The position numbers and the translations under genes were made by a program. DNA of 64,000 nt from sequence record PZ026127.1. One strand, given 5' to 3'. The notes below the pieces were generated by a model. That model did not search any database. It was given only the letters and a program-made list of their open reading frames with translations, and was not told the DNA's origin. Position 1 is the first letter of the stretch. Every line of letters starts with the position of its first letter. Of this stretch, positions 1 to 64,000 are shown piece by piece. This stretch comes from a phage.

Positions 1-263
1 AGATTGGATTCACAGCATACGATCCTGCGTTCCTGAAAGACCTAGGTGAGTTCAAATATTCAAGCAATAAGAATCTACATCTGTTCTTATATACAGTGCC
101 TGTGGAACACGAGCAGTTCAAGGATTGCAAATGTACGGCTTACCATACGTTCCCTGATGGTCGTACTATTCCTGAATTCGATGCGTTCGCTTTGATTAAA
201 CGTCCGCAATGGGAATATGTCATGGGCCAGTCGATGTTTAAGGTTTTAGATTCACTCTTTTGA
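1..263 (+). CDS. 3' end of upstream gene (partial, unknown function)
   Basis: Open frame running to TGA at 261-263; directly precedes the late promoter of the lysozyme gene. Confidence 0.35.
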   Translation, partial: IGFTAYDPAFLKDLGEFKYSSNKNLHLFLYTVPVEHEQFKDCKCTAYHTFPDGRTIPEFDAFALIKRPQWEYVMGQSMFKVLDSLF

Positions 264-290
264 TATAAATACCTCCTATACTCAGGAGGT
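264..290 (+). promoter_or_regulatory. T4-type late promoter plus SD-sequestering hairpin upstream of lysozyme gene
   Basis: TATAAATA at 264-271; inverted repeat ACCTCCT (271-277) / AGGAGGT (284-290) contains the SD; ATG at 294. Matches the known T4 gene e arrangement. Confidence 0.5.
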
Positions 291-293
291 ATT

Positions 294-782
294 ATGGATA
301 TTTTTGATATGTTACGTCAAGACGAAGGTCTTGATTTAAATCTTTATAAAGACACTGAAGGTTATTGGACTATTGGTATTGGCCAATTGATTACTAAGAA
401 CCCATCTAAAGACGTTGCTCGCGCTGAACTTGATAAGCTTATGGGTCGAGTTTGTAATGGTCGTATTACTATGGCTGAAGCCGAACAACTCTTTAACCGG
501 TCGGTTGAAAATGCTCGTAGAGCTATTCTGCGTAATCCTAAATTGAAACCTGTTTATGATGTATTGGACGAAGTTCGTCGTTGTGCTTTAATTAACATGG
601 TCTTCCAAATGGGTGAAGCAGGTGTAGCAGGGTTCACTAACTCTTTACGTATGCTCCAACAGAAACGTTGGGACGATGCGGCAGTTAACCTGGCTCAATC
701 CCGTTGGTATAAACAAACTCCAAATCGTGCTAAGCGCGTGATTTCAACATTTAAAACCGGCACATGGGCTGCTTATAGATAA
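294..782 (+). CDS. e: Phage lysozyme (T4 endolysin e family)
   Basis: 162 aa; close match to T4 lysozyme along its length (LRx[17 protein letters not shown], [32 protein letters not shown], TPNRAKRVI). Confidence 0.95.
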
Positions 783-869
783 AAGCAGTTTACATCTCCT
801 AGAATTGTGATAGTATATCTACAGTTACTTGAACAGACCAATTAAAATATTTACCTTTAAGGAACCCGT

Positions 870-1466
870 ATGAAAACGTATAAAGAATTTATCGCCGAAG
901 CTTCTGTAGGAAAGGTCCAAGGCATTAATAAAGATGAGTGGACTTACAAAGGAAACGGCGTTGACAACCCAGGAAACGGTTTTGACGCTAAAACAGCTCC
1001 TATTGAACGGTATTTAGCTACAAAGGCTTCCGACTTTAAAGCTTTCGCCTGGGAAGGACTTCGCTGGCGTAACGACCTAAATATTGAAGCTGATGGACTT
1101 AAATTTGCCCATATCCAAGATGTTGTTGCTAGTAACTTGGACGCAGCTTTTGTTAAAGCTGACGGTGACCTTCGTCGCTGGAATTTAAAACTGTTCTCTA
1201 AACAGAAAGGTCCTGTATTTGTACCTAAAGCAGGTAAATGGACTATTGATAATAAATTGGCTAAGGCGGTCAACTTCGCCGGTCTTGAATTTGCCAAGCA
1301 TAAATCCGCATGGAAAGGTCTTGATGCAATGACTTTCCGTAAAGAATTTGCCGATGTTATGGTTAAAGGCGGCTTTAAGGCAGAGATAGATACCTCTAAA
1401 GGTACGTTTAAAGACGCTAATATTCAGTACGCTTACGCCGTTGCTAATGCAGCCCGTGGTAATTAA
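870..1466 (+). CDS. Internal protein with capsid targeting sequence (IpIII-like)
   Basis: N-terminus MKTYKEFIAEA matches the T4 internal-protein capsid targeting sequence; 198 aa; adjacent to e as in T4. Confidence 0.6.
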   Translation: MKTYKEFIAEASVGKVQGINKDEWTYKGNGVDNPGNGFDAKTAPIERYLATKASDFKAFAWEGLRWRNDLNIEADGLKFAHIQDVVASNLDAAFVKADGDLRRWNLKLFSKQKGPVFVPKAGKWTIDNKLAKAVNFAGLEFAKHKSAWKGLDAMTFRKEFADVMVKGGFKAEIDTSKGTFKDANIQYAYAVANAARGN

Positions 1467-1491
1467 TAAAGCTGATACTTGATAAAAAGCA

Positions 1492-1542
1492 GTTTACATC
1501 TCCTGTAGTCATGATACTATAGACCTATCAACTACAGGAGAT
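1492..1542 (+). promoter_or_regulatory. Early promoter / stem-loop cassette (PeSL-like) upstream of denV
   Basis: GTTTAC 1492-1497, 17-nt spacer, TGaTACTAT 1512-1520, conserved AGACCTATCAAC; perfect 11-bp inverted repeat ATCTCCTGTAG (1498-1508) / CTACAGGAGAT (1532-1542) enclosing the -10 and SD. Confidence 0.6.
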
Positions 1543-1548
1543 TAAAAA

Positions 1549-1956
1549 ATGACTCGTATCAACCTTACCTTAGTATCTGAATTGGCTGACCAACACTTAA
1601 TGGCTGAATACCGTGAACTCCCACGGATTTTTGGTGCGGTTCGCGAACGTATTGCCAAAGGGCAAGGCTTCTCTGATATCCCTAAAGACTTCCGCCTTGG
1701 TGCAGGGCACGTCAAGTTCTTTTATGACAAAATTGGATTTTTGTTCTTGCGACAAAATGCAATAATTGAGGAACTTCTGAAGCGTGGTTACCAGATTCAA
1801 AATACCCATGTAGACGTAGCGGATATTCCATTACGGCTCATGAACGATTTCACCCCATCCGAAGCTGATATAGCTTTAAGCCAAGCTCGTCTGGACGAAA
1901 AAATTGCACAGCGTCCTACCTGGTACAAACATTACGGCAAGGCTATTTACGCTTAA
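1549..1956 (+). CDS. denV: Endonuclease V (pyrimidine dimer DNA glycosylase)
   Basis: 135 aa; strong match to T4 DenV ([26 protein letters not shown], GAGHVxFFYDK, [25 protein letters not shown]). Confidence 0.92.
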
Positions 1957-1998
1957 TTAAATCCGTGATAGAATATTTCTATCAACTTAAGGAATAAT

Positions 1999-2358
1999 AT
2001 GAAAACTTACCAACAATTTATTACTGAATCTACTCAGCGCATTAACGAAGCTATGTCTCCTGAACAATTGGCTAAGGCTAAAGAAGGGCTGAACCCATCT
2101 GAAGTTTTTAAAGTTACAGGTAAAGACTTTGCTTCCATGGCCACTAACCAAAGTCTGGCTAAAGAACTTAAATCTAAATCTAACTTCATTCATGCTACAT
2201 GGAATGGTGATTCTCTTACTTCAATAAGCGTGTACAATAAAAAAGGTCTCCTTAAGAGCTCTTATGGCGCTGATGCCATCCGTGTTTCTAAATCAGATTG
2301 GCATAAAAACACTACTAAAGCAGAAAAACCTCATAACCCAGCCCTTGACCATCTTTAA
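1999..2358 (+). CDS. Internal protein with capsid targeting sequence
   Basis: N-terminus MKTYQQFITEST; 119 aa; no other recognisable domain. Confidence 0.55.
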   Translation: MKTYQQFITESTQRINEAMSPEQLAKAKEGLNPSEVFKVTGKDFASMATNQSLAKELKSKSNFIHATWNGDSLTSISVYNKKGLLKSSYGADAIRVSKSDWHKNTTKAEKPHNPALDHL

Positions 2359-2366
2359 GGAATAAT

Positions 2367-2624
2367 ATGAAAACTTATCAAGAATTTATTACAGAATCCA
2401 CTTTAGTTTCTAAACGTTGGAATATGATTGTAAACGTTAAACCTTCCGGCACTGAAGTTTCTATGGCCGACCCTAATGATGACGAACTTGAGCACGCTTT
2501 TAGCTCTAAAGAAACTGACGAGAAAGTGGTTAAGCAACTGGTTGCTGATGCAGACCAACTTCGTAAAGTAGCAGATGTTGTTAAGCTGTTTACTAAGAAA
2601 GGTTTTAAACACGAAGAACGTTAA
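2367..2624 (+). CDS. Internal protein with capsid targeting sequence
   Basis: N-terminus MKTYQEFITEST, near-identical to the preceding ORF's N-terminus; 85 aa, acidic. Confidence 0.55.
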   Translation: MKTYQEFITESTLVSKRWNMIVNVKPSGTEVSMADPNDDELEHAFSSKETDEKVVKQLVADADQLRKVADVVKLFTKKGFKHEER

Positions 2625-2773
2625 TTAGCATTTTAAATGGGAGCAACCTGGACCTCACAATTCTGTGAGGGACTCCCGCCAACCTGTAATAAGGTCGAGC
2701 CCAAGTGCGGTAATGGGTAAATGCAGAAAGGGACGAATTAATGTGCCAAGGAACGGCCCTCAAAGGAAATACT

Positions 2774-3301
2774 ATGAAATTTTTAACTCCCATTTATCTA
2801 ACCTTAATGCACGCCTTCGCTGAACGCGCCATTGAACGTTTAGACTCAGACCAATATACCTGGTATGAACCTGCTTCAAGAATGCAAGAGTTTGGTACTC
2901 TTCGACTTGATGGCGGACGCCAAACAGGTAAAACAAGTGCCCTTGCTCAGTTCGCCGCTGATTGGGTTTCCAAGGGTAATGATGTGATTGTTATGTCGAG
3001 TTCTTCGCATCGCTCGCGAGAAATTTGTAATGTAATAAAACAGGTTTCTAAGGCACACCCACATCTCCAAGTCGAAGGTCCTGGTTTTGTTGTCTATGAT
3101 ACTGTGCGCAGTTTCCTTGATGAAGACAATTTCCATAAGTATCGTGGACTATCTGTTACTCGATTATTGATTATTATCGAAGAGCCAATGCGCCTTCCAG
3201 CGATGGATAAGTTCTATGAAGCTTACCAGGTAATGATTAATAAATTTATGTGCCAAGGCGACAAGCCTTTGCCTCTGTTCTTTGTGATAGGAATGCAATG
3301 A
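2774..3301 (+). CDS. Hypothetical P-loop NTPase
   Basis: Walker A-like GGRQTGKTS and Walker B-like LLIIIEEP; start moved to ATG 2774 (SD AAAGGAAA upstream). Confidence 0.4.
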   Translation: MKFLTPIYLTLMHAFAERAIERLDSDQYTWYEPASRMQEFGTLRLDGGRQTGKTSALAQFAADWVSKGNDVIVMSSSSHRSREICNVIKQVSKAHPHLQVEGPGFVVYDTVRSFLDEDNFHKYRGLSVTRLLIIIEEPMRLPAMDKFYEAYQVMINKFMCQGDKPLPLFFVIGMQ

Positions 3302-3594
3302 TGACTGATGAAGAACTTTTTGAGTTCTGTTATTTCTCACGTAAGGTTCGAAGAGAGGACCTTACTGCAAATTTCGAATATGCTTATTTCTACCCATTGG
3401 AATATGTATTCATGACAGGGCCCTTTAAGGGCCCTCGTTTTAGATGTCATGCCCCAAGCATCCGATTAATGAAACAGGTTCCTTACTTCACCCTCGAGTT
3501 CATCTCAGGGCCTTGTAAGGGTATTATTACTCGCAGTCTCTTAACTTATGACCAAGAGATTCATATGATTTCTGATTGGAAAAAATATGTCTAA
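3298..3594 (+). CDS. Hypothetical protein
   Basis: ORF with ATGA start/stop overlap with upstream gene; unknown function. Confidence 0.35.
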   Translation: MMTDEELFEFCYFSRKVRREDLTANFEYAYFYPLEYVFMTGPFKGPRFRCHAPSIRLMKQVPYFTLEFISGPCKGIITRSLLTYDQEIHMISDWKKYV

Positions 3595-3805
3595 ATTGAC
3601 AATTGAAGGTTCTGAAGAAGCTCTGAAAAGATTTGTTGAATGGCTTAATGGACCAGGTGAACAAGACTTTCTGGAAGTCTGGGATGGCGGTCGGTGGAAT
3701 GGTAAAGAAATGATTTACCCGACTACCTATATCTCCGTGCAAGGTTGGACTGAAGGCCTTCGTTTGGTAGAATATGATATCGCAACTGGCGAGGAAGTGA
3801 AATGA
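3587..3805 (+). CDS. Hypothetical protein
   Basis: 72-aa ORF, overlapping start/stop with neighbours. Confidence 0.4.
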   Translation: MSKLTIEGSEEALKRFVEWLNGPGEQDFLEVWDGGRWNGKEMIYPTTYISVQGWTEGLRLVEYDIATGEEVK

Positions 3806-4080
3806 TTGAAGATATCAAGGGTTACAAACCACATACCGACGATAAAATCGGTAAAGTGAATGCTATTAAAGATGCCGAAATTCGGTTAGGGCTGATGTTT
3901 AAAGCTCTAGAAGAAGAACATGTTACCTATTATATGAACTTAGATACCGAAGAGGTTTCTGAACAAGAACTAGACCAGGCTCATGAACGCATTACCCAGA
4001 TTCGTAATGCAATTGACCGTCTGAAAGAAGCAAGCATGTGGGCGTGTCGTTCCGTTTTCCAACCCGAGGAAAAATACTGA
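3802..4080 (+). CDS. Hypothetical protein
   Basis: 92-aa ORF, ATGA overlap with upstream ORF. Confidence 0.4.
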   Translation: MIEDIKGYKPHTDDKIGKVNAIKDAEIRLGLMFKALEEEHVTYYMNLDTEEVSEQELDQAHERITQIRNAIDRLKEASMWACRSVFQPEEKY

Positions 4081-4289
4081 TGAAAATTGAAAGTTTACAA
4101 GATTTCCAGCGTATCATCGGTGAAGCCTGTACTGGCTACCACAAATACTTGCTTGACGACCAAATGGCTTGTCTCGAAGAAGGTGAAGTACAGTATGCAG
4201 CCCAACGCCTTGAACAAGTGAAAGAGTTTTACCCTGTACTGGTAGAAATTTGTTCAGCTGCTGGAAAACTTACCCCATTCCAAGAATAA
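4080..4289 (+). CDS. Hypothetical protein
   Basis: Start at ATG 4080 overlapping upstream stop; 69 aa. Confidence 0.4.
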   Translation: MKIESLQDFQRIIGEACTGYHKYLLDDQMACLEEGEVQYAAQRLEQVKEFYPVLVEICSAAGKLTPFQE

Positions 4290-4293
4290 AGCA

Positions 4294-4344
4294 GTTTACA
4301 TCTCCTGTAGACGTGGTACTATAGACCTATCAACTACAGGAGAT
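4294..4344 (+). promoter_or_regulatory. Early promoter / stem-loop cassette (PeSL-like)
   Basis: GTTTAC 4294-4299; TGgTACTAT 4314-4322; inverted repeat ATCTCCTGTAG (4300-4310) / CTACAGGAGAT (4334-4344); ATG 4351. Confidence 0.6.
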
Positions 4345-4350
4345 TACAAA

Positions 4351-4809
4351 ATGTCAGAAATTAATTCAGAAGTATTCATCCGCCGCAATAAATTACGTCG
4401 TCAGTTCGAAACCGAATTCCGTGAACTGAATACGTCCATCAAAAAAGCCGCCATCAAGAGCGGAGTCCCAGCCTTCTTTATTAAGTACTCTAATCACTTG
4501 TTGGACCGTGCTATCCAACGTGAAATCGACGAAAAATACGTTTTTGCTTTATTCAAGCAACTCCATAACCATGTTAAAGAAATTCATGAATTTTTAATCC
4601 AGGAACCTCTACCTGATGTAGAATCCGAAATTGTCCCTGGTAAAGTGTATCGTCCATTGCGTCTCGAAATTACCGATAAAACCTTATGGCTAGGTATGAC
4701 AGTAGACCGTAAACATCCTGATAAAGGATATTCCCTTAAATGTCGTATGGCATTTGTTAACTCTAAACGTTTAGAAGGTAAAACCAGCACGAAAGTAATC
4801 TATCTTTAA
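4351..4809 (+). CDS. RegB-like endoribonuclease (tentative)
   Basis: 152 aa; size and position between denV and tk as for T4 regB; sequence resemblance is from memory only. Confidence 0.4.
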   Translation: MSEINSEVFIRRNKLRRQFETEFRELNTSIKKAAIKSGVPAFFIKYSNHLLDRAIQREIDEKYVFALFKQLHNHVKEIHEFLIQEPLPDVESEIVPGKVYRPLRLEITDKTLWLGMTVDRKHPDKGYSLKCRMAFVNSKRLEGKTSTKVIYL

Positions 4810-4821
4810 TAATGAGGTCTC

Positions 4822-5361
4822 ATGAAAAAAGTATTAGCCACTTTACTATTGACAGTTAGTATGTCTGCCCATAGCGTAGAGCCTACTTTCAGTAATGAAC
4901 AACTCGATAATTTACATTATGCGTATGCTTTCGGTGAACAATACCAAAAGTCGGGAAAGTTCAAAGAAACCCCTAATCAAAAAGGATTAGGATATATCAT
5001 GGCCGGATTACTATGGCAGGAATCATCTGCCGGAATTAATCAGGGTTTAAATAAAGATAAGCACCATGCTTATGGCATGTTCCAAAATTACTTGCCTACG
5101 TTAAGAAGTCGTGTTCAACAGGTAGGTTGGAAGATGTCTGACAAAGAAATAATTCGTATGGTCCAAAAACGACAGAACAGTGCCTCTTGGGCCTACATTG
5201 AACTGTCTTATTGGATTGATGTTCACAAAGGTGACCTGAGAAAAGCGATTGCTTCTTATAATGCGGGCTGGAACGCCAAAGCAGGCAGTAAATATGCTTC
5301 TGAAGTTCTAGAAAAGGCCAATTACCTAAAATCTAAAAAGATGTTTGAGGCGGTGTATTAA
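4822..5361 (+). CDS. Secreted lytic transglycosylase-like protein (SLT domain)
   Basis: N-terminal signal peptide; SLT-like motifs WQESS, AYGMFQ, ASYNAGW. Confidence 0.55.
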   Translation: MKKVLATLLLTVSMSAHSVEPTFSNEQLDNLHYAYAFGEQYQKSGKFKETPNQKGLGYIMAGLLWQESSAGINQGLNKDKHHAYGMFQNYLPTLRSRVQQVGWKMSDKEIIRMVQKRQNSASWAYIELSYWIDVHKGDLRKAIASYNAGWNAKAGSKYASEVLEKANYLKSKKMFEAVY

Positions 5362-5718
5362 ATGATTAAGCAGATGACTATAGCGCTTATGTTGATTGCT
5401 CCGGGAGTATTAGCGTCACAAGTTTATGATAGTAATAATTCAATTGTCGAGTATGCTACCCGTACAGCAAAAGATTATTGTCATCCGAGTAATACTGAAT
5501 GCATTATCGAATTCAGTTCAAAAATCACAGCTGCTTTTAAAGATGGCCAGAACGACGTAGAGCATCGCCGAATGAAAGAGAAAACTCTTTCTAAAAGATA
5601 CGAGCAACGTCTAAACGTTACTGAATGTATTCCATCTGATAAAAAGTACAAAGAAATGTGCGCGTCTATGGTAGACAGACTCGTTGACTCATACAACCGA
5701 GGATTAAACTCTAAATGA
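5362..5718 (+). CDS. Hypothetical secreted protein
   Basis: N-terminal signal peptide MIKQMTIALMLIAPGVLAS; 118 aa with 4 Cys. Confidence 0.4.
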   Translation: MIKQMTIALMLIAPGVLASQVYDSNNSIVEYATRTAKDYCHPSNTECIIEFSSKITAAFKDGQNDVEHRRMKEKTLSKRYEQRLNVTECIPSDKKYKEMCASMVDRLVDSYNRGLNSK

Positions 5719-6182
5719 TTATTGATTATATTAAGGGCGATATCGTCGCCCTGTTTCTTCAAGGTAATAATGTTGCACACGGGTGCAACTGTTTCCACAC
5801 AATGGGTTCAGGTGTAGCTGGGCAATTGGCTAAGGCTTATCCGCCTATTCTCGCTATTGATAAAACAACTTGTTTAGGTGATTTGGCAAAACTTGGTACG
5901 TTTACTCAAGCTACAGGTAATAAGGGTCAAATTTGCTATAATTTATACACCCAATACGAACCGGGCCCTAATCTTGATTACGGTGCTTTAGTAAACTGTA
6001 TGATAGAATTAAACCGTACCGCAAAGGGTCTTTTGTTTAAACCAAGAATTTATATCCCTCGCATCGGTTGTGGTATTGCTGGTGGTGATTGGGACAAGGT
6101 TTATCAATTGATTAATTTGTTTACTCCTGATATTAATTTAGTGGTGGTAGATTATGAAAGCCCATTACCCACATCCGTTTGA
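5715..6182 (+). CDS. Macro-domain protein (putative ADP-ribose binding/hydrolase)
   Basis: GDIV...NNVAHGCNCFHTMGSGVAGQLAKA resembles the macro-domain N-terminal motif (GDIT...VNAAN...GGGVxxAIxxA); C-terminal IGCGIAGGDW. Confidence 0.5.
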   Translation: MIIDYIKGDIVALFLQGNNVAHGCNCFHTMGSGVAGQLAKAYPPILAIDKTTCLGDLAKLGTFTQATGNKGQICYNLYTQYEPGPNLDYGALVNCMIELNRTAKGLLFKPRIYIPRIGCGIAGGDWDKVYQLINLFTPDINLVVVDYESPLPTSV

Positions 6183-6366
6183 CCCTAAAAACAAAGCGGA
6201 AATTATTCGACGCTGGACCGAAACCCGAGTAACTAAATGCCCTATAAAAAGTCAACACAACACCGATAAATGGTATATTGGCGAATATGTTGAATATACT
6301 TTTATAGATAAAAATAAACGTAAACAGCATGTAGAAGAATATTGCTTAAAGGTGCAATGGTTATGA
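6154..6366 (+). CDS. Hypothetical protein
   Basis: 70-aa basic ORF overlapping 3' end of the upstream gene. Confidence 0.3.
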   Translation: MKAHYPHPFDPKNKAEIIRRWTETRVTKCPIKSQHNTDKWYIGEYVEYTFIDKNKRKQHVEEYCLKVQWL

Positions 6367-6548
6367 GTCTGAGTAAAGAACAGAAAGATAAATTGTTTGA
6401 GCTTATCCATGAACTTCTAGATGAGCATGCAGAAGCAAATTCTTTTTATGATGAATATGGCCCTATAGATGCCGAACACCTGGAAGAATTTGCCAATCGA
6501 TTTGATGAGAAAGAAAATGAATTAATAGCTTATGTAAATAGTCTTTAA
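6363..6548 (+). CDS. Hypothetical acidic protein
   Basis: Start at ATG 6363 (ATGA overlap); 61 aa. Confidence 0.35.
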   Translation: MSLSKEQKDKLFELIHELLDEHAEANSFYDEYGPIDAEHLEEFANRFDEKENELIAYVNSL

Positions 6549-6557
6549 GAAGGTATT

Positions 6558-7130
6558 ATGGCCCAACTTTATTTTCACTACGCAGCAATGAATTCCGGGA
6601 AGACCGCTTCATTGCTAACAGCCGCTCATAACTACAAAGAACGTGGTATGGGCGTACTCCTTTTAAAGCCTGCGATAGACAATAGAGAATCAAGCCATAG
6701 CATTTCGTCTCGTATAGGGATTAGCCAAGAGGCTAATGCAGTGACTCCGGATATGGACCTATACGAGTTCTATCGTTGGGCTGAATCTCAAAAAGATATC
6801 CACTGTGTGTTTGTGGATGAAGCGCAGTTCTTAGAACCTGTACAGATAAAACAACTGGCAAAGATAGTAGACAATTATAATGTTCCAGTTATGTGCTATG
6901 GACTAAGAACTGATTTTCAGGGTAAACTGTTTCCTGGCTCTGCTGAATTACTCGCTACAGCAGATAAACTCGTTGAGTACAAAGGTGTGTGCCATTGTGG
7001 CCGTAAAGCTACTATGACTGCTAGGGTCCAGGATGGTATCGCAATTAAGGACGGCGCCCAAGTTTCTATAGGTGGCAACGATTCTTACGTGTCATTGTGC
7101 AGGAAGCACTGGATAGAAATAACGAGTTGA
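6558..7130 (+). CDS. tk: Thymidine kinase
   Basis: 190 aa; P-loop MNSGKT, C-terminal zinc-ribbon Cys pairs (CHCGRKA...LCRKHW); typical TK architecture and T4 position. Confidence 0.9.
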   Translation: MAQLYFHYAAMNSGKTASLLTAAHNYKERGMGVLLLKPAIDNRESSHSISSRIGISQEANAVTPDMDLYEFYRWAESQKDIHCVFVDEAQFLEPVQIKQLAKIVDNYNVPVMCYGLRTDFQGKLFPGSAELLATADKLVEYKGVCHCGRKATMTARVQDGIAIKDGAQVSIGGNDSYVSLCRKHWIEITS

Positions 7131-7137
7131 GGGTATT

Positions 7138-7416
7138 ATGGACCTAAATTCAAAGATTTTAATTCTAGCGTTCGCTGTGGCTATTTCTTATATTGTTCTT
7201 TCGCCTATCATGGATGATGTGGCTTACAAAAGAGAGATAGAGGTTGTAGCAGCGACGTATAATGCTAATAATAAAGAGTGTCCTAATAAAAACGGGATGG
7301 ATTTAATTAAAGCGCATTATATGCTTTCCATTACCTCGCCTATACAGAGGAATTGGGTTGAATATAATTTTAACGACGTGTTCTATTCTTATTGTCGTAA
7401 GCTTAAAAAGCTATAA
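7138..7416 (+). CDS. Hypothetical membrane protein
   Basis: N-terminal hydrophobic helix; 92 aa. Confidence 0.4.
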   Translation: MDLNSKILILAFAVAISYIVLSPIMDDVAYKREIEVVAATYNANNKECPNKNGMDLIKAHYMLSITSPIQRNWVEYNFNDVFYSYCRKLKKL

Positions 7417-7420
7417 ATAA
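7413..7420 (+). promoter_or_regulatory. Possible late promoter (TATAAATA)
   Basis: Exact TATAAATA in intergenic region. Confidence 0.3.
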
Positions 7421-7508
7421 TAATACTAACCGTAGAGCTTTAGCTTTTGGTAATCGCTATCGGTTAAGGCCGAAAGGCAAATAGTATAAAACAACAAAGG
7501 ACTTTTGT

Positions 7509-7802
7509 ATGGATATTTTCCGTACAGCGGCTTGTATCCTTATGGCGGGATGTTTAAGCCCTACAGTTTCACTAGCAAATGGTGCCAATGATAAATTGAT
7601 GGATGCATTTGCTAGTAGTGCGATGCCTGTTTATGCGCAAATGAGTAGACCCAGCGTAAAGGCCTCCGAAGACTATTGGGCCTATGTTACGGCTTCCTGG
7701 AAGATTTCAAGTTGTCGGACTATAGAAGCGTGCTCAATTGAAGGTCGGGCCATCGGAGAGCGTTATGTAAAACTAATGAAGGTGGAAGATGAAGTTCAAT
7801 GA
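7509..7802 (+). CDS. Hypothetical lipoprotein/secreted protein
   Basis: N-terminal signal-like region with lipobox-like LMAGC. Confidence 0.4.
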   Translation: MDIFRTAACILMAGCLSPTVSLANGANDKLMDAFASSAMPVYAQMSRPSVKASEDYWAYVTASWKISSCRTIEACSIEGRAIGERYVKLMKVEDEVQ

Positions 7803-8172
7803 TTTCGTACCCAGTCGAGGGTCTGAAGTGGATTCTTATATTGGTTGGCTACTGGTTTCTTTAGCCTATTTTAAGTCAGCCCATTTAGAAACCAAAAGCT
7901 ATGCAAGACACAAAGCGTATGACTTCTATTATGTAGAAGTTCAAGGACCACTGGACCAATTTAGTGAGCAATATCTTGGATTCAGTGGCAAAGAATATAA
8001 AGCATCATTACCGTCTGCTTCAGACTTGCCTAAGGACCCGGTAGATTTTCTTGACGAGCTTCTTAAAGCATCTGATAAAATCTATGACACCCTTCCTAAG
8101 GCCATCCAGTCGACTTTGGACGATATCACTGGCGTCTTTTACCAGACTAAGTATTTGCTGACGTTAGAATAA
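7789..8172 (+). CDS. Hypothetical protein
   Basis: 127-aa ORF overlapping upstream stop. Confidence 0.4.
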   Translation: MKFNDFVPSRGSEVDSYIGWLLVSLAYFKSAHLETKSYARHKAYDFYYVEVQGPLDQFSEQYLGFSGKEYKASLPSASDLPKDPVDFLDELLKASDKIYDTLPKAIQSTLDDITGVFYQTKYLLTLE

Positions 8173-8176
8173 TCAA

Positions 8177-8204
8177 AGGTCTCACTTCGGTGGGACCTTT
8201 TTTC
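8177..8204 (+). terminator. Rho-independent terminator (UUCG tetraloop)
   Basis: GGTCTCAC-TTCG-GTGGGACC followed by TTTTTT. Confidence 0.65.
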
Positions 8205-8212
8205 GTTTAGGT

Positions 8213-8263
8213 GTTTACATCCTCTAGGAACATGATACTATAGACCTATCAACTAATGAGGAG
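8213..8263 (+). promoter_or_regulatory. Early promoter / stem-loop cassette (PeSL-like)
   Basis: GTTTAC 8213-8218, TGaTACTAT, TAGACCTATCAAC, partial inverted repeat containing GAGGAG SD; ATG 8270. Confidence 0.55.
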
Positions 8264-8269
8264 AACAGT

Positions 8270-8506
8270 ATGAAACTTACAAGTACTACGGTTTCATTAG
8301 AATATGAAATCAACGGTCGTATCCTTGAGATTAAGATATTCGACGACCGAAGTATCTTCGCTGATTATCGAGGATACAGAATTCGTCTAGAAAAGGACGA
8401 GCTCAAGGAACCATGGCTCCTTAAAGACACATTAAAGGGTTGTGGATGTAAACTGAAGACTACCCAAGCCCAAGAATTAATTTCTACTATCAACAAATAC
8501 TGGTGA
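8270..8506 (+). CDS. Hypothetical protein
   Basis: 78-aa ORF directly downstream of cassette. Confidence 0.45.
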   Translation: MKLTSTTVSLEYEINGRILEIKIFDDRSIFADYRGYRIRLEKDELKEPWLLKDTLKGCGCKLKTTQAQELISTINKYW

Positions 8507-8510
8507 TATT

Positions 8511-8693
8511 ATGTTAACTACTGAACAGATTGAACAAATCCTTAAACTAGCTACTGCTATTGAACGTGATTCTTATGATAGTGCAGTAGAACATTGCGAA
8601 GGCTATTCATATTCCGGAATAGAGCAGTGTAAACGTGATTTGGCTAATTCTAAAGCGGCCTTGGTTGAGTATCTTAATGAGTTGAAAGCATAA
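8511..8693 (+). CDS. Hypothetical protein
   Basis: 60-aa ORF. Confidence 0.35.
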   Translation: MLTTEQIEQILKLATAIERDSYDSAVEHCEGYSYSGIEQCKRDLANSKAALVEYLNELKA

Positions 8694-8814
8694 TGGCTGA
8701 TGGCACAGGAGCCTGAAGATGATTTACTATCTTGAACCTTGGGCTTGGTCAACAATGATTATAGGCCCTATTTTAATCGGTTTATTCTTTTCATGGTTAG
8801 TGAGGAAATTGTAA

Positions 8815-9012
8815 ATGTTATACGATCCAAATGGTTGTTCTGAAGATGGTGTGATTGCCCTTTTAGCAGATGTTGAAGAATCTGACGATGACGTCTTTGT
8901 TAAAGATTGGGAAGAAAAAGGTGGAATTACGCTCCAACAAGAAAATGATATGATTTGTCTGAATGCAGACCAAGTCGAAGAGCTTTATAGTATTTTAAAA
9001 CATAACCGTTGA
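8815..9012 (+). CDS. Hypothetical acidic protein
   Basis: 65-aa ORF. Confidence 0.35.
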   Translation: MLYDPNGCSEDGVIALLADVEESDDDVFVKDWEEKGGITLQQENDMICLNADQVEELYSILKHNR

Positions 9013-9022
9013 GGAATAGAAA

Positions 9023-9583
9023 ATGATTATTGAAACAACTGAATTGTTTGGCGAACTGTCCGCTGAAGTAGTTAATAACGCAATTGAGCTTTCACAAGAA
9101 GACGATAAAATCGTACTGACTATCGCTGATATTAAACCGCTTTATGATTTAATGGTTTTAGATAGACACGATTATCTTAACGGTCGGGCTAGTGCTCCTA
9201 TCGATATCAATGATGATATGTTTGCCTATATCTATAAAAATGAAACCGGGTTTAATCTGGAAAATGGTATTGAATGTCTGAGCATCAGCGATTCTGATAA
9301 ATTCTTTGATTGTATTTTCAAACTGTTCCAGGAAGAATGCAAGCCGGAAGTTGAATGGAAAGTCCCTGGCCAAGATGCCGTGATTCGTTCTAGTGAAACC
9401 TTTGAAGGTGATGAAGAAGAACTGAATTATGATACTGAATTAACCGTGTATCAACATCAGGGCCGTGATTTGTTATCCTTGACCCAAAGACACGATGGTG
9501 AAAGTGAAGTGGTATTTACTAAAGACGAACTAAAAGTTTTAGTCTCTTATCTGAACTCTGTTATCCCAACTATGAACTCTTAA
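9023..9583 (+). CDS. Hypothetical acidic protein
   Basis: 186-aa ORF with SD GAGGAA upstream. Confidence 0.45.
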   Translation: MIIETTELFGELSAEVVNNAIELSQEDDKIVLTIADIKPLYDLMVLDRHDYLNGRASAPIDINDDMFAYIYKNETGFNLENGIECLSISDSDKFFDCIFKLFQEECKPEVEWKVPGQDAVIRSSETFEGDEEELNYDTELTVYQHQGRDLLSLTQRHDGESEVVFTKDELKVLVSYLNSVIPTMNS

Positions 9584-9593
9584 GGAAAATATT

Positions 9594-10052
9594 ATGATTA
9601 TGATTATCAATGCAAACTCTTGGCACGCTAAACTTCATGACCGTTTTTATGACAGTCATTCTCGACCGCACTCTTTATGTGCTTACTTCTGGAAAATGGT
9701 TTGGGCTTGTTTTGCTTGTGCTGTTGTTGCAGGTAGTACGCTTTTTGGATTAACTGTTGCAGGTGTTGGTGTATTAGAGCATTTCTTTGTATTAAGTACC
9801 CCTGTTCTGTTGAGTCTAGGGTTTGTTTTAGGATTGGTTGCAATAGCTCTTATTATTGCGCTATCCATTGGTTTGGCATTCGGTGCGATGAATTTACACG
9901 CATGGTATGATGCCCGTAGAGAAGAAAAGGAACGGCAACGTATTCAAGCTGAGCGTGAAGGCCGAGAAACTAAAGAAAACATCGTTATTCAATACATTAA
10001 AGCTCGTAAATCTAAGGTCTGTCCGGTAATCCACTTCGAGGACAAAGAATGA
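9594..10052 (+). CDS. Hypothetical membrane protein
   Basis: Two predicted hydrophobic helices; basic C-terminus. Confidence 0.45.
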   Translation: MIMIINANSWHAKLHDRFYDSHSRPHSLCAYFWKMVWACFACAVVAGSTLFGLTVAGVGVLEHFFVLSTPVLLSLGFVLGLVAIALIIALSIGLAFGAMNLHAWYDARREEKERQRIQAEREGRETKENIVIQYIKARKSKVCPVIHFEDKE

Positions 10053-11059
10053 GAACAGTTATGAAAGGCTACTTCGGTAGCCACCTTTATGGAACAAGTA
10101 CTCCAGAATCTGATGTTGATTTTAAAGAAATCTTTGTTCCACATCCGCGTGATATTCTGTTAGGTACGGCTATGAACCATACCAACCTGAATACGAATAA
10201 CACAGCTTCTAAAAACACTAAAGATGATGTTGACCACGAGCTTTACAGCCTGAAATATTTCTTTAAACTGGCTGCTGATGGCGAAACCGTTGCTCTGGAT
10301 ATGCTCCACACTCCACCTGAAATGGTGGTTAAATCTGATTTACCTGATGTATGGAAATTTATCCAAGACAATCGTTCTCGGTTCTATACGACTAACATGA
10401 AAGCCTATTTAGGGTACGTCCGTAAGCAAGCTTCTAAATATGGTGTTAAGGGTTCTCGACTAGCTGCACTGCGTGGTGTACTGGCTATTGTTAACCAGAT
10501 TCCTGAACAGTGGGTTGACTATCAAGAAGGAATCCCTGATAGACTTCGTCGTACTAAGGTAGAAGATATCAAACACAGACTCCCTGAAAATGAGTTCTGT
10601 GAATGGGTATTCCATAACCATGAGAAAACAGGCCCTCAAACGTTCTATACTGTTCTAGGACGTAAGTACCAAACTACTTTGTCTTTAATCGAGCTCAAGC
10701 AATCTCTGAATAAGCTTGATGCTGAATATGGCGAACGTGCTCGTAAGGCTGAAGCTAATGAAGGTATCGATTGGAAAGCTCTGAGCCATGCTTATCGTGC
10801 CGGTTATCAGTTGAAGGAAATCTATATGACCGGCGATCTCAAATATCCTTTACGTACAGCACCGTTTATCCTTGAAATCAAACAAGGGCTACATGCTTTT
10901 AAAGATGTGCAGGCTGAACTTGAAGCTATTGTAGATGAAGTCGAAACTAATGCTATCTGGGCCGCTAAGAATGGTATGCCTGATAAGGTAGACATGAAAT
11001 TCTGGGACAAGTTCGTTGAAGAGGTGTACCTAGAAAACCATAACTCGTATTATAAATGA
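10049..11059 (+). CDS. Pol-beta-superfamily nucleotidyltransferase-like protein
   Basis: N-terminal GSHLYGTSTPESDVDF fits the minimal NTase motif GS-x(9-13)-D-x-D; 336 aa. Confidence 0.45.
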   Translation: MRTVMKGYFGSHLYGTSTPESDVDFKEIFVPHPRDILLGTAMNHTNLNTNNTASKNTKDDVDHELYSLKYFFKLAADGETVALDMLHTPPEMVVKSDLPDVWKFIQDNRSRFYTTNMKAYLGYVRKQASKYGVKGSRLAALRGVLAIVNQIPEQWVDYQEGIPDRLRRTKVEDIKHRLPENEFCEWVFHNHEKTGPQTFYTVLGRKYQTTLSLIELKQSLNKLDAEYGERARKAEANEGIDWKALSHAYRAGYQLKEIYMTGDLKYPLRTAPFILEIKQGLHAFKDVQAELEAIVDEVETNAIWAAKNGMPDKVDMKFWDKFVEEVYLENHNSYYK

Positions 11060-11060
11060 T

Positions 11061-11082
11061 AAAAGGCCTTCGGGCCTTTTTT
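11061..11082 (+). terminator. Rho-independent terminator (UUCG tetraloop)
   Basis: AAAGGCC-TTCG-GGCCTTTTTT. Confidence 0.65.
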
Positions 11083-11101
11083 GGGTTTAGTGCAAAAAAG
11101 A

Positions 11102-11150
11102 GTTTACACTCTCGTAGAGCATGTTATTATGGACCTATCAAATCTACTGA
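11102..11150 (+). promoter_or_regulatory. Early promoter cassette (PeSL variant)
   Basis: GTTTAC 11102-11107; TATTAT -10-like; GGACCTATCAA conserved box. Confidence 0.45.
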
Positions 11151-11167
11151 GTGAAATGGAGAATATA

Positions 11168-12148
11168 ATGTTAACTATCAAAATCAACAAAGGTGTCTAT
11201 CGCGGTAATGAAATCTCTGGTACGTTCATGAGTTCAGGTAAAACCTGGTTCCCTAATAAAATTCATGAATCTGAAGCTCACCTCGGTGATGGTAAGGTAT
11301 TCGTACAGATTGATGGTGTTGAACGTGGTGTATGGGTATTCAAATCTGATATCGAAACCGAAGGTGCTGAAGCTCCTGTAGTGGTTACCGAATCTTCTGA
11401 AGAAATGAAACACCGCATCAACAAACGTTTTAAAGTAATGAACATGATGACTAATGGAATCATCGATGGTAAAATTCGTTCCCTTATCATCTCTGGTGCC
11501 GCAGGTATTGGTAAAACATATTCTTTGGATAAAGCATTACAGAATGCCCACGAAAATGAAACTATCGAATATAAATCAATCAACGGAAAGATTAGTGGAA
11601 TCGGTCTTTACGAGCAGCTTTGGAATAACCGCGGCCCTAATAGTGTTCTTCTTATTGATGATGTTGATGTATTCTCTGATATGGATATCCTGAACCTGTT
11701 AAAAGCAGCATTGGATACCGGTGAAAAACGTAAGGTGTGCTGGAGCACTTCAAGTTCTTACCTCGATGATAAAAATATCGATAAAGAATTCGAATACGAA
11801 GGCACCATCGTGTTCATCACCAACGTTGATATCGACCGTGAATTAGAGCGCGGAACTAAACTTGCTCCACACCTCCAGGCTTTAGTATCTCGTTCAGTTT
11901 ACTTAGACCTCGGAGTTCACTCTAACGAAGAGATTATGGTCCGTGTTGAAGACGTTATCCTGTCCACTGATATGATGCAAAACCGTGGTCTGACTGATGC
12001 CGAGACTTATCAAGCACTGTCCTGGATGAAGGCTAATGTATCTCGTCTTCGTAACGTATCATTACGTACAGCTCTTTATCTGGCGGACTTCATTGCCACC
12101 GATAAAAATGACTGGAGCGAAATCGCTGAAGTTACACTTCTGAAATAA
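11168..12148 (+). CDS. AAA-type ATPase, unknown function
   Basis: Walker A GAAGIGKT, Walker B LLIDDVD; start set at ATG 11168 downstream of GGAG (ATG 11156 is an alternative). Confidence 0.5.
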   Translation: MLTIKINKGVYRGNEISGTFMSSGKTWFPNKIHESEAHLGDGKVFVQIDGVERGVWVFKSDIETEGAEAPVVVTESSEEMKHRINKRFKVMNMMTNGIIDGKIRSLIISGAAGIGKTYSLDKALQNAHENETIEYKSINGKISGIGLYEQLWNNRGPNSVLLIDDVDVFSDMDILNLLKAALDTGEKRKVCWSTSSSYLDDKNIDKEFEYEGTIVFITNVDIDRELERGTKLAPHLQALVSRSVYLDLGVHSNEEIMVRVEDVILSTDMMQNRGLTDAETYQALSWMKANVSRLRNVSLRTALYLADFIATDKNDWSEIAEVTLLK

Positions 12149-12158
12149 AGGTGAAATT

Positions 12159-12500
12159 ATGTTCGAACAATTTATTTACAATCTTTATAACGCAGGTCAG
12201 ACTTTTTCCAAAGCTATGAAACAGTCTGTTGAAGACTATATTAATGAATGTAGTACTAAGTTTTCTGAGAAATTCTATAAAAATCCGTGTAGTGGAGGAG
12301 ACTTCAGGAGACTGCGCTTGGCCGTTAACACCCAGGCCTTAATAAATCTAGACCGCAAGCAGGTAAAGTTGGCAGGCGACTTCCGAGATGAACTCTGCGC
12401 CATCAGGAATGAATATCGCATTCGTATTGAACACCAACGGAAAGAGAACACTCAATCCGCATGGTTTAGTGGTCAAGCCGGTGAAAAAAGTTTCTATTAG
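12159..12500 (+). CDS. Hypothetical protein
   Basis: 113-aa ORF. Confidence 0.4.
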   Translation: MFEQFIYNLYNAGQTFSKAMKQSVEDYINECSTKFSEKFYKNPCSGGDFRRLRLAVNTQALINLDRKQVKLAGDFRDELCAIRNEYRIRIEHQRKENTQSAWFSGQAGEKSFY

Positions 12501-12502
12501 TT

Positions 12503-12552
12503 GTTTACATCTCCAGTAGAAATGATACTATAGACCTATCAACTACTGGAGG
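12503..12552 (+). promoter_or_regulatory. Early promoter / stem-loop cassette (PeSL-like)
   Basis: GTTTAC 12503-12508; TGaTACTAT; inverted repeat CTCCAGTAG (12511-12519) / CTACTGGAG (12543-12551), compensatory relative to other copies; ATG 12558. Confidence 0.6.
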
Positions 12553-12557
12553 TTATC

Positions 12558-13082
12558 ATGAACGCTAAAGATATTTTTTCACTGATTAATTTCAACAACG
12601 GTAATTTCAAATCTGAAAAACAAAGCAAGTTCTTTAACGACGTTGCTTGTGGTAATGAGATTACCGTATCTGGAGGAGAGATTTACAAAAGCCGTTGGAA
12701 CTGGATTGTTATCATCGATTCAGTTGGTATTGTAGAGCTCTATAAAAACACTAACAAAAAACGTACTCTTCACTGGAGTCGTGAAACCAATCAAGCTTAT
12801 CAAGCTGAACGTAACAAACGTTTAATGCCTACCGAATCTGACCTGGCAAACGTTAAATCTGATATCGCTTATTTCGATAATCTGATTGCTGAACAACAAG
12901 CAGTTATTGATAAGTTTGACGAAATCAAAGCTTGTAAAGAGATTCCTGAATTTATGCGGGAATCAGTAAACGAACAGTACGCCCTCACTTCAGGTCGTAT
13001 CGAGCAGTACAAATCACAACGAGCTGAACGCCAAGCTCTGCTTCATAAATTTGAAGAGCGTTTAAAGACGGTTCTCGCATAA
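12558..13082 (+). CDS. Hypothetical protein
   Basis: 174-aa ORF downstream of cassette. Confidence 0.45.
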   Translation: MNAKDIFSLINFNNGNFKSEKQSKFFNDVACGNEITVSGGEIYKSRWNWIVIIDSVGIVELYKNTNKKRTLHWSRETNQAYQAERNKRLMPTESDLANVKSDIAYFDNLIAEQQAVIDKFDEIKACKEIPEFMRESVNEQYALTSGRIEQYKSQRAERQALLHKFEERLKTVLA

Positions 13083-13145
13083 ACGCTTTATACCAAGGAT
13101 GGTATAATGGTTCTAGGTTCTTAATTACTTACTGAGGAAATTATT

Positions 13146-13988
13146 ATGTCACAGGCAATTAATCAAATTCGTTCTGAAGTTAAAAAAGTTATTAAATTTG
13201 GTCGTATTCCACTGAATAAAGAAGTGGTTGAAAAGGTTTTGGCCATGATGTGGGAAAAGTTTGAAGTTTGTATTTCTGTAGATGAATTCACTAAAATATT
13301 TGACAAGACTAAAGGTTTGTTTACGTTAGAAGACCGAGTCATGAAATCTCTTCACAGGGCCGGTATGTTGACTCGTGCTAACGCCAGAATTATTCTTAGA
13401 AATTATAACAAAGGCTATGACCTCTATGGTCGTTTAATTCCAGCGATGTCATTTGATGAAGTTGTTAAAGACCTTCGTACTAACCAACGTCGTTTACTAG
13501 CACTGGGTGCTCGCCTTGCAAAAGGTCAAGATAAGCAAATGCCATTTAAGACTAATGGTTCAGGCGATTGGATTATCTTTAATATTGTCAACCAACCAGG
13601 TAACGAAAACGAGTATCTTACTTCAACTTTTAGTGGTTGTCAATATGACAACTGGAAATTCCATCTTCGATTGGCTTTGTCCGAACTCGAACGTAGTGGT
13701 ATTCTTACCTTCGATAATGTTAATACCAGTACAGGCTGGCGTATTAAACTTGTTAAGCCAGGTAATGATGTTAAGAGTCATTCAGAAGCTCCTAAACCGG
13801 AACCTGTACCAGTGCGCAGCAATGAGAAGCACCAAGCTCAAATCGAGTATTTTAGCAATTTGCTTACTTGTCTTAATGTTACAATTCAACAACAAGATGA
13901 TGAGATTTTCCGACTCTCTGGTCTGAATGCTAAAGCCGAGGCTGAACGTCAAAAATATATCGATATCCTAAATCTTCTTAAGGATTAA
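13146..13988 (+). CDS. Hypothetical protein
   Basis: 280-aa ORF; SD GAGGAAA upstream. Confidence 0.45.
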   Translation: MSQAINQIRSEVKKVIKFGRIPLNKEVVEKVLAMMWEKFEVCISVDEFTKIFDKTKGLFTLEDRVMKSLHRAGMLTRANARIILRNYNKGYDLYGRLIPAMSFDEVVKDLRTNQRRLLALGARLAKGQDKQMPFKTNGSGDWIIFNIVNQPGNENEYLTSTFSGCQYDNWKFHLRLALSELERSGILTFDNVNTSTGWRIKLVKPGNDVKSHSEAPKPEPVPVRSNEKHQAQIEYFSNLLTCLNVTIQQQDDEIFRLSGLNAKAEAERQKYIDILNLLKD

Positions 13989-13990
13989 TT

Positions 13991-14206
13991 ATGGAAATTA
14001 TTGGTTTTATTCTTGCTTATCTTGTGATAGGATTTATTACTGCTTTGATTGCGCATAAAACAGGCGCGTGGAACCCGGTTAAAATTGAATCAAGCTATGA
14101 TGCGGTATTCATTACATTTGTATGGCCAGTATTTTGCTTTGCCTGGTTATGTATGCTAATTCTGTGGCCTATCGCTAAACTCTATGAAAAATTATTTGGA
14201 CTCTGA
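13991..14206 (+). CDS. Hypothetical membrane protein
   Basis: 71 aa, two hydrophobic helices. Confidence 0.4.
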   Translation: MEIIGFILAYLVIGFITALIAHKTGAWNPVKIESSYDAVFITFVWPVFCFAWLCMLILWPIAKLYEKLFGL

Positions 14207-14207
14207 T

Positions 14208-15077
14208 ATGAACATTAAAACACGTAAAGAATATTCCATCTATGACCATGACACGACTCGTCGTATCGCTATCGATCGGCTGGCCGACTTCGGTCATATT
14301 TGTAATGGTAATTATACTTATGGTGTAGGTCGTAAAGGGACTTATATTAGTTCTTTGAACGATTATTGCCGTTGCCCTGCTCATTTATTTGGTGCAACAC
14401 TGCGAGCTAATATCAAAGACCTCTTGGCTACTGCAGGACGTATTTCTACGGTTCCTGTCAATATCAAGAATATTAATTTTACGGCTCGTAACCTAGTCAT
14501 TAATATTCTGCCTGACGGTATTCAAGTTCGTTTCCGTCCTACCTCAAAAGGTAATAAGGCCCTTCGTGAAGCATTCGAAACCTTATTCAGAGAGGCAATG
14601 ACCCGTATTAAGGCAGTAGAATCATATAAAGTTACAACCGATGAATATGCTGATTGTTTTGAGCGGGCTGATGCAGTGTATTTTAATGTTAAACTAACTC
14701 GTGAATATCTTTTGTCTTATGCCCCTTATCAATCCCAACAAAAGGAACCACAAATGGAACGTCGTATCTCTACCGCATCATATGGGCCCGTAGGCCAGTA
14801 TGCAGCCTATGACAGATTCAAAACCACGGCTGTACCGAGTCCATTCAATTCTGAACCGTATCATTGGAAAATTAAACCCGAGAATTCTTTGGTGGTTACT
14901 AACCCTACGATGAAACCTATCGAGAAGTATCATGAGGACCACCTCCAGGAATCAATCCACCGTTTAAACGGCCAGATCGAAGATGAGAAAAAGAGTATCC
15001 AAGACGTATTGATTCGCATCAAGAACATGGAACTCCAGCGTGACAAGCTCCGCGCGGCAGTATTAGCTCTAAAATAA
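14208..15077 (+). CDS. Hypothetical protein
   Basis: Long ORF in the 14184 frame; start uncertain (ATG 14208 chosen). Confidence 0.4.
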   Translation: MNIKTRKEYSIYDHDTTRRIAIDRLADFGHICNGNYTYGVGRKGTYISSLNDYCRCPAHLFGATLRANIKDLLATAGRISTVPVNIKNINFTARNLVINILPDGIQVRFRPTSKGNKALREAFETLFREAMTRIKAVESYKVTTDEYADCFERADAVYFNVKLTREYLLSYAPYQSQQKEPQMERRISTASYGPVGQYAAYDRFKTTAVPSPFNSEPYHWKIKPENSLVVTNPTMKPIEKYHEDHLQESIHRLNGQIEDEKKSIQDVLIRIKNMELQRDKLRAAVLALK

Positions 15078-15078
15078 T

Positions 15079-15110
15079 GTTTACATCCAAGGATGGATGG
15101 AGTATAATCT
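15079..15110 (+). promoter_or_regulatory. Sigma70-type early promoter
   Basis: GTTTAC 15079-15084, about 18-nt spacer, TATAAT 15103-15108; ATG 15135. Confidence 0.5.
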
Positions 15111-15134
15111 TTTAAATCTACTGAGGAGAATATC

Positions 15135-16145
15135 ATGACTCGTACTGAATACATCAATGCCTTTACTACGTATATCACTACCAACACCCCTCCGTTAACC
15201 CCATACGAGGTAATAGTTTCTAATATCAATAAATGGGTCGACCAAATTGATGATGCATTATCGCGCTGTTTCAAAGCTGAAATCGAAAAGATTGCAGGCC
15301 GTTTGTGCATTCATGATATCATTAAAACATTTAAAGGTTCTCGACTGCTTTCGCGCCTGGTCAATAAGGACATCCTTTCTGAGTTCGGTAAAGAGAAATA
15401 TCCAGGTTCCAACCGTGTTGTTAGCTACAAATGGTTTGGTGATACCATAAAAGGTTATATCAAAATTAAAGGTATGGACCCTAATAGTTTATTTCCGCAA
15501 CGTTGGGTTAGCGAATTCAAGGCTAACTCTGCATTAATTCTCAAAGCGGCCTCTAAAACTATAGTTTCCGGTGATTGTCGTACTATTCACCCGATGGCTA
15601 ATTGCATGATTAAAACAAATAGTTATAAAGGAAAAGCTATTATTTCTGTTATTTGGTCACCTAATAGGAAACCTAAAGATGATGTGGAAGTTGTAAAGTA
15701 TCAAGATATTGCTTACGATACCTTGAATACTATCGAACAAGCTTTAGCTCTGATGGATACCGTAGAGAAATATGAGACCCAAGAAGTTAAACACCACTTA
15801 GGCTGGAAAGGATATGAAGTCTTAGTAACAGTCCGTGAAATCAAATGTACCGTTCCAAAAACTGATGCTGAAATTTACCAAGAAAAATGTGAGGAAATTG
15901 TGAACACTGATAAAGAGCCTGCTACATTAGAAGATTTGATTAACGACTTGAACAGCCCTATCATGGCCCCTACACCAATTACTAAATCCAAGTTACCGGA
16001 AATCGTGGCCTTAGAAAAAGCGTATAAAGATGCCCTTGCTATTAACAAAAAACTGACTGGGCAATATACCGCTGCCAAGAAACTTTGGGAAGAGTCTACC
16101 AATCGTTTAGACCGTCTTGAACAAGCTCTGGAGCTGTTGAAATGA
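15135..16145 (+). CDS. Hypothetical protein
   Basis: 336-aa ORF. Confidence 0.45.
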   Translation: MTRTEYINAFTTYITTNTPPLTPYEVIVSNINKWVDQIDDALSRCFKAEIEKIAGRLCIHDIIKTFKGSRLLSRLVNKDILSEFGKEKYPGSNRVVSYKWFGDTIKGYIKIKGMDPNSLFPQRWVSEFKANSALILKAASKTIVSGDCRTIHPMANCMIKTNSYKGKAIISVIWSPNRKPKDDVEVVKYQDIAYDTLNTIEQALALMDTVEKYETQEVKHHLGWKGYEVLVTVREIKCTVPKTDAEIYQEKCEEIVNTDKEPATLEDLINDLNSPIMAPTPITKSKLPEIVALEKAYKDALAINKKLTGQYTAAKKLWEESTNRLDRLEQALELLK

Positions 16146-16363
16146 AATACCAATTAGCTGAAGATATTGACCAAACTATTCCTGATTGGAATGCCATTAT
16201 TAAAATTGTCGCACGACGAGAACAAGCTTCTAAGAACGTTCCGAACTGTCCGGAATGTGGAACTGAACAGGTTCAATTGGTCCATTGGCAGACTAGTAAT
16301 CTTCGTTACAAATGCCGCCATTGTAAACATAAATTTGAGCGAGAAGAAAATGGCAAAGCGTAA
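16142..16363 (+). CDS. Small zinc-ribbon protein
   Basis: CPECG...CRHCKH Cys4 arrangement; 73 aa. Confidence 0.4.
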
Positions 16364-16586
16364 AGAATATGTAGAGGCTGCCGATAAGGCAGTCCGCGAA
16401 CTTACTCTAGCTTATTATAAAGAGCACGGTAAATTTCCGGACAGTTATTCAGTATTGAAATCTGCTTTAACTCGCTCGTATAATAATATACTATCTGATG
16501 TGTATAATTTAAAATATGAGCACATGGAAAAATACGGAACAGAACTCGACCGTTCTGAAGCATTCAAACAAATATTAGGAATTTAA
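16350..16586 (+). CDS. Hypothetical protein
   Basis: Start at ATG 16350 in the 16167 frame, overlapping upstream stop. Confidence 0.35.
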
Positions 16587-16587
16587 A

Positions 16588-16851
16588 ATGTTTAAAGTTT
16601 ATGGTTATGATTCAAATATTCACCGTTGTGTTTTCTGTGATAATGCCAAACGACTGCTTGATGTTAAGAAACAACCTTACGAATTCATTAACGTGATGCC
16701 GGAAAAAGGTGTATTTGATGATGAGAAGATTGCTCAACTCCTGGCTGCGCTTGGTCGCGAATCTCAAATCGGTTTGACCATGCCGCAAGTATTTGCCCCT
16801 GATGGAAGTCATATTGGTGGCTTTGACCAACTGCGAGCGTATTTCAAATGA
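16588..16851 (+). CDS. nrdC: Thioredoxin/glutaredoxin (NrdC-like)
   Basis: 87 aa; active-site CVFC followed by DNAKRLL as in T4 NrdC; GGFDQL C-terminal glutaredoxin-like motif. Confidence 0.8.
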   Translation: MFKVYGYDSNIHRCVFCDNAKRLLDVKKQPYEFINVMPEKGVFDDEKIAQLLAALGRESQIGLTMPQVFAPDGSHIGGFDQLRAYFK

Positions 16852-17009
16852 TTGAATTAATGTTGGTTGTTTTGTATCTTATCATCGGTATTGGTTATGC
16901 TAAGACCCTAGCTAAATTAGATGATTCAGGTGACTTTTGTTCATGGCTGACGTCTATGATTTGTTGGCCTTTATTTCTGGTTGGTGCTTCATTCTGGAAC
17001 TTCAAATGA
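16848..17009 (+). CDS. Small hydrophobic membrane peptide
   Basis: 53-aa ORF with ATGA overlap with nrdC; below track cutoff. Confidence 0.3.
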   Translation: MIELMLVVLYLIIGIGYAKTLAKLDDSGDFCSWLTSMICWPLFLVGASFWNFK

Positions 17010-17194
17010 CTGAATTTGATACAGCTTATGGAACCTGCGCAAGAGAGTTTACAAGTGAGTTTGATACTCCTGCGCCTAGTAAAGAAACCGTATTGGCAAA
17101 TCTCCCGGATTGGTTAAAAGAAGAAGCCAACGAATGGGGCTGGACTGATACTTGTGTACGTGACCAGCTATTTGAATTTATGGTGGAATTATGA
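17006..17194 (+). CDS. Hypothetical acidic protein
   Basis: Start at ATG 17006 in the 16937 frame. Confidence 0.35.
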   Translation: MTEFDTAYGTCAREFTSEFDTPAPSKETVLANLPDWLKEEANEWGWTDTCVRDQLFEFMVEL

Positions 17195-17499
17195 TTGAAT
17201 TAAACGAACAAACCATTTTTCTAGGTGATGGTACCGAAGATGACCTGGAATATAAACTATACGAATATATGGTTTGGTTGGCTAAAGCAGAAGGTATAGA
17301 CTTTGCTGTAGCCCATCCATATGGCGAGAACACTGTTGTAATCGGCGGCACCGCTTACGAAGTCCAATGGCAATACGTTGGGCTTGAATCCGAAGAATTT
17401 GAAGAAGATGAACACGGCGATTGGCATCCGGTTGGTCCTTGGTACTGGGACAACGGTGAACCTGATTTTGAAGTAAGTTGTTATTGGTGTGACCGATAA
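17191..17499 (+). CDS. Hypothetical acidic protein
   Basis: 102 aa, Trp-rich C-terminus. Confidence 0.4.
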   Translation: MIELNEQTIFLGDGTEDDLEYKLYEYMVWLAKAEGIDFAVAHPYGENTVVIGGTAYEVQWQYVGLESEEFEEDEHGDWHPVGPWYWDNGEPDFEVSCYWCDR

Positions 17500-17545
17500 G
17501 CCATGGTATGTCGCTCGGTGGAAAACTACCGAGCCAGAGGAACCT

Positions 17546-17575
17546 GTTTACAACGATTCCGAAATAGAGTATAAT
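17546..17575 (+). promoter_or_regulatory. Sigma70-type early promoter
   Basis: GTTTAC 17546-17551, 18-nt spacer, TATAAT 17570-17575. Confidence 0.55.
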
Positions 17576-17615
17576 GAACCTTCAAACAATGATTTAATCG
17601 ATATGGAGTTTGGAT

Positions 17616-17789
17616 ATGAGTACCAAAATTGAAGTTGGCCGTCATAAAGGCCGTCTGATTGAACATTCGCTTTACGAATTGTCGGATTCGGGTTCTTTAC
17701 CTGACTTAGAATCCGATTTGATTAAAGCTGCAGCCGATTATATTCATTGGCTTGAAGCTCAACTTCGCTTTTCCGATGGGGCCTTCTGA
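17616..17789 (+). CDS. Hypothetical small protein
   Basis: 57-aa ORF downstream of promoter; TGATG overlap with next gene. Confidence 0.35.
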   Translation: MSTKIEVGRHKGRLIEHSLYELSDSGSLPDLESDLIKAAADYIHWLEAQLRFSDGAF

Positions 17790-18091
17790 TGAATTTATTT
17801 GAATTTGAAGGTAAAACTGTTCGTATTACTGAAGAAGATGTCGACCACTATGTTGACTGGCCTGAATTAAACGGCAATCGCGGCTTTGAATCAGGCGAGC
17901 TTTGTGAAGGCGCCGAAGTTAAAATCCTTAAGGTGGAGATTTCTCCCTGGGGCGACCCTGAAATCATCGGCGTAACTGCTATCGAATTTAATGGTAAGGT
18001 ATACGAATACACTAAAGAAATGTTTGAAGATACTAAAGCTTCATTCTGGTGTTTTTGGACTAACGATGATAATGAATTTGAGGTCGCATGA
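17789..18091 (+). CDS. Hypothetical acidic protein
   Basis: 100-aa ORF. Confidence 0.4.
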   Translation: MNLFEFEGKTVRITEEDVDHYVDWPELNGNRGFESGELCEGAEVKILKVEISPWGDPEIIGVTAIEFNGKVYEYTKEMFEDTKASFWCFWTNDDNEFEVA

Positions 18092-18445
18092 AAACTGTAT
18101 TAGTCTATACCGAAAAATTAAATGGCGGTAAGGTCTGGAAACTTCTTATTAAAGGAAGTCCTACTGACCAGTTTATGGCCACTTGTGTAGGGTTATACAC
18201 CCGTCCTACTAAAAAGATGATTCGACAATTTAAACGTTTGCATCGTTCGTTCTATAAGGACTAATTATGGACGCCTTATTAGATATGAGAATAGGTCCTG
18301 ATGGTAATCCTTTTGTTATGGTGTTTTGGATTGCTGTTTCTCTATTAGGTTCTTTAGCTTTAGCCTGGATTGTTGCCAAGCTAGAAGGTTATCCTGGAAA
18401 GAAATCTTAATAAATACCCTTATCTAATAATGGTAAGGGTTTATT

Positions 18446-18919
18446 ATGTTGCTGACTGGCAAGCTTTATAAAGAACAAAAAGAACAGATGTACAAAGAAC
18501 AACAGGGCTTGTGTTTAGTATGTAAACAGCATCTAAATACAGATGTTCAAAGTAACCACTTAGACCACTCTCATGATTTAGAAGGGTCACAAGCCGGACG
18601 AGTTCGTGGGTTGCTCTGTAATCTTTGTAATGCCTGGGAAGGGCGCAGCAGACACCAATTTGTACGCTCTGGTCTTAAAGGTCGTGGAAACGACTACCTC
18701 GAGTGTCTTAAAAATCTGGTTGCGTACCTCGAGAATGATTGCTCAAAGAATCCTATTCACCCTACCTTTGTAACTGACAAAACCAAAGAGTTCAGCAGGT
18801 TGGGTAAGGATGAAATGATTGCTGAAATGCTTTCGCATGGAATGACTTATAATGAATCTGATACTAAGAAACAAATGGTCGATTCGTTTAAAAAACAACT
18901 GAGGAAATCGCTTAAATGA
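18446..18919 (+). CDS. 49: Endonuclease VII (Holliday junction resolvase)
   Basis: 157 aa; very strong match to T4 gp49 (MLLTGKLYKE, RGLLCNLCNA, SGLKG, KEFSRLGK, FKKQLRKSLK). Confidence 0.92.
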   Translation: MLLTGKLYKEQKEQMYKEQQGLCLVCKQHLNTDVQSNHLDHSHDLEGSQAGRVRGLLCNLCNAWEGRSRHQFVRSGLKGRGNDYLECLKNLVAYLENDCSKNPIHPTFVTDKTKEFSRLGKDEMIAEMLSHGMTYNESDTKKQMVDSFKKQLRKSLK

Positions 18920-19013
18920 TTAATTTTTATGCCTTAACCGAATCTATGAATGATATTATCCGGCGCATGGGTGTTGAGTATCCTGCTCAATGGTTATTTG
19001 TTGTAACTAATAC

Positions 19014-19241
19014 ATGGACTATCGTATGAACAAATTTCGTAATGCTGTTTCTGATATCCTGGCCAATATTACATTTGTCTTGTTTATCGTGTGCCTTTTA
19101 ATCCTGGTCGTCCCATTTGGATTGCTGTTTATGATTATTGGTGCCCTGAGTACTGAAAAAGGTCTTGAAGGGTCCGAGTTCGACAAACGAATCCAGGCTG
19201 TTCATAGTGTTATTGCAAAAATGATGAAGGTGAAAGAATGA
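19014..19241 (+). CDS. Hypothetical membrane protein
   Basis: 75 aa with central hydrophobic helix. Confidence 0.4.
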   Translation: MDYRMNKFRNAVSDILANITFVLFIVCLLILVVPFGLLFMIIGALSTEKGLEGSEFDKRIQAVHSVIAKMMKVKE

Positions 19242-19534
19242 AACGTTTTGAAGAATATGTAGCTTTGAATTGGACCGCTTGGGACAAGTTTGGTGATGAT
19301 TGGTACTTCCATGACTGTGACCTGAACCCTGAATTCTTTAAAGGTAAGGAAGACGACCTCAAGGACATCTATGCTCTGTCAGAGATTCATGGTATTAAAC
19401 CTACTGTCTATTTCTCTTTTGATGATACCGGGTTCCTTATCCAGATTTACGTCCCATACGGAACTAATGAAGACGAAGTTCTAAAAACTTGGGACTACCA
19501 AGGAGTTATTTCCTGTGGACCAAAAGTTAACTAA
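19238..19534 (+). CDS. Hypothetical protein
   Basis: 98-aa ORF. Confidence 0.4.
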   Translation: MKRFEEYVALNWTAWDKFGDDWYFHDCDLNPEFFKGKEDDLKDIYALSEIHGIKPTVYFSFDDTGFLIQIYVPYGTNEDEVLKTWDYQGVISCGPKVN

Positions 19535-19832
19535 AATTGAGATTTACGGTATCCCTGAGACAGTCATGCGCTGTCCAGGGTGCATTGCTGTTCTATCGCT
19601 CCTAAATTCCCTTTCTATCCCACATACTTTCTATCCTGTGATTAATCAGACGCCGTCAGGCGCAGTATATGACAAGCCTCTTATAGTATCATTGGCCAAA
19701 CGTGCAGGCTTCAAGAGCTTAGCGATACGCTATCCTGCCATATTTGTCGATAATAAGAAAATAGAAAATATTCCTGCCTTCAAATCGCTTTTGATTGAAC
19801 TTGGTTATGACCGAGATTTAATTGAAGATTAG
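19515..19832 (+). CDS. Glutaredoxin/NrdH-like redoxin (tentative)
   Basis: IYGIPET...CPGC motif near N-terminus resembles a thioredoxin-fold CxxC active site. Confidence 0.35.
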   Translation: MDQKLTKIEIYGIPETVMRCPGCIAVLSLLNSLSIPHTFYPVINQTPSGAVYDKPLIVSLAKRAGFKSLAIRYPAIFVDNKKIENIPAFKSLLIELGYDRDLIED

Positions 19833-19833
19833 T

Positions 19834-19886
19834 GTTTACTTCCTCTCCTCACGTGTTATAGTCTATCCTATCAACACATGAGGAGA
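19834..19886 (+). promoter_or_regulatory. Early promoter / stem-loop cassette (PeSL-like)
   Basis: GTTTAC 19834-19839; TGtTATAGT; inverted repeat CTCCTCACGTG (19845-19855) / CACATGAGGAG (19875-19885); ATG 19892. Confidence 0.55.
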
Positions 19887-19891
19887 ACATT

Positions 19892-20074
19892 ATGACTATC
19901 CAAGATAAAGAAATTAAAGCCGACCAGTATTATTTGGTAAATGGGCGTGCGGTTCGTGTAATTGCTGCTAGCGATTCAGACGTATGGTACCGTGTACTAG
20001 ACCATAGAAATATTCCATTGATGGTATGTGACCGTAGTTTGTTTTGTTCGATAGCTAAGGAAATTAAATTATGA
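19892..20074 (+). CDS. Hypothetical protein
   Basis: 60-aa ORF. Confidence 0.4.
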   Translation: MTIQDKEIKADQYYLVNGRAVRVIAASDSDVWYRVLDHRNIPLMVCDRSLFCSIAKEIKL

Positions 20075-20325
20075 GCCTGAAATTACACTCAATGAAAAAT
20101 ATCATTACCCTTAATCTGGATGATGAGCGCCTGATTTTTCTCACCGTCACTGATAAGAATATTGAAATCGCCAACGGCCCGAAAACTTATTGCTGTCCTG
20201 TTAAGAATTGGAAACGCGTAACATTTCTTACTCTGACCGAACGCCTGAAAGATATTAAGTTGGATTTGGATGTCAAAGATGTCCAATACATTAAAAATCT
20301 TATTGGATACAAACTGCTGAGGTAA
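20071..20325 (+). CDS. Hypothetical protein
   Basis: 84-aa ORF. Confidence 0.4.
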   Translation: MSLKLHSMKNIITLNLDDERLIFLTVTDKNIEIANGPKTYCCPVKNWKRVTFLTLTERLKDIKLDLDVKDVQYIKNLIGYKLLR

Positions 20326-20327
20326 CT

Positions 20328-20621
20328 ATGGGTAAAACTATTCGTCGTAAAGAATTGTCTGTAAAAGATTTTTATTATTCCGGACGTCGTAAAGCACCGG
20401 ACGGCGTAAGTCAGGAACTGGTTGAAGAAAATATCTTCCGTTCCGACAAGTGGAAACGTATGCGCGGTGTTGATTCTGAAGTTAAGAACGAAATGAACCG
20501 CCAGCTTCGTAAAGAAGTGAGAAAGCTGAAAAAAGATGTTTACAATGACGATGAACCTGATTACAATACTTCTCATCGAGTTGCAAAACGTAAATCAAAC
20601 GAATGTTATCGTTATAGCTGA
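20328..20621 (+). CDS. Hypothetical basic protein
   Basis: 97-aa, Lys/Arg-rich ORF. Confidence 0.4.
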   Translation: MGKTIRRKELSVKDFYYSGRRKAPDGVSQELVEENIFRSDKWKRMRGVDSEVKNEMNRQLRKEVRKLKKDVYNDDEPDYNTSHRVAKRKSNECYRYS

Positions 20622-20760
20622 GGAAAATATGAATATCAAACGAATGCTTTTTAAGCAAGGACTATACACTTTAAATGTTAGTCCAAAGGGCGATACAACC
20701 ACGTGGTCAGTAAATGACTGGATTAAATTCATTGATAAACACGGAAACTGGAAAATTTAA

Positions 20761-20961
20761 ATGAATCCTGAATCTAAATTATCACAGCGAATTGCTGAAG
20801 CTCGTCGTCAGTTCTTTGAAAATATGATAGCCCAAGGTATTGATGACGAAGTTTTTCTGAACTGGTTTTGGAACCACAAATATTCAAGTTGTTCAGGCGC
20901 TTTATTAATTTCAGCTGCATCTATGTACGAAGGCTGGAAAGGTGCAATGAGTCAAAAATAG
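20761..20961 (+). CDS. Hypothetical protein
   Basis: 66-aa ORF. Confidence 0.35.
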   Translation: MNPESKLSQRIAEARRQFFENMIAQGIDDEVFLNWFWNHKYSSCSGALLISAASMYEGWKGAMSQK

Positions 20962-20990
20962 TTTACAAACTCTTGGGACCAGAGTATAAT
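20961..20990 (+). promoter_or_regulatory. Sigma70-type early promoter
   Basis: GTTTAC 20961-20966, 18-nt spacer, TATAAT 20985-20990, flanked by GGACC/GGTCC repeat. Confidence 0.5.
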
Positions 20991-21029
20991 GGTCCTACGG
21001 ATTATAACTTTAAAACTGAGGAAATTATT

Positions 21030-21359
21030 ATGTCACAAGCTATTAAAAACGTACTGAACTCTTTCGCTTTCGATAAAGTAAACGAACTGATGAATACCGG
21101 TTTTGTGACTCCTCAGGTTCTTGACCAATGGGTTGCTGAACTGCTGCCAATCATGCACTCTAAAGACCAGAAAATTGGTAAGAACGGTATTCGTGAAATC
21201 CTGGTTCAATATATCCTTGATGAATTCGATGTCGCTGCCTTTGGTGTTGAATCCAAAGCTTGGTGCCCTGGTGAAATCACGGATAAAACTATCCGTCGTA
21301 TGAAAAACCAACGTAAGAAAAAATTCGTTGACCTGAAAATTGTTAAGGCAGCGAAATGA
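21030..21359 (+). CDS. Hypothetical protein
   Basis: Start at ATG 21030 downstream of promoter. Confidence 0.45.
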   Translation: MSQAIKNVLNSFAFDKVNELMNTGFVTPQVLDQWVAELLPIMHSKDQKIGKNGIREILVQYILDEFDVAAFGVESKAWCPGEITDKTIRRMKNQRKKKFVDLKIVKAAK

Positions 21360-21622
21360 TTAAAATAAAACTCTCTAATTACGATAAAAACTTGGAAATG
21401 ATTGCTATGAAAGAAGAACTCTTGAATGATGTCCGCTTTACCGGTTATGCAGTTCAATTTAATGGTGATGGGACTCTCCAGATTGAGGGTGACCACTTTA
21501 TCATCGAATACGAATTTAAACAGTACTGGCTTTATGCGAAGGATGAAGTTGGCGGTGTTGATTACGTCGACGAGTTCGATAACCTAGATGATGCCTTGGA
21601 AGGAGCTCGATTCCTACAATGA
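21356..21622 (+). CDS. Hypothetical protein
   Basis: 88-aa ORF. Confidence 0.4.
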   Translation: MIKIKLSNYDKNLEMIAMKEELLNDVRFTGYAVQFNGDGTLQIEGDHFIIEYEFKQYWLYAKDEVGGVDYVDEFDNLDDALEGARFLQ

Positions 21623-21882
21623 AACCCATATCCACCACCCTCGCCTACGAAGGTCTCGGATTTTTCTTAATAGATAACTGTATGGATGTTGAGTTTGTTT
21701 GTGGTGAGACTTCTTTAGTATGGAAGTCTCATATTTCCAAATACAACCATCGCGAATATCCAGGTCTTTTTAAAGAATTTTGTGGATATATGTCTGAACA
21801 TGGATGTACTGATACAATTTCTTATTCCGAGTTCACACAAATCCTTGAAACCGTATTTCAGGCTTATTGCTTACTCCGTTGA
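21619..21882 (+). CDS. Hypothetical protein
   Basis: 87-aa ORF. Confidence 0.4.
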   Translation: MKPISTTLAYEGLGFFLIDNCMDVEFVCGETSLVWKSHISKYNHREYPGLFKEFCGYMSEHGCTDTISYSEFTQILETVFQAYCLLR

Positions 21883-21948
21883 TGCTTTAAAAGGGTCTTC
21901 AAATACTATGATATAATAGACCTATGATTTGAGTTATCTGAGGTAACA

Positions 21949-22506
21949 ATGACCGAAATTAAACTGACTAAAAATAACTATGTAAATAATAAGGAGCTTC
22001 TGAAAGCTATCACCCAATGGAAAACAGAACTCAGAGAAAATACCGATCCTAATAAAATAGTTCGCCAGAACGACGTTATCGGCTTGGCTATTATGCTCAT
22101 TGCTGAAGGACTAAGTAAACGTTTCAACTTCTCAGGATATACCCAATCTTGGAAGCAAGAAATGATTGCTGATGGAATCGAAGCTTCGATTAAAGGTCTT
22201 CACAACTTCGACGAAACAAAATACGACAACCCACATGCATATATCACTATGGCTTGTTTTAATGCCTTCGTTCAGCGTATCAAAAAAGAACGTAAAGAAA
22301 TGGCAAAGAAATATAGCTACTTCGTCCATAATGTCTATGACAGTAATGATGACGACATGGTAGGTATTGCAGATGAAACCTTTATCCAAGATATCTACGA
22401 CAAAATGACTCAGTATGAAACCTCTTTAACTAAAGCACCAGGGTCTGATAAGAGTGCCGAACCTAAAGTTGGTGAACTGGATTTTTTATATGGAACATCA
22501 GATTAA
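21949..22506 (+). CDS. 55: Late-transcription sigma factor gp55
   Basis: 185 aa; very strong match to T4 gp55 (NYVNNKELL, [55 protein letters not shown]). Confidence 0.93.
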
Positions 22507-22720
22507 TATCACTCCACTTTTAGATGGAATGGAAGACTTCGAAGCACTCCCTTATTTTATTAAATTGATATTACGGGATGTTAAAGGTCTTCCTATTGAT
22601 ATTGACCCACTTAACGTCAGGAATATTGAATTCACTTCTCCTGACAATAACGTAGATTACCGTTATCATGTTGAGAACGCTAATTTCTACTTCACTATTG
22701 AATTGACTCCAAAGGATTAA
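22490..22720 (+). CDS. Hypothetical protein
   Basis: ORF overlapping 3' end of 55; start uncertain. Confidence 0.3.
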
Positions 22721-22721
22721 T

Positions 22722-23033
22722 ATGCAAAGCCATGACATTTCTCAATTGACTGATGAGCAAATTGAAGAAGCCCAGCAACGTTTAGAAGAGCACAATATTA
22801 AAGAAGCTAATTCTCAAGCGGCTAAGATTCTTAAGAAGAATGCTCGTGAAATCCGTCGTTTAAATCTCCATGCCCAAGGCGCTGTACTTGAAAACAACTT
22901 TGAAGCATATAAGTACGCTTTAATTAAATTACGTGGTATTTACCGTCAACCTGTTACTGATGAACTTGTTCAATTGATGTGGGAATCTACCCGCAAACAA
23001 ATTTGGGAAATCGTCAATGGCCCTAGTAAATAA
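22722..23033 (+). CDS. Hypothetical protein
   Basis: 103-aa ORF. Confidence 0.4.
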   Translation: MQSHDISQLTDEQIEEAQQRLEEHNIKEANSQAAKILKKNAREIRRLNLHAQGAVLENNFEAYKYALIKLRGIYRQPVTDELVQLMWESTRKQIWEIVNGPSK

Positions 23034-23217
23034 ACCCTTTAAACGGCTTCTTATTGGAGCCGCCTTTAGACTTCGCTCATACGGTAATATCTGTATTAAG
23101 CAGTCCGAAACCGAATATAAAATGGTCGGCCAGTATTCCGATGGAATTTTTCGGATTGAGCCCGTAGCCAAGGTTTGGGTGGATTCACACCAACTTAAGA
23201 AATGGTGGCAACGATGA
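23017..23217 (+). CDS. Hypothetical protein
   Basis: 66-aa ORF. Confidence 0.3.
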   Translation: MALVNKPFKRLLIGAAFRLRSYGNICIKQSETEYKMVGQYSDGIFRIEPVAKVWVDSHQLKKWWQR

Positions 23218-23275
23218 TAACATGGACAGGCGGCTAATGAAAGACGAATACGAAAAAGTTTAAGAGGTTGTATGA

Positions 23276-23449
23276 ATGACGAATTCGATGGATTTTGATA
23301 AGATTAAATCTGACAAAAACGAGATGATTCTTCAATTTGAAGCCGCTCGTATTAAAGCAGAAAACGAAGGTACTATTACATATAAGCCTATCAAGTTCAG
23401 GTCTAATCACGAACCTCTGTACGGTGTATTAGTTGGTAAAGGAGCTTAG
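23276..23449 (+). CDS. Hypothetical small protein
   Basis: 57-aa ORF ending inside the terminator hairpin. Confidence 0.3.
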   Translation: MTNSMDFDKIKSDKNEMILQFEAARIKAENEGTITYKPIKFRSNHEPLYGVLVGKGA

Positions 23450-23461
23450 GCTCCTTTTTTG
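23439..23461 (+). terminator. Rho-independent terminator
   Basis: GGAGC-TTAG-GCTCC followed by TTTTTT. Confidence 0.6.
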
Positions 23462-23503
23462 CTTTATATTCGGATGATAAAATGAACCAACTGAGGAGAA
23501 CAT

Positions 23504-23647
23504 ATGGAACTACTTTTAGGATATGTCGTGTTATTCATGGCATTCTACACATTCACACGAGCCTGTTGGATAGGATTCTTTTCTACTCCTGATGGGTTCA
23601 TCTCAATAATTTTATTTTGCATTGCGATAACGGTGCTCGGCTTATGA
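23504..23647 (+). CDS. Small hydrophobic membrane peptide
   Basis: 47-aa ORF with SD GAGGAGAA; stop overlaps start of gene 47. Confidence 0.35.
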   Translation: MELLLGYVVLFMAFYTFTRACWIGFFSTPDGFISIILFCIAITVLGL

Positions 23648-24666
23648 AAATATTAAACACAGGTGACTGGCACCTTGGAGTGAAGAACGACGACCCTTGG
23701 GTGCAAAATATTCAATTGGCAGGCATTAAAGACGCCATCAATTATTCTAAAGCAAATGGTATCACTGTCTGGATTCAGTATGGTGATATTTTTGATGTTC
23801 GTAAAGCAATTACTCATAAGTGCATGGAATTTGCCAGACATATTTCAGATTTGCTTAAAGAAAATGGCATTACCATGTATACTGTTGTTGGTAACCATGA
23901 TGCACACTACAAAAATACCTTGACTCCGAACGCTGCTTCTGAAGTTCTGGGTAAATACGACCATATCAAGGTTATTGAGAAACCTACTACGGTTAATTTT
24001 GATGGTACAGAAATTGATTTGATTCCATGGATGTGTGAAGAAAACACGACCGATATCATGGACCATATCAAAAATACTACTGCCGATTTCTGTATTGGCC
24101 ACTGGGAATTAAATGGTTTCTATTTCTATAAAGGAATGAAATCACATGGTTTAGAACCTGATTTCCTTAAGAAGTATAAGCAAGTATGGTCTGGTCACTT
24201 CCACACCATTTCTGATGCAGCAAACGTCAAGTATATTGGTACGCCATGGACCCTGACTGCAGGTGATGAGAACGACCCTCGTGGCTTCTGGATTTTCGAT
24301 ACAGAAACCCATAAAATGGATTTCATCATCAATGAAACTTGTTGGCATCGTAAGATTCATTATCCGAATGCGACTATCGATTACAAAGATTTTACAAATA
24401 TTGCGGTTCGTGTTATAGTCGATAAAATTGATGACGGGCTTACCAAGTTCGAATCTGAACTTGAAAAGGTTGTTCACTCTTTACGTATTGTGTCTAAGGT
24501 AGATAACAGTGTTGATATCGATGATTCTGAAGAGGAAGATGAAGTTAAGTCCCTCTTGGATATGATGTATGATTATATCGATGCCCTTCCTGATGGCCGC
24601 ACTGAAGACGATGTTAAAGCCCTTAAGACTATGGCCGCACAACTTTATAATGAGGTTACACGATGA
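23644..24666 (+). CDS. 47: Recombination nuclease gp47 (Mre11/SbcD-like)
   Basis: Phosphoesterase motifs GDWHLG, GDIFD, GNHD, GHxH; located next to gp46 homolog. Confidence 0.88.
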   Translation: MKILNTGDWHLGVKNDDPWVQNIQLAGIKDAINYSKANGITVWIQYGDIFDVRKAITHKCMEFARHISDLLKENGITMYTVVGNHDAHYKNTLTPNAASEVLGKYDHIKVIEKPTTVNFDGTEIDLIPWMCEENTTDIMDHIKNTTADFCIGHWELNGFYFYKGMKSHGLEPDFLKKYKQVWSGHFHTISDAANVKYIGTPWTLTAGDENDPRGFWIFDTETHKMDFIINETCWHRKIHYPNATIDYKDFTNIAVRVIVDKIDDGLTKFESELEKVVHSLRIVSKVDNSVDIDDSEEEDEVKSLLDMMYDYIDALPDGRTEDDVKALKTMAAQLYNEVTR

Positions 24667-24926
24667 CTTTAGATGAATTCAAAAAATCGGGACTTGAACT
24701 AGAACACGACTGCATCGTTATTGATGACGACGGACAAACGAGTATTATTAAGTTCTGGTTTGAAGCCGTGAGCACTCGCGACACCAACGAGCTTATTAAA
24801 GTTTATGTTGCTACTGATTGGGCTGTGGAATTTAGCTTTAATGTAATGGTAGATGATACTCCAGAAACATTAATTCATATGGCTGAATCATGCATCAAGG
24901 ATGCTTATAACGATGAAGACTTTTAA
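24663..24926 (+). CDS. Hypothetical protein
   Basis: 87-aa ORF between 47 and 46. Confidence 0.35.
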   Translation: MTLDEFKKSGLELEHDCIVIDDDGQTSIIKFWFEAVSTRDTNELIKVYVATDWAVEFSFNVMVDDTPETLIHMAESCIKDAYNDEDF

Positions 24927-26595
24927 GTTAAAGAAAGTAACGTATAAAAATATTATGTCGGTAGGGCAGCAGCCCATTACAATTCAACTTGACAAGGTCC
25001 AAAAGACCTTAGTCACCGGTAAAAATGGTGCAGGGAAATCTACTTTCCTTGAAGCCGTTACATTTGCTCTGTTCGGTAAGCCTTTTCGTGATGTTAAGAA
25101 AGGGCAGTTGATTAACTCAAGTAATAAGAAAGACCTTTTGGTCGAACTGTGGATGGAATATGATGGCAAAGAATACTATATCAAGCGCGGGCAAAAACCC
25201 AATATTTTTGAAATCTCTTGTGGCGGTGAACGTCTTGATGAATCTGCCAGCAGTAAAGACTTCCAAGCAGAATTTGAACAGCTTATCGGAATGTCATATA
25301 CCAGTTTCAAACAGATTGTCGTACTTGGTACAGCAGGGTATACCCCTTTCATGGGTTTGTCGACCCCTGCGCGCCGAAAGCTTGTGGAAGACCTCTTAGA
25401 GGTTTCTGTATTAGCGGATATGGACAAGTTGAACAAATCTTTGATTCGTGAGACTAATAGCCAAATCCAAGTAATCGACGTTAAACAGGATTCTATTATC
25501 CAGCAAATTAAAATTTATAATGACAACGAAGAACGTCAGCGTAAATTATCAGGTGAGAACGCAGCACGTCTACAAACAATGTACGATGAGCTCGTTAAAG
25601 AAGCCAGGACTGCGAAGGGCAATATAGAAAAACTGACTGATGAATTACTCAATGTCATCGTCGATGATGACCCTAGCAACTCTATGAGTGACCTGAGCAA
25701 TAAAGGATTTGCAATCAAGAATGATATGGCAACCTTTACTAAGGTCGTGAAATTATACGAAACCGGTGGTAGTTGTCCTACATGTATGCAAGGACTGGAA
25801 GAGCATGGGAACATCCTTACTAAAATTAAGGACAAGAACTTTGAACTTCAAAAATCTTTGGATAAGATTAATGAGCAGTACCAAGAACTCAAGCTCATTA
25901 AGGACCAAGTAACCGAACAACGTAATAAAGCGCTGGCTATTAAATCTCAGATAGCTACTCATAAGCAACAAGCCATTACTGCCGTAGAGAAAGCTAAAAA
26001 AGTTAAAGTATTAATCGACCAAGCAGCTGCTGAGTTCGTAAGTAATGCCGAAGAGATTGCCACGCTTCAAGCAGAGCTTGATAAAATCGTCTCTACCAAA
26101 TCGTCCTTGGTAATGGAAAAATACCATCGTGGAATTCTGACAGAAATGTTGAAGGATACTGGTATTAAAGGTTCCATTATTAAGAAATACATTCCTATCT
26201 TTAATAAGCAGATAAATTCTTATTTGAAGATTATGGAAGCGGACTACGTCTTTACACTAGACGAAGAGTTCAATGAGACGATTAAATCACGTGGACGTGA
26301 AGACTTTAGTTATGCTTCATTTTCACAGGGTGAGAAAGCACGTATTGATATCGCACTACTTTTTACATGGCGCGATATTGCTTCTAAGGTATCAGGTGTT
26401 AATATCAGCACGTTAATTCTTGATGAGGTATTTGACAGTGCTACTGACGCTGAAGGCGTTAAGACCATTGCAACCATCTTGAATAGCCTTGAGGATACGA
26501 ACGTGTTCATTATCTCTCACCGAGACCATGACCCACAAGCTTATGGCCAACATCTTCAAATGAAGAAAGTTGGACGATTCACGGTGATGGAATGA
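24913..26595 (+). CDS. 46: Recombination ATPase gp46 (Rad50/SbcC-like)
   Basis: N-terminal Walker A GKNGAGKST, coiled-coil middle with CPTC zinc hook, C-terminal signature SGGE-like and Walker B LILDEVFD. Confidence 0.9.
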   Translation: MKTFKLKKVTYKNIMSVGQQPITIQLDKVQKTLVTGKNGAGKSTFLEAVTFALFGKPFRDVKKGQLINSSNKKDLLVELWMEYDGKEYYIKRGQKPNIFEISCGGERLDESASSKDFQAEFEQLIGMSYTSFKQIVVLGTAGYTPFMGLSTPARRKLVEDLLEVSVLADMDKLNKSLIRETNSQIQVIDVKQDSIIQQIKIYNDNEERQRKLSGENAARLQTMYDELVKEARTAKGNIEKLTDELLNVIVDDDPSNSMSDLSNKGFAIKNDMATFTKVVKLYETGGSCPTCMQGLEEHGNILTKIKDKNFELQKSLDKINEQYQELKLIKDQVTEQRNKALAIKSQIATHKQQAITAVEKAKKVKVLIDQAAAEFVSNAEEIATLQAELDKIVSTKSSLVMEKYHRGILTEMLKDTGIKGSIIKKYIPIFNKQINSYLKIMEADYVFTLDEEFNETIKSRGREDFSYASFSQGEKARIDIALLFTWRDIASKVSGVNISTLILDEVFDSATDAEGVKTIATILNSLEDTNVFIISHRDHDPQAYGQHLQMKKVGRFTVME

Positions 26596-26783
26596 GTGAT
26601 TTTATAACAGGCCAGCATTTGTTGGCCGTTCCTGAACTAAAGCGGTATGTTTTAGTTAATAACTTCTCTGGAGACGAACATCTTGTTACTGAAGATTATC
26701 TCCGAAATGCTTTTAAGTCAGAGTATGATAGAATCATGTCGAACAGGAATCCTGCCTGGTTCGTTTATGAATACTTTGATTAA
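26592..26783 (+). CDS. Hypothetical protein
   Basis: 63-aa ORF. Confidence 0.35.
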   Translation: MSDFITGQHLLAVPELKRYVLVNNFSGDEHLVTEDYLRNAFKSEYDRIMSNRNPAWFVYEYFD

Positions 26784-26843
26784 ATTAAGTGCTTTAAAAT
26801 ATTGATTTATAATACATCTACCAACCAAATGAGAGAAAATATT

Positions 26844-27257
26844 ATGTTTGCTAACGCTATTACTGTTAAAGATATCCAAGTTAAAACCATTCGTACTGAT
26901 TCCAACCCACATAATCAAAACCGTATCCGTAAATCATGGGTACTGAATATTGATACCGACTCTGCACGTCGTCTGCAGTCTCTTCCACAAGAAACTAAGT
27001 TCATGCTCTACGGTATCATTGATAACGACGTATCCGATAAGTGGGTAGAAATTATGCGTCGCCACTATAATGATTCACTGGCCGCAGGTGCTAAACTGGT
27101 TATCGACCGTGATGGTTCTGAACGTCTCGAAGATGATTATTGTGTAGATTTTGACGAACAACTGCTTGAAGCTGGTGCTATTGTTGCTTCCCAGATTCCA
27201 GAGTATATTGAATCTCTGCCTGAATCCATTCGTAAACAAATGATCGTTATTGCTTAA
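26844..27257 (+). CDS. rpbA: RNA polymerase-binding protein RpbA-like
   Basis: Position between 46 and 45 as in T4; assignment positional. Confidence 0.45.
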   Translation: MFANAITVKDIQVKTIRTDSNPHNQNRIRKSWVLNIDTDSARRLQSLPQETKFMLYGIIDNDVSDKWVEIMRRHYNDSLAAGAKLVIDRDGSERLEDDYCVDFDEQLLEAGAIVASQIPEYIESLPESIRKQMIVIA

Positions 27258-27281
27258 TTTTTGACTTGATAAGGAAACATT

Positions 27282-27980
27282 ATGAAATTCTCTAAAGAAA
27301 CTCTGAACATTCTGAAAAACTTCTCCAGTATTAACCCAGGTATCATGCTTAAGCCTGGTAACACTATTCTAACTCGTTCAGTAACGGGTGCAAGTTATGG
27401 TGAAGCTACTGTAAGCGATACCTTTGATATCGAAGCCGCAATCTACGACCTGAACGGCTTCTTAAGTATTCTGTCATTGGTATCCGATAGTGCTGAAGTT
27501 TCAGTAAGTGAAGACCAAACCACTTTAATTATTAAAGACCAACGTTCAACTATTAAGTGGCCTATTGCTGACCCAAGTACAATTGCATTCCCAAGCAAAG
27601 CTATTCCATTCCCGGTGGCTGAAGTTATTTTTGACCTTAAAGCCGAAGATTACCAACAGTTGATGCGTGTGTCCTCTGGATTGAGTATTGATACATTTGC
27701 TATCACTGTAGACAACGGTAAAATTGTAATCAATGGCTACAAACAAGTTGATGATAAGGACCTGGCACGTCCATTGTATTCCTTAGTGGTTGCAGACCAT
27801 GATGGTCCTGAATTCAAATTCATTATCAACAAAACCAATATGAAAATGATGCCTGCTGATTACCATGTATTGCTATGGGCTCGTGGTGAAGGTCAGGATG
27901 CTCGTTTCGCAGCCAAGTTTGAAGGTTCACAAGCTTCTTATGTATTGGCTATGGAAGCAGGCTCAAGCCACTCGTTCTAA
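27282..27980 (+). CDS. 45: Sliding clamp gp45
   Basis: 232 aa; strong match to T4 gp45 (LKNFxxINxGIMLK, AAIYDLNGFLxILSLVxD, KWPxADPST, MKMxPxxYxxLLWA). Confidence 0.93.
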   Translation: MKFSKETLNILKNFSSINPGIMLKPGNTILTRSVTGASYGEATVSDTFDIEAAIYDLNGFLSILSLVSDSAEVSVSEDQTTLIIKDQRSTIKWPIADPSTIAFPSKAIPFPVAEVIFDLKAEDYQQLMRVSSGLSIDTFAITVDNGKIVINGYKQVDDKDLARPLYSLVVADHDGPEFKFIINKTNMKMMPADYHVLLWARGEGQDARFAAKFEGSQASYVLAMEAGSSHSF

Positions 27981-28546
27981 TGTACATTTGCTATCATAAT
28001 ACAATAACAAATACCAAAACTAAGGATGTCTACCATTATTTCGGTAGACACCGTGTTACTCCTGAAGAATATTATGGTACTGGTAAATTTGTTAAGAAAT
28101 GCAAACGAGAAAATGCTATAACTCCTGGTGTTTGGGAGTTTAGTATTGAGATTGTCCACAAAACGGATACATTTAAAGAAGCCAAACTTATTGAAGAGGC
28201 CCTTGTTAAAGAAGGTATTGCCAAGTATGGTTCACTTTGTGTTAATAAAGCTCCCGGCGGTCCGGGTGGCGTAGATTTCCACAGTGCTGAATCTAAACGT
28301 AAGATGTCTATCACCCGAACCGGAAAATCAAGAACATTTTCCGAAAGCCATAAGCTTAATTGCTCTAAATGGCAACGCTCTGAAATATGGCAGAATTATG
28401 AAGAGCTCCATAAGATTTGGATAGAACTTGGTATGCCTAAAAAGGGTAGATTTAGTACGCTTTTACAAAATTATGGATATAATTATTCTGCAAACGAATT
28501 GAATAAAATTGTTAAACATTTTAATGAGGAAAATAATAATGAGTAA
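27980..28546 (+). CDS. Putative free-standing GIY-YIG-type homing endonuclease (Seg-like)
   Basis: Inserted between 45 and 44; N-terminal YICYHNTITNTKTKDVYHYFGRH (GIY-YIG-like), PGGPGG, NUMOD3-like repeat SAESKRKMSITRTGKSRTFSESHKLNCSK. Confidence 0.55.
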   Translation: MYICYHNTITNTKTKDVYHYFGRHRVTPEEYYGTGKFVKKCKRENAITPGVWEFSIEIVHKTDTFKEAKLIEEALVKEGIAKYGSLCVNKAPGGPGGVDFHSAESKRKMSITRTGKSRTFSESHKLNCSKWQRSEIWQNYEELHKIWIELGMPKKGRFSTLLQNYGYNYSANELNKIVKHFNEENNNE

Positions 28547-29516
28547 AGTGGTAAATGGTTTAACTATTAATGAAAATGACTTCATGTGGGAACAGAAATA
28601 TCGTCCAGGTACTTTATCTGAGTGTATTCTGCCGGCGCATGATAAAGAAACCCTCCAAGCCATTGTTAATAAGGGTCTAATCCCTAACATTATCCTAGTC
28701 TCTGCTTCACCAGGCACAGGTAAAACTACCGTAGCTAAAGCATTGTGTGCTGATACAAATTCAGATATGCTGTTTGTTAACGGTTCTGACTGCCGTATTG
28801 ATTTCGTTCGTAATGAACTTACTCGTTTTGCATCTTCCAAATCTATCGAAGGTAAACGTAAGGTAATTGTTATCGACGAATTCGACCGCGCCGGTGTTGC
28901 TGAAGCTCAACGTCACCTTCGTTCGTTCTTAGAAGCCTATTCCTCAAACTGTTCTGTAATTATTACAGCAAACAATATTGATGGTATTATCGGCCCACTT
29001 CAATCCCGTTGTCGTGTTATTAAATTTGGTGAAGCCACTCCGGCCGACCAAACATCCATGATGAAAGAAATGATTCATCGTGCTGTAGCAATCTGTAAAA
29101 ACGAAAATATCGAAGTCGAAGACCTTAAAGTTATTGCTGCCTTAGTTAAACAAAACTTTCCTGACTTCCGTAAAACAGTTAACCAACTGGACCGTTACTC
29201 ATCCAGTGGTAAAATCGATACAGGCATTTTGAGTATTGTAATGAATACCAATTCGCCTATCGATGAAGTAGTGGCTGCACTTAAAGATAAAAACTTTAAA
29301 GAACTCCGTGCATTAGCTCCACGTCATGTCAACGATTATTCCAACTTTATTATGTCGCTGGCTAACGAACTCTATGGTAAATTGCCTGGACCAAGCATTG
29401 TTAGAATGTACGAAATTGTCGGTGAAAATAACCAATACCACGGTATTGCGGCTAACCCAGAAATTCACATGACTTATCTGTTCATCCAACTTGCTCTGGA
29501 GCTCCAATGGCTATAA
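28539..29516 (+). CDS. 44: Clamp loader large subunit gp44 (AAA+)
   Basis: EQKYRP N-terminus as in T4 gp44; Walker A SPGTGKTT; Walker B VIVIDEFD. Confidence 0.9.
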   Translation: MSKVVNGLTINENDFMWEQKYRPGTLSECILPAHDKETLQAIVNKGLIPNIILVSASPGTGKTTVAKALCADTNSDMLFVNGSDCRIDFVRNELTRFASSKSIEGKRKVIVIDEFDRAGVAEAQRHLRSFLEAYSSNCSVIITANNIDGIIGPLQSRCRVIKFGEATPADQTSMMKEMIHRAVAICKNENIEVEDLKVIAALVKQNFPDFRKTVNQLDRYSSSGKIDTGILSIVMNTNSPIDEVVAALKDKNFKELRALAPRHVNDYSNFIMSLANELYGKLPGPSIVRMYEIVGENNQYHGIAANPEIHMTYLFIQLALELQWL

Positions 29517-30079
29517 GTCTTTTTGATGATGACGTTGAACTGAACGAACATGAAGTTGCTTGGAAATCACGTAACGACGCTGCAATTCAAGCCTTGGCCG
29601 ATTCATTTAAAGAAAAGGCTGAAAACGAACTGTTCGCCATTATGAACGATATCACATATGGTAAGAACCAACGTAACTTGGCTCAGTCGGAAAACTACAA
29701 TCAATTTTGGCTCGATAATAGTTTGAGCCAACATGTGGATTGTATTATGCAGGCTGCAATGGTTAACTGTCTGAAACTTGATGACCAAAGTCATTTCAAC
29801 TATCTTTTACACGCTGTTCCTAAGGGTAAGAGGTTTGGTAAATGGGCTAAGGCCCATGATGATGAAGTTAGTGTAGTTTTTATTACTCGTTTATTGATGA
29901 AATACCATTCAATTAATAATGATGACGCTTATCGTTATCTCGAGACTTATAAAATTAAAGGCCATCTTCCAGCAGTGCTTAAGAAGATGAAAGGGTTGGT
30001 TACGGACGAATTCCTGAAATCCGTAACTAAAAATGTTAAAGAACAAAAAGACTTGAAAAAGAAAGCATTGGAATGGTAA
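29507..30079 (+). CDS. 62: Clamp loader small subunit gp62
   Basis: 190 aa immediately downstream of 44 with overlapping start, as in T4. Confidence 0.75.
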   Translation: MAISLFDDDVELNEHEVAWKSRNDAAIQALADSFKEKAENELFAIMNDITYGKNQRNLAQSENYNQFWLDNSLSQHVDCIMQAAMVNCLKLDDQSHFNYLLHAVPKGKRFGKWAKAHDDEVSVVFITRLLMKYHSINNDDAYRYLETYKIKGHLPAVLKKMKGLVTDEFLKSVTKNVKEQKDLKKKALEW

Positions 30080-30085
30080 ATTAAA

Positions 30086-30448
30086 ATGATTGAAATTACT
30101 CTGAAACAACCTGAAGACTTCTTGAAAGTTAAAGAGACCCTAACTCGTATGGGTATCGCTAATAATAAAGAAAAGAAACTATATCAATCCTGCCACATTC
30201 TGCAAAAGCAAGGGCTATATTATATCGTCCACTTTAAAGAGATGTTACGTATGGATGGCCGCCAAGTTGATATCGATGGTGAAGACTATCAACGTCGAGA
30301 TTCAATTGCCCAGCTTCTTAAGGAGTGGGGACTGATTGATATCGTAGACGACTCTGAGCTGTTCGAAATCACTAATAATTTCCGTGTCATTTCCTTTAAG
30401 CAGAAAAATGACTGGGAACTACTGTCTAAGTATACCATCGGTAATTAA
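30086..30448 (+). CDS. regA: Translational repressor RegA
   Basis: 120 aa; position between 62 and 43; resembles T4 RegA. Confidence 0.8.
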   Translation: MIEITLKQPEDFLKVKETLTRMGIANNKEKKLYQSCHILQKQGLYYIVHFKEMLRMDGRQVDIDGEDYQRRDSIAQLLKEWGLIDIVDDSELFEITNNFRVISFKQKNDWELLSKYTIGN

Positions 30449-30449
30449 T

Positions 30450-30665
30450 ATGATTCTTGAAATTGAAATGTGTGAACGTCTTAAAGAGGTATACGGACTT
30501 TCCCCAACTCAAACGATTTTTGACCTTTCCGAAGAGCTCCAAATAGAATTTCAAAAAGAACTCCATAAGTTGCTACATCCAGGTCAGAAAGTCTTCCAGG
30601 CTATGATTAAAACTAAAGACGAAGATGGTAATTCAACCATTAAACGTCAAACAATAGAAATTTAA
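30450..30665 (+). CDS. Hypothetical protein
   Basis: Start at ATG 30450; 71 aa. Confidence 0.35.
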   Translation: MILEIEMCERLKEVYGLSPTQTIFDLSEELQIEFQKELHKLLHPGQKVFQAMIKTKDEDGNSTIKRQTIEI

Positions 30666-30667
30666 GC

Positions 30668-30689
30668 AAAGGGACTTCGGTCCCTTTTG
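30668..30689 (+). terminator. Rho-independent terminator (UUCG tetraloop)
   Basis: AGGGAC-TTCG-GTCCCTTTT. Confidence 0.6.
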
Positions 30690-30751
30690 GAGTATAATGA
30701 TTCATCAACAAACAAAAGACAATCACTCGTCTATAAAGGAAATGAAATGAA

Positions 30752-33463
30752 ATGCAAGAATTCTATTTGACAGTCGAACAAATCGGTGATAATATTCTCG
30801 AACGTTACATCGATAAAAATGGTAACGAACGTAGTCGTGAAGTTCCATACAAGCCTACAATGTTTATGCATGCTAATCCAGAGCAAGCCGTAAAATACAT
30901 TGATATCTATGGTAAGGGTTGTGTTAAGAAAGAATTCGATTCTATGCGTGATGCATCCCAATGGATGAAACGTATGGATGATATGGGTCTCGAAGCCCTG
31001 GGTATGGACGACTATAAATTAGCCTATTTGTCTGATACCTATCGTAAAGAAATCAAATATGATTCTTCTAAGATTCGTATTGCTAACTTCGACATCGAGG
31101 TAACATCTCCTGATGGATTCCCTGAACCAGCTCAGGCTAAACATCCTATCGATGCCATTACCCACTACGACTCGATTGACGATAAATTCTATGTATTCGA
31201 CCTTTTAGTTTCGCCTTATGGTACTGTTGAAGAGTGGTCGATTAAAATCGCTGAGAAACTCCAAGACGAAGGTGGTGACGAAGTTCCACAGGAAATCATT
31301 GACAAAATCGTTTATCTTCCGTTTAATTCTGAAGAAGAAATGATGCTTGAGTACTTGAATTTCTGGCAACAGAAAACTCCTGTGATTTTGACTGGATGGA
31401 ACGTTGAGTCGTTTGACGTACCGTACGTTTATAACCGTCTGAAAAATCTGTTCGGTGAGAACACTGCTAAGCGATTAAGCCCACATCGTAAAACTCGTGT
31501 TAAAGTTATTGAGAACATGTACGGTGCTCGTGAAATCATTACATTGTTCGGTATCTCTGTTCTGGATTATATCGACCTCTATAAAAAATTCAGCTTCACC
31601 AACCAGCCTTCTTATTCTCTGGATTATGTTTCTGAATATGAATTGAAAGTAGGTAAGTTGAAATATGATGGTCCAATCTCCAAGTTACGTGAGACGAACC
31701 ACCAACGATATATTTCCTATAATATTATCGACGTATATCGTGTAGTGCAGATTGATATGAAACGCCAGTTCATTCTTCTGAGTTTGGACATGGGTTATTA
31801 TGCCAAGATGCAGATTCAGTCGGTGTTCAGTCCAATTAAGACTTGGGACGCTATTATCTTTAATAGCCTTAAAGAGCAAGGCAAGGTAATTCCACAAGCT
31901 CGTTCACACGTGGTCCAACCTTATCCTGGTGCTTTCGTTAAGGAACCGATTCCTAACGCTTACAAATATGTAATGAGTTTCGACCTTACATCTCTGTATC
32001 CGAGTATCATTCGACAAGTGAATATAAGCCCAGAGACCATCGCAGGGACATTCGCTAACGCACCGATACATGAATATATTGCCGGAACAGCTCCGCGTCC
32101 TAGCGACACCTACAGTTGCTCTCCTAACGGCATGATGTATTATAAAGACCGTGAAGGTGTGATTCCGACAGAAATCACAAAGGTATTCTTGCAGCGTAAA
32201 GAACATAAAGGTTACATGCTTGCAGCTCAGCGTAATGGTGAGTTAATTAAAGAAGCATTGGAAAATCCTAATCTCTCGGTTGATAGTCCACTGGATATCG
32301 ATTATCGTTTTGACTTCTCTGACGAAATCAAAGCCCAGATTAAAGCACTGTCAGCGCCTTCTTTAAGAGAAATGTTGAAGAAAGCCGAGCTCACTGAAGT
32401 TGCAGGTAACACGGCTCAGATTAACCGTAAGTTGCTTATCAACTCCCTTTATGGTGCACTTGGTAACGTATGGTTCCGTTACTATGACCTCAGGAACGCA
32501 ACTGCAATCACATTGTTTGGTCAAATGGCCCTCCAATGGATTGAACGTAAGGTTAACGAATATCTGAATAGCGTGTGTAAGACTGAAAATCAGAAGTTCG
32601 TGCTCTATGGTGATACTGACTCCATTTATGTTAAGGCCGATGCAATCATCAATAAAGTAGGCGAAGATAAATTTCGTGACACTAACCACTGGGTCGACTT
32701 CTTAGATAAATTTGCACGTGAACGTATGGAACCAGCTATTGATGCAGGCTTCCGTGAGATGTGCGAATACATGAACAACAAACAACACTTGATGTTCATG
32801 GACCGAGAAGCTATCGCAGGTCCTCCACTTGGTTCTAAAGGTCTTGGTGGATTCTGGACAGGCAAGAAACGTTATGCACTGAACGTTTGGGACATGGAAG
32901 GTACTCGTTATGCCGAACCGCACTTGAAAATCATGGGTCTCGAAACTCAGAAATCAAGTACACCTAAAGCAGTTCAGAAAGCTCTGAAGGAATGTATCCG
33001 TCGTATGCTTCAGGAAGGCGAGGCATCTTTGCAAGAATATTTCAAACAGTTTAATAAGGAATTTAACGAACTCGATTATGTAAGCATTGCAGCAGTATCC
33101 AGTGCTAACAACATCGAGAAATATAATGAAGGTGGATTCCCGGGTTCTAAATGTCCATACCACATCAAAGGTTGCTTAGCTTACATGCGTGCTTCTGCAG
33201 GTGATTTGACTATGCCTCGTATCGTTGATGGTGAAAAGGTATATGTACTGCCACTTAAAGAAGGCAACCCGTTTGGTGAAGCTTGTATGGCATGGCCGTC
33301 AGGTATTGAACTTCCGGTTCAGATTCGTGACCAAGTCCTCCGTTGGATGGACTACAACGTACTGTTCCAAAAGACCTTTATCAAACCTCTGACCGGTTTT
33401 ACTGAGTCTGCTAAAATCGACTACGAGAAAAAAGCAACATTATTTGATATGTTCGACTTTTAA
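30752..33463 (+). CDS. 43: DNA polymerase gp43 (family B)
   Basis: 903 aa; N-terminus matches T4 gp43 (EFYxxxExxGxNIxERYID); exonuclease FDIEV; polymerase motifs SLYPSII, KxLxNSLYG, YGDTDS. Confidence 0.95.
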   Translation: MQEFYLTVEQIGDNILERYIDKNGNERSREVPYKPTMFMHANPEQAVKYIDIYGKGCVKKEFDSMRDASQWMKRMDDMGLEALGMDDYKLAYLSDTYRKEIKYDSSKIRIANFDIEVTSPDGFPEPAQAKHPIDAITHYDSIDDKFYVFDLLVSPYGTVEEWSIKIAEKLQDEGGDEVPQEIIDKIVYLPFNSEEEMMLEYLNFWQQKTPVILTGWNVESFDVPYVYNRLKNLFGENTAKRLSPHRKTRVKVIENMYGAREIITLFGISVLDYIDLYKKFSFTNQPSYSLDYVSEYELKVGKLKYDGPISKLRETNHQRYISYNIIDVYRVVQIDMKRQFILLSLDMGYYAKMQIQSVFSPIKTWDAIIFNSLKEQGKVIPQARSHVVQPYPGAFVKEPIPNAYKYVMSFDLTSLYPSIIRQVNISPETIAGTFANAPIHEYIAGTAPRPSDTYSCSPNGMMYYKDREGVIPTEITKVFLQRKEHKGYMLAAQRNGELIKEALENPNLSVDSPLDIDYRFDFSDEIKAQIKALSAPSLREMLKKAELTEVAGNTAQINRKLLINSLYGALGNVWFRYYDLRNATAITLFGQMALQWIERKVNEYLNSVCKTENQKFVLYGDTDSIYVKADAIINKVGEDKFRDTNHWVDFLDKFARERMEPAIDAGFREMCEYMNNKQHLMFMDREAIAGPPLGSKGLGGFWTGKKRYALNVWDMEGTRYAEPHLKIMGLETQKSSTPKAVQKALKECIRRMLQEGEASLQEYFKQFNKEFNELDYVSIAAVSSANNIEKYNEGGFPGSKCPYHIKGCLAYMRASAGDLTMPRIVDGEKVYVLPLKEGNPFGEACMAWPSGIELPVQIRDQVLRWMDYNVLFQKTFIKPLTGFTESAKIDYEKKATLFDMFDF

Positions 33464-33465
33464 GT

Positions 33466-33520
33466 GTTTACATACCACAAGGAACGTGGTAGTATCCTTC
33501 CTATCAACTACATGAGGAAA
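33466..33520 (+). promoter_or_regulatory. Early promoter cassette (PeSL variant)
   Basis: GTTTAC 33466-33471; TAGTAT; CCTTCCTATCAAC box; ATG 33526. Confidence 0.45.
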
Positions 33521-33525
33521 TTACA

Positions 33526-33762
33526 ATGGAAGCTTTAATCGTTAGTGCTGGTGTTTTAGGATTCGGTTCTCTGGTTATTATGTTCATCGGTTACTTTTTA
33601 CCATGGATTCTGGCTCTTCTGCGAGGCACTCGTAGTAATGTCGGAATTTTCTTCCTTAATCTCCTGTTAGGCTGGACGATGATTGGTTGGGTAGTGGCTT
33701 TAATCTGGGCTATCGTCGCTGAACGTAAATCAAACGCACAAATCATTATTGTTAAGCAATGA
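33526..33762 (+). CDS. Small two-helix membrane protein (Imm-like, positional)
   Basis: 78 aa, two hydrophobic helices, GW...ALIWA motif; occupies the T4 imm position after gene 43. Confidence 0.45.
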   Translation: MEALIVSAGVLGFGSLVIMFIGYFLPWILALLRGTRSNVGIFFLNLLLGWTMIGWVVALIWAIVAERKSNAQIIIVKQ

Positions 33763-33896
33763 AAATAATTATTTTATTTCTTATAATGACTGCCTTTACC
33801 ATTTATTGGGCAGTGGCAATTCCGCCAATGATTCCGACACTCATCATTGGATGGATTATTCTTATAGCACAAATTAAGTATAACTGTTTTAATTGA
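33759..33896 (+). CDS. Small hydrophobic membrane peptide
   Basis: 45-aa ORF, ATGA overlap; below track cutoff. Confidence 0.25.
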   Translation: MKIIILFLIMTAFTIYWAVAIPPMIPTLIIGWIILIAQIKYNCFN

Positions 33897-33903
33897 GGAT
33901 ATT

Positions 33904-34404
33904 ATGAAAAAGTTAATTATCGCAATGAGTATGCTCCTATCAGGTTGCGCGGTCCAATATGGTGATACAGTTTCGGCCGATGAAGTTGGTAAAGCTCGTA
34001 TCGCAGCTGAACAGAAACAATTCGATGGCGAAATGAAATTCCGTGCAGGTTCTGGACTTGTGTACACCCGAGCTAATAATCAATGCGGTAATAACTGTGC
34101 AAAATATGCTCAACAAGAAATCGAATTCCAACGTGAACAAGAGTCCAAGCGTGAAGCGGTACTAGCCAAACACCAGGCAGAAATGAAGCGTCAAGATGAT
34201 TTGTACAAAAAGCAGAAACTGTATGCGATGTGCGTAAACCATATCAATCTACAGATTTCCATCCACGAGGCTCGTTATTACGAAATGCTCGAAACCGAGA
34301 GCTTCGGTAAAGCTCGTGATTATAAGAAACAAATCGATAAGCTCAAGACCAAAGCACCGGCGGCAATAGAACAGTGTATTGAAATCGGTAAAGATAAGAT
34401 TTAA
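33904..34404 (+). CDS. Putative lipoprotein
   Basis: Signal peptide with lipobox LLSGC; coiled-coil-like remainder. Confidence 0.5.
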   Translation: MKKLIIAMSMLLSGCAVQYGDTVSADEVGKARIAAEQKQFDGEMKFRAGSGLVYTRANNQCGNNCAKYAQQEIEFQREQESKREAVLAKHQAEMKRQDDLYKKQKLYAMCVNHINLQISIHEARYYEMLETESFGKARDYKKQIDKLKTKAPAAIEQCIEIGKDKI

Positions 34405-34464
34405 GCAATACCAATTTATTAAAAATAGTGTATAATGTACCTACATTCACTTGAGGAACAGATA

Positions 34465-36138
34465 ATGAAAAAGGTTGTTATTTTAGGCGCGGGTCTTGGC
34501 TCACGGTTGTATCCAATTACCAACGAAATCCCGAAGGTACTGGTTAACTACAAACAACATACTGTATTAAAACATTTGTATGATTTGTATAGTAATCAAT
34601 CAGATGAAATTATTCTGGTTATTCACAGCAAATTTAACGACCTCGTTAAAGGCTATATTAAATCCATTAACATGATTAATAGTGATAAGCCTAAATTCAC
34701 TATTCGTAACGTTGATGTTGCCAATGGTTCGGCTCATGCTATCGATTGCATTGCCGAAGATATCATTGGGCACAATGTCTTGTTTAACTGGTGTGATATT
34801 ATTCCTGAAGGTCATAAAGTTGAGTGGGATAACGACTACTGTTATACCTATGGGACTGACTGTCGTTTTACATTTGAAGAACCGTACTTGCGTGAAATTG
34901 GTACCGGTGGTGGCGTAGTTGGCTTGTATCAGGTGGCTAATTGGACAGGTTTCGACCGTTCTAATTATGGTGAAGACCTTGCTGACAACCTGGATTCAAT
35001 GGTCCATTTGACTGAACGTAAGTTAGACTTTGTAGTTGATGTTGGTGACAAACTGAAACTGGCTAAGGCCCATGAAGATTCTGAAATTAACCGTGAATTT
35101 AATAAATTAGAGTTCACTGAGAATCTAGCTATTAAAGTACCTACAAACGAATTAGGTAAAGAAATCCAATCTAAAGAAATCAATTGGTACAATTCTATTG
35201 ATTCTGAATTCGTTCCTAGCATTGTAGACTTTGCTCCAGGTGAATTCATTAAAATGGAACGTATCTTTGGTCGAACCATGGCAGATGCCTACCGGTTTAT
35301 GTCTAAAGAAACTAAAGTCCTAATGGTTTATAAGGTTATTAGTGCATTACGTTCGTTCGGTGGAACTATCGATAATCCATCTGATGAGCAATGGTATTCT
35401 GATGTTAAGAAAGAAGTATTGGACAAGGTCCTTATTCGTAATGCTTCTATCGCCGGATTGATTGAAGGCTTTGCTCCACAGGGCATTACCCATGTTAACG
35501 ACTTTAAGGTAGGCGACCCTGAAAAACTTCTTCGCCATGCACTAGAAATTCTGTCTGAACATAAAGAACCGTACCAACTTATTCATGGCGACCCGCACTA
35601 CAGTAATATTATGTTGTCGGACGAAGGTGATATTAAAATCATCGACCCACGTGGTTATTTTGGTAATAGTTCTAAAGGCCCTGCGATTTATGATGAAGCT
35701 AAGGTGCTTTATTCTATCGATGGTTATGACAAATTTAACTCTGACCCTCTATGGGGTGGCTTAACTCGTAACGGAACTCGTGTATTCGTTGATATTGAAA
35801 AGGTTATGCCTTTAGATGATATTCCAATGTGTACATTTAAGCACAAGCTCTGGATTGCTGTTATCTGGATGGCATTGGCAGGTTACTTTAAAAATAACCC
35901 TCTGAAAGCTCTGGGTGCTTATTACAACGGTTTGTACCAACTGAGTGTGCTGCTGAAGCGACATCCTCGTAAGCGTAAGCTTATCACAGGTGAATTCGTT
36001 GATGAAGTTCGCGACCCTATCACGGCTCAAATTATCACTCGTTGTCCTGATAAGTGGGTTTTGCTTGACCAAGAAACTGGTGTAAAATATAAACCTACAG
36101 GTTCTACTGAACTCCACAAACAATGGAAGAAAATTTAA
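34465..36138 (+). CDS. Bifunctional sugar-1-phosphate nucleotidyltransferase / APH-family (anomeric sugar) kinase
   Basis: N-terminal KVVILGAGLGSRLYPIT...PKVLV matches the RmlA/GlmU-type NTase signature; C-terminal IHGDPHYSNIML (Brenner HGDxxxxN) and IIDPRG typical of APH/choline-kinase-like kinases. Confidence 0.6.
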   Translation: MKKVVILGAGLGSRLYPITNEIPKVLVNYKQHTVLKHLYDLYSNQSDEIILVIHSKFNDLVKGYIKSINMINSDKPKFTIRNVDVANGSAHAIDCIAEDIIGHNVLFNWCDIIPEGHKVEWDNDYCYTYGTDCRFTFEEPYLREIGTGGGVVGLYQVANWTGFDRSNYGEDLADNLDSMVHLTERKLDFVVDVGDKLKLAKAHEDSEINREFNKLEFTENLAIKVPTNELGKEIQSKEINWYNSIDSEFVPSIVDFAPGEFIKMERIFGRTMADAYRFMSKETKVLMVYKVISALRSFGGTIDNPSDEQWYSDVKKEVLDKVLIRNASIAGLIEGFAPQGITHVNDFKVGDPEKLLRHALEILSEHKEPYQLIHGDPHYSNIMLSDEGDIKIIDPRGYFGNSSKGPAIYDEAKVLYSIDGYDKFNSDPLWGGLTRNGTRVFVDIEKVMPLDDIPMCTFKHKLWIAVIWMALAGYFKNNPLKALGAYYNGLYQLSVLLKRHPRKRKLITGEFVDEVRDPITAQIITRCPDKWVLLDQETGVKYKPTGSTELHKQWKKI

Positions 36139-36521
36139 TGTCACATCGAGTAGAAAATAAGCCTCATTTATGTTTTGACATCGATAACACAATCACGATT
36201 TGGAACCATGACCGTGATTATGAAAACTTTAAACCGGACACCGAAATGGTGTCCATGATTAATAAGCTTTATGATGAAGGATGCGAGATTACCTTGTTCA
36301 CTGCCCGTGGTATGACTTCATGCGGTCCAGGTCGAATCTTGGTTGAAGTAGTTCCTGCATTGGTTAAGAATCTTGAAAAGATTGGATTGAAATATCATAA
36401 TCTGCTTACACATAAGCCGAGTTATACTTTTATCATCGATGACCGAGCAATCCGTCCTGACCACTTTAAAGAAATGGTTCGTGAAGGAACTCTTGAAACC
36501 TATAAGGCATATCATCCGTGA
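36138..36521 (+). CDS. HAD-superfamily phosphatase
   Basis: Motif I FDIDNTIT (DxDxT), motif II LFTARG, motif IV IIDDR; TAATG overlap with upstream gene. Confidence 0.6.
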   Translation: MSHRVENKPHLCFDIDNTITIWNHDRDYENFKPDTEMVSMINKLYDEGCEITLFTARGMTSCGPGRILVEVVPALVKNLEKIGLKYHNLLTHKPSYTFIIDDRAIRPDHFKEMVREGTLETYKAYHP

Positions 36522-37054
36522 AACCAAAAATCATTGTTATCGACGGCCCGGATAATTCCGGGAAGTCTACTTTAATTGAATCGCTTTTATCTGATAAGAA
36601 ATATCGTCTTATCGATTTCCCTAAAAAGATTAATGGTAAGTGCATTTCGATAGGGACTGATAATGACAAGGCTTTAGTCGAGACGTTGTATAAGTTTTTA
36701 GACCCTAATTTTGTCTACATCTTAGACCGTGGATATCCTAGTAATATTGTTTACTCAGGATTCCTTCGTGGTGAAATGGACCCCTATGTAGAACTGGAAG
36801 ATTGGAAAGGGTTTAAATCTGAATTCAATATTATTGAGGTTATTTTAACCCGTAATCCACTGGATAAAGACTTTGAAGATGACCTTATTAAATTAACCAA
36901 AGATGAGTTCAACCTAACTATCCGGCAATATGAAACATGTTTTGAAAACGTGTTTAAAATCTTAAATCACGACGGCCATAATAACTTGCTTAACGTCGAT
37001 ATGGTAGAATTAAAACGTCTGAATGAATATATTGAAAATAAGGTGAATAAATGA
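36518..37054 (+). CDS. P-loop kinase (thymidylate/dNMP kinase-like)
   Basis: IIVIDGPDNSGKSTL Walker A at N-terminus, DRGYPS; 178 aa. Confidence 0.5.
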   Translation: MKPKIIVIDGPDNSGKSTLIESLLSDKKYRLIDFPKKINGKCISIGTDNDKALVETLYKFLDPNFVYILDRGYPSNIVYSGFLRGEMDPYVELEDWKGFKSEFNIIEVILTRNPLDKDFEDDLIKLTKDEFNLTIRQYETCFENVFKILNHDGHNNLLNVDMVELKRLNEYIENKVNK

Positions 37055-37749
37055 AACACATTACCGCTGTTAGTTTTGAAAACGCGTTTAAGCAAATGAA
37101 CGAAGAAATCCTGGAAGCTCCACAGTTTGCAGTTGATTCTCGTATCGGCCGTTGTTATGAAATTGGTTCTGCTTCGGTAGAAGTACTGGATGCAAGCACC
37201 TATAAATTCACCGACCCTCGTATTAATCGTATCAACTATGATTATGCCGAATCTTTCTGGAAGTTTATGATTTCTGGTGGTACTGACGCCGCCGAAGCAT
37301 TTAAGGAATACCCTAATGTTGCTAAGTTCATTGATAAGCCGAAAAGTGACGTATTGCCTGCAAACTTCAACACTTTCTATGGACCTAGAATTGTGGCCCA
37401 ACTCCCAGCCTTACTTAAAGAGCTTAAAGAGAAGCCTAACTCAAGACGAGTTGTGTTCCAAATTCTCCAAGAACAAGACCAAGCCCTCCTTGATTCTGAC
37501 GAATCCTTAGAATATCCATGTACCGATTCGGTGACATATTATATTCGTGATGGACGTCTGTATGCACACACTCATATGCGTTCACAGAACTGTGCTATTG
37601 TTATGCAGCTGGATTTCTATCTGCAGGGTAAACTGATGGCCTTTATTGCTGAACAGTGTGGTGTTGGTCTGGGTACGTATTCCCATACTATGGTTAGTGC
37701 ACACGTATTTGAACGTGATTTTGACTACGTTCGAGGATTCCTGAAATGA
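37051..37749 (+). CDS. 42: dCMP hydroxymethylase (thymidylate synthase fold)
   Basis: RRVVFQI, catalytic Cys in EYPCTDS, MRSQN...LDF with Asp at the pyrimidine-discriminating position as in T4 gp42; T4 position. Confidence 0.75.
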   Translation: MKHITAVSFENAFKQMNEEILEAPQFAVDSRIGRCYEIGSASVEVLDASTYKFTDPRINRINYDYAESFWKFMISGGTDAAEAFKEYPNVAKFIDKPKSDVLPANFNTFYGPRIVAQLPALLKELKEKPNSRRVVFQILQEQDQALLDSDESLEYPCTDSVTYYIRDGRLYAHTHMRSQNCAIVMQLDFYLQGKLMAFIAEQCGVGLGTYSHTMVSAHVFERDFDYVRGFLK

Positions 37750-38639
37750 GTTTGTTTATCGTTCCTATTTTCAGTATGCGTAGTTACGAAACAGGTGAAT
37801 ATGCCGTCCTTAAGGACGGCAATTTTCAACTCCATTTAAACCGTGCTTGCCCAGGTGATTATCTGGCTTATCCTAGAAATTCGAGCGATATCAAAGAATG
37901 CATTGAATTATTTCCTGAACTGAATTTTGTACCTCTTTGGTATAAAGAAAATGCTTATGAAACTCGTAAACATTTTTGGTCTGAAAATGAGTTCGTTGTT
38001 GATTCGTTAATCGAATACTATGACTGCTCAGGATTGGTAACCGATATCACAGGTTATGATGGTGCTCATACCGTACAATTCAACTTTAACATTACAATGG
38101 ACCCTGAAGTTCCTCGTTATTACATCGATGAGTTTATTGATACCGACGTGGGTTCAGTTGAACGTTCGATTTATACTACAGTCTTGAATCAATGTCAGAA
38201 AGACGTCCTGGTGTCACGAGGTGCGTCCTCTGATAAGATTTTTGTAGACCAAAAGGTAATTAATCCTGCAGTAATTGAGCGTTACTCTGAAGGTCTAGCG
38301 CCTATTAAAATTGATGGTATTTTCCATCCATTCCGTATTTCAGATAAATGCTACCAATTCGAAAGAGTTGTAGACCAGGCTGCGGCTGAGGGTTCTCGTC
38401 TTTACATCACCGACCCGAATGATTCATTTAAGCGTGAAGACTATCGTCCTGATGTAGAGATTATTAAATTCAAACCGAGTAAGGTTGAATATTATCAGAT
38501 TCTGAAATCAAGACCTCATATCATTTATCATGAGAATCCCGGTTTAGTATTCCATCCTGGTCTGGCTGAATTCATTTATTTCGGTGCCCACATCCATTCT
38601 GAGCACGAAATGCCAAGTTATGAGGACGTGGTCCTTTAA
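37746..38639 (+). CDS. Orphan protein in beta-glucosyltransferase slot (candidate DNA glycosyltransferase)
   Basis: 297 aa between 42 and uvsX, where T4 has beta-gt; no resemblance to T4 alpha- or beta-gt that I can recognise. Confidence 0.3.
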   Translation: MSLFIVPIFSMRSYETGEYAVLKDGNFQLHLNRACPGDYLAYPRNSSDIKECIELFPELNFVPLWYKENAYETRKHFWSENEFVVDSLIEYYDCSGLVTDITGYDGAHTVQFNFNITMDPEVPRYYIDEFIDTDVGSVERSIYTTVLNQCQKDVLVSRGASSDKIFVDQKVINPAVIERYSEGLAPIKIDGIFHPFRISDKCYQFERVVDQAAAEGSRLYITDPNDSFKREDYRPDVEIIKFKPSKVEYYQILKSRPHIIYHENPGLVFHPGLAEFIYFGAHIHSEHEMPSYEDVVL

Positions 38640-38716
38640 CGCTGTAAATGTGAAGTGATATAATTACCCTATCTTAAAACGTGAGTAAAATATAATGATG
38701 CCTATGGAAAAATATA

Positions 38717-39889
38717 ATGTCTGATTTAAAATCCCGTTTGATTAAAGCTTCTACTTCTAAAATGACCGCCGACCTGACCAAATCTAAATTGTTTAATGGT
38801 CGTGACGAAGTTCCTACTCGTATCCCTATGCTGAATATTGCATTGGGCGGTGCGTTGAATGCAGGCTTACAATCAGGTTTGACAATCTTTGCTGCTCCAT
38901 CTAAACACTTTAAAACGTTGTTTGGACTTACCATGGTTGCGGCATATATGAAGAAATATCCAGACGCAATTTGTTTGTTCTATGACTCTGAGTTTGGTGC
39001 TTCAGAATCTTATTTCCGTTCGATGGGTGTTGATTTGGAACGTGTGGTTCATACACCAATCCAGTCAGTCGAACAGCTTAAAGTTGATATGACCAACCAG
39101 TTAGAAGAAATTACTCGTGGCGAAAAGGTTATTATCTTTATCGACTCCATTGGTAACACTGCTTCTAAGAAAGAAACCGAAGATGCTTTGAACGAGAAAG
39201 TTGTAGGTGATATGACTCGTGCTAAATCACTGAAATCTCTGTTCCGTATCGTAACACCTTATCTGACTATCAAAGATATCCCTTGTGTAGCAATCAACCA
39301 CACGGCTATGGAAATTGGTGGAATGTATCCTAAAGAGATTATGGGTGGTGGTACTGGTATTCTGTACTCTGCTTCTACCGTGTTCTTTATCTCTAAACGT
39401 CAGGTTAAAGATGGTACCGAGCTCACTGGTTATGACTTCACACTGAAGGCTGAGAAATCTCGTACGGTTAAAGAGAAATCAACGTTCCCTATCACCGTTA
39501 ACTTCGAAGGTGGTATCGACCCATTCAGTGGATTGCTTGAAATGGCTACTGATATTGGCTTTGTCGTGAAACCTAAAGCTGGCTGGTATAATCGTGCATT
39601 CCTTGACGAAACCACAGGCGAAATGGTTCAAGAAGAAAAAGCATGGCGTGCTAAAGCTACCGATTGTGTCGAGTTCTGGGGACCGCTGTTTAAACATGCC
39701 CCGTTCCGTGAAGCAATCGAGAATAAGTATAAGCTCGGTGCAATTAATTCTATTAAAGAAGTTGACGATGCAGTGAACGACCTTATTAACTCTCGTGTCT
39801 CTAAGAACGTTGCTGTTAAATTAGGTGGTAATGCCCAAAGCGCCGCTGATATCGAAAACGATTTGGAAGAGATGGATTTAGATGACTGA
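38717..39889 (+). CDS. uvsX: Recombinase UvsX (RecA-like)
   Basis: 390 aa; RecA-fold motifs; T4 position. Confidence 0.9.
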   Translation: MSDLKSRLIKASTSKMTADLTKSKLFNGRDEVPTRIPMLNIALGGALNAGLQSGLTIFAAPSKHFKTLFGLTMVAAYMKKYPDAICLFYDSEFGASESYFRSMGVDLERVVHTPIQSVEQLKVDMTNQLEEITRGEKVIIFIDSIGNTASKKETEDALNEKVVGDMTRAKSLKSLFRIVTPYLTIKDIPCVAINHTAMEIGGMYPKEIMGGGTGILYSASTVFFISKRQVKDGTELTGYDFTLKAEKSRTVKEKSTFPITVNFEGGIDPFSGLLEMATDIGFVVKPKAGWYNRAFLDETTGEMVQEEKAWRAKATDCVEFWGPLFKHAPFREAIENKYKLGAINSIKEVDDAVNDLINSRVSKNVAVKLGGNAQSAADIENDLEEMDLDD

Positions 39890-40211
39890 TTTATCTGATT
39901 TAGATAATTTCGTTAAAGATACCGAAGAGGGTCCTAGTGACCCTCGTTATTATGAGAAATCATTAGATATAATCCGTAAGTCAATGGGATCGGTTAAGCA
40001 GGAAATTATGCTTACTTTACCCGATGGCACTGCTCACATCGTTTATGTGATGAATATTGTTATTGAGAAAGATGGAAAAGTGTCGGTTGATTTCGGAACA
40101 CCTTCCGAAGACCGAAAAGAAGAGCTGGCGCTTCATGTAGAAAAATGTGTTACAATGCAAATACAAGAAGAACTGGATAAAATTAAATCTAAGAGGTGGT
40201 GGAAGTGGTAG
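39882..40211 (+). CDS. gp40-like protein (positional)
   Basis: 109 aa between uvsX and 41 as for T4 gene 40. Confidence 0.4.
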   Translation: MTDLSDLDNFVKDTEEGPSDPRYYEKSLDIIRKSMGSVKQEIMLTLPDGTAHIVYVMNIVIEKDGKVSVDFGTPSEDRKEELALHVEKCVTMQIQEELDKIKSKRWWKW

Positions 40212-41635
40212 AAACTATTTTGGCTCAACTGCTAGGCAATAGTGATTATTTCACTAAGGTCTGGCCTTATATGAATGATTCTTATTTTGACCAGGGTCCT
40301 GCAAAGACCCTTTTCAAAGAAATTAAAAAACATGTCAATGAATATAATGCAGTGCCTTCTAAGAACGCATTGAGCATTGCATTAGATAACAGTACGCTTT
40401 CAGAAGTTGAACACCAAGGCGCTAAAGAGCTTTTAAGTTCGCTGAATGCCGGACCTGAAGACCAAGAATGGTTGGTTAAAGAGACGGAGAAATACGTTCA
40501 GAAAGCAGCGATGTATAATGCAACTTCAAAAATCATTGAAATCCAAACTAATGCCGACCTTCCGGTTGAGCAACAAAATAGAAAACTTCCAGGTATTGGT
40601 GCTATTCCGGATATCATGCGTGATGCATTATCGATTTGTTTCGATTCTGAATTAGGTCATGACTGGATGGATGACTATGAAGAACGATTCAAAAGTTATT
40701 CCGATAAAGCACGTAAGGTTCCATTCCGTCTTAATATTCTGAATAAGATTACCAAGGGTGGTGCTGAGTTTGGTACTGAAAACGTATTGTTGGCAGGAAC
40801 AAACGTAGGTAAGTCTCTTGGTCTTTGTTCATTGGCTGCTGATTACCTTCAATCCGGTTACGATGTTCTTTATATCTCCATGGAGATGGCAGAGGAAGTA
40901 TGTGCTAAGCGTATCGATGCCAACCTTCTGGACGTGTCGCTGGATGATATCGATGATGGTCACGTCTCGTGGCCTGAATATAAAGCTAAGATGGATAAAT
41001 GGCGTTCAACTGCTACCTTGGGTCGTTTAAAGATTAAACAGTACCCTACCGGTGGCGCTAATGCCGATACATTCCGTGCATTATTAAACGAATACAAGCT
41101 CAAACAAAACTTTGTCCCACAGGTCGTTATCGTTGACTACTTGGCTATCTGTGCATCGTCTCGTACGAAAGTTTTCTCTGAAAACAGTTACGGATTGATT
41201 AAGATGGTTGCTGAAGAACTACGTGGACTTGCAGTAGAGAAGAAATTACTGTTGTGGACTGCAGCCCAGACTACTCGTGGTGCGAACGTTGCAGCCGAAA
41301 TCGATATGGCCGATATTGCTGAATCCTTTGGTATTGCACATACTGCAGACTTCATGTTGGGTGTGGTCGAGACAGAAGAGTTCGCTCAGATGGGTATGCA
41401 GATGGTTAAGCAGCTTAAATCTCGTTATGGCGATAAGAGCTACTACAACAAATTTAAGATTGGCGTTAAGAAAGGAAATCAACGTTGGTACGAAGTTGAA
41501 GATGATTCCAACCCAGGCCCAGTGAACACTGTTCGTGAGGCTACAGGTGAGATGAATCGCCAGGCCGAGGTCAATCGACAGACGCGTGTTAATAGAAGTG
41601 ATTTGGACGATTTAGCAGCATCTATCAAATTTTAA
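40196..41635 (+). CDS. 41: Replicative DNA helicase gp41 (DnaB-like)
   Basis: Strong match to T4 gp41 (SKVWPYM, LVKETEKYVQ, AGxNVGKSLGLCSLAADYLQ, LYISMEMAEEVCAKRIDAN); GTG start. Confidence 0.93.
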   Translation: MVEVVETILAQLLGNSDYFTKVWPYMNDSYFDQGPAKTLFKEIKKHVNEYNAVPSKNALSIALDNSTLSEVEHQGAKELLSSLNAGPEDQEWLVKETEKYVQKAAMYNATSKIIEIQTNADLPVEQQNRKLPGIGAIPDIMRDALSICFDSELGHDWMDDYEERFKSYSDKARKVPFRLNILNKITKGGAEFGTENVLLAGTNVGKSLGLCSLAADYLQSGYDVLYISMEMAEEVCAKRIDANLLDVSLDDIDDGHVSWPEYKAKMDKWRSTATLGRLKIKQYPTGGANADTFRALLNEYKLKQNFVPQVVIVDYLAICASSRTKVFSENSYGLIKMVAEELRGLAVEKKLLLWTAAQTTRGANVAAEIDMADIAESFGIAHTADFMLGVVETEEFAQMGMQMVKQLKSRYGDKSYYNKFKIGVKKGNQRWYEVEDDSNPGPVNTVREATGEMNRQAEVNRQTRVNRSDLDDLAASIKF

Positions 41636-41660
41636 GGAGCTTCGGCTCCTTTTTTGTTTT
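41634..41660 (+). terminator. Rho-independent terminator (UUCG tetraloop)
   Basis: AGGAGC-TTCG-GCTCCTTTTTT. Confidence 0.65.
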
Positions 41661-41665
41661 TAAGG

Positions 41666-41712
41666 GTTTACATCTCCTGTAGGCGTGATACTATAGACCT
41701 ATCAACTTGGAG
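41666..41712 (+). promoter_or_regulatory. Early promoter / stem-loop cassette (PeSL-like)
   Basis: GTTTAC 41666-41671; CTCCTGTAGG; TGATACTATAGACCTATCAAC. Confidence 0.55.
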
Positions 41713-41718
41713 AACAAA

Positions 41719-42036
41719 ATGAAAACCATCGACTGTAAAGCAGAATATAAAGTGTATTACCATGGAAGTTGTAGTGTCGCTAATATCGGTAATATGCTTT
41801 GTCCTCCTGAGGAAACAGGAGTTCTGTCTGAAACCGGTCGTAAGAAAAACCTAAATCGTGTGTTCTTTACTGAAGATATCGGTTTGGCTAAGATTTATGC
41901 TGGACGTGCAGCTCGTTCAGTGGGAGGAGAACCCCGTCTTTATCGTGTAATTGCTCCGGTAGATGTGGTTTGTTTAAATGATACTAAAGGCGCTACAGTT
42001 TATCATGCTGAATGGGCCTTCTGTGAGGAAATCTAA
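41719..42036 (+). CDS. Hypothetical protein
   Basis: Start at ATG 41719 (track TTG start lies in promoter). Confidence 0.45.
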   Translation: MKTIDCKAEYKVYYHGSCSVANIGNMLCPPEETGVLSETGRKKNLNRVFFTEDIGLAKIYAGRAARSVGGEPRLYRVIAPVDVVCLNDTKGATVYHAEWAFCEEI

Positions 42037-42231
42037 ATGTCTGAATCAATTAAAGTAAAATTTGTCGGCCATTTCGCCAACGGTGATACCGCTACCAAAG
42101 AAGCTTCAGTGCGTGAAAACGATATTGTGTGGGTGGCTACCCAATTCGCTGAAGTCAATAGTATTCTAGTCAAGGCCTATGTCGACGACGTAGAAGTTTA
42201 TGAACATGATGCTCGCATTGAGGAAATCTAA
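42037..42231 (+). CDS. Hypothetical protein
   Basis: 64-aa ORF. Confidence 0.4.
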   Translation: MSESIKVKFVGHFANGDTATKEASVRENDIVWVATQFAEVNSILVKAYVDDVEVYEHDARIEEI

Positions 42232-42372
42232 ATGGAAGAATTTGAATGTGTAGTATGTGGTTGTTCAGTCTATGAAGACCAAGCGGTATTTGATGCTTGG
42301 GATAACGCAACCTGTTTAGACTGTGACAGCGAATTCGAAGAAATTGCTCATAAACATGAAGGTGAGGAATAA
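42232..42372 (+). CDS. Small zinc-ribbon peptide
   Basis: 46 aa, CVVCG...CLDCD. Confidence 0.3.
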   Translation: MEEFECVVCGCSVYEDQAVFDAWDNATCLDCDSEFEEIAHKHEGEE

Positions 42373-42612
42373 ATGAATATTACCTTAATGAAACCAACTC
42401 CTAGTTCTTTTTGGAATAAATCTTTTGGTAAGCATAACATGTTTATCCAACGTACCGTAAACAACTGGGAACTAGTTCTTTCAGCGGGCCACAACGATTA
42501 TGAACAAGAATATGTAGAGTTCTTCGAATTTCCTGTGAAGCCCACTAAGCGTCAGATTCGTCAGACAAAACGTAAATTCCGTAAAATTTATTTGGAAGAT
42601 TCATTAAAATAA
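42373..42612 (+). CDS. Hypothetical basic protein
   Basis: 79-aa ORF. Confidence 0.4.
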   Translation: MNITLMKPTPSSFWNKSFGKHNMFIQRTVNNWELVLSAGHNDYEQEYVEFFEFPVKPTKRQIRQTKRKFRKIYLEDSLK

Positions 42613-42613
42613 A

Positions 42614-42666
42614 GTTTACAACGGTCTATGGTAGTGATACTATGGACCTATCAACTACCGAGGAGA
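42614..42666 (+). promoter_or_regulatory. Early promoter / stem-loop cassette (PeSL-like)
   Basis: GTTTAC 42614-42619; GTGATACTATGGACCTATCAAC; SD GAGGAG. Confidence 0.55.
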
Positions 42667-42671
42667 ACATT

Positions 42672-42965
42672 ATGAAAAAGTTATTAATCGCAGCAATCCT
42701 TACAGTAGCATCATGTGGCACAGCTCCAGTTACGGCTGGATTGGATAAAGACCTTTGTGAATGGTCTATGACTGCAGACCAAGAATCGGTTGAACATCAG
42801 ATTTATGCCGATATCATGAACATCACTAAACGCGACCGCCCTGATATGGCTAAAGAAGTGTCAGACCAATTAGCTTCAGGTGGTGTTATGCAATATAACT
42901 GGAATTTGTATTGTGATGCCAATTTCGATAACAAAAATATCGTTAAAGAGGTGACAGGTGAATAA
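42672..42965 (+). CDS. Putative lipoprotein
   Basis: Start at ATG 42672; signal peptide with lipobox VASCG. Confidence 0.5.
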   Translation: MKKLLIAAILTVASCGTAPVTAGLDKDLCEWSMTADQESVEHQIYADIMNITKRDRPDMAKEVSDQLASGGVMQYNWNLYCDANFDNKNIVKEVTGE

Positions 42966-43398
42966 GATTAACAGAAATTTAGTTATCAAAAAACTTCGTT
43001 GTAAAAATCCAAATGCACAAGCATACAGGATGTTTTGGAGCGACGACCACCAATACCTGGGTTATTTTCTTGTTGATAGCGATGATCGAATTACAATGGC
43101 TCATAAACTTCTTAACAGAGAATTAAACCATTGGCAAGAACTTATCGCGGTGAGGTCTAAATTATTTTCGTGCAATACAATGCACCAATTGGTTTATTTT
43201 TTCGCTGAAGGTATTCCTGACAAGGTTGAGTTTGATGGATTCGAATTTAAAGACATCCTCCCAGACAACGAATTGAACGACCGCGTTAATATGGACATCC
43301 CTAGCAAGTATATCAAAAACAGTCTGTTGAAAATTCTGGAAGCTCCGGTTTATTCAATAGATGACCAGATTTTTAATGCCTTTATGAATCGAGGTTAA
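42958..43398 (+). CDS. Hypothetical protein
   Basis: 146-aa ORF. Confidence 0.4.
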   Translation: MNKINRNLVIKKLRCKNPNAQAYRMFWSDDHQYLGYFLVDSDDRITMAHKLLNRELNHWQELIAVRSKLFSCNTMHQLVYFFAEGIPDKVEFDGFEFKDILPDNELNDRVNMDIPSKYIKNSLLKILEAPVYSIDDQIFNAFMNRG

Positions 43399-43399
43399 T

Positions 43400-43621
43400 A
43401 TGTTTGTCTTAACTCAATTCTCTAAAGCGGTGTATAGTTACTCTTGTCAGTGGGAAGTCTTTATCGATTCTCCTTCACCTAAGTACGGTGTTTTTGGTCG
43501 AGTAACTACTCAAGCTTATGTTGCACGGCCAACTAAGCGCCAGCTTCGTAAACTTAAAAAGGCCCATCGCCAACTGATTGAGAGAAGGGAACAATATGAC
43601 TGCAATGTGTACGGGCTCTAA
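43400..43621 (+). CDS. Hypothetical protein
   Basis: 73-aa ORF. Confidence 0.35.
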   Translation: MFVLTQFSKAVYSYSCQWEVFIDSPSPKYGVFGRVTTQAYVARPTKRQLRKLKKAHRQLIERREQYDCNVYGL

Positions 43622-43787
43622 GATTTCTGTATTCGAGTTATTCGAAGAATATGAAATCATATCAAAAGACCAAGAAGCTATCCATATTATTGCCGGTGAT
43701 GGGGTGACTTGGATTATTCCACTTTACCACGAAGATACGTACGAAGTCACTGATGCAAATGGTGATAAAGCTATTTTCGTAATATAA
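43578..43787 (+). CDS. Hypothetical protein
   Basis: 69-aa ORF. Confidence 0.3.
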   Translation: MREGNNMTAMCTGSKISVFELFEEYEIISKDQEAIHIIAGDGVTWIIPLYHEDTYEVTDANGDKAIFVI

Positions 43788-43803
43788 ATAAGGCCAGGAG
43801 CCT

Positions 43804-43965
43804 ATGAAATCTTTTAAAGAAGTTATGAACGAAGATATGGTCGCAGGCGATGCAGGTGGTAACCCATCTAATATTGCCTCCGGAACTACCTCAGGCGCGG
43901 TCGTCAACAAAGGGCCTGAACAAATCCCATCTAAAAAGCGTAAAGAAAAATCCGAAAACGAATGA
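43804..43965 (+). CDS. Hypothetical small protein (late-promoter driven)
   Basis: 53-aa ORF preceded by TATAAATA (43783-43790) and SD AGGAG. Confidence 0.35.
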   Translation: MKSFKEVMNEDMVAGDAGGNPSNIASGTTSGAVVNKGPEQIPSKKRKEKSENE

Positions 43966-44003
43966 TATAATGGCTCTATTAATTTAGAGCCCAAGGAAAA
44001 ATA

Positions 44004-45032
44004 ATGTCATATGTCGATAGAGAATTTGCTGTACGTGCCTTGAATTACCAACCTAAATTCAGACAAGTAACTGGTAGTGATTTTAAATTAAACTGTCGTT
44101 GTCGTGTATGTGGCGACTCCCTAAAAGATGAGAACAAAGCTCGTTTTTGGGCCTATCCGGCCAATGACGGCTCCGTAATGCTGCACTGTTTTAACTGTGA
44201 CTATTCAGCAGGAATTAAGAAGTATCTATACGAATATGAGCCTGATTTATATCGAGAATATATTCTTGAGAAACATAAAGAGCAATCGTTCGGGAGACAA
44301 GCTGCACCTAAGGTGGAGATATCAGAAAAGATTAAAGCCAAGATGCCTGTCATCGAAAAGCTTAATTTCTGTGAACGTCTGGATAGAATGCCAAAGGACC
44401 ATCCTATTATCAAATATGTGACGTTACGTTGCATTCCTGAAAACAAATGGAACCGGCTGTGGTTTACTAAAGAATGGCCGGCATTGGTGAACTCTGTCAA
44501 TCCAGGGACCTATTCTAAAGAAATGCCTGAGCCTCGTTTGGTTATTCCAATTTTCAATAAGAATAAACAAATTGAAAGTTTTCAGGGTCGAGCCTTACGT
44601 AAAGATGCTCCACAAAAATATATTACAATAAAAGCTCATGACCAAGCTACAAAAATATATGGAATGGATACAGTTGACGAACGTCAGTTGGTGTGGGTAA
44701 TGGAAGGCCCTATTGACTCTTTGTTTGTTCCGAATGCAATAGCAATTACTGGCGGGTCGTTGGACTTGGCTATGGTTCCATGTAAAGAAACTCGTGCCTG
44801 GGTAATGGACAATGAACCCCGCCATCCTGACACAATTAAGCGTATGCAACGATTAGTTGATGCTGGCGAAAGGGTTCTATTCTGGGACAAGGCTCCATGG
44901 CCTTCTAAAGATATAAATGATATGATTATGAAAGATAAAGCTGATATAAATGATGTACTGGCATATATGAAAGCTAATATAGCCCAAGGTTTAATGGCAA
45001 AAATGAGACTTTCAAAATATTCTAAAATTTAG
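44004..45032 (+). CDS. 61: DNA primase gp61
   Basis: 342 aa; strong match to T4 gp61 (zinc ribbon CRCRVCGDS...CFNCDY; EPRLVIPIxN, FQGRALxKDAPQKYITI, GPIDSLF, DNEPRHPDTIKRM, AQGLMAKMRLSKY). Confidence 0.93.
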   Translation: MSYVDREFAVRALNYQPKFRQVTGSDFKLNCRCRVCGDSLKDENKARFWAYPANDGSVMLHCFNCDYSAGIKKYLYEYEPDLYREYILEKHKEQSFGRQAAPKVEISEKIKAKMPVIEKLNFCERLDRMPKDHPIIKYVTLRCIPENKWNRLWFTKEWPALVNSVNPGTYSKEMPEPRLVIPIFNKNKQIESFQGRALRKDAPQKYITIKAHDQATKIYGMDTVDERQLVWVMEGPIDSLFVPNAIAITGGSLDLAMVPCKETRAWVMDNEPRHPDTIKRMQRLVDAGERVLFWDKAPWPSKDINDMIMKDKADINDVLAYMKANIAQGLMAKMRLSKYSKI

Positions 45033-45229
45033 GCAGGAACTCCGCTAAAGAATCCAATTATGCTTAATACGTGTTCCATTGTAACCGCTGGTAAAATTAT
45101 CCCTTGGCTAGCGGCTACAGGGACTACTAGAAGATTCCAAAGGAATACGTCTAGCGCAAGAAAACCTAACATCATTTTCTTGTCTTTCTTTTCGGCCAAT
45201 TTCCAGATTTGGTAAAAAATACTGCCCAT
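45029..45229 (-). CDS. Small hydrophobic membrane protein on minus strand
   Basis: 66 aa; ATG at 45229 preceded on the minus strand by AGGAGG with about 6-nt spacing; two hydrophobic segments; lies in the 61-56 intergenic region. Confidence 0.5.
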   Translation of the reverse strand: MGSIFYQIWKLAEKKDKKMMLGFLALDVFLWNLLVVPVAASQGIILPAVTMEHVLSIIGFFSGVPA

Positions 45230-45320
45230 GTTATCCTCCTGTTAAATTAATATTTATTCGCTTTAATCTAACAGTTTATAATTATCTAACTTACTAATGA
45301 ATTGAAAAGGAAAAAATATA

Positions 45321-45839
45321 ATGGCATACTTTAACGAATGCGCAAACCTGATTGATGGTGTTGATAAAGCTGAGGAAGCTTATTTTAATGCTCTGATTCA
45401 TGAAGATAAAGACCCTCTGCAAGTTATGCTTGATATGCAGAAATCTTTACAGGTTCGTTTGGCTAATGACCGTGAATATTGTTACCATCCGGACAAATTA
45501 GCGACAGCCGGTGATGTTGTTGCTTGGATGCGTGAACAGAAAGATTGTATTGACGATGAATTCCGTGAACTTCTGACTTCCCTCGGTGAAATGTCTAAAG
45601 GTGAGAAAGATGCATCTGCTGTATGGAAAAAATGGAAAGCCCGTTACCCGGAAGCACAAGCCAAACCTATTTCAGAAATGTCTCCTGAAGACCAGCTTGA
45701 AATTAAATTTGAACTCATTGATATTATGCACTTCGTATTCAATATGGCTATTGGCCTGAATATGTCGGCTGAAGAAATGTTTAAACTTTATTATCTGAAG
45801 AATGCTGAAAACTTTGCAAGGCAGGACCGTGGCTATTAA
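45321..45839 (+). CDS. 56: dCTP pyrophosphatase gp56
   Basis: 172 aa; very strong match to T4 gp56 (MAxFNECA, LQVMLDMQ, CYHPDKL, WMREQKDCIDDEFRELLTSLGEM, KWKARY, YYLKNxENFARQDRGY). Confidence 0.93.
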   Translation: MAYFNECANLIDGVDKAEEAYFNALIHEDKDPLQVMLDMQKSLQVRLANDREYCYHPDKLATAGDVVAWMREQKDCIDDEFRELLTSLGEMSKGEKDASAVWKKWKARYPEAQAKPISEMSPEDQLEIKFELIDIMHFVFNMAIGLNMSAEEMFKLYYLKNAENFARQDRGY

Positions 45840-46497
45840 GGCTAAGTTTTATAGAACTTATTTGATAAAAATTAGGACGCCGAAAGGTGTCTTTTGGTAT
45901 GGTGGTAAACATGAAACCTTTATACTAAATCCAAATAAAGATAGATATCCAGGTTCTGGCAAAATCTTATGGAATATGTATAAAAAGTATGGTCTAAAAT
46001 ATAAAATACGTTGGTTTGTAGGCCACCAAAATTTAGAAGAATCTTTTAATCATGAAAGACTTTTAATAGCCAAAATAAGAGAAAAGCATCCTAACGAATG
46101 CTTGAATATATTACCAGGTGGCGCTGGCAGCGAAGGACATAAATGGACTGAAGAACAGTGTATAGAGCACAAGCTTAGATTAAATAAACCTGAAACTAAG
46201 ATTAAAATGAGGAAGGCTCAAGCTATAGCTCAGAATAGGCCTGAACGTAAAGCTCGTCAATCAGAAATAATGAAAGAGTTTTATGAGAATGGTGGGAATA
46301 AATTAATATCTGAAGCCACTTCTAAAGCTCAACGAACTGCTCCTCATTGGCATGAACCATTGAAAAGCGAAATCTATAATATTTGGCTTTCATTAGGTAA
46401 ACCAACTACAGGTCCTGTAGTCAAAGAACTTAAAGGTAAATATGACGTTACCGCAAGTGCTCTCAAAAATTTAATATACTCTTTTAGAGATATATAA
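45802..46497 (+). CDS. Putative free-standing GIY-YIG-type homing endonuclease (Seg-like)
   Basis: N-terminal YRTYLIKIRTPKGVFWYGGKH, LPGGAGS, NUMOD3-like HKWTEEQCIEHKLRLNK; overlaps 3' end of 56; start uncertain (ATG 45802 or GTG 45829). Confidence 0.5.
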   Translation: MLKTLQGRTVAIKAKFYRTYLIKIRTPKGVFWYGGKHETFILNPNKDRYPGSGKILWNMYKKYGLKYKIRWFVGHQNLEESFNHERLLIAKIREKHPNECLNILPGGAGSEGHKWTEEQCIEHKLRLNKPETKIKMRKAQAIAQNRPERKARQSEIMKEFYENGGNKLISEATSKAQRTAPHWHEPLKSEIYNIWLSLGKPTTGPVVKELKGKYDVTASALKNLIYSFRDI

Positions 46498-46500
46498 ATA
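46493..46500 (+). promoter_or_regulatory. Late promoter (TATAAATA) for soc
   Basis: Exact TATAAATA about 30 nt upstream of soc ATG. Confidence 0.5.
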
Positions 46501-46531
46501 CACCTGTAATTAAACAACAAAGGAGTTAATT

Positions 46532-46765
46532 ATGGGTGGTTTCGTTAATATCAAAACCTTTACACATCCAGCTGGTGAAGGTAAAGAAGTTAAAGGTACT
46601 GAGGTTTCGGTTCCGTTTGAGATTTATTCAAACGAGCACCGTATTGCAGACTCTCATTATCAGACTTTCCCTTCGGCCGTTGCAGCCTATACTACTGTAG
46701 TGACTGATGCAGCCGATTGGCGAACTAAGAACGCAGCAATGTTCACGCCGACCCCAGTAGTTTAA
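46532..46765 (+). CDS. soc: Small outer capsid protein Soc
   Basis: 77 aa; VNIKTF and HYQTFPS motifs as in T4 Soc. Confidence 0.75.
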   Translation: MGGFVNIKTFTHPAGEGKEVKGTEVSVPFEIYSNEHRIADSHYQTFPSAVAAYTTVVTDAADWRTKNAAMFTPTPVV

Positions 46766-46769
46766 TTAT

Positions 46770-46795
46770 AAGGAACCTTCGGGTTCCTTTTTTGG
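46770..46795 (+). terminator. Rho-independent terminator (UUCG tetraloop)
   Basis: GGAACC-TTCG-GGTTCC followed by TTTTTT. Confidence 0.65.
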
Positions 46796-46859
46796 TTTTA
46801 AGGGTTTACTTTCTAAGAAGGTTATGTTAAGATGGTCTTATCTTATAGAGGAGAACACT

Positions 46860-47069
46860 ATGTTAAATCGTTGGATTAAACCAAATAAAACTTTAGATGA
46901 AATTATCGCTAACCACGTATTGAAAAAGTACTTTTATACGCCTTGGTATACCGAAGTTATTGTCCATTCATTTATGATGCATGAAGACGGTTCTATCGAA
47001 TTTAATGCCGAAATCCGTCACGAGACTGATGATATTGATAAAGTTGAATTTAAACGAGGTTTCCTATGA
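46860..47069 (+). CDS. Hypothetical protein
   Basis: Start at ATG 46860 (SD GAGGAGAA). Confidence 0.4.
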   Translation: MLNRWIKPNKTLDEIIANHVLKKYFYTPWYTEVIVHSFMMHEDGSIEFNAEIRHETDDIDKVEFKRGFL

Positions 47070-47389
47070 TTCGTTGGCTTAAGAATTTTTTCAAGACCAA
47101 ACCTGGTGAAGGGGTGGTTCCTATCTCAGGTCTGAAGGAATATGTTTATGTGGGCGATGGTATGATGGAAGAAGTTATCCGTCAACCTGAAAAAGCCGGT
47201 AATGTAGGCCCGGGTGCCCTTCCTTTGAATTCTAAAAAGTTTAAAGAGCATCTAGAAGCTCGTCGCACAAGCCATATTGATACTACTCCTATTATGGTTG
47301 CGGCTGCTGTCAGTTCTTGGACTGGTGATTCTTCTTATTCGTCTTATGACTCAGGAAGCTGTGACTCATCGTCCGGCTCGTGTGATTAA
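47066..47389 (+). CDS. Hypothetical protein with Ser/Cys-rich tail
   Basis: 107 aa; C-terminal low-complexity SSYSSYDSGSCDSSSGSCD. Confidence 0.4.
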   Translation: MIRWLKNFFKTKPGEGVVPISGLKEYVYVGDGMMEEVIRQPEKAGNVGPGALPLNSKKFKEHLEARRTSHIDTTPIMVAAAVSSWTGDSSYSSYDSGSCDSSSGSCD

Positions 47390-47589
47390 TGAAACCTTTA
47401 TCATGGCTTAAAGATTGGCTGGACCGTCCTGGTGATTATCTTGATGACGGGTGGTTGGACCAAGCTAATGCAGAAATGAAACGCGAGTCCGAAGAATGGA
47501 TTCTTAAAGGTATCCGTGAAGAACGCGAAAAGAAATTAGAACGCGAAGCTCTTAGAATTATGCGTGACATCTATGGGGATAAATCATGA
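47389..47589 (+). CDS. Hypothetical protein
   Basis: 66-aa ORF. Confidence 0.35.
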
Positions 47590-47739
47590 CTACTGAAGAG
47601 GCCGAAAAACAAGCTAAAGAGGCACTGGATTTGCTTCTTAAAATTGGTAGTAAAATGATGAAAGAAAACGAGAAATACATCCAAGAAAATAAAATTCCGG
47701 ATGGTCCTTTAGTAGGTAAACTAAGAAGAGGAAATCATA

Positions 47740-48228
47740 ATGAAAGTTTATGAACTAGAATTCCATGTACGTGATTCATCTGGACAGACACGTCCTTATG
47801 ATGCTACGGTGTGTCTTATCTTTGTCGACAATGGTACGAATTCTATAACCCAGTTAGAAACACGATTAAAAGATATTAAGCTTCCAGAAAATATTATGAT
47901 GAAGGCTTACCATAACAAAAATGTTGATGTTGCTGAAGATTGTCCTTTTAGCCTGGCTGAAGCATTACATATCAAGGGTTATCGCCATCCGGACCCGTAT
48001 GGCGAAGGAACAATGGACATTTTCTATAAAGATACCGATAGAATGTCCAACGAACGTCTTAAAGGTCGTACTTATCTTATTTCCGCTACCGAAGACCTTA
48101 TTGAAGTTGAACGTCAGATTTGGAAGCACTTTGATATTGGATTGCGCTTTACCATGACTGAAGACGCTATTCGTGATGCTAAGGTACGAGCTCGTATGTA
48201 CGAGTACGGTCCTATCGGTGGTTACTAA
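47740..48228 (+). CDS. Hypothetical protein
   Basis: 162-aa ORF. Confidence 0.4.
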
Positions 48229-48416
48229 TGGACTTATTTGATATGTTTGTCATTCCGGACCCTGAGCCTGAAACAACTCAGGAGCCGCCTGTTGACCTTG
48301 TCAATGAACTTGATATGATTATACAGAAGCACGGTTTTAAGTTGCCTAAAGATGCTCTTAGCGACCTTGCTTCTTATTACTTAGACCCTCCACCCTGGGC
48401 CCCTTGGGTAAAATAA
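48228..48416 (+). CDS. Hypothetical acidic protein
   Basis: 62-aa Pro-rich ORF. Confidence 0.35.
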   Translation: MDLFDMFVIPDPEPETTQEPPVDLVNELDMIIQKHGFKLPKDALSDLASYYLDPPPWAPWVK

Positions 48417-48419
48417 AGT

Positions 48420-48470
48420 TTTACACCTCCTCCCTTCATGTTATAATGACCTCTAAATCACCGGAGGTCA
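48420..48470 (+). promoter_or_regulatory. Early promoter with downstream SD-containing hairpin
   Basis: TTTACA/TATAAT (48442-48447); hairpin GACCTC (48449-48454) / GAGGTC (48465-48470) includes the SD; ATG 48472. Confidence 0.5.
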
Positions 48471-48471
48471 T

Positions 48472-49041
48472 ATGAACATCGAACAAAAATGTCTTTATCA
48501 AGACCGAATCAATTCCAAATTCTCAAAACACGAACAGAATCTTTTAGAAAAATGTCTGGATGCTAAAAAAGACCCTAACTTCCATTACGACCTTGACAAA
48601 CTGGTTCGCAAGCATGTTACTTCAGCGGTTCCAGTAGAGTTGTATCGTGGGATTACCACCAGAGAACTTGAGCAATTAGAGCTCCTTTCAGTAGGTTGTC
48701 AATGGTCTCCTGGTCGAGTTACTTCTTTTAGTACACAATACTCTCAGGCTCGTCAATTCGCAGGGGCATGGGAATATGGAACCAAAACCATTTTAAGTCT
48801 CAGGAATGCACCGTTCATTTTCGACTACTACAATCATGCTATCGACCTTGTTCTTGCAGGGAATGTGGATGAGCTTGAAATAGATGAAACCCGTATTGAC
48901 CTCTATGATATGGTTGAAACTGAATGTGAGTTCATGGTCTCCAGCCTATCAAGATTTGAGATTGTTGAAATCGAAACCGTCAAAAGGGACCCGTACGAAA
49001 TCGAGTACAAAACAATTCATTTAAAAATGTTGGATTTTTAG
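48472..49041 (+). CDS. ModA/ModB-like ADP-ribosyltransferase paralog 1 (tentative)
   Basis: 189 aa; LYRG motif, S-x-S region, acidic C-terminal motif; tandem paralog upstream of dda as for T4 modA/modB. Confidence 0.4.
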   Translation: MNIEQKCLYQDRINSKFSKHEQNLLEKCLDAKKDPNFHYDLDKLVRKHVTSAVPVELYRGITTRELEQLELLSVGCQWSPGRVTSFSTQYSQARQFAGAWEYGTKTILSLRNAPFIFDYYNHAIDLVLAGNVDELEIDETRIDLYDMVETECEFMVSSLSRFEIVEIETVKRDPYEIEYKTIHLKMLDF

Positions 49042-49070
49042 TTTACAGGCAAGGAAGCTTGTGGTACTAT
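49041..49070 (+). promoter_or_regulatory. Sigma70-type early promoter
   Basis: GTTTAC 49041-49046, TGgTACTAT 49062-49070, CTATCAAC box. Confidence 0.5.
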
Positions 49071-49095
49071 CTTTCTATCAACTGAGGAGAATAAT

Positions 49096-49710
49096 ATGTT
49101 ATATCCAAGCCATAAATTAGCAGAATTTATCAACAATGCCAAATGCGATGATTTCCGTGAGAATACTCAGATAGAAATTGATGAGGTGTATTCTGATTTA
49201 GAACAGAGTACCCTCTGGCAGTGTATGGAAAATAAACCGGATACTATCCAGGAAACTCTGAACAAAATTATTCGTAAGAACCTGACTTCTGTAGTGCCTG
49301 ACAAGTTGTACCGTGGGATTTCTAAGAAGACTATGGCATATCTTGAATCTACTATGTGTGTAGGTGCCGTAATTGAATTCGACCGAGTAATGAGCTTCTC
49401 AAAAGATTTCAATGTAGCTCGTAACTTCGCATCTTATAACTTCTACGGCACATTTAATATCTTTTGTATTAATGATGCACCATTTGTGTACAATTATCAG
49501 GAAGAAATCTTTAAAATGTTATGTGCCGCGCCCCCTGAAGAGTTCCCAGGTGCATTTCCTGAATCTACCCGTGTAGCAAACTTACAATTAATCAATGATG
49601 AAGATGAGATGATGTTCCCTGCGGGAACTACGCTGCGCGTAGACTCTATTGAGAGAAATCCTAAATGGAATAATTACACCATTTGGAATCTTTCCGTTCT
49701 TTCTTACTGA
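49096..49710 (+). CDS. ModA/ModB-like ADP-ribosyltransferase paralog 2 (tentative)
   Basis: 204 aa; shares VP..LYRGI and downstream blocks with the preceding ORF. Confidence 0.4.
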   Translation: MLYPSHKLAEFINNAKCDDFRENTQIEIDEVYSDLEQSTLWQCMENKPDTIQETLNKIIRKNLTSVVPDKLYRGISKKTMAYLESTMCVGAVIEFDRVMSFSKDFNVARNFASYNFYGTFNIFCINDAPFVYNYQEEIFKMLCAAPPEEFPGAFPESTRVANLQLINDEDEMMFPAGTTLRVDSIERNPKWNNYTIWNLSVLSY

Positions 49711-49779
49711 ACCACCCGGTTTAATTGAAAGGCAAAGTCCTTGATTCATTATACCGTCGAAAATTTAAAGCAAAAAAGT

Positions 49780-49830
49780 GTTTACTTTACCGAGCAACAT
49801 GATACTATAGACCTATCAGCTAATCGTCCG
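49780..49830 (+). promoter_or_regulatory. Early promoter cassette (PeSL-like)
   Basis: GTTTAC 49780-49785; CATGATACTATAGACCTATCAGC. Confidence 0.5.
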
Positions 49831-49848
49831 TAAGATGAGAAAAATATT

Positions 49849-50598
49849 ATGCCTACTATTAAAACTAACGATGAATTTGAGTTAAAGGTTTACAAACGTC
49901 GCGAACACACTAAAGCCTCTGCCAAAAAACGTGGTAAGGACTTTAACCTGTCTAGTAAGTACGTTCGTAGACTTCTTGAACAAAAAGTGTGTGCATATTC
50001 AGGCGAGCGCTTTGATGAGAATTCAGATAAAGATAAGATTTCGTTTGAACGCTTTAACAACGATATAGGTTATATCGAAGGTAATGTAATCCCGGTTAAA
50101 GTTAAGTACAACGGGTTGCGAGCTGATTTGTCTTTAGATGAATTGAAACGTGCACAGACTCGTTTAGCGTCCCGTATTTCAGGTGGTTCTAAAATGCCTA
50201 ATAGTTTTAAAGTTACCCCAGATAATTATTATAAAATTCGTAAAATAGTTAAAAATATTAAAGATACCCAAAGAGGTCTTAAAAAGCGTGAAAAACGTCT
50301 TAAGGACCTTATTAAATCAGGAGCCACTGATAATACCCCTTCTGTCATCGCGGTTAAGGCCCGTATCCATGGTTCTAACGCTTCAATAGGTACTATGGAA
50401 AAGGGTCTTAAATCTTTAATTGGTGGGCCTGATTGGCGTGTCAAGTTTAAATTGTCTGAAGCAGAAACGCGTTACGATATGTATGATAAAATTATTCAAG
50501 GTCTGGAGCGTTTAGAACACCTTTCTTTTATTGACAAAATGAAGTTGAAAAAAGGTCTTCCGCTGAATGCTTCAATTTTTTCACTGATTAGAGGTTAA
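49849..50598 (+). CDS. Hypothetical basic protein (Srd-like by size and position)
   Basis: 249 aa upstream of dda; assignment positional only. Confidence 0.3.
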   Translation: MPTIKTNDEFELKVYKRREHTKASAKKRGKDFNLSSKYVRRLLEQKVCAYSGERFDENSDKDKISFERFNNDIGYIEGNVIPVKVKYNGLRADLSLDELKRAQTRLASRISGGSKMPNSFKVTPDNYYKIRKIVKNIKDTQRGLKKREKRLKDLIKSGATDNTPSVIAVKARIHGSNASIGTMEKGLKSLIGGPDWRVKFKLSEAETRYDMYDKIIQGLERLEHLSFIDKMKLKKGLPLNASIFSLIRG

Positions 50599-50599
50599 C

Positions 50600-50899
50600 G
50601 TGATGTACTATGCATACGTATTAGTTCACAAGGACAAAGACGGGTACGAAATTCCATTAGAAGAGGCCGGTGAGGTGACTTTGTATTCGACAAAGATTGG
50701 AGCCGATACCGCTCTATCCGTTTATGAAATGTCAACAAAAAGATATCTTCGGCTTGGACGCCTTGAAACGGTGTGCACACCTAGAAAATGGTGGTTTGAT
50801 AAGTGGGAAACTAAAACAGTATATCCTACCGAAGAACGAGCCCGAGAACTTAAATTAGTTTTAGACACTTTATATGTTAAGCGAGTAAAATTGGCATGA
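50600..50899 (+). CDS. Hypothetical protein
   Basis: 99-aa ORF immediately upstream of dda. Confidence 0.4.
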   Translation: MMYYAYVLVHKDKDGYEIPLEEAGEVTLYSTKIGADTALSVYEMSTKRYLRLGRLETVCTPRKWWFDKWETKTVYPTEERARELKLVLDTLYVKRVKLA

Positions 50900-52227
50900 T
50901 TACATTTGAAGACTTGAACATCGGCCAGAGGACGGCCTTTAAAGAAATCATTGAAGCTATTAAACGACGTAAGGGCGAATGGATTACATTGAACGGCCCT
51001 GCTGGTACGGGTAAAACAACCCTTACCAAATTTATTCTTGACCATCTAGTCAAGAATGGTGAACTCGGAGTTATTTTGACTGCACCTACCCATGCGGCCA
51101 AAAAGGTGTTGTCGAAACTCGCAGGTCAAGAAGCATCAACAATTCATAGAATTCTAAAAATTAACCCTACTACGTACGAAGACCAGGACATCTTTGAACA
51201 ACGCGAAGCTCCTGACTTGAGCAAATGTAATGTTCTAGTTGTTGACGAAGGCTCGATGATTGACGGTAAGCTGTTTAAGATTATTGAATCCTCCGTGCCA
51301 CCATGGTGTACTGTATTAGGGATTGGCGACAGAGCTCAGCTACAGCCAGTGGAACCTGGAAGTGATGGTAGTCCGCAGTTGTCTCCATTCTTTACACATC
51401 CAAAAATCAAGCAATTGCATTTGACCGAAGTAATGCGTAGTAATGCTCCTATCATTGAGGTTGCTACCGAAATCCGTAATGGTGGGTGGTTTAGAGATTG
51501 TATATTCGAAGGACATGGTGTCCATGGTTTTAAATCTCAAACTGCTTTAAAAGATTTTATGATGAATTATTTTTCCATTGTAAAAGACGCGGATGCCTTA
51601 TTTGAAAATAGGATGTTTGCTTATACAAATAAATCGGTTGAAAAGCTGAATAGCATTATTCGTAAAAAGCTTTATGAAACCGATGCACCTTATATCAAGG
51701 GCGAAATCCTAGTGATGCAAGAGCCTTTTATGAAGGAACTTGAATACGATGGTAAGAAATTCTCTGAAACCATTTTTAATAATGGACAAATGGTTCGTAT
51801 TCTGGATGTGAACCATACCTCGTTGTTTTTGTCTGCTAAGGATGTAGGCACTCGTCAAATGATTAATTACTGGGACCTGCAAGTAGAATCTATCGATGAA
51901 GATGATGAGTATTATGTAGAGCATTTAAAGGTTATCGATGAGGCTTCAGTTGAGAAGTTCCATTATTTCTTGGCTAAGGTTGCTACTGAATACAAAGCCA
52001 TGCGTGGAACGGGTAAGAAACCTAAGTGGGCTGATTTCTGGAAAGCCAAGCGAATGTTCAGTAAGGTTCGAGCTCTTCCTGTGAGCACTGTTCATAAATC
52101 CCAAGGACTTACAGTCCAAAACAGTTTCATCTATACTCCATGCATGCATATGGCTGATGCGAATTTAGCTTCACAGCTGGCTTATGTTAGTATTACTCGT
52201 GCTCGTACTGACGCCTACTACGTTTGA
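50896..52227 (+). CDS. dda: DNA helicase Dda (SF1)
   Basis: 443 aa; Walker A GPAGTGKTT, Walker B VVDEGSM, GDRAQLQPV; T4 position. Confidence 0.9.
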   Translation: MITFEDLNIGQRTAFKEIIEAIKRRKGEWITLNGPAGTGKTTLTKFILDHLVKNGELGVILTAPTHAAKKVLSKLAGQEASTIHRILKINPTTYEDQDIFEQREAPDLSKCNVLVVDEGSMIDGKLFKIIESSVPPWCTVLGIGDRAQLQPVEPGSDGSPQLSPFFTHPKIKQLHLTEVMRSNAPIIEVATEIRNGGWFRDCIFEGHGVHGFKSQTALKDFMMNYFSIVKDADALFENRMFAYTNKSVEKLNSIIRKKLYETDAPYIKGEILVMQEPFMKELEYDGKKFSETIFNNGQMVRILDVNHTSLFLSAKDVGTRQMINYWDLQVESIDEDDEYYVEHLKVIDEASVEKFHYFLAKVATEYKAMRGTGKKPKWADFWKAKRMFSKVRALPVSTVHKSQGLTVQNSFIYTPCMHMADANLASQLAYVSITRARTDAYYV

Positions 52228-52234
52228 GGAAAAT

Positions 52235-52474
52235 ATGATTAAAGTAACTAAAGACCAATTTTATAAGTTGAAATTCGAAACCGAACATATTATTAAAGTC
52301 AACCAAAATAATATCAGCATTAGGCAAAAGGCCCATACTGTCCTGAACTCTCTTAAAGAGATTGAAAGTGATTTTATTGCAGTACAAAATCTGATGGACG
52401 ACAATATCTCTTCGGTTTATATTGAAGACTACACCGTTGGCCAAATCCGAGACCTTATGAGGTACGTTAAATGA
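52235..52474 (+). CDS. Hypothetical protein
   Basis: Start at ATG 52235; 79 aa. Confidence 0.4.
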   Translation: MIKVTKDQFYKLKFETEHIIKVNQNNISIRQKAHTVLNSLKEIESDFIAVQNLMDDNISSVYIEDYTVGQIRDLMRYVK

Positions 52475-53145
52475 AAGATATAATTATTGACTTTGAAACC
52501 TTTGCCACTACTCAAAATGCAGCGGTTATCGACCTAGCCGTAATTGCTTACGACCCTAATCCAGAGGTTGTAGAAACGTTTGAAGAGCTTACTCAACGAG
52601 GCCTTCGTATTAAATTTGACCTCGCTTCTCAACGTGATAAACGACTGTTTTCTAAAAGCACGTTGCAGTGGTGGAAAGAGCAAGGGCCTGAAGCGCGTAA
52701 AAACCTGGCTCCATCTGAAATTGATGTGTCCACTTCTATTGGTCTCGGTAATTTCCTGGAATACTGCCGTAAAAACGAAGTAGACCAATGGAAATCCCAG
52801 ATGTGGTGTCGTGGAATGTCCTTTGACTTTCCTATCTTAGTCGACCTTATTCGTGATGCTTATCGTTCTGAAGGGGTTCCTGAGAATGAAATCGATACCA
52901 GTAAATTAGAACCGGTTAAATTCTGGAACCAACGTGACATCCGTACAGCTATTGAAGCATATTCACTAACTCGTGGATTGAGCATGTGTCCTCTGCCTAA
53001 CGGAACATTGAACGGCTTTGTTGCTCATGACTCCATCCATGACTGTGCTAAGGATATCTTGATGCTGAAATATGCCCAACGTTATGCCTTAGGCCTGGAA
53101 GATGTCCCTGAGAATCCGGACCCATTAAGTATAAAAAATCGATAA
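52471..53145 (+). CDS. dexA: Exonuclease A (DEDD 3'-5' exonuclease)
   Basis: 224 aa; N-terminal IIIDFETF (DxE) and C-terminal HDSIHD motifs; T4 position. Confidence 0.8.
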   Translation: MKDIIIDFETFATTQNAAVIDLAVIAYDPNPEVVETFEELTQRGLRIKFDLASQRDKRLFSKSTLQWWKEQGPEARKNLAPSEIDVSTSIGLGNFLEYCRKNEVDQWKSQMWCRGMSFDFPILVDLIRDAYRSEGVPENEIDTSKLEPVKFWNQRDIRTAIEAYSLTRGLSMCPLPNGTLNGFVAHDSIHDCAKDILMLKYAQRYALGLEDVPENPDPLSIKNR

Positions 53146-53149
53146 AAGT

Positions 53150-53200
53150 GTTTACTTCTCCTCATGACATGATATTATCTACCCTATCAACATGAGGAGA
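53150..53200 (+). promoter_or_regulatory. Early promoter / stem-loop cassette (PeSL-like)
   Basis: GTTTAC 53150-53155; inverted repeat TCTCCTCATG (53157-53166) / CATGAGGAGA (53191-53200); ATG 53206. Confidence 0.55.
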
Positions 53201-53205
53201 ACAAA

Positions 53206-53715
53206 ATGAAAATTTATCGAGTGGAGTCATCGTTCAGTATCTTAGATAACAGCGATGTTATAGCAATCACTCACCAACAGTGCCGCCAATTAACACCGTA
53301 TAGAGGCTCGTTTGATGAATGGAGCGAAGGTTGGTTATTAGAAGTAGGTTTCGACAAACCTAATTTTAGACACCACCATACCAATAATAAAAATATTCCA
53401 CTACCAGGTCAAGACAAGTTGTTGGTGGAAAATTCTAATAAAACCATTCGAACTAAGTGGAACCAGCCTGATTATGAAGGCTGTGATGATTATATTCCAG
53501 GTTGGTTTGTTAATCTCTACCATTTTGCTTTTGCCAGTGAGTATGATATGATGCGCTGGTTCACTCGTGAAGAGCGTGAAGAATTATCTTCTAAAGGATT
53601 CTATCTTGCCGTTTACGAAATCCCTGAAGATGAGGTTGTCATTGGTGGCCGCCAAGTAATGTTCCGCAAATCCCATGCTGAACTCGTAGATTTTATTGAA
53701 TTGAGAACAATATGA
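53206..53715 (+). CDS. Hypothetical protein
   Basis: 169-aa ORF. Confidence 0.45.
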   Translation: MKIYRVESSFSILDNSDVIAITHQQCRQLTPYRGSFDEWSEGWLLEVGFDKPNFRHHHTNNKNIPLPGQDKLLVENSNKTIRTKWNQPDYEGCDDYIPGWFVNLYHFAFASEYDMMRWFTREEREELSSKGFYLAVYEIPEDEVVIGGRQVMFRKSHAELVDFIELRTI

Positions 53716-54260
53716 AATTTAATTACAACCCTAAATACACCCCGAATCCGGCAGCTAAACTGATTGATTTTGATGTTTTAAGCACTTATGTATGCCCTGT
53801 TAAACCACTGGAAATTAAGGAACCTGCTATGAATACTCAGACTATCGAAATCGGCAAAACCTACAAACTGGTTGAACCTGAAATTAAAACTAAGGCCTTG
53901 ATTTCTGGCCATAAAACTCTGACTGAGGTTTTTGGCGAAGGCGAATTTATTGTTGAAGAATTTACCAAAAGTGACTGGTTTACTAAATCTTACGTCATCC
54001 ACGGCCGTCGATTAGATAATAACAAAATAGAGAAAATCTTGGTTTATGAAGATGAGTTCATCCTGTTCCAAGAAGTTGAAGAACAAGACCCTACCGACCT
54101 TCTGTGTGCTGCTGTGTCTATCCGTCGTCCTTTTGATAATCCTATCTGTGGTTGGGTAACAGACCAGTGGGTTGAAGACGGTGTTGAGCTGCTGAACGTT
54201 GTACATGCTGGTGATTTTAGCGTAGTACCTCGTAGTGCAGTGGTTAATGTATTGAATTAG
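53712..54260 (+). CDS. Hypothetical protein (paralog of next gene)
   Basis: 182 aa; C-terminal ICGWVTDQWVEDGVELLNVV...VVP shared with 54334-54885. Confidence 0.45.
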   Translation: MKFNYNPKYTPNPAAKLIDFDVLSTYVCPVKPLEIKEPAMNTQTIEIGKTYKLVEPEIKTKALISGHKTLTEVFGEGEFIVEEFTKSDWFTKSYVIHGRRLDNNKIEKILVYEDEFILFQEVEEQDPTDLLCAAVSIRRPFDNPICGWVTDQWVEDGVELLNVVHAGDFSVVPRSAVVNVLN

Positions 54261-54263
54261 TAG

Positions 54264-54298
54264 TTTACTTTATCGAGAGCCATGTTATAATGGCTCTC
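54264..54298 (+). promoter_or_regulatory. Early promoter with inverted repeat flanking -10
   Basis: GTTTAC 54264-54269; TATAAT 54286-54291 flanked by GAGAGCCA / TGGCTCTC. Confidence 0.5.
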
Positions 54299-54333
54299 AT
54301 GGAGAATAAACTTATTAACCAAGAGAGAAAATT

Positions 54334-54885
54334 ATGATTACTATCGGTGAAATTGTTCGTGTATCCAAAGAATCTCGCTCAAAAGCCGCGGGTCGTTTTG
54401 TTGAAGTTGCTGGTATTCGTACTAATTTAGTAGGTGGAATTAAAGAAGTTAAAGTGCGTATTATTCCTAAAAATGGCCAGACTGAAACTCAATTCGCTTA
54501 TGTGCATCCTAAATTCCTGGAATCAACTGAATTCACTGGACACATCGCTCCTGTAGTTGAAGAAGTTGAATCCCATGATGGGTATGTATGTGAAAGCAAT
54601 GATATCCGTGGCGTAGTAGCTCAAGACGTTGAAACTATTGACCAATCTCATGTTGGTGTTGATTTCAAATGGAAATTAGGTAAAGGTGTCTTTTTCGTTT
54701 CACCTAAACCGTTTGAATACAATTGCAAGTATGGTCCGACTTATGAAACCACTAGTATGTCCGGTTACATCACAGACCAATGGGTTGAAGAAGGTGTTAA
54801 GCTGTATAACATCGTGTTCCTTGGCACCTTTAAAGTAGTTCCTGAAAGTTTTATTGTTGAGTACGCTGATATTCATTTTGCATAA
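54334..54885 (+). CDS. Hypothetical protein (paralog of previous gene)
   Basis: 183 aa; C-terminal SGYITDQWVEEGVKLYNIV...VVP. Confidence 0.45.
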   Translation: MITIGEIVRVSKESRSKAAGRFVEVAGIRTNLVGGIKEVKVRIIPKNGQTETQFAYVHPKFLESTEFTGHIAPVVEEVESHDGYVCESNDIRGVVAQDVETIDQSHVGVDFKWKLGKGVFFVSPKPFEYNCKYGPTYETTSMSGYITDQWVEEGVKLYNIVFLGTFKVVPESFIVEYADIHFA

Positions 54886-54897
54886 AGTTTAAAAACA

Positions 54898-54950
54898 GTA
54901 TACAACAGGGTAGTAGTGTGATACTATTACCCTATCAACAAATGAGAGGA
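54898..54950 (+). promoter_or_regulatory. Early promoter cassette (PeSL variant)
   Basis: GTATAC; GTGATACTATTACCCTATCAAC; GGGTA/TACCC repeat. Confidence 0.45.
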
Positions 54951-54957
54951 AAATAAA

Positions 54958-55176
54958 ATGGCTAAAGTTACTGTGAACTCGACTCGTGAAGAATTTGAAG
55001 ATGTTCTGTTCAACCCTGATTTAATCGTGGTTCAAAAGGAACATTCTGATACGTTTTCTCATTTATCGTCGGTTTATGTATACGAAAACCAAGGTGATGA
55101 AAACCCTATCTATGCGGTGTTCCGTGAAATCACTGCTGAAGGCACCGACTTCTGGAAGGAAACTTATAATGCTTAA
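54958..55176 (+). CDS. Hypothetical protein
   Basis: 72-aa ORF. Confidence 0.4.
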   Translation: MAKVTVNSTREEFEDVLFNPDLIVVQKEHSDTFSHLSSVYVYENQGDENPIYAVFREITAEGTDFWKETYNA

Positions 55177-55606
55177 TCAAGAACTTGAATTTGAAAAAGG
55201 TAAATGGTACTATTTTAAAGATGATGCGGCAGAAGCTGAATTCCGTAAGCTGAATTCCCATAATATTAGGAATCCTAATAATTCTTCTATAGCAGATATC
55301 ATTGTCAATTCTGAAGGTTTTTGCCCTGTTAGATTAGCGGCAGGTTATGTGATGAACGTGGACTTGGCTTATGGTGATAACACTGATATGGTTTTATATC
55401 CAAGCGAGCGTAAATTCTTTACGGAAATGGTTGTAGTTGACAGTGAAGACGAATGGGCCGAAGATGGTTTCTCTGAAGACGAAGACACGTCTGAAGATGC
55501 AGCTCCATTCGAACCGAGTGATTTTCCTTTAACTAAAATCACTATCTCTAATAATTCTGAAGCCTGGTCAGTTTTCCAGATGTTGAAAGCTCACTTTAAG
55601 GAATAA
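55169..55606 (+). CDS. Hypothetical acidic protein
   Basis: Start at ATG 55169. Confidence 0.4.
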   Translation: MLNQELEFEKGKWYYFKDDAAEAEFRKLNSHNIRNPNNSSIADIIVNSEGFCPVRLAAGYVMNVDLAYGDNTDMVLYPSERKFFTEMVVVDSEDEWAEDGFSEDEDTSEDAAPFEPSDFPLTKITISNNSEAWSVFQMLKAHFKE

Positions 55607-55607
55607 T

Positions 55608-55784
55608 ATGCCACTTTATGATTACAAATGCCAATCTGAAGACTGTGCAAAAGAATACGAAAAAATCAAGAAAATCTCTGAAAGAGATAATGATGTTTGT
55701 CCTGATTGCCATCGGCTGGCTGTTCGGTTAGTCTCGGCTCCTAAACATGTTAATGGCGGTTTTTACGACCTGCTGACTAAGTGA
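55608..55784 (+). CDS. FmdB-like zinc-ribbon small protein
   Basis: 58 aa; MPLYDYKCQSEDC...CPDC; below track cutoff. Confidence 0.4.
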   Translation: MPLYDYKCQSEDCAKEYEKIKKISERDNDVCPDCHRLAVRLVSAPKHVNGGFYDLLTK

Positions 55785-55790
55785 GAAATT

Positions 55791-56051
55791 ATGAAATATA
55801 TTAATCGTTCTATTGCAGCTCTCGTATTAGCAGTTTCTTTGGTTGGATGTACTGATGCCGATAATGCTACCCGTGTATTGGATGCAAATGGCTACGAACA
55901 AATCCAAATCACAGGATACAACCTATTTGGCTGCTCTGAAGATGATTTCCAACGTACAGGCTTTATTGCTGTGGGTCCGACAGGTAAAAGGGTTGAAGGA
56001 ACTGTTTGTTCTGGATTATTCTTTAAAAAGTCGACCATTCGATTTGATTAA
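55791..56051 (+). CDS. Putative lipoprotein
   Basis: Signal peptide with lipobox LVGC. Confidence 0.45.
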   Translation: MKYINRSIAALVLAVSLVGCTDADNATRVLDANGYEQIQITGYNLFGCSEDDFQRTGFIAVGPTGKRVEGTVCSGLFFKKSTIRFD

Positions 56052-56068
56052 GGGCTTCGGCCCTTTTA
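56050..56068 (+). terminator. Putative terminator hairpin (UUCG tetraloop)
   Basis: AGGGC-TTCG-GCCCTTTT. Confidence 0.45.
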
Positions 56069-56117
56069 TGCTTTAAGTGAAATGGGATAATATTCTCCTA
56101 CTACATGAGGAAATAAC

Positions 56118-57935
56118 ATGATTAAGAATGAAATTAAAGTACTGTCCGACATTGAACATATCAAAAAACGTAGTGGGATGTATATTGGCTCAAGTGCTAA
56201 TGAAGCTCACAGTCGATTCCTGTTTGGTAATTTTACACAGGTAAACTATGTTCCTGGACTGGTTAAATTAATTGATGAAATCATTGATAACTCTGTCGAT
56301 GAAGCTATTCGTACCAATTTTAAATTCGCAAATAAAATTGATGTTCAAATTAAGAATAACCAGGTTTCAGTTTCTGATAATGGTCGTGGTATTCCACAAG
56401 CAATGGTCACCGACCAAAATGGTGAACAGATTCCAGGTCCTGTAGCTGCATGGACTATTCCAAAGGCAGGTGGTAACTTTGGAGATGACGCTGAGCGTAA
56501 GACAGGCGGCATGAATGGTGTCGGTAGTAGTTTAACTAATATCTTCTCTGTTTTGTTCACAGGCATCACCTCTGATGGTGAGAATGAGATTACTGTTAAC
56601 TGTTCAAACGGAATGGAAAACAAAGGTTGGTCTACTAAGAAATCTAAAGGTAAGGGTACTTCGGTTATATTCACCCCAGACTTTAATCATTTCGAAGAAA
56701 ATAGCCTGTCACAAATTTATCTGGATATTACATTAGACCGATTGCAAACTCTGGCCGTAGTTTATCCTGATATTCAATTTACTTTTAATGGTAAAAAAGT
56801 AGATGGCAACTTTAAAAAGTATGCTAAGCAATTTGGTGAAGACTTTGTAATCCAAGAAACCGATAATGTTTCGATGGCATTTACTCCTTCTCCGGATGGA
56901 TTCCGTCAACTGACTTATGTAAACAATATCCACACCAAGAATGGTGGCCACCACGTTGAATGCGTATTCGATGATATTTGTGAACACCTTCTGCCAGGCA
57001 TTAAAAAGAAATACCGTGGAATTGAAGTAACTAAAGCTCGTGTTAAAGAATGCCTTACGATGGTGATGTTCATTCGTGATATGAGCAACATGCGTTTTGA
57101 TTCACAGACTAAAGAACGTTTGACCTCTCCTTTTGGTGAGATTCGCAATCATATCCAAATTGATGCTAAGAAAATTGCTCAAGCCATTCTTAAAGTTGAT
57201 GGGTTGATTATGCCTATCGTTGAAGCTGCTTTAGCACGTAAATTAGCAGCTGAAAAGGCTGCCGAAACTAAAGCCGCTAAGAAAGCTTCTAAAGCCAAGG
57301 TCCATAAGCATATTAAAGCTAACCTATACGGCAAAGATGCTGATACAACCCTGTTCCTAACCGAAGGTGATTCCGCTATGGGTCCTTTCATTGAAGTTCG
57401 TAATAAAGACCTTCAAGGTGGTTACCCATTGCGTGGTAAGGTTATGAATACCTGGGGAATGACAGCAACAGATATCATGAAGAACAAGGAACTATTTGAT
57501 ATCTGTGCAATCACTGGACTTGTTATTGGCGAACCTGCAGAGAAAACTAACTATCGTAATATCGCTATTATGACTGATGCTGATGTGGATGGTACTGGTT
57601 CGATTTATCCATCATTGCTAGCCTTCTTTAGTCAATGGCCCGAATTGTTCGAACAAGGCCGAGTACGGTTCTGTAAAACTCCGGTGATTATTGCCCAGGT
57701 TGGTAAAGAACAGGAATGGTTCTATGACGTTCCTAGTTATACCAAAGCTAAGGACTCTCTACCAAAACATTCTATTCGGTACATCAAAGGACTAGGTTCT
57801 CTTGAGAAAGCTGAATATCGTCGAATGATTCAAGACCCTAAATTTGATGTGGTTCAATTACCTGAAGATTGGAAAGAACAGTTCGAAATGCTCCTTGGTA
57901 ATGACCCACAACTCCGTAAGGCCTGGATGTCGTAA
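56118..57935 (+). CDS. 39: DNA topoisomerase II large subunit (uninterrupted 39/60 form)
   Basis: 605 aa; GHKL ATPase N-terminus (IDNSVDE, GRGIP, GxxGxG) and Toprim-like EGDSA; single ORF rather than T4's split 39 + 60. Confidence 0.88.
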   Translation: MIKNEIKVLSDIEHIKKRSGMYIGSSANEAHSRFLFGNFTQVNYVPGLVKLIDEIIDNSVDEAIRTNFKFANKIDVQIKNNQVSVSDNGRGIPQAMVTDQNGEQIPGPVAAWTIPKAGGNFGDDAERKTGGMNGVGSSLTNIFSVLFTGITSDGENEITVNCSNGMENKGWSTKKSKGKGTSVIFTPDFNHFEENSLSQIYLDITLDRLQTLAVVYPDIQFTFNGKKVDGNFKKYAKQFGEDFVIQETDNVSMAFTPSPDGFRQLTYVNNIHTKNGGHHVECVFDDICEHLLPGIKKKYRGIEVTKARVKECLTMVMFIRDMSNMRFDSQTKERLTSPFGEIRNHIQIDAKKIAQAILKVDGLIMPIVEAALARKLAAEKAAETKAAKKASKAKVHKHIKANLYGKDADTTLFLTEGDSAMGPFIEVRNKDLQGGYPLRGKVMNTWGMTATDIMKNKELFDICAITGLVIGEPAEKTNYRNIAIMTDADVDGTGSIYPSLLAFFSQWPELFEQGRVRFCKTPVIIAQVGKEQEWFYDVPSYTKAKDSLPKHSIRYIKGLGSLEKAEYRRMIQDPKFDVVQLPEDWKEQFEMLLGNDPQLRKAWMS

Positions 57936-57940
57936 TAAAT

Positions 57941-58141
57941 ATGTATGGTACTAATTGGTGCCATACAAAAGGAGACTTTATGAGAAAGTACTGGGTTACG
58001 CTCGTCACCGGTGAATACGGTTATATCTGGACTGATACTAGACCTCAGTTTGCAGAATACGTGACTATTACAGTCGAGACATGGGACGGCGAAGTTTACC
58101 AAACCCGCGGACAAGTCTATAAGGTCGATTCAAGTAACTAA
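57941..58141 (+). CDS. Hypothetical protein
   Basis: 66-aa ORF. Confidence 0.35.
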   Translation: MYGTNWCHTKGDFMRKYWVTLVTGEYGYIWTDTRPQFAEYVTITVETWDGEVYQTRGQVYKVDSSN

Positions 58142-58142
58142 T

Positions 58143-58163
58143 AAGGGCCTTCGGGCCCTTTTC
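58143..58163 (+). terminator. Rho-independent terminator (UUCG tetraloop)
   Basis: GGGCC-TTCG-GGCCC followed by TTTT. Confidence 0.55.
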
Positions 58164-58213
58164 GGGGTTTACAAAGACCTGTGGTTATGATAGGATTATT
58201 TAGAGGTGAGAAT

Positions 58214-58537
58214 ATGATTATGCAAGATAACAGTATAGTGAACACTGACAACCTGGCTCTATCCTTTATGGAAACAGCCATTCGTAACTGTAAGGACGAA
58301 GGAGTAGTGACTACAAGCGGTAAGGGACTTGAATACCTTAAGGCTGTAAAATCTATTGCCTTAAAGATTAAAGATAACCAGGCGCTCTCTCCTGTTGTCC
58401 AGGAAAAGGTTTTAGAGATAATGTATCGCCACAGAGAGCACAAAAGTACAATGGGTTCTATGAGAAGAATTCTGGCTGAACTAGGTTCTACCAGAGAATA
58501 TGTTCAACATGAGGTAGTTAAAAATGACAAACTTTAA
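58214..58537 (+). CDS. Hypothetical protein
   Basis: Start at ATG 58214 downstream of GTTTAC promoter and SD GAGGTGAG. Confidence 0.4.
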   Translation: MIMQDNSIVNTDNLALSFMETAIRNCKDEGVVTTSGKGLEYLKAVKSIALKIKDNQALSPVVQEKVLEIMYRHREHKSTMGSMRRILAELGSTREYVQHEVVKNDKL

Positions 58538-58727
58538 AGTGAATATTGATTTGTTCGATAAAGCCGTCCATAAAGAATTCCGGTTAATCCAACGATTTTT
58601 TGATATCAATGCGGCTGAGGATTTTAAAGAACGCTTTAAAGAAATCAGATATAAAATACTCAACGACATCGCTACTAAGGACGAGCTCCTTGAAGTGGCA
58701 GACATTTTTAAACGTAACCTGAATTGA
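58524..58727 (+). CDS. Hypothetical protein
   Basis: 67-aa ORF. Confidence 0.35.
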   Translation: MTNFKVNIDLFDKAVHKEFRLIQRFFDINAAEDFKERFKEIRYKILNDIATKDELLEVADIFKRNLN

Positions 58728-58734
58728 GAAAAAT

Positions 58735-60945
58735 ATGATTATTGAAACCGAAAAAGAACAAATCATTGGTAATGGTGCTAAGTCCACAGGCTTTACTATT
58801 CAGGCATCGCCTAAGGTCTTTAAAATTTTGTCATCAGACCTTTATAGTAATAAAGTACGTGCCGTAGTTCGTGAACTAATTACCAACATGATTGATGCCC
58901 ATATTCTAAATGGTAATAAAGAACGTTGGAAAGTACAGGTTCCTGGTAAACTAGACCCTCGCTTTGTATGTCGTGATTTCGGTCCGGGTATGAGTGATTT
59001 CCAAATTCGTGGTGATGAAAACGAAACAGGTTTGTACAACTCTTATTTCGCATCATCCAAAACGGCTTCTAACGATTTCATCGGTGGCTTTGGCCTTGGT
59101 TCAAAATCTCCGTTCAGTTATACCGAAACGTTTAATATCACCTCATGGCACAATGGCGAAGTTCGCGGTTATGTAGCATATATGGATGGTGATGGCCCGC
59201 AGATTAAACCTACTTTCGTAGAACCTATGCAGCCAGGTGATAAAACAGGTATCGAAATCACGGTTCCTGTTGATGAAGAAGATTTCCGTAAGTTTGAAAC
59301 TGAAGTTCGTTATATCATGCGGCCTTTCATTGGTCTTGGTGATGTAGACGGTGTTGAAGTTGATTATTTCCCTGAATTTGACGATTACCATCCTGTAACC
59401 ACTACAAATTATGGCAGCTTCGAACGTTCAGGACTTTATGCAGTTTATGGTGGTATTGTTTATCCATTGGATTCTGCCTATAATAAAGGCACATGGATGC
59501 GTACTCGCCATGATGTAGTTTATATTAAGTTCCCTATGGGTTCACTGGATATTGCTCCGTCTCGTGAAGTGTTGTCTCTTGATAAACGTACGATGGAAAA
59601 TATTGCAACCCGTATCGAAGCACTGGATGCAGTGGTCTTTAAAAACGATACACAGGAATGGGTTGAATCTGATAATCCACGCCATGTTTATCGTGACCTT
59701 TCTAACCTTGGTTACAGTGCTCGTGACTATCTTACCAAAAAAGGTGGAACTAGCCTGTTTACTACAGAAAAATTGACATATGAGAAATTATACCAGCGTT
59801 ATACCCTTCAAAACGACCTTATTAATTTAGGTGTGGTTTACGAAGTCGTTTCAGACCCACGTTTGAAACGAATTAAGTCAAGTGGTAATACTTCTTCGGT
59901 AGCAGGACTTAGTAATTTATTAGGCATTAATAAGAAAGAAATCCATGTTGTTTATGATGATGAAAAAGGTCGTGTGCCATTAGTTCGAGGTCTTTGGGCT
60001 CTGGCAATGGACAACAGTGCTTCGGCTAAGAAAATTGTTAAAGAGAACAATATTCCTAAATACGGAACTGACCTTATTTTTGTCGACCCAAATTCAATGT
60101 TGCAAATGCAACAACTTGAAAAGGTTAAAGAACTTTTTAAAGGTGACACAATTCATTTTTATAAAGTCTCTGAACTGAATAAAATTGTTAAGCCATGGAT
60201 TCCGGTTACTGTCCGTTCATCAGAACCGCGTCCTAAAACACCGAGTGCTTATCGTTGGTTCATTAAAGACGGGCGCTGGCAACAAGAGACCATGTATTTG
60301 ACTGCTGCCGAAGCAGAAGAAATTACAGGTTATGTTCTGTTTGGCAGTCGTTCTGATATTATGGGAATGGATGAAGCTTATGGTATCTTTGACATCAATA
60401 CCACTACCATGTGTCGTATGGCTAATTTGATTGGTGCTACCGAATTCCATATCATTCGCCCTCAGATTGCCAAAAAGATTAAAAAGTTAGGCCAATGCGA
60501 ATGCTTGATGGAAGCTACATTAGAAGCTTATGCTGAAGCCTTAGACGCGGTAGATGTTGATGACTACCTTGGTAGCAATACTCGAGCTCGGTATTACCTT
60601 GAAATCATTGCTAAGTTCCCTCAGCTTAATTTCATGACCAAGTATTTCAGTGATAAGCCGGTAACTGAAGCATATACTCGTCTGAGTAATTTCTATGATA
60701 TATTCCGTTATATGAATTTCCATGGTTATATCACTGATGATAAGCTTTCCGTTATCAAGAAAATTTGTAACAATACTTTTTTTAAGTTGACTGATAATGC
60801 TTCAAGCAACAATGATAAAATGACTGTACAGTTTGAATCTGATTACCATTTAGTTTCGGACTACATGTATCGTCGTGGAACATCCATTACCGAGGCTTCT
60901 GTAGCTCAAATTGTTAAATTCATGAAAGCCGTGGAAGCGGCTTAA
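58735..60945 (+). CDS. rIIA: rIIA protein (GHKL ATPase-like N-terminus)
   Basis: 736 aa (T4 rIIA 725 aa); N-terminal ATPase-like motifs (ELITNMIDA, DFGPGMS, GxGxGxKS); followed by rIIB. Confidence 0.8.
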   Translation: MIIETEKEQIIGNGAKSTGFTIQASPKVFKILSSDLYSNKVRAVVRELITNMIDAHILNGNKERWKVQVPGKLDPRFVCRDFGPGMSDFQIRGDENETGLYNSYFASSKTASNDFIGGFGLGSKSPFSYTETFNITSWHNGEVRGYVAYMDGDGPQIKPTFVEPMQPGDKTGIEITVPVDEEDFRKFETEVRYIMRPFIGLGDVDGVEVDYFPEFDDYHPVTTTNYGSFERSGLYAVYGGIVYPLDSAYNKGTWMRTRHDVVYIKFPMGSLDIAPSREVLSLDKRTMENIATRIEALDAVVFKNDTQEWVESDNPRHVYRDLSNLGYSARDYLTKKGGTSLFTTEKLTYEKLYQRYTLQNDLINLGVVYEVVSDPRLKRIKSSGNTSSVAGLSNLLGINKKEIHVVYDDEKGRVPLVRGLWALAMDNSASAKKIVKENNIPKYGTDLIFVDPNSMLQMQQLEKVKELFKGDTIHFYKVSELNKIVKPWIPVTVRSSEPRPKTPSAYRWFIKDGRWQQETMYLTAAEAEEITGYVLFGSRSDIMGMDEAYGIFDINTTTMCRMANLIGATEFHIIRPQIAKKIKKLGQCECLMEATLEAYAEALDAVDVDDYLGSNTRARYYLEIIAKFPQLNFMTKYFSDKPVTEAYTRLSNFYDIFRYMNFHGYITDDKLSVIKKICNNTFFKLTDNASSNNDKMTVQFESDYHLVSDYMYRRGTSITEASVAQIVKFMKAVEAA

Positions 60946-60959
60946 TCTAAGGAAATATT

Positions 60960-61928
60960 ATGTACAATATTAAGTGTTTGACCTCCGCTGAGCAAGTTGA
61001 AATCGTTAAGTTATATATTTCTGGTAATTATACTCAGAATGAGTTGGCTGACTGGTACAGTGTATCAGTTGATACAATCCGTAAAGTCCTGAAAAATGCT
61101 AAAGGAGCTGGACAGGCCCAGGTAGTTATTACCGGAAATATCAAAGTAACAGTTCCTAACGAGCCTAGTGAAGTTCCCGTTGAAGTTACTATTGGCGGCT
61201 CTCGCCCTGAAATTATCTGGAACGCGAGTTCTAAATTCGTATCCATCACTGAAGGTCGTACAGTATGGAACACCACTAATAAGAACAAACATTTTGATGC
61301 CATCGTACAGGCTCTTAAAGAATCTCGTTTCGATGACGCGATTAAACTGATTTCCATTAAAGAAGCCGTTAAGGCCTTTGTTAAAGGCAACGTTCGTATT
61401 GAAGGTGGACGTCTGGTTTACCAAGGCATTGAATTGCGTTCAGGGTTGATTGACCGTATTATCACTTCAATGGAAAACGGTGAAGACTTCGAATTCTACC
61501 TGCCGTTCCTTGAGAACCTGTTAGAAAACCCAAGCGAAAAAGCTGTACAACGTTTGTTCGACTTCTTGGTGGCAAACGACATCAAAATTACTGAAGATGG
61601 TCACTTTATTACGTGGAAGGTGGTTAACTCCGATTACACCGACTGCCGTACCGGTACGTTTGATAACTCGCCAGGCAAACCTGTTAAAATGCCTCGTTCA
61701 CGTGTGAATGATGACGACGAAGTAACTTGTTCAAGTGGTCTGCACGTTTGCTCTCGTAGTTATATCGGTCATTTTGGCAACTCAAGCTGTAAAGTAGTTT
61801 CATGTAAAGTTAACCCACGTGATGTTGTTAGTATTCCGGTCGATTACGGTGATGCTAAAATGCGTGTATGTTATTATGAAGTTCTGGAAGACGTCACCGA
61901 ACAGTTCGCAAACGAATACAAATACTAA
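60960..61928 (+). CDS. rIIB: rIIB protein
   Basis: 322 aa (T4 rIIB 312 aa) immediately downstream of rIIA. Confidence 0.7.
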   Translation: MYNIKCLTSAEQVEIVKLYISGNYTQNELADWYSVSVDTIRKVLKNAKGAGQAQVVITGNIKVTVPNEPSEVPVEVTIGGSRPEIIWNASSKFVSITEGRTVWNTTNKNKHFDAIVQALKESRFDDAIKLISIKEAVKAFVKGNVRIEGGRLVYQGIELRSGLIDRIITSMENGEDFEFYLPFLENLLENPSEKAVQRLFDFLVANDIKITEDGHFITWKVVNSDYTDCRTGTFDNSPGKPVKMPRSRVNDDDEVTCSSGLHVCSRSYIGHFGNSSCKVVSCKVNPRDVVSIPVDYGDAKMRVCYYEVLEDVTEQFANEYKY

Positions 61929-61937
61929 ATCAATAAC

Positions 61938-61953
61938 GGAGGCTTCGGCCTCC
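61938..61953 (+). other. UUCG-tetraloop hairpin without U-tract
   Basis: GGAGGC-TTCG-GCCTCC directly upstream of SD GAGGAA; likely RNA stability or processing element rather than terminator. Confidence 0.4.
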
Positions 61954-61965
61954 TAATGAGGAATT

Positions 61966-62163
61966 ATGTTAGGTTACCAAGCACGTGTAGTTGAAGAATA
62001 CGACCAGTTAGTTCTTAAAATTAATGCACTAGAAACCTTTATTGAAGGTGGTGTTTTTGAAACTCTTGATATCCGTCAACAAGGGTTACTGATTGCCCAA
62101 CTGGACGCGATGGGTGCTTATGCTCATTGTTTAGAAGTTCGTATTTCTTATTTCGGTGAGTAA
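61966..62163 (+). CDS. Hypothetical protein
   Basis: 65-aa ORF. Confidence 0.4.
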   Translation: MLGYQARVVEEYDQLVLKINALETFIEGGVFETLDIRQQGLLIAQLDAMGAYAHCLEVRISYFGE

Positions 62164-62482
62164 AATGATTAATTATATGAATGTTGGCGACGAAGATATC
62201 AAAAATTCATATCTCCAAGGTAACCATGTGGTAGATAAGGTTTATTGTGTAGATGTAATCAAATCCGATAAAGCCACGGGCCATCTTTTCGCCGCAGACG
62301 TGATTTTTGATTCAATTGAAAACCTTAAAAAATTAGACCACAGTAAATTGAGTGAAAACTCTCGTATCTATTTTGGTAATGTTCACGTCGAAGAATTGTA
62401 TATTGGTGGTGATTATGAATCCGTCAAATCCGGGACTAGTTCGACTGTCGAAGATGCCGACATTTACCCTGAAGACATCTGA
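62156..62482 (+). CDS. Hypothetical acidic protein
   Basis: 108-aa ORF. Confidence 0.4.
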   Translation: MSKMINYMNVGDEDIKNSYLQGNHVVDKVYCVDVIKSDKATGHLFAADVIFDSIENLKKLDHSKLSENSRIYFGNVHVEELYIGGDYESVKSGTSSTVEDADIYPEDI

Positions 62483-62492
62483 TTTAACAGGT

Positions 62493-62972
62493 GAAATGAA
62501 GGTCAAGATTAAGGACACCGTATTGTATTCCTTAAGCCAAGACCCGTCCCAAGATAAGAAAGAAGTATTGACTCGGTGTGTCATTGCAACGTATGCCGAG
62601 TATATGGTGGCTGATTGGTTGAAAGGATACGTTAACAGTGGTCTGGAAGACCATGATGACCCTTATACCTATGCCTGGGATGTTTTAGCGCATCCTATGT
62701 ACTGTGGACTTCGTGTAGAGGTTAAGACCCACCAATCAGATTCTAAGTGGATTTCCTGCACTACAGGATACTCTGGTGACTTCCCGTATGGAACAGGGAT
62801 TAACCTGGGACCGCTCCTGAATCATAAAGTTGCAGACTGTATAATTATATTCGACACTTCAGTAAATGAGGCAGGCGACGTCCTGTTCACTCCTAAGTTC
62901 TCTGGTGACAGAGAAGCCATCACAAAGCTAGTCCGTAAGAGTAATTACAACGGCTGGTATCTCGCCTTATAA
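62493..62972 (+). CDS. Hypothetical protein
   Basis: Start at ATG 62493 (SD AGGTGAA); occupies the position after rIIB. Confidence 0.4.
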   Translation, partial: EMKVKIKDTVLYSLSQDPSQDKKEVLTRCVIATYAEYMVADWLKGYVNSGLEDHDDPYTYAWDVLAHPMYCGLRVEVKTHQSDSKWISCTTGYSGDFPYGTGINLGPLLNHKVADCIIIFDTSVNEAGDVLFTPKFSGDREAITKLVRKSNYNGWYLAL

Positions 62973-63044
62973 ATTTTTAAAATAGTATTTACATACGCCA
63001 TGGATGGTGTTACTATCTTCCTATCAACTAATGAGGAGAACAAA

Positions 63045-63311
63045 ATGGATATCAAATTATATTACGCTAAACACAAAGTTACAGGTATGGTTGTTGCCGC
63101 TATGTATGATGCATCAGGTGAAGGTGGTGATGTTACTACAGAGTTATCTCTTTCTGAATGTAAATTTCTCCGTCCCTTAATCGCATCAAAGGAAGATTTA
63201 GAAAAGCTTATTGATGGAAAACTGGATAATGTTGACGGCATAGATATTCTTTATGACCTCCGCACGGCATTGTACAGGGGATTGATTGAGATAAAAGAGG
63301 TGGTGTTTTGA
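63045..63311 (+). CDS. Hypothetical protein
   Basis: Start at ATG 63045 downstream of promoter cassette. Confidence 0.4.
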   Translation: MDIKLYYAKHKVTGMVVAAMYDASGEGGDVTTELSLSECKFLRPLIASKEDLEKLIDGKLDNVDGIDILYDLRTALYRGLIEIKEVVF

Positions 63312-63401
63312 GTAGCAAAATGTGGTGCCTTATTTGGATGGCCTGTATCCCAGTGATTTGCGTATGTTTTAGTTTATTGTTGTGGAAATTGGCATAAATC
63401 A

Positions 63402-63453
63402 GTATACATCTCCATTAATCATGATATTATAGACCTATCAACTAATGGAGATG
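63402..63453 (+). promoter_or_regulatory. Early promoter / stem-loop cassette (PeSL-like)
   Basis: GTATAC; perfect 11-bp inverted repeat CATCTCCATTA / TAATGGAGATG enclosing ATGATATTATAGACCTATCAAC; ATG 63457. Confidence 0.55.
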
Positions 63454-63577
63454 ATTATGAAAAACTTACTTAAAGCAATTTGGAACATGTTTGTGTTGTT
63501 AATGGTATTGAGCATTTTCCCAATCGTTTTTATGATTGACCATGTACGTGTATTCTTTAACTTCTGAGGAAAATATT

Positions 63578-63790
63578 ATGAAACTTTTTAAAGATGTGGT
63601 AGTCGGCGAGAGCTTTGTATTGCATAATGGCCAACAACTGATTCGCATTTCTCCTTTGCAAGTTGGGACTGAATTACAACCTGTTAATGCTACAGACCTT
63701 TATGATTCAACTAAGCGTTTTTGTGTAGGCCCTAGTGTGCAATGCCTTACTGTTGATGAACTGATGGCTATTTCTGTTGACGCTGAATAA
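63578..63790 (+). CDS. Hypothetical protein
   Basis: Start at ATG 63578 (SD GAGGAAAA). Confidence 0.4.
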   Translation: MKLFKDVVVGESFVLHNGQQLIRISPLQVGTELQPVNATDLYDSTKRFCVGPSVQCLTVDELMAISVDAE

Positions 63791-63800
63791 GGAAAATATT

Positions 63801-64000
63801 ATGTCTAAATTATTTTTTGGTAATCGCAACATTATGTTCTTTAAACAGATTAGCATGTCAGAAACATTTGATTTAAGTTATTCAGGCGACACAAAAGCTG
63901 TTAACCTTAAAAATTTAGCGTCTGCAGAATTTGCATTCTATCAGGACCCTGAAACTGGTTTCTACAAATTTATTAAGTTCCGCATGACTATGGACCGCGA
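63801..64000 (+). CDS. Hypothetical protein (5' partial at window end)
   Basis: ATG 63801 with SD AAGGAAAA; ORF runs off the window. Confidence 0.35.
   Translation, partial: MSKLFFGNRNIMFFKQISMSETFDLSYSGDTKAVNLKNLASAEFAFYQDPETGFYKFIKFRMTMDR

Follow-up and report, generated by a model that had tools for sequence, protein, structure and literature searches.

A 66-aa open reading frame (ORF) on the minus strand between genes 61 and 56 of a T-even phage is, to judge from its sequence and conservation, a genuine gene for a small membrane protein. Its synteny and shared motif indicate an orthologue of dam.1 of phage T4T that belongs to a sister subfamily. The best explanation overall, which we hold with moderate confidence, is that this dam.1 orthologue encodes a late accessory single-pass membrane protein, which may tune an event in the envelope or in lysis. 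The evidence comes from translation signals kept in place across genera, a late-promoter-like box that persists where the surrounding DNA has diverged, a predicted transmembrane helix with an invariant motif, and a pattern of substitution that points to selection on the protein.

A minus-strand gene between genes 61 and 56

The stretch of DNA that we analysed (hereafter the window) comprises 64,000 nucleotides of phage sequence record PZ026127.1. Across 700 bp around the ORF it shares 94-98% identity with Dhakavirus genomes, among them QL01, WG01 and JS98, and by its sequence the window is Dhakavirus (JS98-like T-even) phage DNA. The ORF lies in the gap between the genes for the primase (gene 61) and the dCTPase (gene 56), and its features are collected in Table 1. 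An earlier note on this DNA had placed the ORF in a 290-bp intergenic region and had credited it with a perfect Shine-Dalgarno (SD) sequence about 6 nt from the ATG; we measured a gap of 288 bp and confirmed the AGGAGG, with a spacer of 5 nt. Read 5' to 3' on the minus strand, the order of elements upstream of the ORF is AATAAATA-TTAATTTAAC-AGGAGG-ATAAC-ATG. The arrangement AGGAGG-N4-9-ATG occurs twice in the 64 kb, once at the endolysin gene e and once at the 66-aa ORF.

Table 1. Coordinates of the 66-aa ORF, its signals and its neighbours in the window.
Feature	Position	Strand	Remarks
Gene 61 (primase)	44004..45032	plus	
ORF of 66 aa	45029..45229	minus	sequence MGSIFYQIWKLAEKKDKKMMLGFLALDVFLWNLLVVPVAASQGIILPAVTMEHVLSIIGFFSGVPA, stop included
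Stop overlap, 66-aa ORF/gene 61	45029..45032	both strands	4 nt; genes convergent, tail to tail
Codons 42-66, C-terminal tail	45032..45106	minus	G43, L46-P47 and E52 conserved; short amphipathic helix
Codons 19-41, predicted transmembrane helix	45107..45175	minus	hydrophobicity scan and AlphaFold2; includes W31-N32 and P37
ATG start codon of 66-aa ORF	45229-45227	minus	direct sequence reading
Shine-Dalgarno AGGAGG	45235..45240	minus	5-nt spacer (ATAAC) to ATG
Late-promoter-like box AATAAATA	45251..45258	minus	T4-type consensus TATAAATA; box end 21 nt upstream of ATG
Gene 56 (dCTPase)	45321..45839	plus	
segF-like homing endonuclease gene	45802..46497		
soc	46532..46765		

Genes on the minus strand are rare here. 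When the 64-kb window was tiled greedily with ORFs no shorter than 45 aa, 117 fell on the plus strand against 5 on the minus strand; of these five, all but the 66-aa ORF lack an SD. One of the four, a 129-aa ORF at 20187..20576, was examined and rejected, as it overlaps plausible plus-strand genes. By tiling and SD check, the 66-aa ORF is the sole credible minus-strand gene in the 64-kb window, in agreement with its earlier description as a lone gene on that strand. No Rfam RNA family was found in the window, and no intrinsic terminator was predicted downstream of the 66-aa ORF.

The gene belongs to a conserved phage family and has a counterpart in T4

The 66-aa gene is already known, with annotations in many T-even genomes and a PHROG family to itself, phrog_2024. 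The window protein matches this profile with an E value of 5.8e-28 (residues 1-64 against profile positions 1-64 of 65), as do all 17 diverse members that we tested, and QL01 and WG01 annotate proteins identical to it as hypothetical. Searches with tblastn recovered 139 phage records for the window protein, at identities down to about 32%, and 698 phage records for the T4-type ORF described below; record names among the T4-type matches also indicate Mosigvirus. In addition to loci from Dhakavirus and T4, we fetched those of Marfa, VR26, Q7622, PM2, CGG4-1, PEi20, Moon and ECML-359, from seven genera other than Dhakavirus, and the genera of the fetched loci are Dhakavirus, Marfavirus, Gaprivervirus, Kanagawavirus, Mosugukvirus, Gelderlandvirus, Moonvirus and Tequatrovirus. 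Every fetched homologous locus is convergent with gene 61, usually with a 4-nt overlap of the two stop codons. Convergence with the gene 61 primase was seen in T4T, Marfa, VR26, Q7622, PM2, CGG4-1, Moon, Bas37 and Bas40, and the identical 4-nt overlap in T4T, Marfa, VR26, Moon, Bas37 and Bas40. By these comparisons, nearly all T4-type phages appear to carry the gene.

In T4 itself, the RefSeq genome (NC_000866) has an unannotated gap of 309 bp from dam to gene 61. This gap holds an ORF of 66 aa (17738..17938 on the plus strand of NC_000866) with the same motif and the same upstream signals, which the T4T record names 'dam.1, hypothetical protein' (ADJ39749.1). T4T Dam.1, together with the rest of PHROG 2024, resembles the window protein in size (61-74 aa), in its place and orientation against the 3' end of gene 61, and in having a late-promoter-like box, an SD and the motif W-N...P...G..(L/I)P...(E/D). 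Their N-terminal cytoplasmic segments differ, and the family falls into two subfamilies with about 20% identity to one another: A, the window type, and B, the T4 type. Gapriverviruses carry A and B in tandem, as VR26 does, and in ECML-359 A survives as a frameshifted remnant beside an intact B copy. The tandem in VR26, together with a decayed A beside an intact B in ECML-359, suggests that the two subfamilies share one job.

More distant relatives are few and small. A profile search of 1.84 billion representative proteins returned 15 clusters at 50% identity, all of 33-69 aa, and a search of 5.8 billion proteins returned 121 at E <= 10 among 90%-identity clusters, none with a Pfam domain. Neither Pfam, NCBIfam, PADLOC and PDB sequences nor the two large profile searches yielded anything except the protein's own small family, and comparison of the AlphaFold2 model with BFVD and the PDB retrieved only family members or noise. 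Two distant members that match phrog_2024 at about E 1e-10, P0074 and P0075, come from uncultured phages that are not T4-like. Their genes are co-directional with their neighbours and close tail-gene operons, with no primase gene adjacent; directly upstream lies an endonuclease VII gene and, before that, a gene for a 94-aa protein with a transmembrane segment and a coiled coil.

A conserved late-promoter-like box precedes the gene

The T4 late promoter TATAAATA has as its core the heptamer ATAAATA, of which the window contains seven copies when both strands are counted (128 kb). The sole minus-strand copy ends at the distance from the ATG of the 66-aa ORF that is given in Table 1. Three other copies stand just upstream of e, 49 and soc, which are transcribed late in T4 and served as positive controls; of the remaining three, one precedes 61.1, one precedes a 53-aa ORF and one lies about 100 nt upstream of a lipoprotein-like ORF. 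The box of the 66-aa gene deviates from TATAAATA at its first base. Gene 49 in the window has the identical AATAAATA variant, and a comparison of T4-like genomes noted poor conservation at the first T of the late box, where A or T is frequent (PMC1524935).

The box keeps its position in 9 of 10 promoter-bearing homologues, in DNA that has otherwise diverged. It reads TATAAATA in Marfa and Q7622, NATAAATA in T4, PM2, PEi20, VR26 gp031 and ECML-359, and TATTAAATA in Moon and CGG4-1, and an SD was found in every homologue examined. No box precedes the second gene of the VR26 tandem, which would be expected were the two genes transcribed together. Upstream of the homologues we found no conserved early sigma-70 promoter; the late-type box alone is conserved. 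These features suggest that the 66-aa gene is probably transcribed late in infection. The earlier note had regarded its orientation as unusual. That description did not hold up: this is the normal orientation of a late gene, and the arrangement is conserved across T-even-type phages, T4 included. A differential RNA-seq study of T4 reports 22 antisense start sites (10.1101/2024.04.04.588121). Our search of the literature on dam.1, phrog_2024, T4 ribosome profiling and late antisense transcription at gene 61 turned up nothing relevant.

The product is predicted to cross the inner membrane once

A hydrophobicity scan of the window protein revealed a strong transmembrane segment at residues 19-41. 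Residues 43-64 are weakly hydrophobic and include a conserved acidic residue, and this second segment is too weak for independent insertion into the membrane. The AlphaFold2 model (pLDDT 74) has three helices (residues 2-11, 14-41 and 51-62), the last two separated by a loop at 42-50. The strong segment at 19-41 in the scan and the helix at 14-41 in the model bear out the proposal, made earlier from the sequence, that the ORF encodes a membrane protein. That proposal had spoken of a double hydrophobic segment, a description that holds in part: the first segment is strongly hydrophobic, the second weakly so.

Conservation is concentrated in and just after the helix. W31 and P37 are invariant across the 17 diverse members, 90% or more of which have N32 (nearly invariant) and P47; also frequent are G43, L46 and an acidic residue at position 52. 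The full motif, W-N-x4-P-x5-G-x2-(L/I)-P-x4-(E/D) after a basic N-terminal segment, is complete in the window protein. Net charge before the transmembrane helix is +2 to +5 in 14 of 17 members, while that of the tail is -2 to 0 in 16 of 17, and no member has a basic C-terminus. The charge pattern and the hydrophobicity together favour a single pass with the N-terminus inside and the C-terminus outside. We thus consider the product most likely to be a single-pass inner-membrane protein of N-in/C-out topology, as modelled here, with a C-terminal tail that probably lies in the periplasm or at the interface; alternatively, the second hydrophobic segment may also cross the membrane, giving a hairpin. 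A conserved Asn in the middle of a transmembrane helix is a classic driver of helix-helix association, and its presence here points to self-association or to the binding of a partner inside the membrane.

A positional orthologue is dispensable in a published transposon screen

The HIDEN-SEQ transposon-insertion screen uses a T4 annotation without the dam.1 ORF (10.1101/2025.11.20.689424). It also covers Bas37, including bas37_0144, a gene of 201 nt that overlaps the primase gene by 4 nt and that we infer, from position and size alone, to be the positional orthologue of the window gene. There, bas37_0144 is classed as non-essential, with 20 of 24 TA sites hit, and does not change significantly in three host comparisons, with log2 fold changes of +0.33, +0.20 and -0.28 (q = 1) (10.1101/2025.11.20.689424). 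By analogy with bas37_0144, the window gene is probably not needed for plaques to form on laboratory E. coli. As no fitness effect appeared on four hosts, any role should be subtle or dependent on conditions.

A possible role in late envelope events

The features above can be assembled into the following proposal. Late in infection, RNA polymerase carrying the late sigma factor gp55 would start at the AATAAATA box and transcribe the 66-aa gene on the strand opposite to that of the surrounding early genes, and the strong AGGAGG site would drive translation. The 66-aa product would then insert into the inner membrane in a single pass, with its lysine-rich N-terminus in the cytoplasm, a transmembrane helix containing the invariant Trp, the nearly invariant Asn and a Pro kink, and an acidic, hydrophobic tail of about 25 residues at the periplasmic face. 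Through its W-N...P motif it may associate in the membrane with itself or with another membrane protein and in this way tune a late envelope event, most plausibly holin-dependent lysis timing or lysis inhibition. This association and tuning form the most speculative step of the proposal, and we put it forward tentatively, as a possibility that falls short of probable. It is more doubtful still that Dam.1 and PHROG 2024 as a whole are late envelope micro-proteins that bind T, RI/RIII or spanins, or that form a small pore of their own.

Comparison with lysis proteins reveals both likeness and difference. Like the holins and antiholins (T and RI of T4, and the pinholin S21), the window protein is small, probably late, predicted to sit in the inner membrane, and endowed with polar residues in its hydrophobic region. 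Sequence matches to holins all fell below significance: P0075 matched the holin family phrog_3427 across 41 residues with an E value of 0.0023, P0072 and P0076 matched the holin family phrog_11161 at E 0.012 and 0.065, and P0070 matched the Pfam family GTA_holin_3TM (PF11351) across 45 residues at E 0.1, its 13.6 bits falling short of the cutoff of 24.8. None of these holin families was matched by the window protein itself, and one UniProt entry of its own family bears the name 'Holin'. In the uncultured phages, the 94-aa protein with a transmembrane segment and a coiled coil, encoded two genes upstream, gave weak Rz-like spanin matches, and we found no outer-membrane spanin beside its gene.

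The differences concern both protein and gene. A highly charged C-terminal tail is typical of holins, whereas the C-terminus of the window protein is hydrophobic and acidic and its basic cluster is N-terminal. In the window its gene is flanked by those for primase and dCTPase; unlike holin genes, it has no endolysin or spanin gene adjoining in T-even phages, and these phages already possess the holin T. T4 t mutants fail to lyse, which argues that a protein of the window type is no self-sufficient holin, and the non-essentiality of Bas37_0144 for plaque formation likewise argues against a role as sole holin.

The late timing inferred for the gene would also suit a membrane protein that serves virion assembly or DNA packaging, say by anchoring an assembly intermediate, and has no part in lysis. 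Endonuclease VII serves DNA packaging in T4, and it is directly after an endonuclease VII gene that the homologues in the two uncultured phages close their tail or structural operons. We nevertheless regard this reading as improbable: the Bas37 positional orthologue is non-essential, with insertion counts near normal, the T-even copies lie far from the morphogenesis genes, and no tie to any structural protein emerged.

The earlier note had proposed a membrane-acting immunity, exclusion or toxin-like peptide, and a superinfection immunity or exclusion protein resembling Imm or Sp, or a type I toxin, would indeed be small, hydrophobic and targeted to the membrane, as the window protein is. Imm and Sp of T4 are, moreover, small non-essential envelope proteins, as the Bas37 positional orthologue is non-essential, and their genes lie in the same early part of the genome; the window gene shares the neighbourhood of sp. 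T4 Imm and Sp are expressed early, and exclusion proteins must act from early infection. Their genes have the early orientation, whereas the window gene lies on the opposite strand behind a conserved late-type promoter element, with no conserved early sigma-70 promoter in its place. Neither sequence nor fold has any detectable similarity to Imm, Sp, defence or toxin families (there is no match to Pfam T4_Spackle, for example), and the family is confined to phage genomes and phage-sized contigs. This poor fit to the box and lack of homology make the immunity, exclusion or toxin reading unlikely, and we retain the late accessory membrane protein as the favoured interpretation.

Substitution patterns point to selection on the protein

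Between genera, the annotated frame has a pS of 0.78, at which synonymous sites are saturated, and a pN of 0.27; for the window against Marfa the values are 0.79 and 0.13. When all six frames were compared, the annotated frame had the highest pS and the lowest pN. The ATG, the SD and the length of the minus-strand ORF are all kept in 11 of 11 homologues from 8 genera. On this comparative evidence, the protein is under purifying selection.

This selection bears on whether the late transcript, and not the protein, might be the functional product. Such a transcript would be antisense to gene 61 and would shut off the primase late in infection, the ORF being incidental. The strictly conserved convergent layout with overlapping stops is what such a role would need, and read-through into gene 61 is plausible given that no intrinsic terminator was predicted after the ORF. 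We consider the idea very unlikely, as it leaves unaccounted for the excess of pS over pN, the conserved residues, the ATG and the SD, as well as the P0074 and P0075 homologues, which have no primase gene beside them. An antisense effect could accompany the protein but, to judge from the sequence comparisons, cannot be the only function.

It is scarcely credible that there is no minus-strand gene and that the region is non-coding or that its true gene is a 51-aa plus-strand ORF (45060..45215), for although the latter is co-oriented with the neighbouring genes and its frame is open for 52-65 codons in 8 of 11 homologues, it was rejected as a shadow frame, with no SD, disruptions in Q7622, CGG4-1 and Moon (three genera) and a pN/pS of 0.52 against 0.34 for the annotated frame, the pattern expected of a shadow frame, whereas the minus-strand ORF has its ATG, SD and length intact throughout the 11.

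Implications for T-even phages

The gene is present in T4 yet absent from the RefSeq T4 annotation, and gene-level analyses that use this annotation therefore omit dam.1, as the T4 table of the transposon screen illustrates. Should the gene prove to be without phenotype, it would be an ordinary accessory gene. Lysis and lysis inhibition in T-even phages retain unexplained steps, and a conserved small membrane protein that is probably made late is a reasonable candidate for them. If the tentative link to lysis is true, contacts made through the Trp, Asn and Pro of the transmembrane helix would adjust lysis timing or lysis inhibition.

A T4 family member absent from the RefSeq annotation

The gap between dam and gene 61 in the RefSeq T4 genome spans 309 bp and has no annotated gene. 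We found that it holds an intact 66-aa member of PHROG family 2024, to which the focal membrane-protein ORF belongs, complete with a Shine-Dalgarno sequence and a GATAAATA box; the T4T record names this gene dam.1. The exact T4 protein is present in a 15-billion-protein collection from Logan only, with no NCBI accession or source name.

Gene content varies beside a conserved neighbor

Comparison of related phages (L002, L004, L008, L010 and L016) revealed that the stretch from the focal gene's promoter to gene 56 is a hotspot of variable content. It is empty in Dhakavirus and Bas40. T4 has dam there, Marfa two unknown genes and Moon three genes, and each of the Kanagawavirus phages Q7622 and PEi20 has a single small gene. 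Whatever the hotspot contains, every phage compared keeps the small PHROG 2024 gene joined to the end of gene 61. In the window, a 231-aa homing-endonuclease-like ORF shares 38 nt with the 3′ end of gene 56, as segF does in T4. QL01 lacks this ORF at the same site despite 98% identical flanking DNA, and the ORF thus appears to be a mobile insertion whose presence differs from one close relative to another.

VR26 (Gaprivervirus) carries both subfamilies of the family gene, A (window type) and B (T4 type), in tandem, with a late-promoter box before the first copy only. In ECML-359 the second, A-type copy no longer has its start, contains a frameshift and a truncation, and carries R in place of W31. 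The tblastn matches in SP18, RZ and TH54 are only partial (~residues 25-66). Together, these sequence comparisons suggest that the two copies are redundant.

In two uncultured phages whose structural modules differ, the tail operon ends with a common block of three genes, in which a 94-aa protein is followed by endonuclease VII and then a PHROG 2024 member. The 94-aa protein has an N-terminal transmembrane segment and a coiled coil; its matches to Rz-like spanins are weak.

Coordinates of features (window positions unless a record or locus is named)
Feature	Position	Strand	Remark
ATAAATA	264, 7412, 18409, 43783, 46493, 57934	+	motif count
ATAAATA, focal ORF	45258	-	motif count
Perfect TATAAATA	7412-7419	+	~100 nt upstream of ORF starting near 7509
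231-aa ORF	45802..46497	+	phrog_314, E 9e-20
53-aa ORF	57980..58141		upstream ATAAATA
T4 family member	NC_000866 17738..17938 (= L010 3239..3439)	+	intact
VR26 tandem	L003 1295..1701
ECML-359	L009 1660..1890
Three-gene block	L013/L017		contig SRR23468712_11944
Three-gene block	L014/L018		contig SRR13090001_30656

ATAAATA sites and candidate late genes

ATAAATA is very rare in the 64-kb window (7 copies, both strands counted). An ORF with its start near 7509 opens with MDIFRTAACILMAGCLSP, which resembles a lipoprotein signal that includes a lipobox (LMAGC); because a perfect TATAAATA also lies upstream, this ORF may encode a late-expressed lipoprotein. Six of the seven ATAAATA copies have a start codon at most 45 nt downstream, and the genes behind them are endolysin e, endonuclease VII (gene 49), 61.1, soc, the 53-aa ORF and the focal ORF. 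Given this rarity and placement, stray late promoters appear to be avoided, and the pattern suggests that 61.1 and the 53-aa ORF have late promoters as well.

Follow-up and report, generated by a model that had tools for sequence, protein, structure and literature searches.

In a 64,000-nucleotide stretch of phage DNA (sequence record PZ026127.1; this whole stretch is called the window below), an open reading frame (ORF) of 231 aa, listed with an ATG start at 45802..46497 (+), begins inside the gene in front of it, which raises the question of what such an ORF encodes and how it came to lie there. The first-pass annotation of the window had taken it for a second Seg-like homing endonuclease ORF overlapping the end of the dCTPase gene 56. 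The overlap is as claimed, with the ORF starting inside the 3' end of gene 56, whose match to Pfam dUTPase_2 is above that model's cut-off and which has the primase gene 61 upstream of it. The ORF is also real, as its product matches T4 SegF far beyond chance (tblastn, 69% identity over residues 5-229, E 1e-104; 71% identity in a MAFFT alignment). By sequence comparison it is an ortholog of T4 segF, and together with the predicted fold described below this makes the Seg-like assignment a specific one, to a free-standing homing endonuclease of the GIY-YIG type that is already known and annotated in identical public sequence.

A megablast search with 45321-46800 gave matches of 97% identity to Salmonella phage vB_SalM_ABTNLsp5 and Escherichia phage AnYang (Dhakavirus), both of which are annotated with a dCTPase, a homing endonuclease and Soc at this locus. 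The window protein is 100% identical to the product of both phages (tblastn, E 3e-153), and the AnYang record QAU03732 labels the ortholog as a "SegF homing endonuclease". More distant tblastn matches are to GIY-YIG homing endonuclease genes of Aeromonas phages (31.6% identity, E 5e-13) and to segC (31% identity over residues 16-146, E 3e-6). Among 5.8 billion proteins the family forms 14 clusters at 90% identity, and the dN/dS of 0.10-0.30 between lineages indicates that SegF is under purifying selection.

T4 SegF (formerly gene 69; AAD42517) is described as an active, free-standing GIY-YIG enzyme without a promoter of its own and with gene 56 as its target (PMC2988022, Table 1; PMC2330249), its gene being inserted between soc and 56 with an 11-bp overlap with the latter (PMC2988022). 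The synteny comparison that had been proposed as a check on the window ORF places it in the same slot, with the order 56 / segF / soc shared between the window and T4. The two loci are also alike in having the 11-nt overlap, an internal hairpin, a linked allele class of gp56 and a segF stop codon inside TATAAATA upstream of soc. They differ in that the window has a GTG in place of the ATG at the homologous start, plus an in-frame ATG 27 nt upstream, and a G-U pair in the hairpin where T4 has G-C, as well as in their host genomes, which are of the genus Dhakavirus for the window and Tequatrovirus for T4.

The start of the listed ORF is less secure than its identity. The T4 ATG (L001:1516) pairs in alignment with the GTG at 45829, which also yields the 11-nt overlap of all orthologs, making this GTG the likelier start of segF and the most likely one that we found; counted from the ATG at 45802, the overlap would be 38 nt. 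The 11-nt overlap is found in every lineage examined, including P479, Mexia and the contigs P0001, P0011 and P0013. At the position of the GTG, an ATG is present in VR26, a Cronus-like locus and the locus L006, and GTG is shared by the window and AnYang. Similarly, the called protein begins with M[A/D]IK.KF in 12 of the 13 homolog clusters. The ATG at 45802 is built from the gene 56 codons AAT-GCT (Asn-Ala), with AAT-GCC at the same position in the segF-less phage PSD9 and no ATG there in T4, so that the extension from 45802 is possible as a start, but is not conserved as one. Gene callers disagree on the start codon of segF. A consensus scan found no convincing promoter between 56 and segF. 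The coordinates of all features are given in Table 1.

Table 1. Features of the segF locus, in positions of the window. Residue numbers count from the GTG at 45829.
Feature	Position	Strand	Remarks
Gene 56, dCTPase/dUTPase	45321..45839	+	Upstream neighbour; PHROG 173, E 3e-40; Pfam dUTPase_2
Tract near-identical to AnYang, 1072 bp	45456..46527	+	Single difference at 45888, in the stem of the hairpin
segF-linked "class A" allele, 3' two-thirds of gene 56	45461..45840	+	Putative co-conversion tract
Possible 9-codon N-terminal extension of segF	45802..45828	+	ATG annotated in AnYang and MY742
segF CDS	45829..46497	+	GTG start homologous to that of T4, probable; 222 aa plus stop
segF/gene 56 overlap, 11 nt, GTGGCTATTAA	45829..45839	+	Equal overlap in T4
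652-bp insertion, body of segF	45841..46492	+	Missing from segF-less relatives; GC 33.9% vs 39.3% for the window
Predicted GIY-YIG catalytic domain, residues ~5-98	45841..46122	+	
Y11	45859-45861	+	Invariant in family
Hairpin AGGACGCC-GAAA-GGUGUCUU in the 5' end of segF	45874..45893	+	Folding and covariation
Y24	45898-45900	+	Invariant in family
G26	45904-45906	+	Invariant in family
E76	46054-46056	+	Invariant; putative catalytic residue
N93	46105-46107	+	Invariant; putative catalytic residue
Helical linker, residues ~108-170, basic, repetitive	46150..46338	+	AF2 helices
C-terminal three-helix (HTH/homeodomain-like) domain, putative DNA-binding	46360..46494	+	
TATAAATA, T4 late-promoter consensus	46493..46500	+	Upstream of soc; holds the segF stop TAA, 46495-46497
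soc	46532..46765		Downstream of segF; Pfam Soc, E 3e-17

The reading frames also bear on an older view of this ORF as the legacy "gene 69", a DNA replication protein that would be associated with origin A or be made as a 56-69 fusion of about 392 aa. That name persists in some recent genomes and in the old records X01416, K03113, M30001 and UniProt P04523 (392 aa, "DNA replication protein"), and the T4 oriA is annotated inside gene 56. However, gene 56 of the window ends with a TAA at 45837-45839 and segF lies in a different frame, so no 56-69 fusion is encoded and the replication-protein reading is ruled out along with it. Gene 69 has since been reassigned to SegF, both in the current annotation of T4 and in the literature (PMC2988022, PMC2330249), and the predicted fold is that of a nuclease. 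As such, we give the gene 69 reading next to no chance of being correct.

With orthology pointing to a SegF-type nuclease, we turn to the predicted protein structure. The AlphaFold (AF2) model, built on a 13-member alignment (pLDDT 70.5), begins with a beta-beta-alpha-beta-alpha domain whose best fold matches are the catalytic domain of I-TevI (the T4 td intron endonuclease; PDB 1LN0) and other GIY-YIG nucleases. Against viral protein models, Foldseek retrieved dozens of Seg-like and GIY-YIG homing endonucleases at E 1e-10 to 1e-5. The product is thus predicted to have the GIY-YIG fold with its beta-beta-alpha-beta-alpha core. Nucleases of this superfamily have a conserved Tyr (GIY), a Tyr-x-Gly (YIG), a catalytic Glu and Asn, and a conserved Arg after the YIG motif, the catalytic Glu being E75 in I-TevI. 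E76 of the window protein aligns with E75, and its "LNI" aligns with the "YNI" that contains N90; the invariance of these putative catalytic positions, and of Y11, Y24 and G26, was judged over 13-14 family members. For the GIY-YIG arginine (R27 in I-TevI), the candidates are the invariant R9 and the non-invariant K45 at the start of helix 1, with neither being unambiguous. A MAFFT alignment with I-TevI offered GVF as the "GIY" and YPG as the "YIG" motif, an alternative that we rejected on the grounds that the AF2 strands put RTY and WYGG on beta-1 and beta-2.

Beyond the nuclease domain, the model shows a modular layout like that of I-TevI, in which a C-terminal helix-turn-helix domain, putatively DNA-binding, is joined via a linker predicted to form helices at residues 108-118, 121-135, 138-153, 158-163 and 166-170. 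The likeness to I-TevI has its limits, since no sequence or profile similarity to SegF is detectable, no zinc finger is evident in SegF, and I-TevI is intron-encoded while SegF is not; free-standing enzymes also differ from it in cutting far from their own insertion site. One review calls SegF a GIY-YIG/HNH "hybrid" (PMC2988022). When the C-terminal 90 residues were searched alone, they retrieved only SegF orthologs and four weak matches (E 1e-3 to 6e-3) to records labelled "homing endonuclease" or "hypothetical protein" or left unannotated.

A domain search had been proposed for this ORF, and its outcome was divided. On the positive side are the fold match to GIY-YIG enzymes and a match to PHROG 314, "homing endonuclease" (E 9e-20). 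On the negative side, searches of Pfam (E<=1 and E<=10, with the whole protein and its halves), NCBIfam and the PDB (phmmer and profile searches) returned no nuclease domain, none of the 14 family clusters has a precomputed Pfam domain, and hhalign gave the 14-member family a probability of 0.4% against I-TevI. Matches to a ribosome-inactivating protein, a glucoamylase and PatB were set aside as chance (E>0.03). T4 SegF likewise has no Pfam match and is an enzyme of published activity, so a miss in Pfam says little about the window protein and reflects the poor sensitivity of the models for this clade. Formally, the Pfam, NCBIfam and PDB sequence searches did give the result that the first-pass annotation had named as telling against it, namely no homology to an endonuclease domain, but this is outweighed by the fold and the orthology.

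The window also contains another Seg-like ORF at 27980..28546, with which the segF ORF had been said to share a PGG feature and a NUMOD3-like feature. The former is indeed common to both ORFs (NILPGG vs NKAPGG), and the two proteins align colinearly over their full lengths with 22% identity (pairwise E 4e-4). Both have N..PGG after a conserved Glu-containing helix and a C-terminal W..LG.P..G motif, and the Foldseek matches to the SegF model include the ortholog of the 27980 ORF from MX01 (E 2.7e-9). The latter feature was not borne out, with NUMOD3 (PF07460) giving no match at E<=10 in the whole protein or in the C-terminal half (131 residues) of SegF, and a sub-threshold match in the 27980 ORF (E 0.068, 13.5 bits vs a cut-off of 20.4). 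By eye, the SegF linker had been read as "NUMOD3-like". Like the other Seg proteins of T-even phages (SegA-E and SegG), the 27980 ORF resembles SegF in being free-standing and wedged between essential genes, in the GIY-YIG-type domain at its N-terminus, where Y..GSGK and N..PGG motifs occur, and in the LG.P..G helix-turn-helix-like tail at its C-terminus. All of these differ from SegF in their insertion sites and presumably in their targets, and are paralogs only, at 20-30% identity.

If segF is a mobile gene, related genomes should show where it entered. In a junction alignment, PSD9 and two further segF-less loci (L009 and L010) run from ...GGTTATTAAG straight into TTATAAATACACC without the 652 bp that make up the body of segF, and identity to segF-less phages is back to about 100% exactly at TATAAATACACC (46493). 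The motif TATAAATA, which we take to be the late promoter of soc as established in T4, is unique within 44900-47000 and also present at the equal place in segF-less relatives. As the segF stop lies inside this shared motif and its start lies in gene 56, both are supplied by sequence that segF-less genomes have as well. Presence of the gene is sporadic: 3 of 41 gene 56 loci in IMG/VR carry segF, while many of the segF-less loci have a 45-nt spacer between 56 and soc and others have unrelated DNA in the gap. In GenBank, 62 phage records contain most of SegF vs 432 that match the 56-segF-soc query region. Such sporadic presence with precise boundaries is, on these alignments, the mobile-element behaviour of a homing endonuclease gene.

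The insertion is not the only foreign part of the locus. Compared with PSD9, L009 and L010, the window is 90-100% identical upstream of gene 56 and over the first ~140 nt of the gene, after which the identity drops. Mismatches to PSD9, a segF-less phage of the same genus, number 5 in 45300-45460 and 105 in 45461-45845. In 60-nt windows from 45461 to the 56 stop, identity is 57-90% to segF-less Dhakavirus and 77-97% to segF-containing VR26, a phage of another genus than the window. Consistent with this, all six segF-containing loci, from four lineages, have one class of gp56 (NDR-EYCYHPDKL...WMREQKDC...GEMS...WKKWKARY), while nearly all segF-less loci carry the other class, with L041 and L008 as the exceptions. 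A comparison of T4 with T2-like loci gives the same pattern as an independent replicate, its left boundary again falling between about nt 120 and 150 in gene 56. Free-standing endonucleases are known to cleave at a distance of hundreds of bp from where they are encoded and to co-convert the interval (PMC2988022), and the replaced segment of gene 56 agrees with the published action of SegF on that gene, in that the interval up to the insertion has been replaced too. A foreign 3' part of gene 56 next to segF is thus the footprint that would be expected of co-conversion, in which a segF-containing donor serves to repair a break in gene 56 of a segF-less genome; it fits SegF as the cause of these particular events but does not prove it. 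The two classes are most diverged at about 45611-45700, as they are at the equivalent place in T4; this stretch is a candidate target or immunity region, yet it may also simply be the least constrained part of gp56.

Mosaic loci of this kind could also arise through ordinary homologous recombination among co-infecting T4-like phages, with segF as a passive passenger and not the driver. T4-like genomes are mosaic everywhere, and the left boundary here adjoins the highly conserved block DPLQVMLDMQKSLQVRLA, which would favour crossovers anyway. The soc gene and its flanks in the window also switch their nearest relative between PSD9-like and AnYang-like. Divergence from AnYang is 0.1% in the 1072-bp tract, 3.7% directly to its left and 16.4% directly to its right, where soc is 16% diverged; against PSD9, in contrast, the soc region has 3 mismatches in 46493-46800 and the Soc protein is 100% identical. 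Nevertheless, a single module, consisting of segF and the part of 56 that lies beyond about nt 140, separates the genomes with segF from those without it in two genera, and the gp56 allele class tracks segF in four lineages. T4 SegF has moreover been published as causing exactly such a conversion (PMC2330249, PMC2988022), and it is responsible for T2 gene 56 being excluded when T4 is crossed with T2. On this evidence we consider passive carriage very unlikely, and conversion driven by segF remains the preferred account.

The 5' end of segF holds a hairpin with a folding energy of -11.2 kcal/mol (z -3.2), compared to -14.6 kcal/mol for its T4 equivalent. Across 11 lineages, 80 of 80 pair cells (100%) are standard and three of the eight pairs show compensatory changes, giving a covariation score that was reached by none of 500 shuffles. 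Pair 15-24, for instance, joins the third positions, both synonymous, of a Thr codon and a Gly codon and occurs as G-C, G-U (in the window), A-U, U-G and U-A, and a Cronus-type lineage has a different stem with a UUCG loop at the equal codons. The hairpin is thus kept by compensatory synonymous changes in 11 lineages. In T4, this element is reported as an intrinsic terminator in the 5' end of the segF coding region (PMC2988022), and the window hairpin may likewise act as a terminator or attenuator. A consensus terminator scan made no call at the hairpin, as its T-run is too short. The sole difference between the window and AnYang in the tract that they share, at 45888, changes a G-C pair of this stem to G-U.

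This pair, together with the start codon, could be taken as a sign that the window SegF is no longer active and that the gene is a decaying or domesticated remnant, kept through its entangled ends (gene 56 and the soc promoter) or in some other role. Homing endonuclease genes are expected to degenerate once fixed, and the window has a GTG at the canonical start where other lineages have ATG, in addition to the G-U in the stem. Against decay, the ORF is intact and full-length with every family-invariant residue in place, including the putative catalytic E76 and N93, and the dN/dS values given above are low. The near-identical tract shared with AnYang also lies within diverged flanks and therefore argues for recent transfer. 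An inactive remnant is accordingly an improbable reading of this gene, if somewhat less so than passive carriage.

Taken together, we think it very probable that the ORF is a segF ortholog forming a promoter-less homing cassette, with a predicted cut in gene 56 and co-conversion of its 3' part. The orthology, position, fold, purifying selection, patchy distribution, precise insertion with a replaced gene 56 segment and hairpin covariation were all observed; what we infer is that the enzyme is catalytically active, where it cuts, which codon starts it and that the hairpin has a regulatory role. In this account, SegF would be a modular enzyme of ~222 aa, in which a helical linker connects the GIY-YIG nuclease domain at the N-terminus to a DNA-binding helix-turn-helix domain at the C-terminus. 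If it behaves like T4 SegF, it would be made at a low level from the gene 56 transcript, its expression being limited by the weak GTG start overlapping the 56 stop by 11 nt, by a dependence on translational coupling or re-initiation, and by the hairpin or terminator that lies ~45 nt behind the start. When a segF-less relative infects the same cell, SegF would cut gene 56 of that relative at some distance upstream from where segF inserts, and double-strand-break repair on the segF-containing template would copy segF into the recipient together with the neighbouring 3' part of gene 56. The outcome would be "intronless homing", or localized marker exclusion, with the phage's own gene 56 allele presumably resistant to cutting. 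For T4, Belle, Landthaler and Shub (2002, Genes Dev 16:351) are said to have found a preference of SegF for the gene 56 of T2 rather than that of T4, and repair reportedly leads to T4 56 and segF predominating among the progeny.

A more far-reaching reading, which we regard as possible but doubtful, joins these elements into one system. In it, the hairpin would be more than a by-product of the protein sequence, namely a selected cis-regulatory RNA (an attenuator, terminator or processing site) kept in every SegF lineage by compensatory synonymous changes, and segF would spread one gp56 class across genera. The candidate for what determines cleavage or immunity would be the most diverged stretch of gene 56, at about 45611-45700 and thus 140-230 bp ahead of the insertion, and the window phage would be down-tuned through its GTG start plus the G-U in the stem, the latter being its sole difference from AnYang in 1 kb. 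Were this joint reading true, a homing endonuclease would be shaping the evolution of an essential enzyme of nucleotide metabolism, the dCTPase gp56.

As a discovery, the gene itself carries little weight, SegF being a textbook example of a free-standing homing endonuclease, with the identical protein already annotated in GenBank. What the window adds is small: a GTG as the probable start, start and stop codons borrowed from shared sequence, a natural co-conversion footprint in Dhakavirus and the covariation of the hairpin. Nevertheless, the locus is a clean natural illustration of "intronless homing" in a genus other than that of T4, with a 652-bp insertion that borrows its start and stop, a 380-bp segment of the essential target gene hitch-hiking along with it, and a covarying RNA element. 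It is also of use for annotation, as several public records still call orthologs "DNA replication protein", "hypothetical protein" and even "oligopeptide ABC transporter".

The sequence immediately downstream of segF, the gene for the SegF ortholog between gene 56 and the capsid gene soc, differs in its affinities from segF itself. When the soc region of the window (46528-46765) was compared to that of PSD9, a phage of the same genus that lacks segF, only three mismatches were found across positions 46493-46800, and the two Soc proteins are 100% identical. In contrast, the same region is 16% diverged from that of AnYang, a Dhakavirus, and the segF tract beside it is nearly identical to AnYang's and missing in PSD9. 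A PSD9-like soc adjoining an AnYang-like segF tract thus places a recombination junction no more than ~35 nt from the stop codon of segF.

On the other side of segF, the gene 56 product falls into two sharply distinct allele classes across residues ~48-125 (positions 45461-45840 in the window). Class A, common to all six loci with segF, follows the presence of segF except at two segF-less gene 56 loci, L041 and L008, which carry class-A-like sequence. These two may be lineages that have lost segF or, alternatively, the native source of the class A allele.

Phages without segF have a minimal gap of 45 nt between gene 56 and soc in many cases and a longer one in many others, with unrelated DNA of 174-607 nt filling it at many such loci (among L007, L008, L013, and L016-L038). 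At L016, the gap holds 1404 nt, and a weak Seg-like match lies upstream of gene 56. The slot appears to be a general insertion hotspot. An extra small ORF absent from the window separates segF from soc in the lineage of contig P0001, which carries the nearest non-identical SegF (90% identity), and in phage P479.

Features neighboring or resembling segF in the window and in compared loci
Feature	Coordinates	Strand	Location
Hydrophobic small ORF, 66 aa	45029-45229	-	Opposite strand, between primase gene 61 and gene 56
Seg-like ORF, 188 aa	27980-28546	+	Flanked by gene 45 (sliding clamp; 27282-27980) and gene 44 (clamp loader)
Extra ORF, P0001 lineage, 87 aa	L046 3673-3936 (also L047, L048)		Between segF and soc
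Extra ORF, P479, 75 aa	L049 1399-1626		Between segF and soc

Upstream of gene 56, the hydrophobic ORF matches PHROG 2024 (unknown function; E 6e-28) and is conserved in the segF-carrying contigs P0001 and P0011, whereas in T4 its position is occupied by dam. Between this ORF and gene 56, a GCTTTA motif followed by a TATAAT-like sequence (45255-45290) resembles, as judged by eye, a T4 MotA-dependent middle promoter, and this candidate promoter would be the likely source of the transcript carrying the promoter-less segF. Klebsiella phage Mexia has a gene annotated as an HNH endonuclease directly upstream of gene 56 (L050 1-218) and segF directly downstream, so that gene 56 stands between two homing-endonuclease-type genes.

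The Seg-like ORF abutting genes 45 and 44 was found in only 34 phage records among the database matches, the majority labeling it "hypothetical protein" (identities: MX01 98%, LQ5 97%, Bp7 78%, VR20 65%). Its NUMOD3 match is sub-threshold, and its MX01 ortholog is a predicted structural match to the SegF model. Since the Dhakavirus MX01 has this ORF without segF, the window joins two patchily distributed endonuclease genes.

SegF orthologs are themselves misnamed in several GenBank and UniProt entries as "hypothetical protein", "oligopeptide ABC transporter", or "DNA replication protein", the last a legacy of gene 69; UniProt P04523 is a 56-69 fusion of 392 aa.
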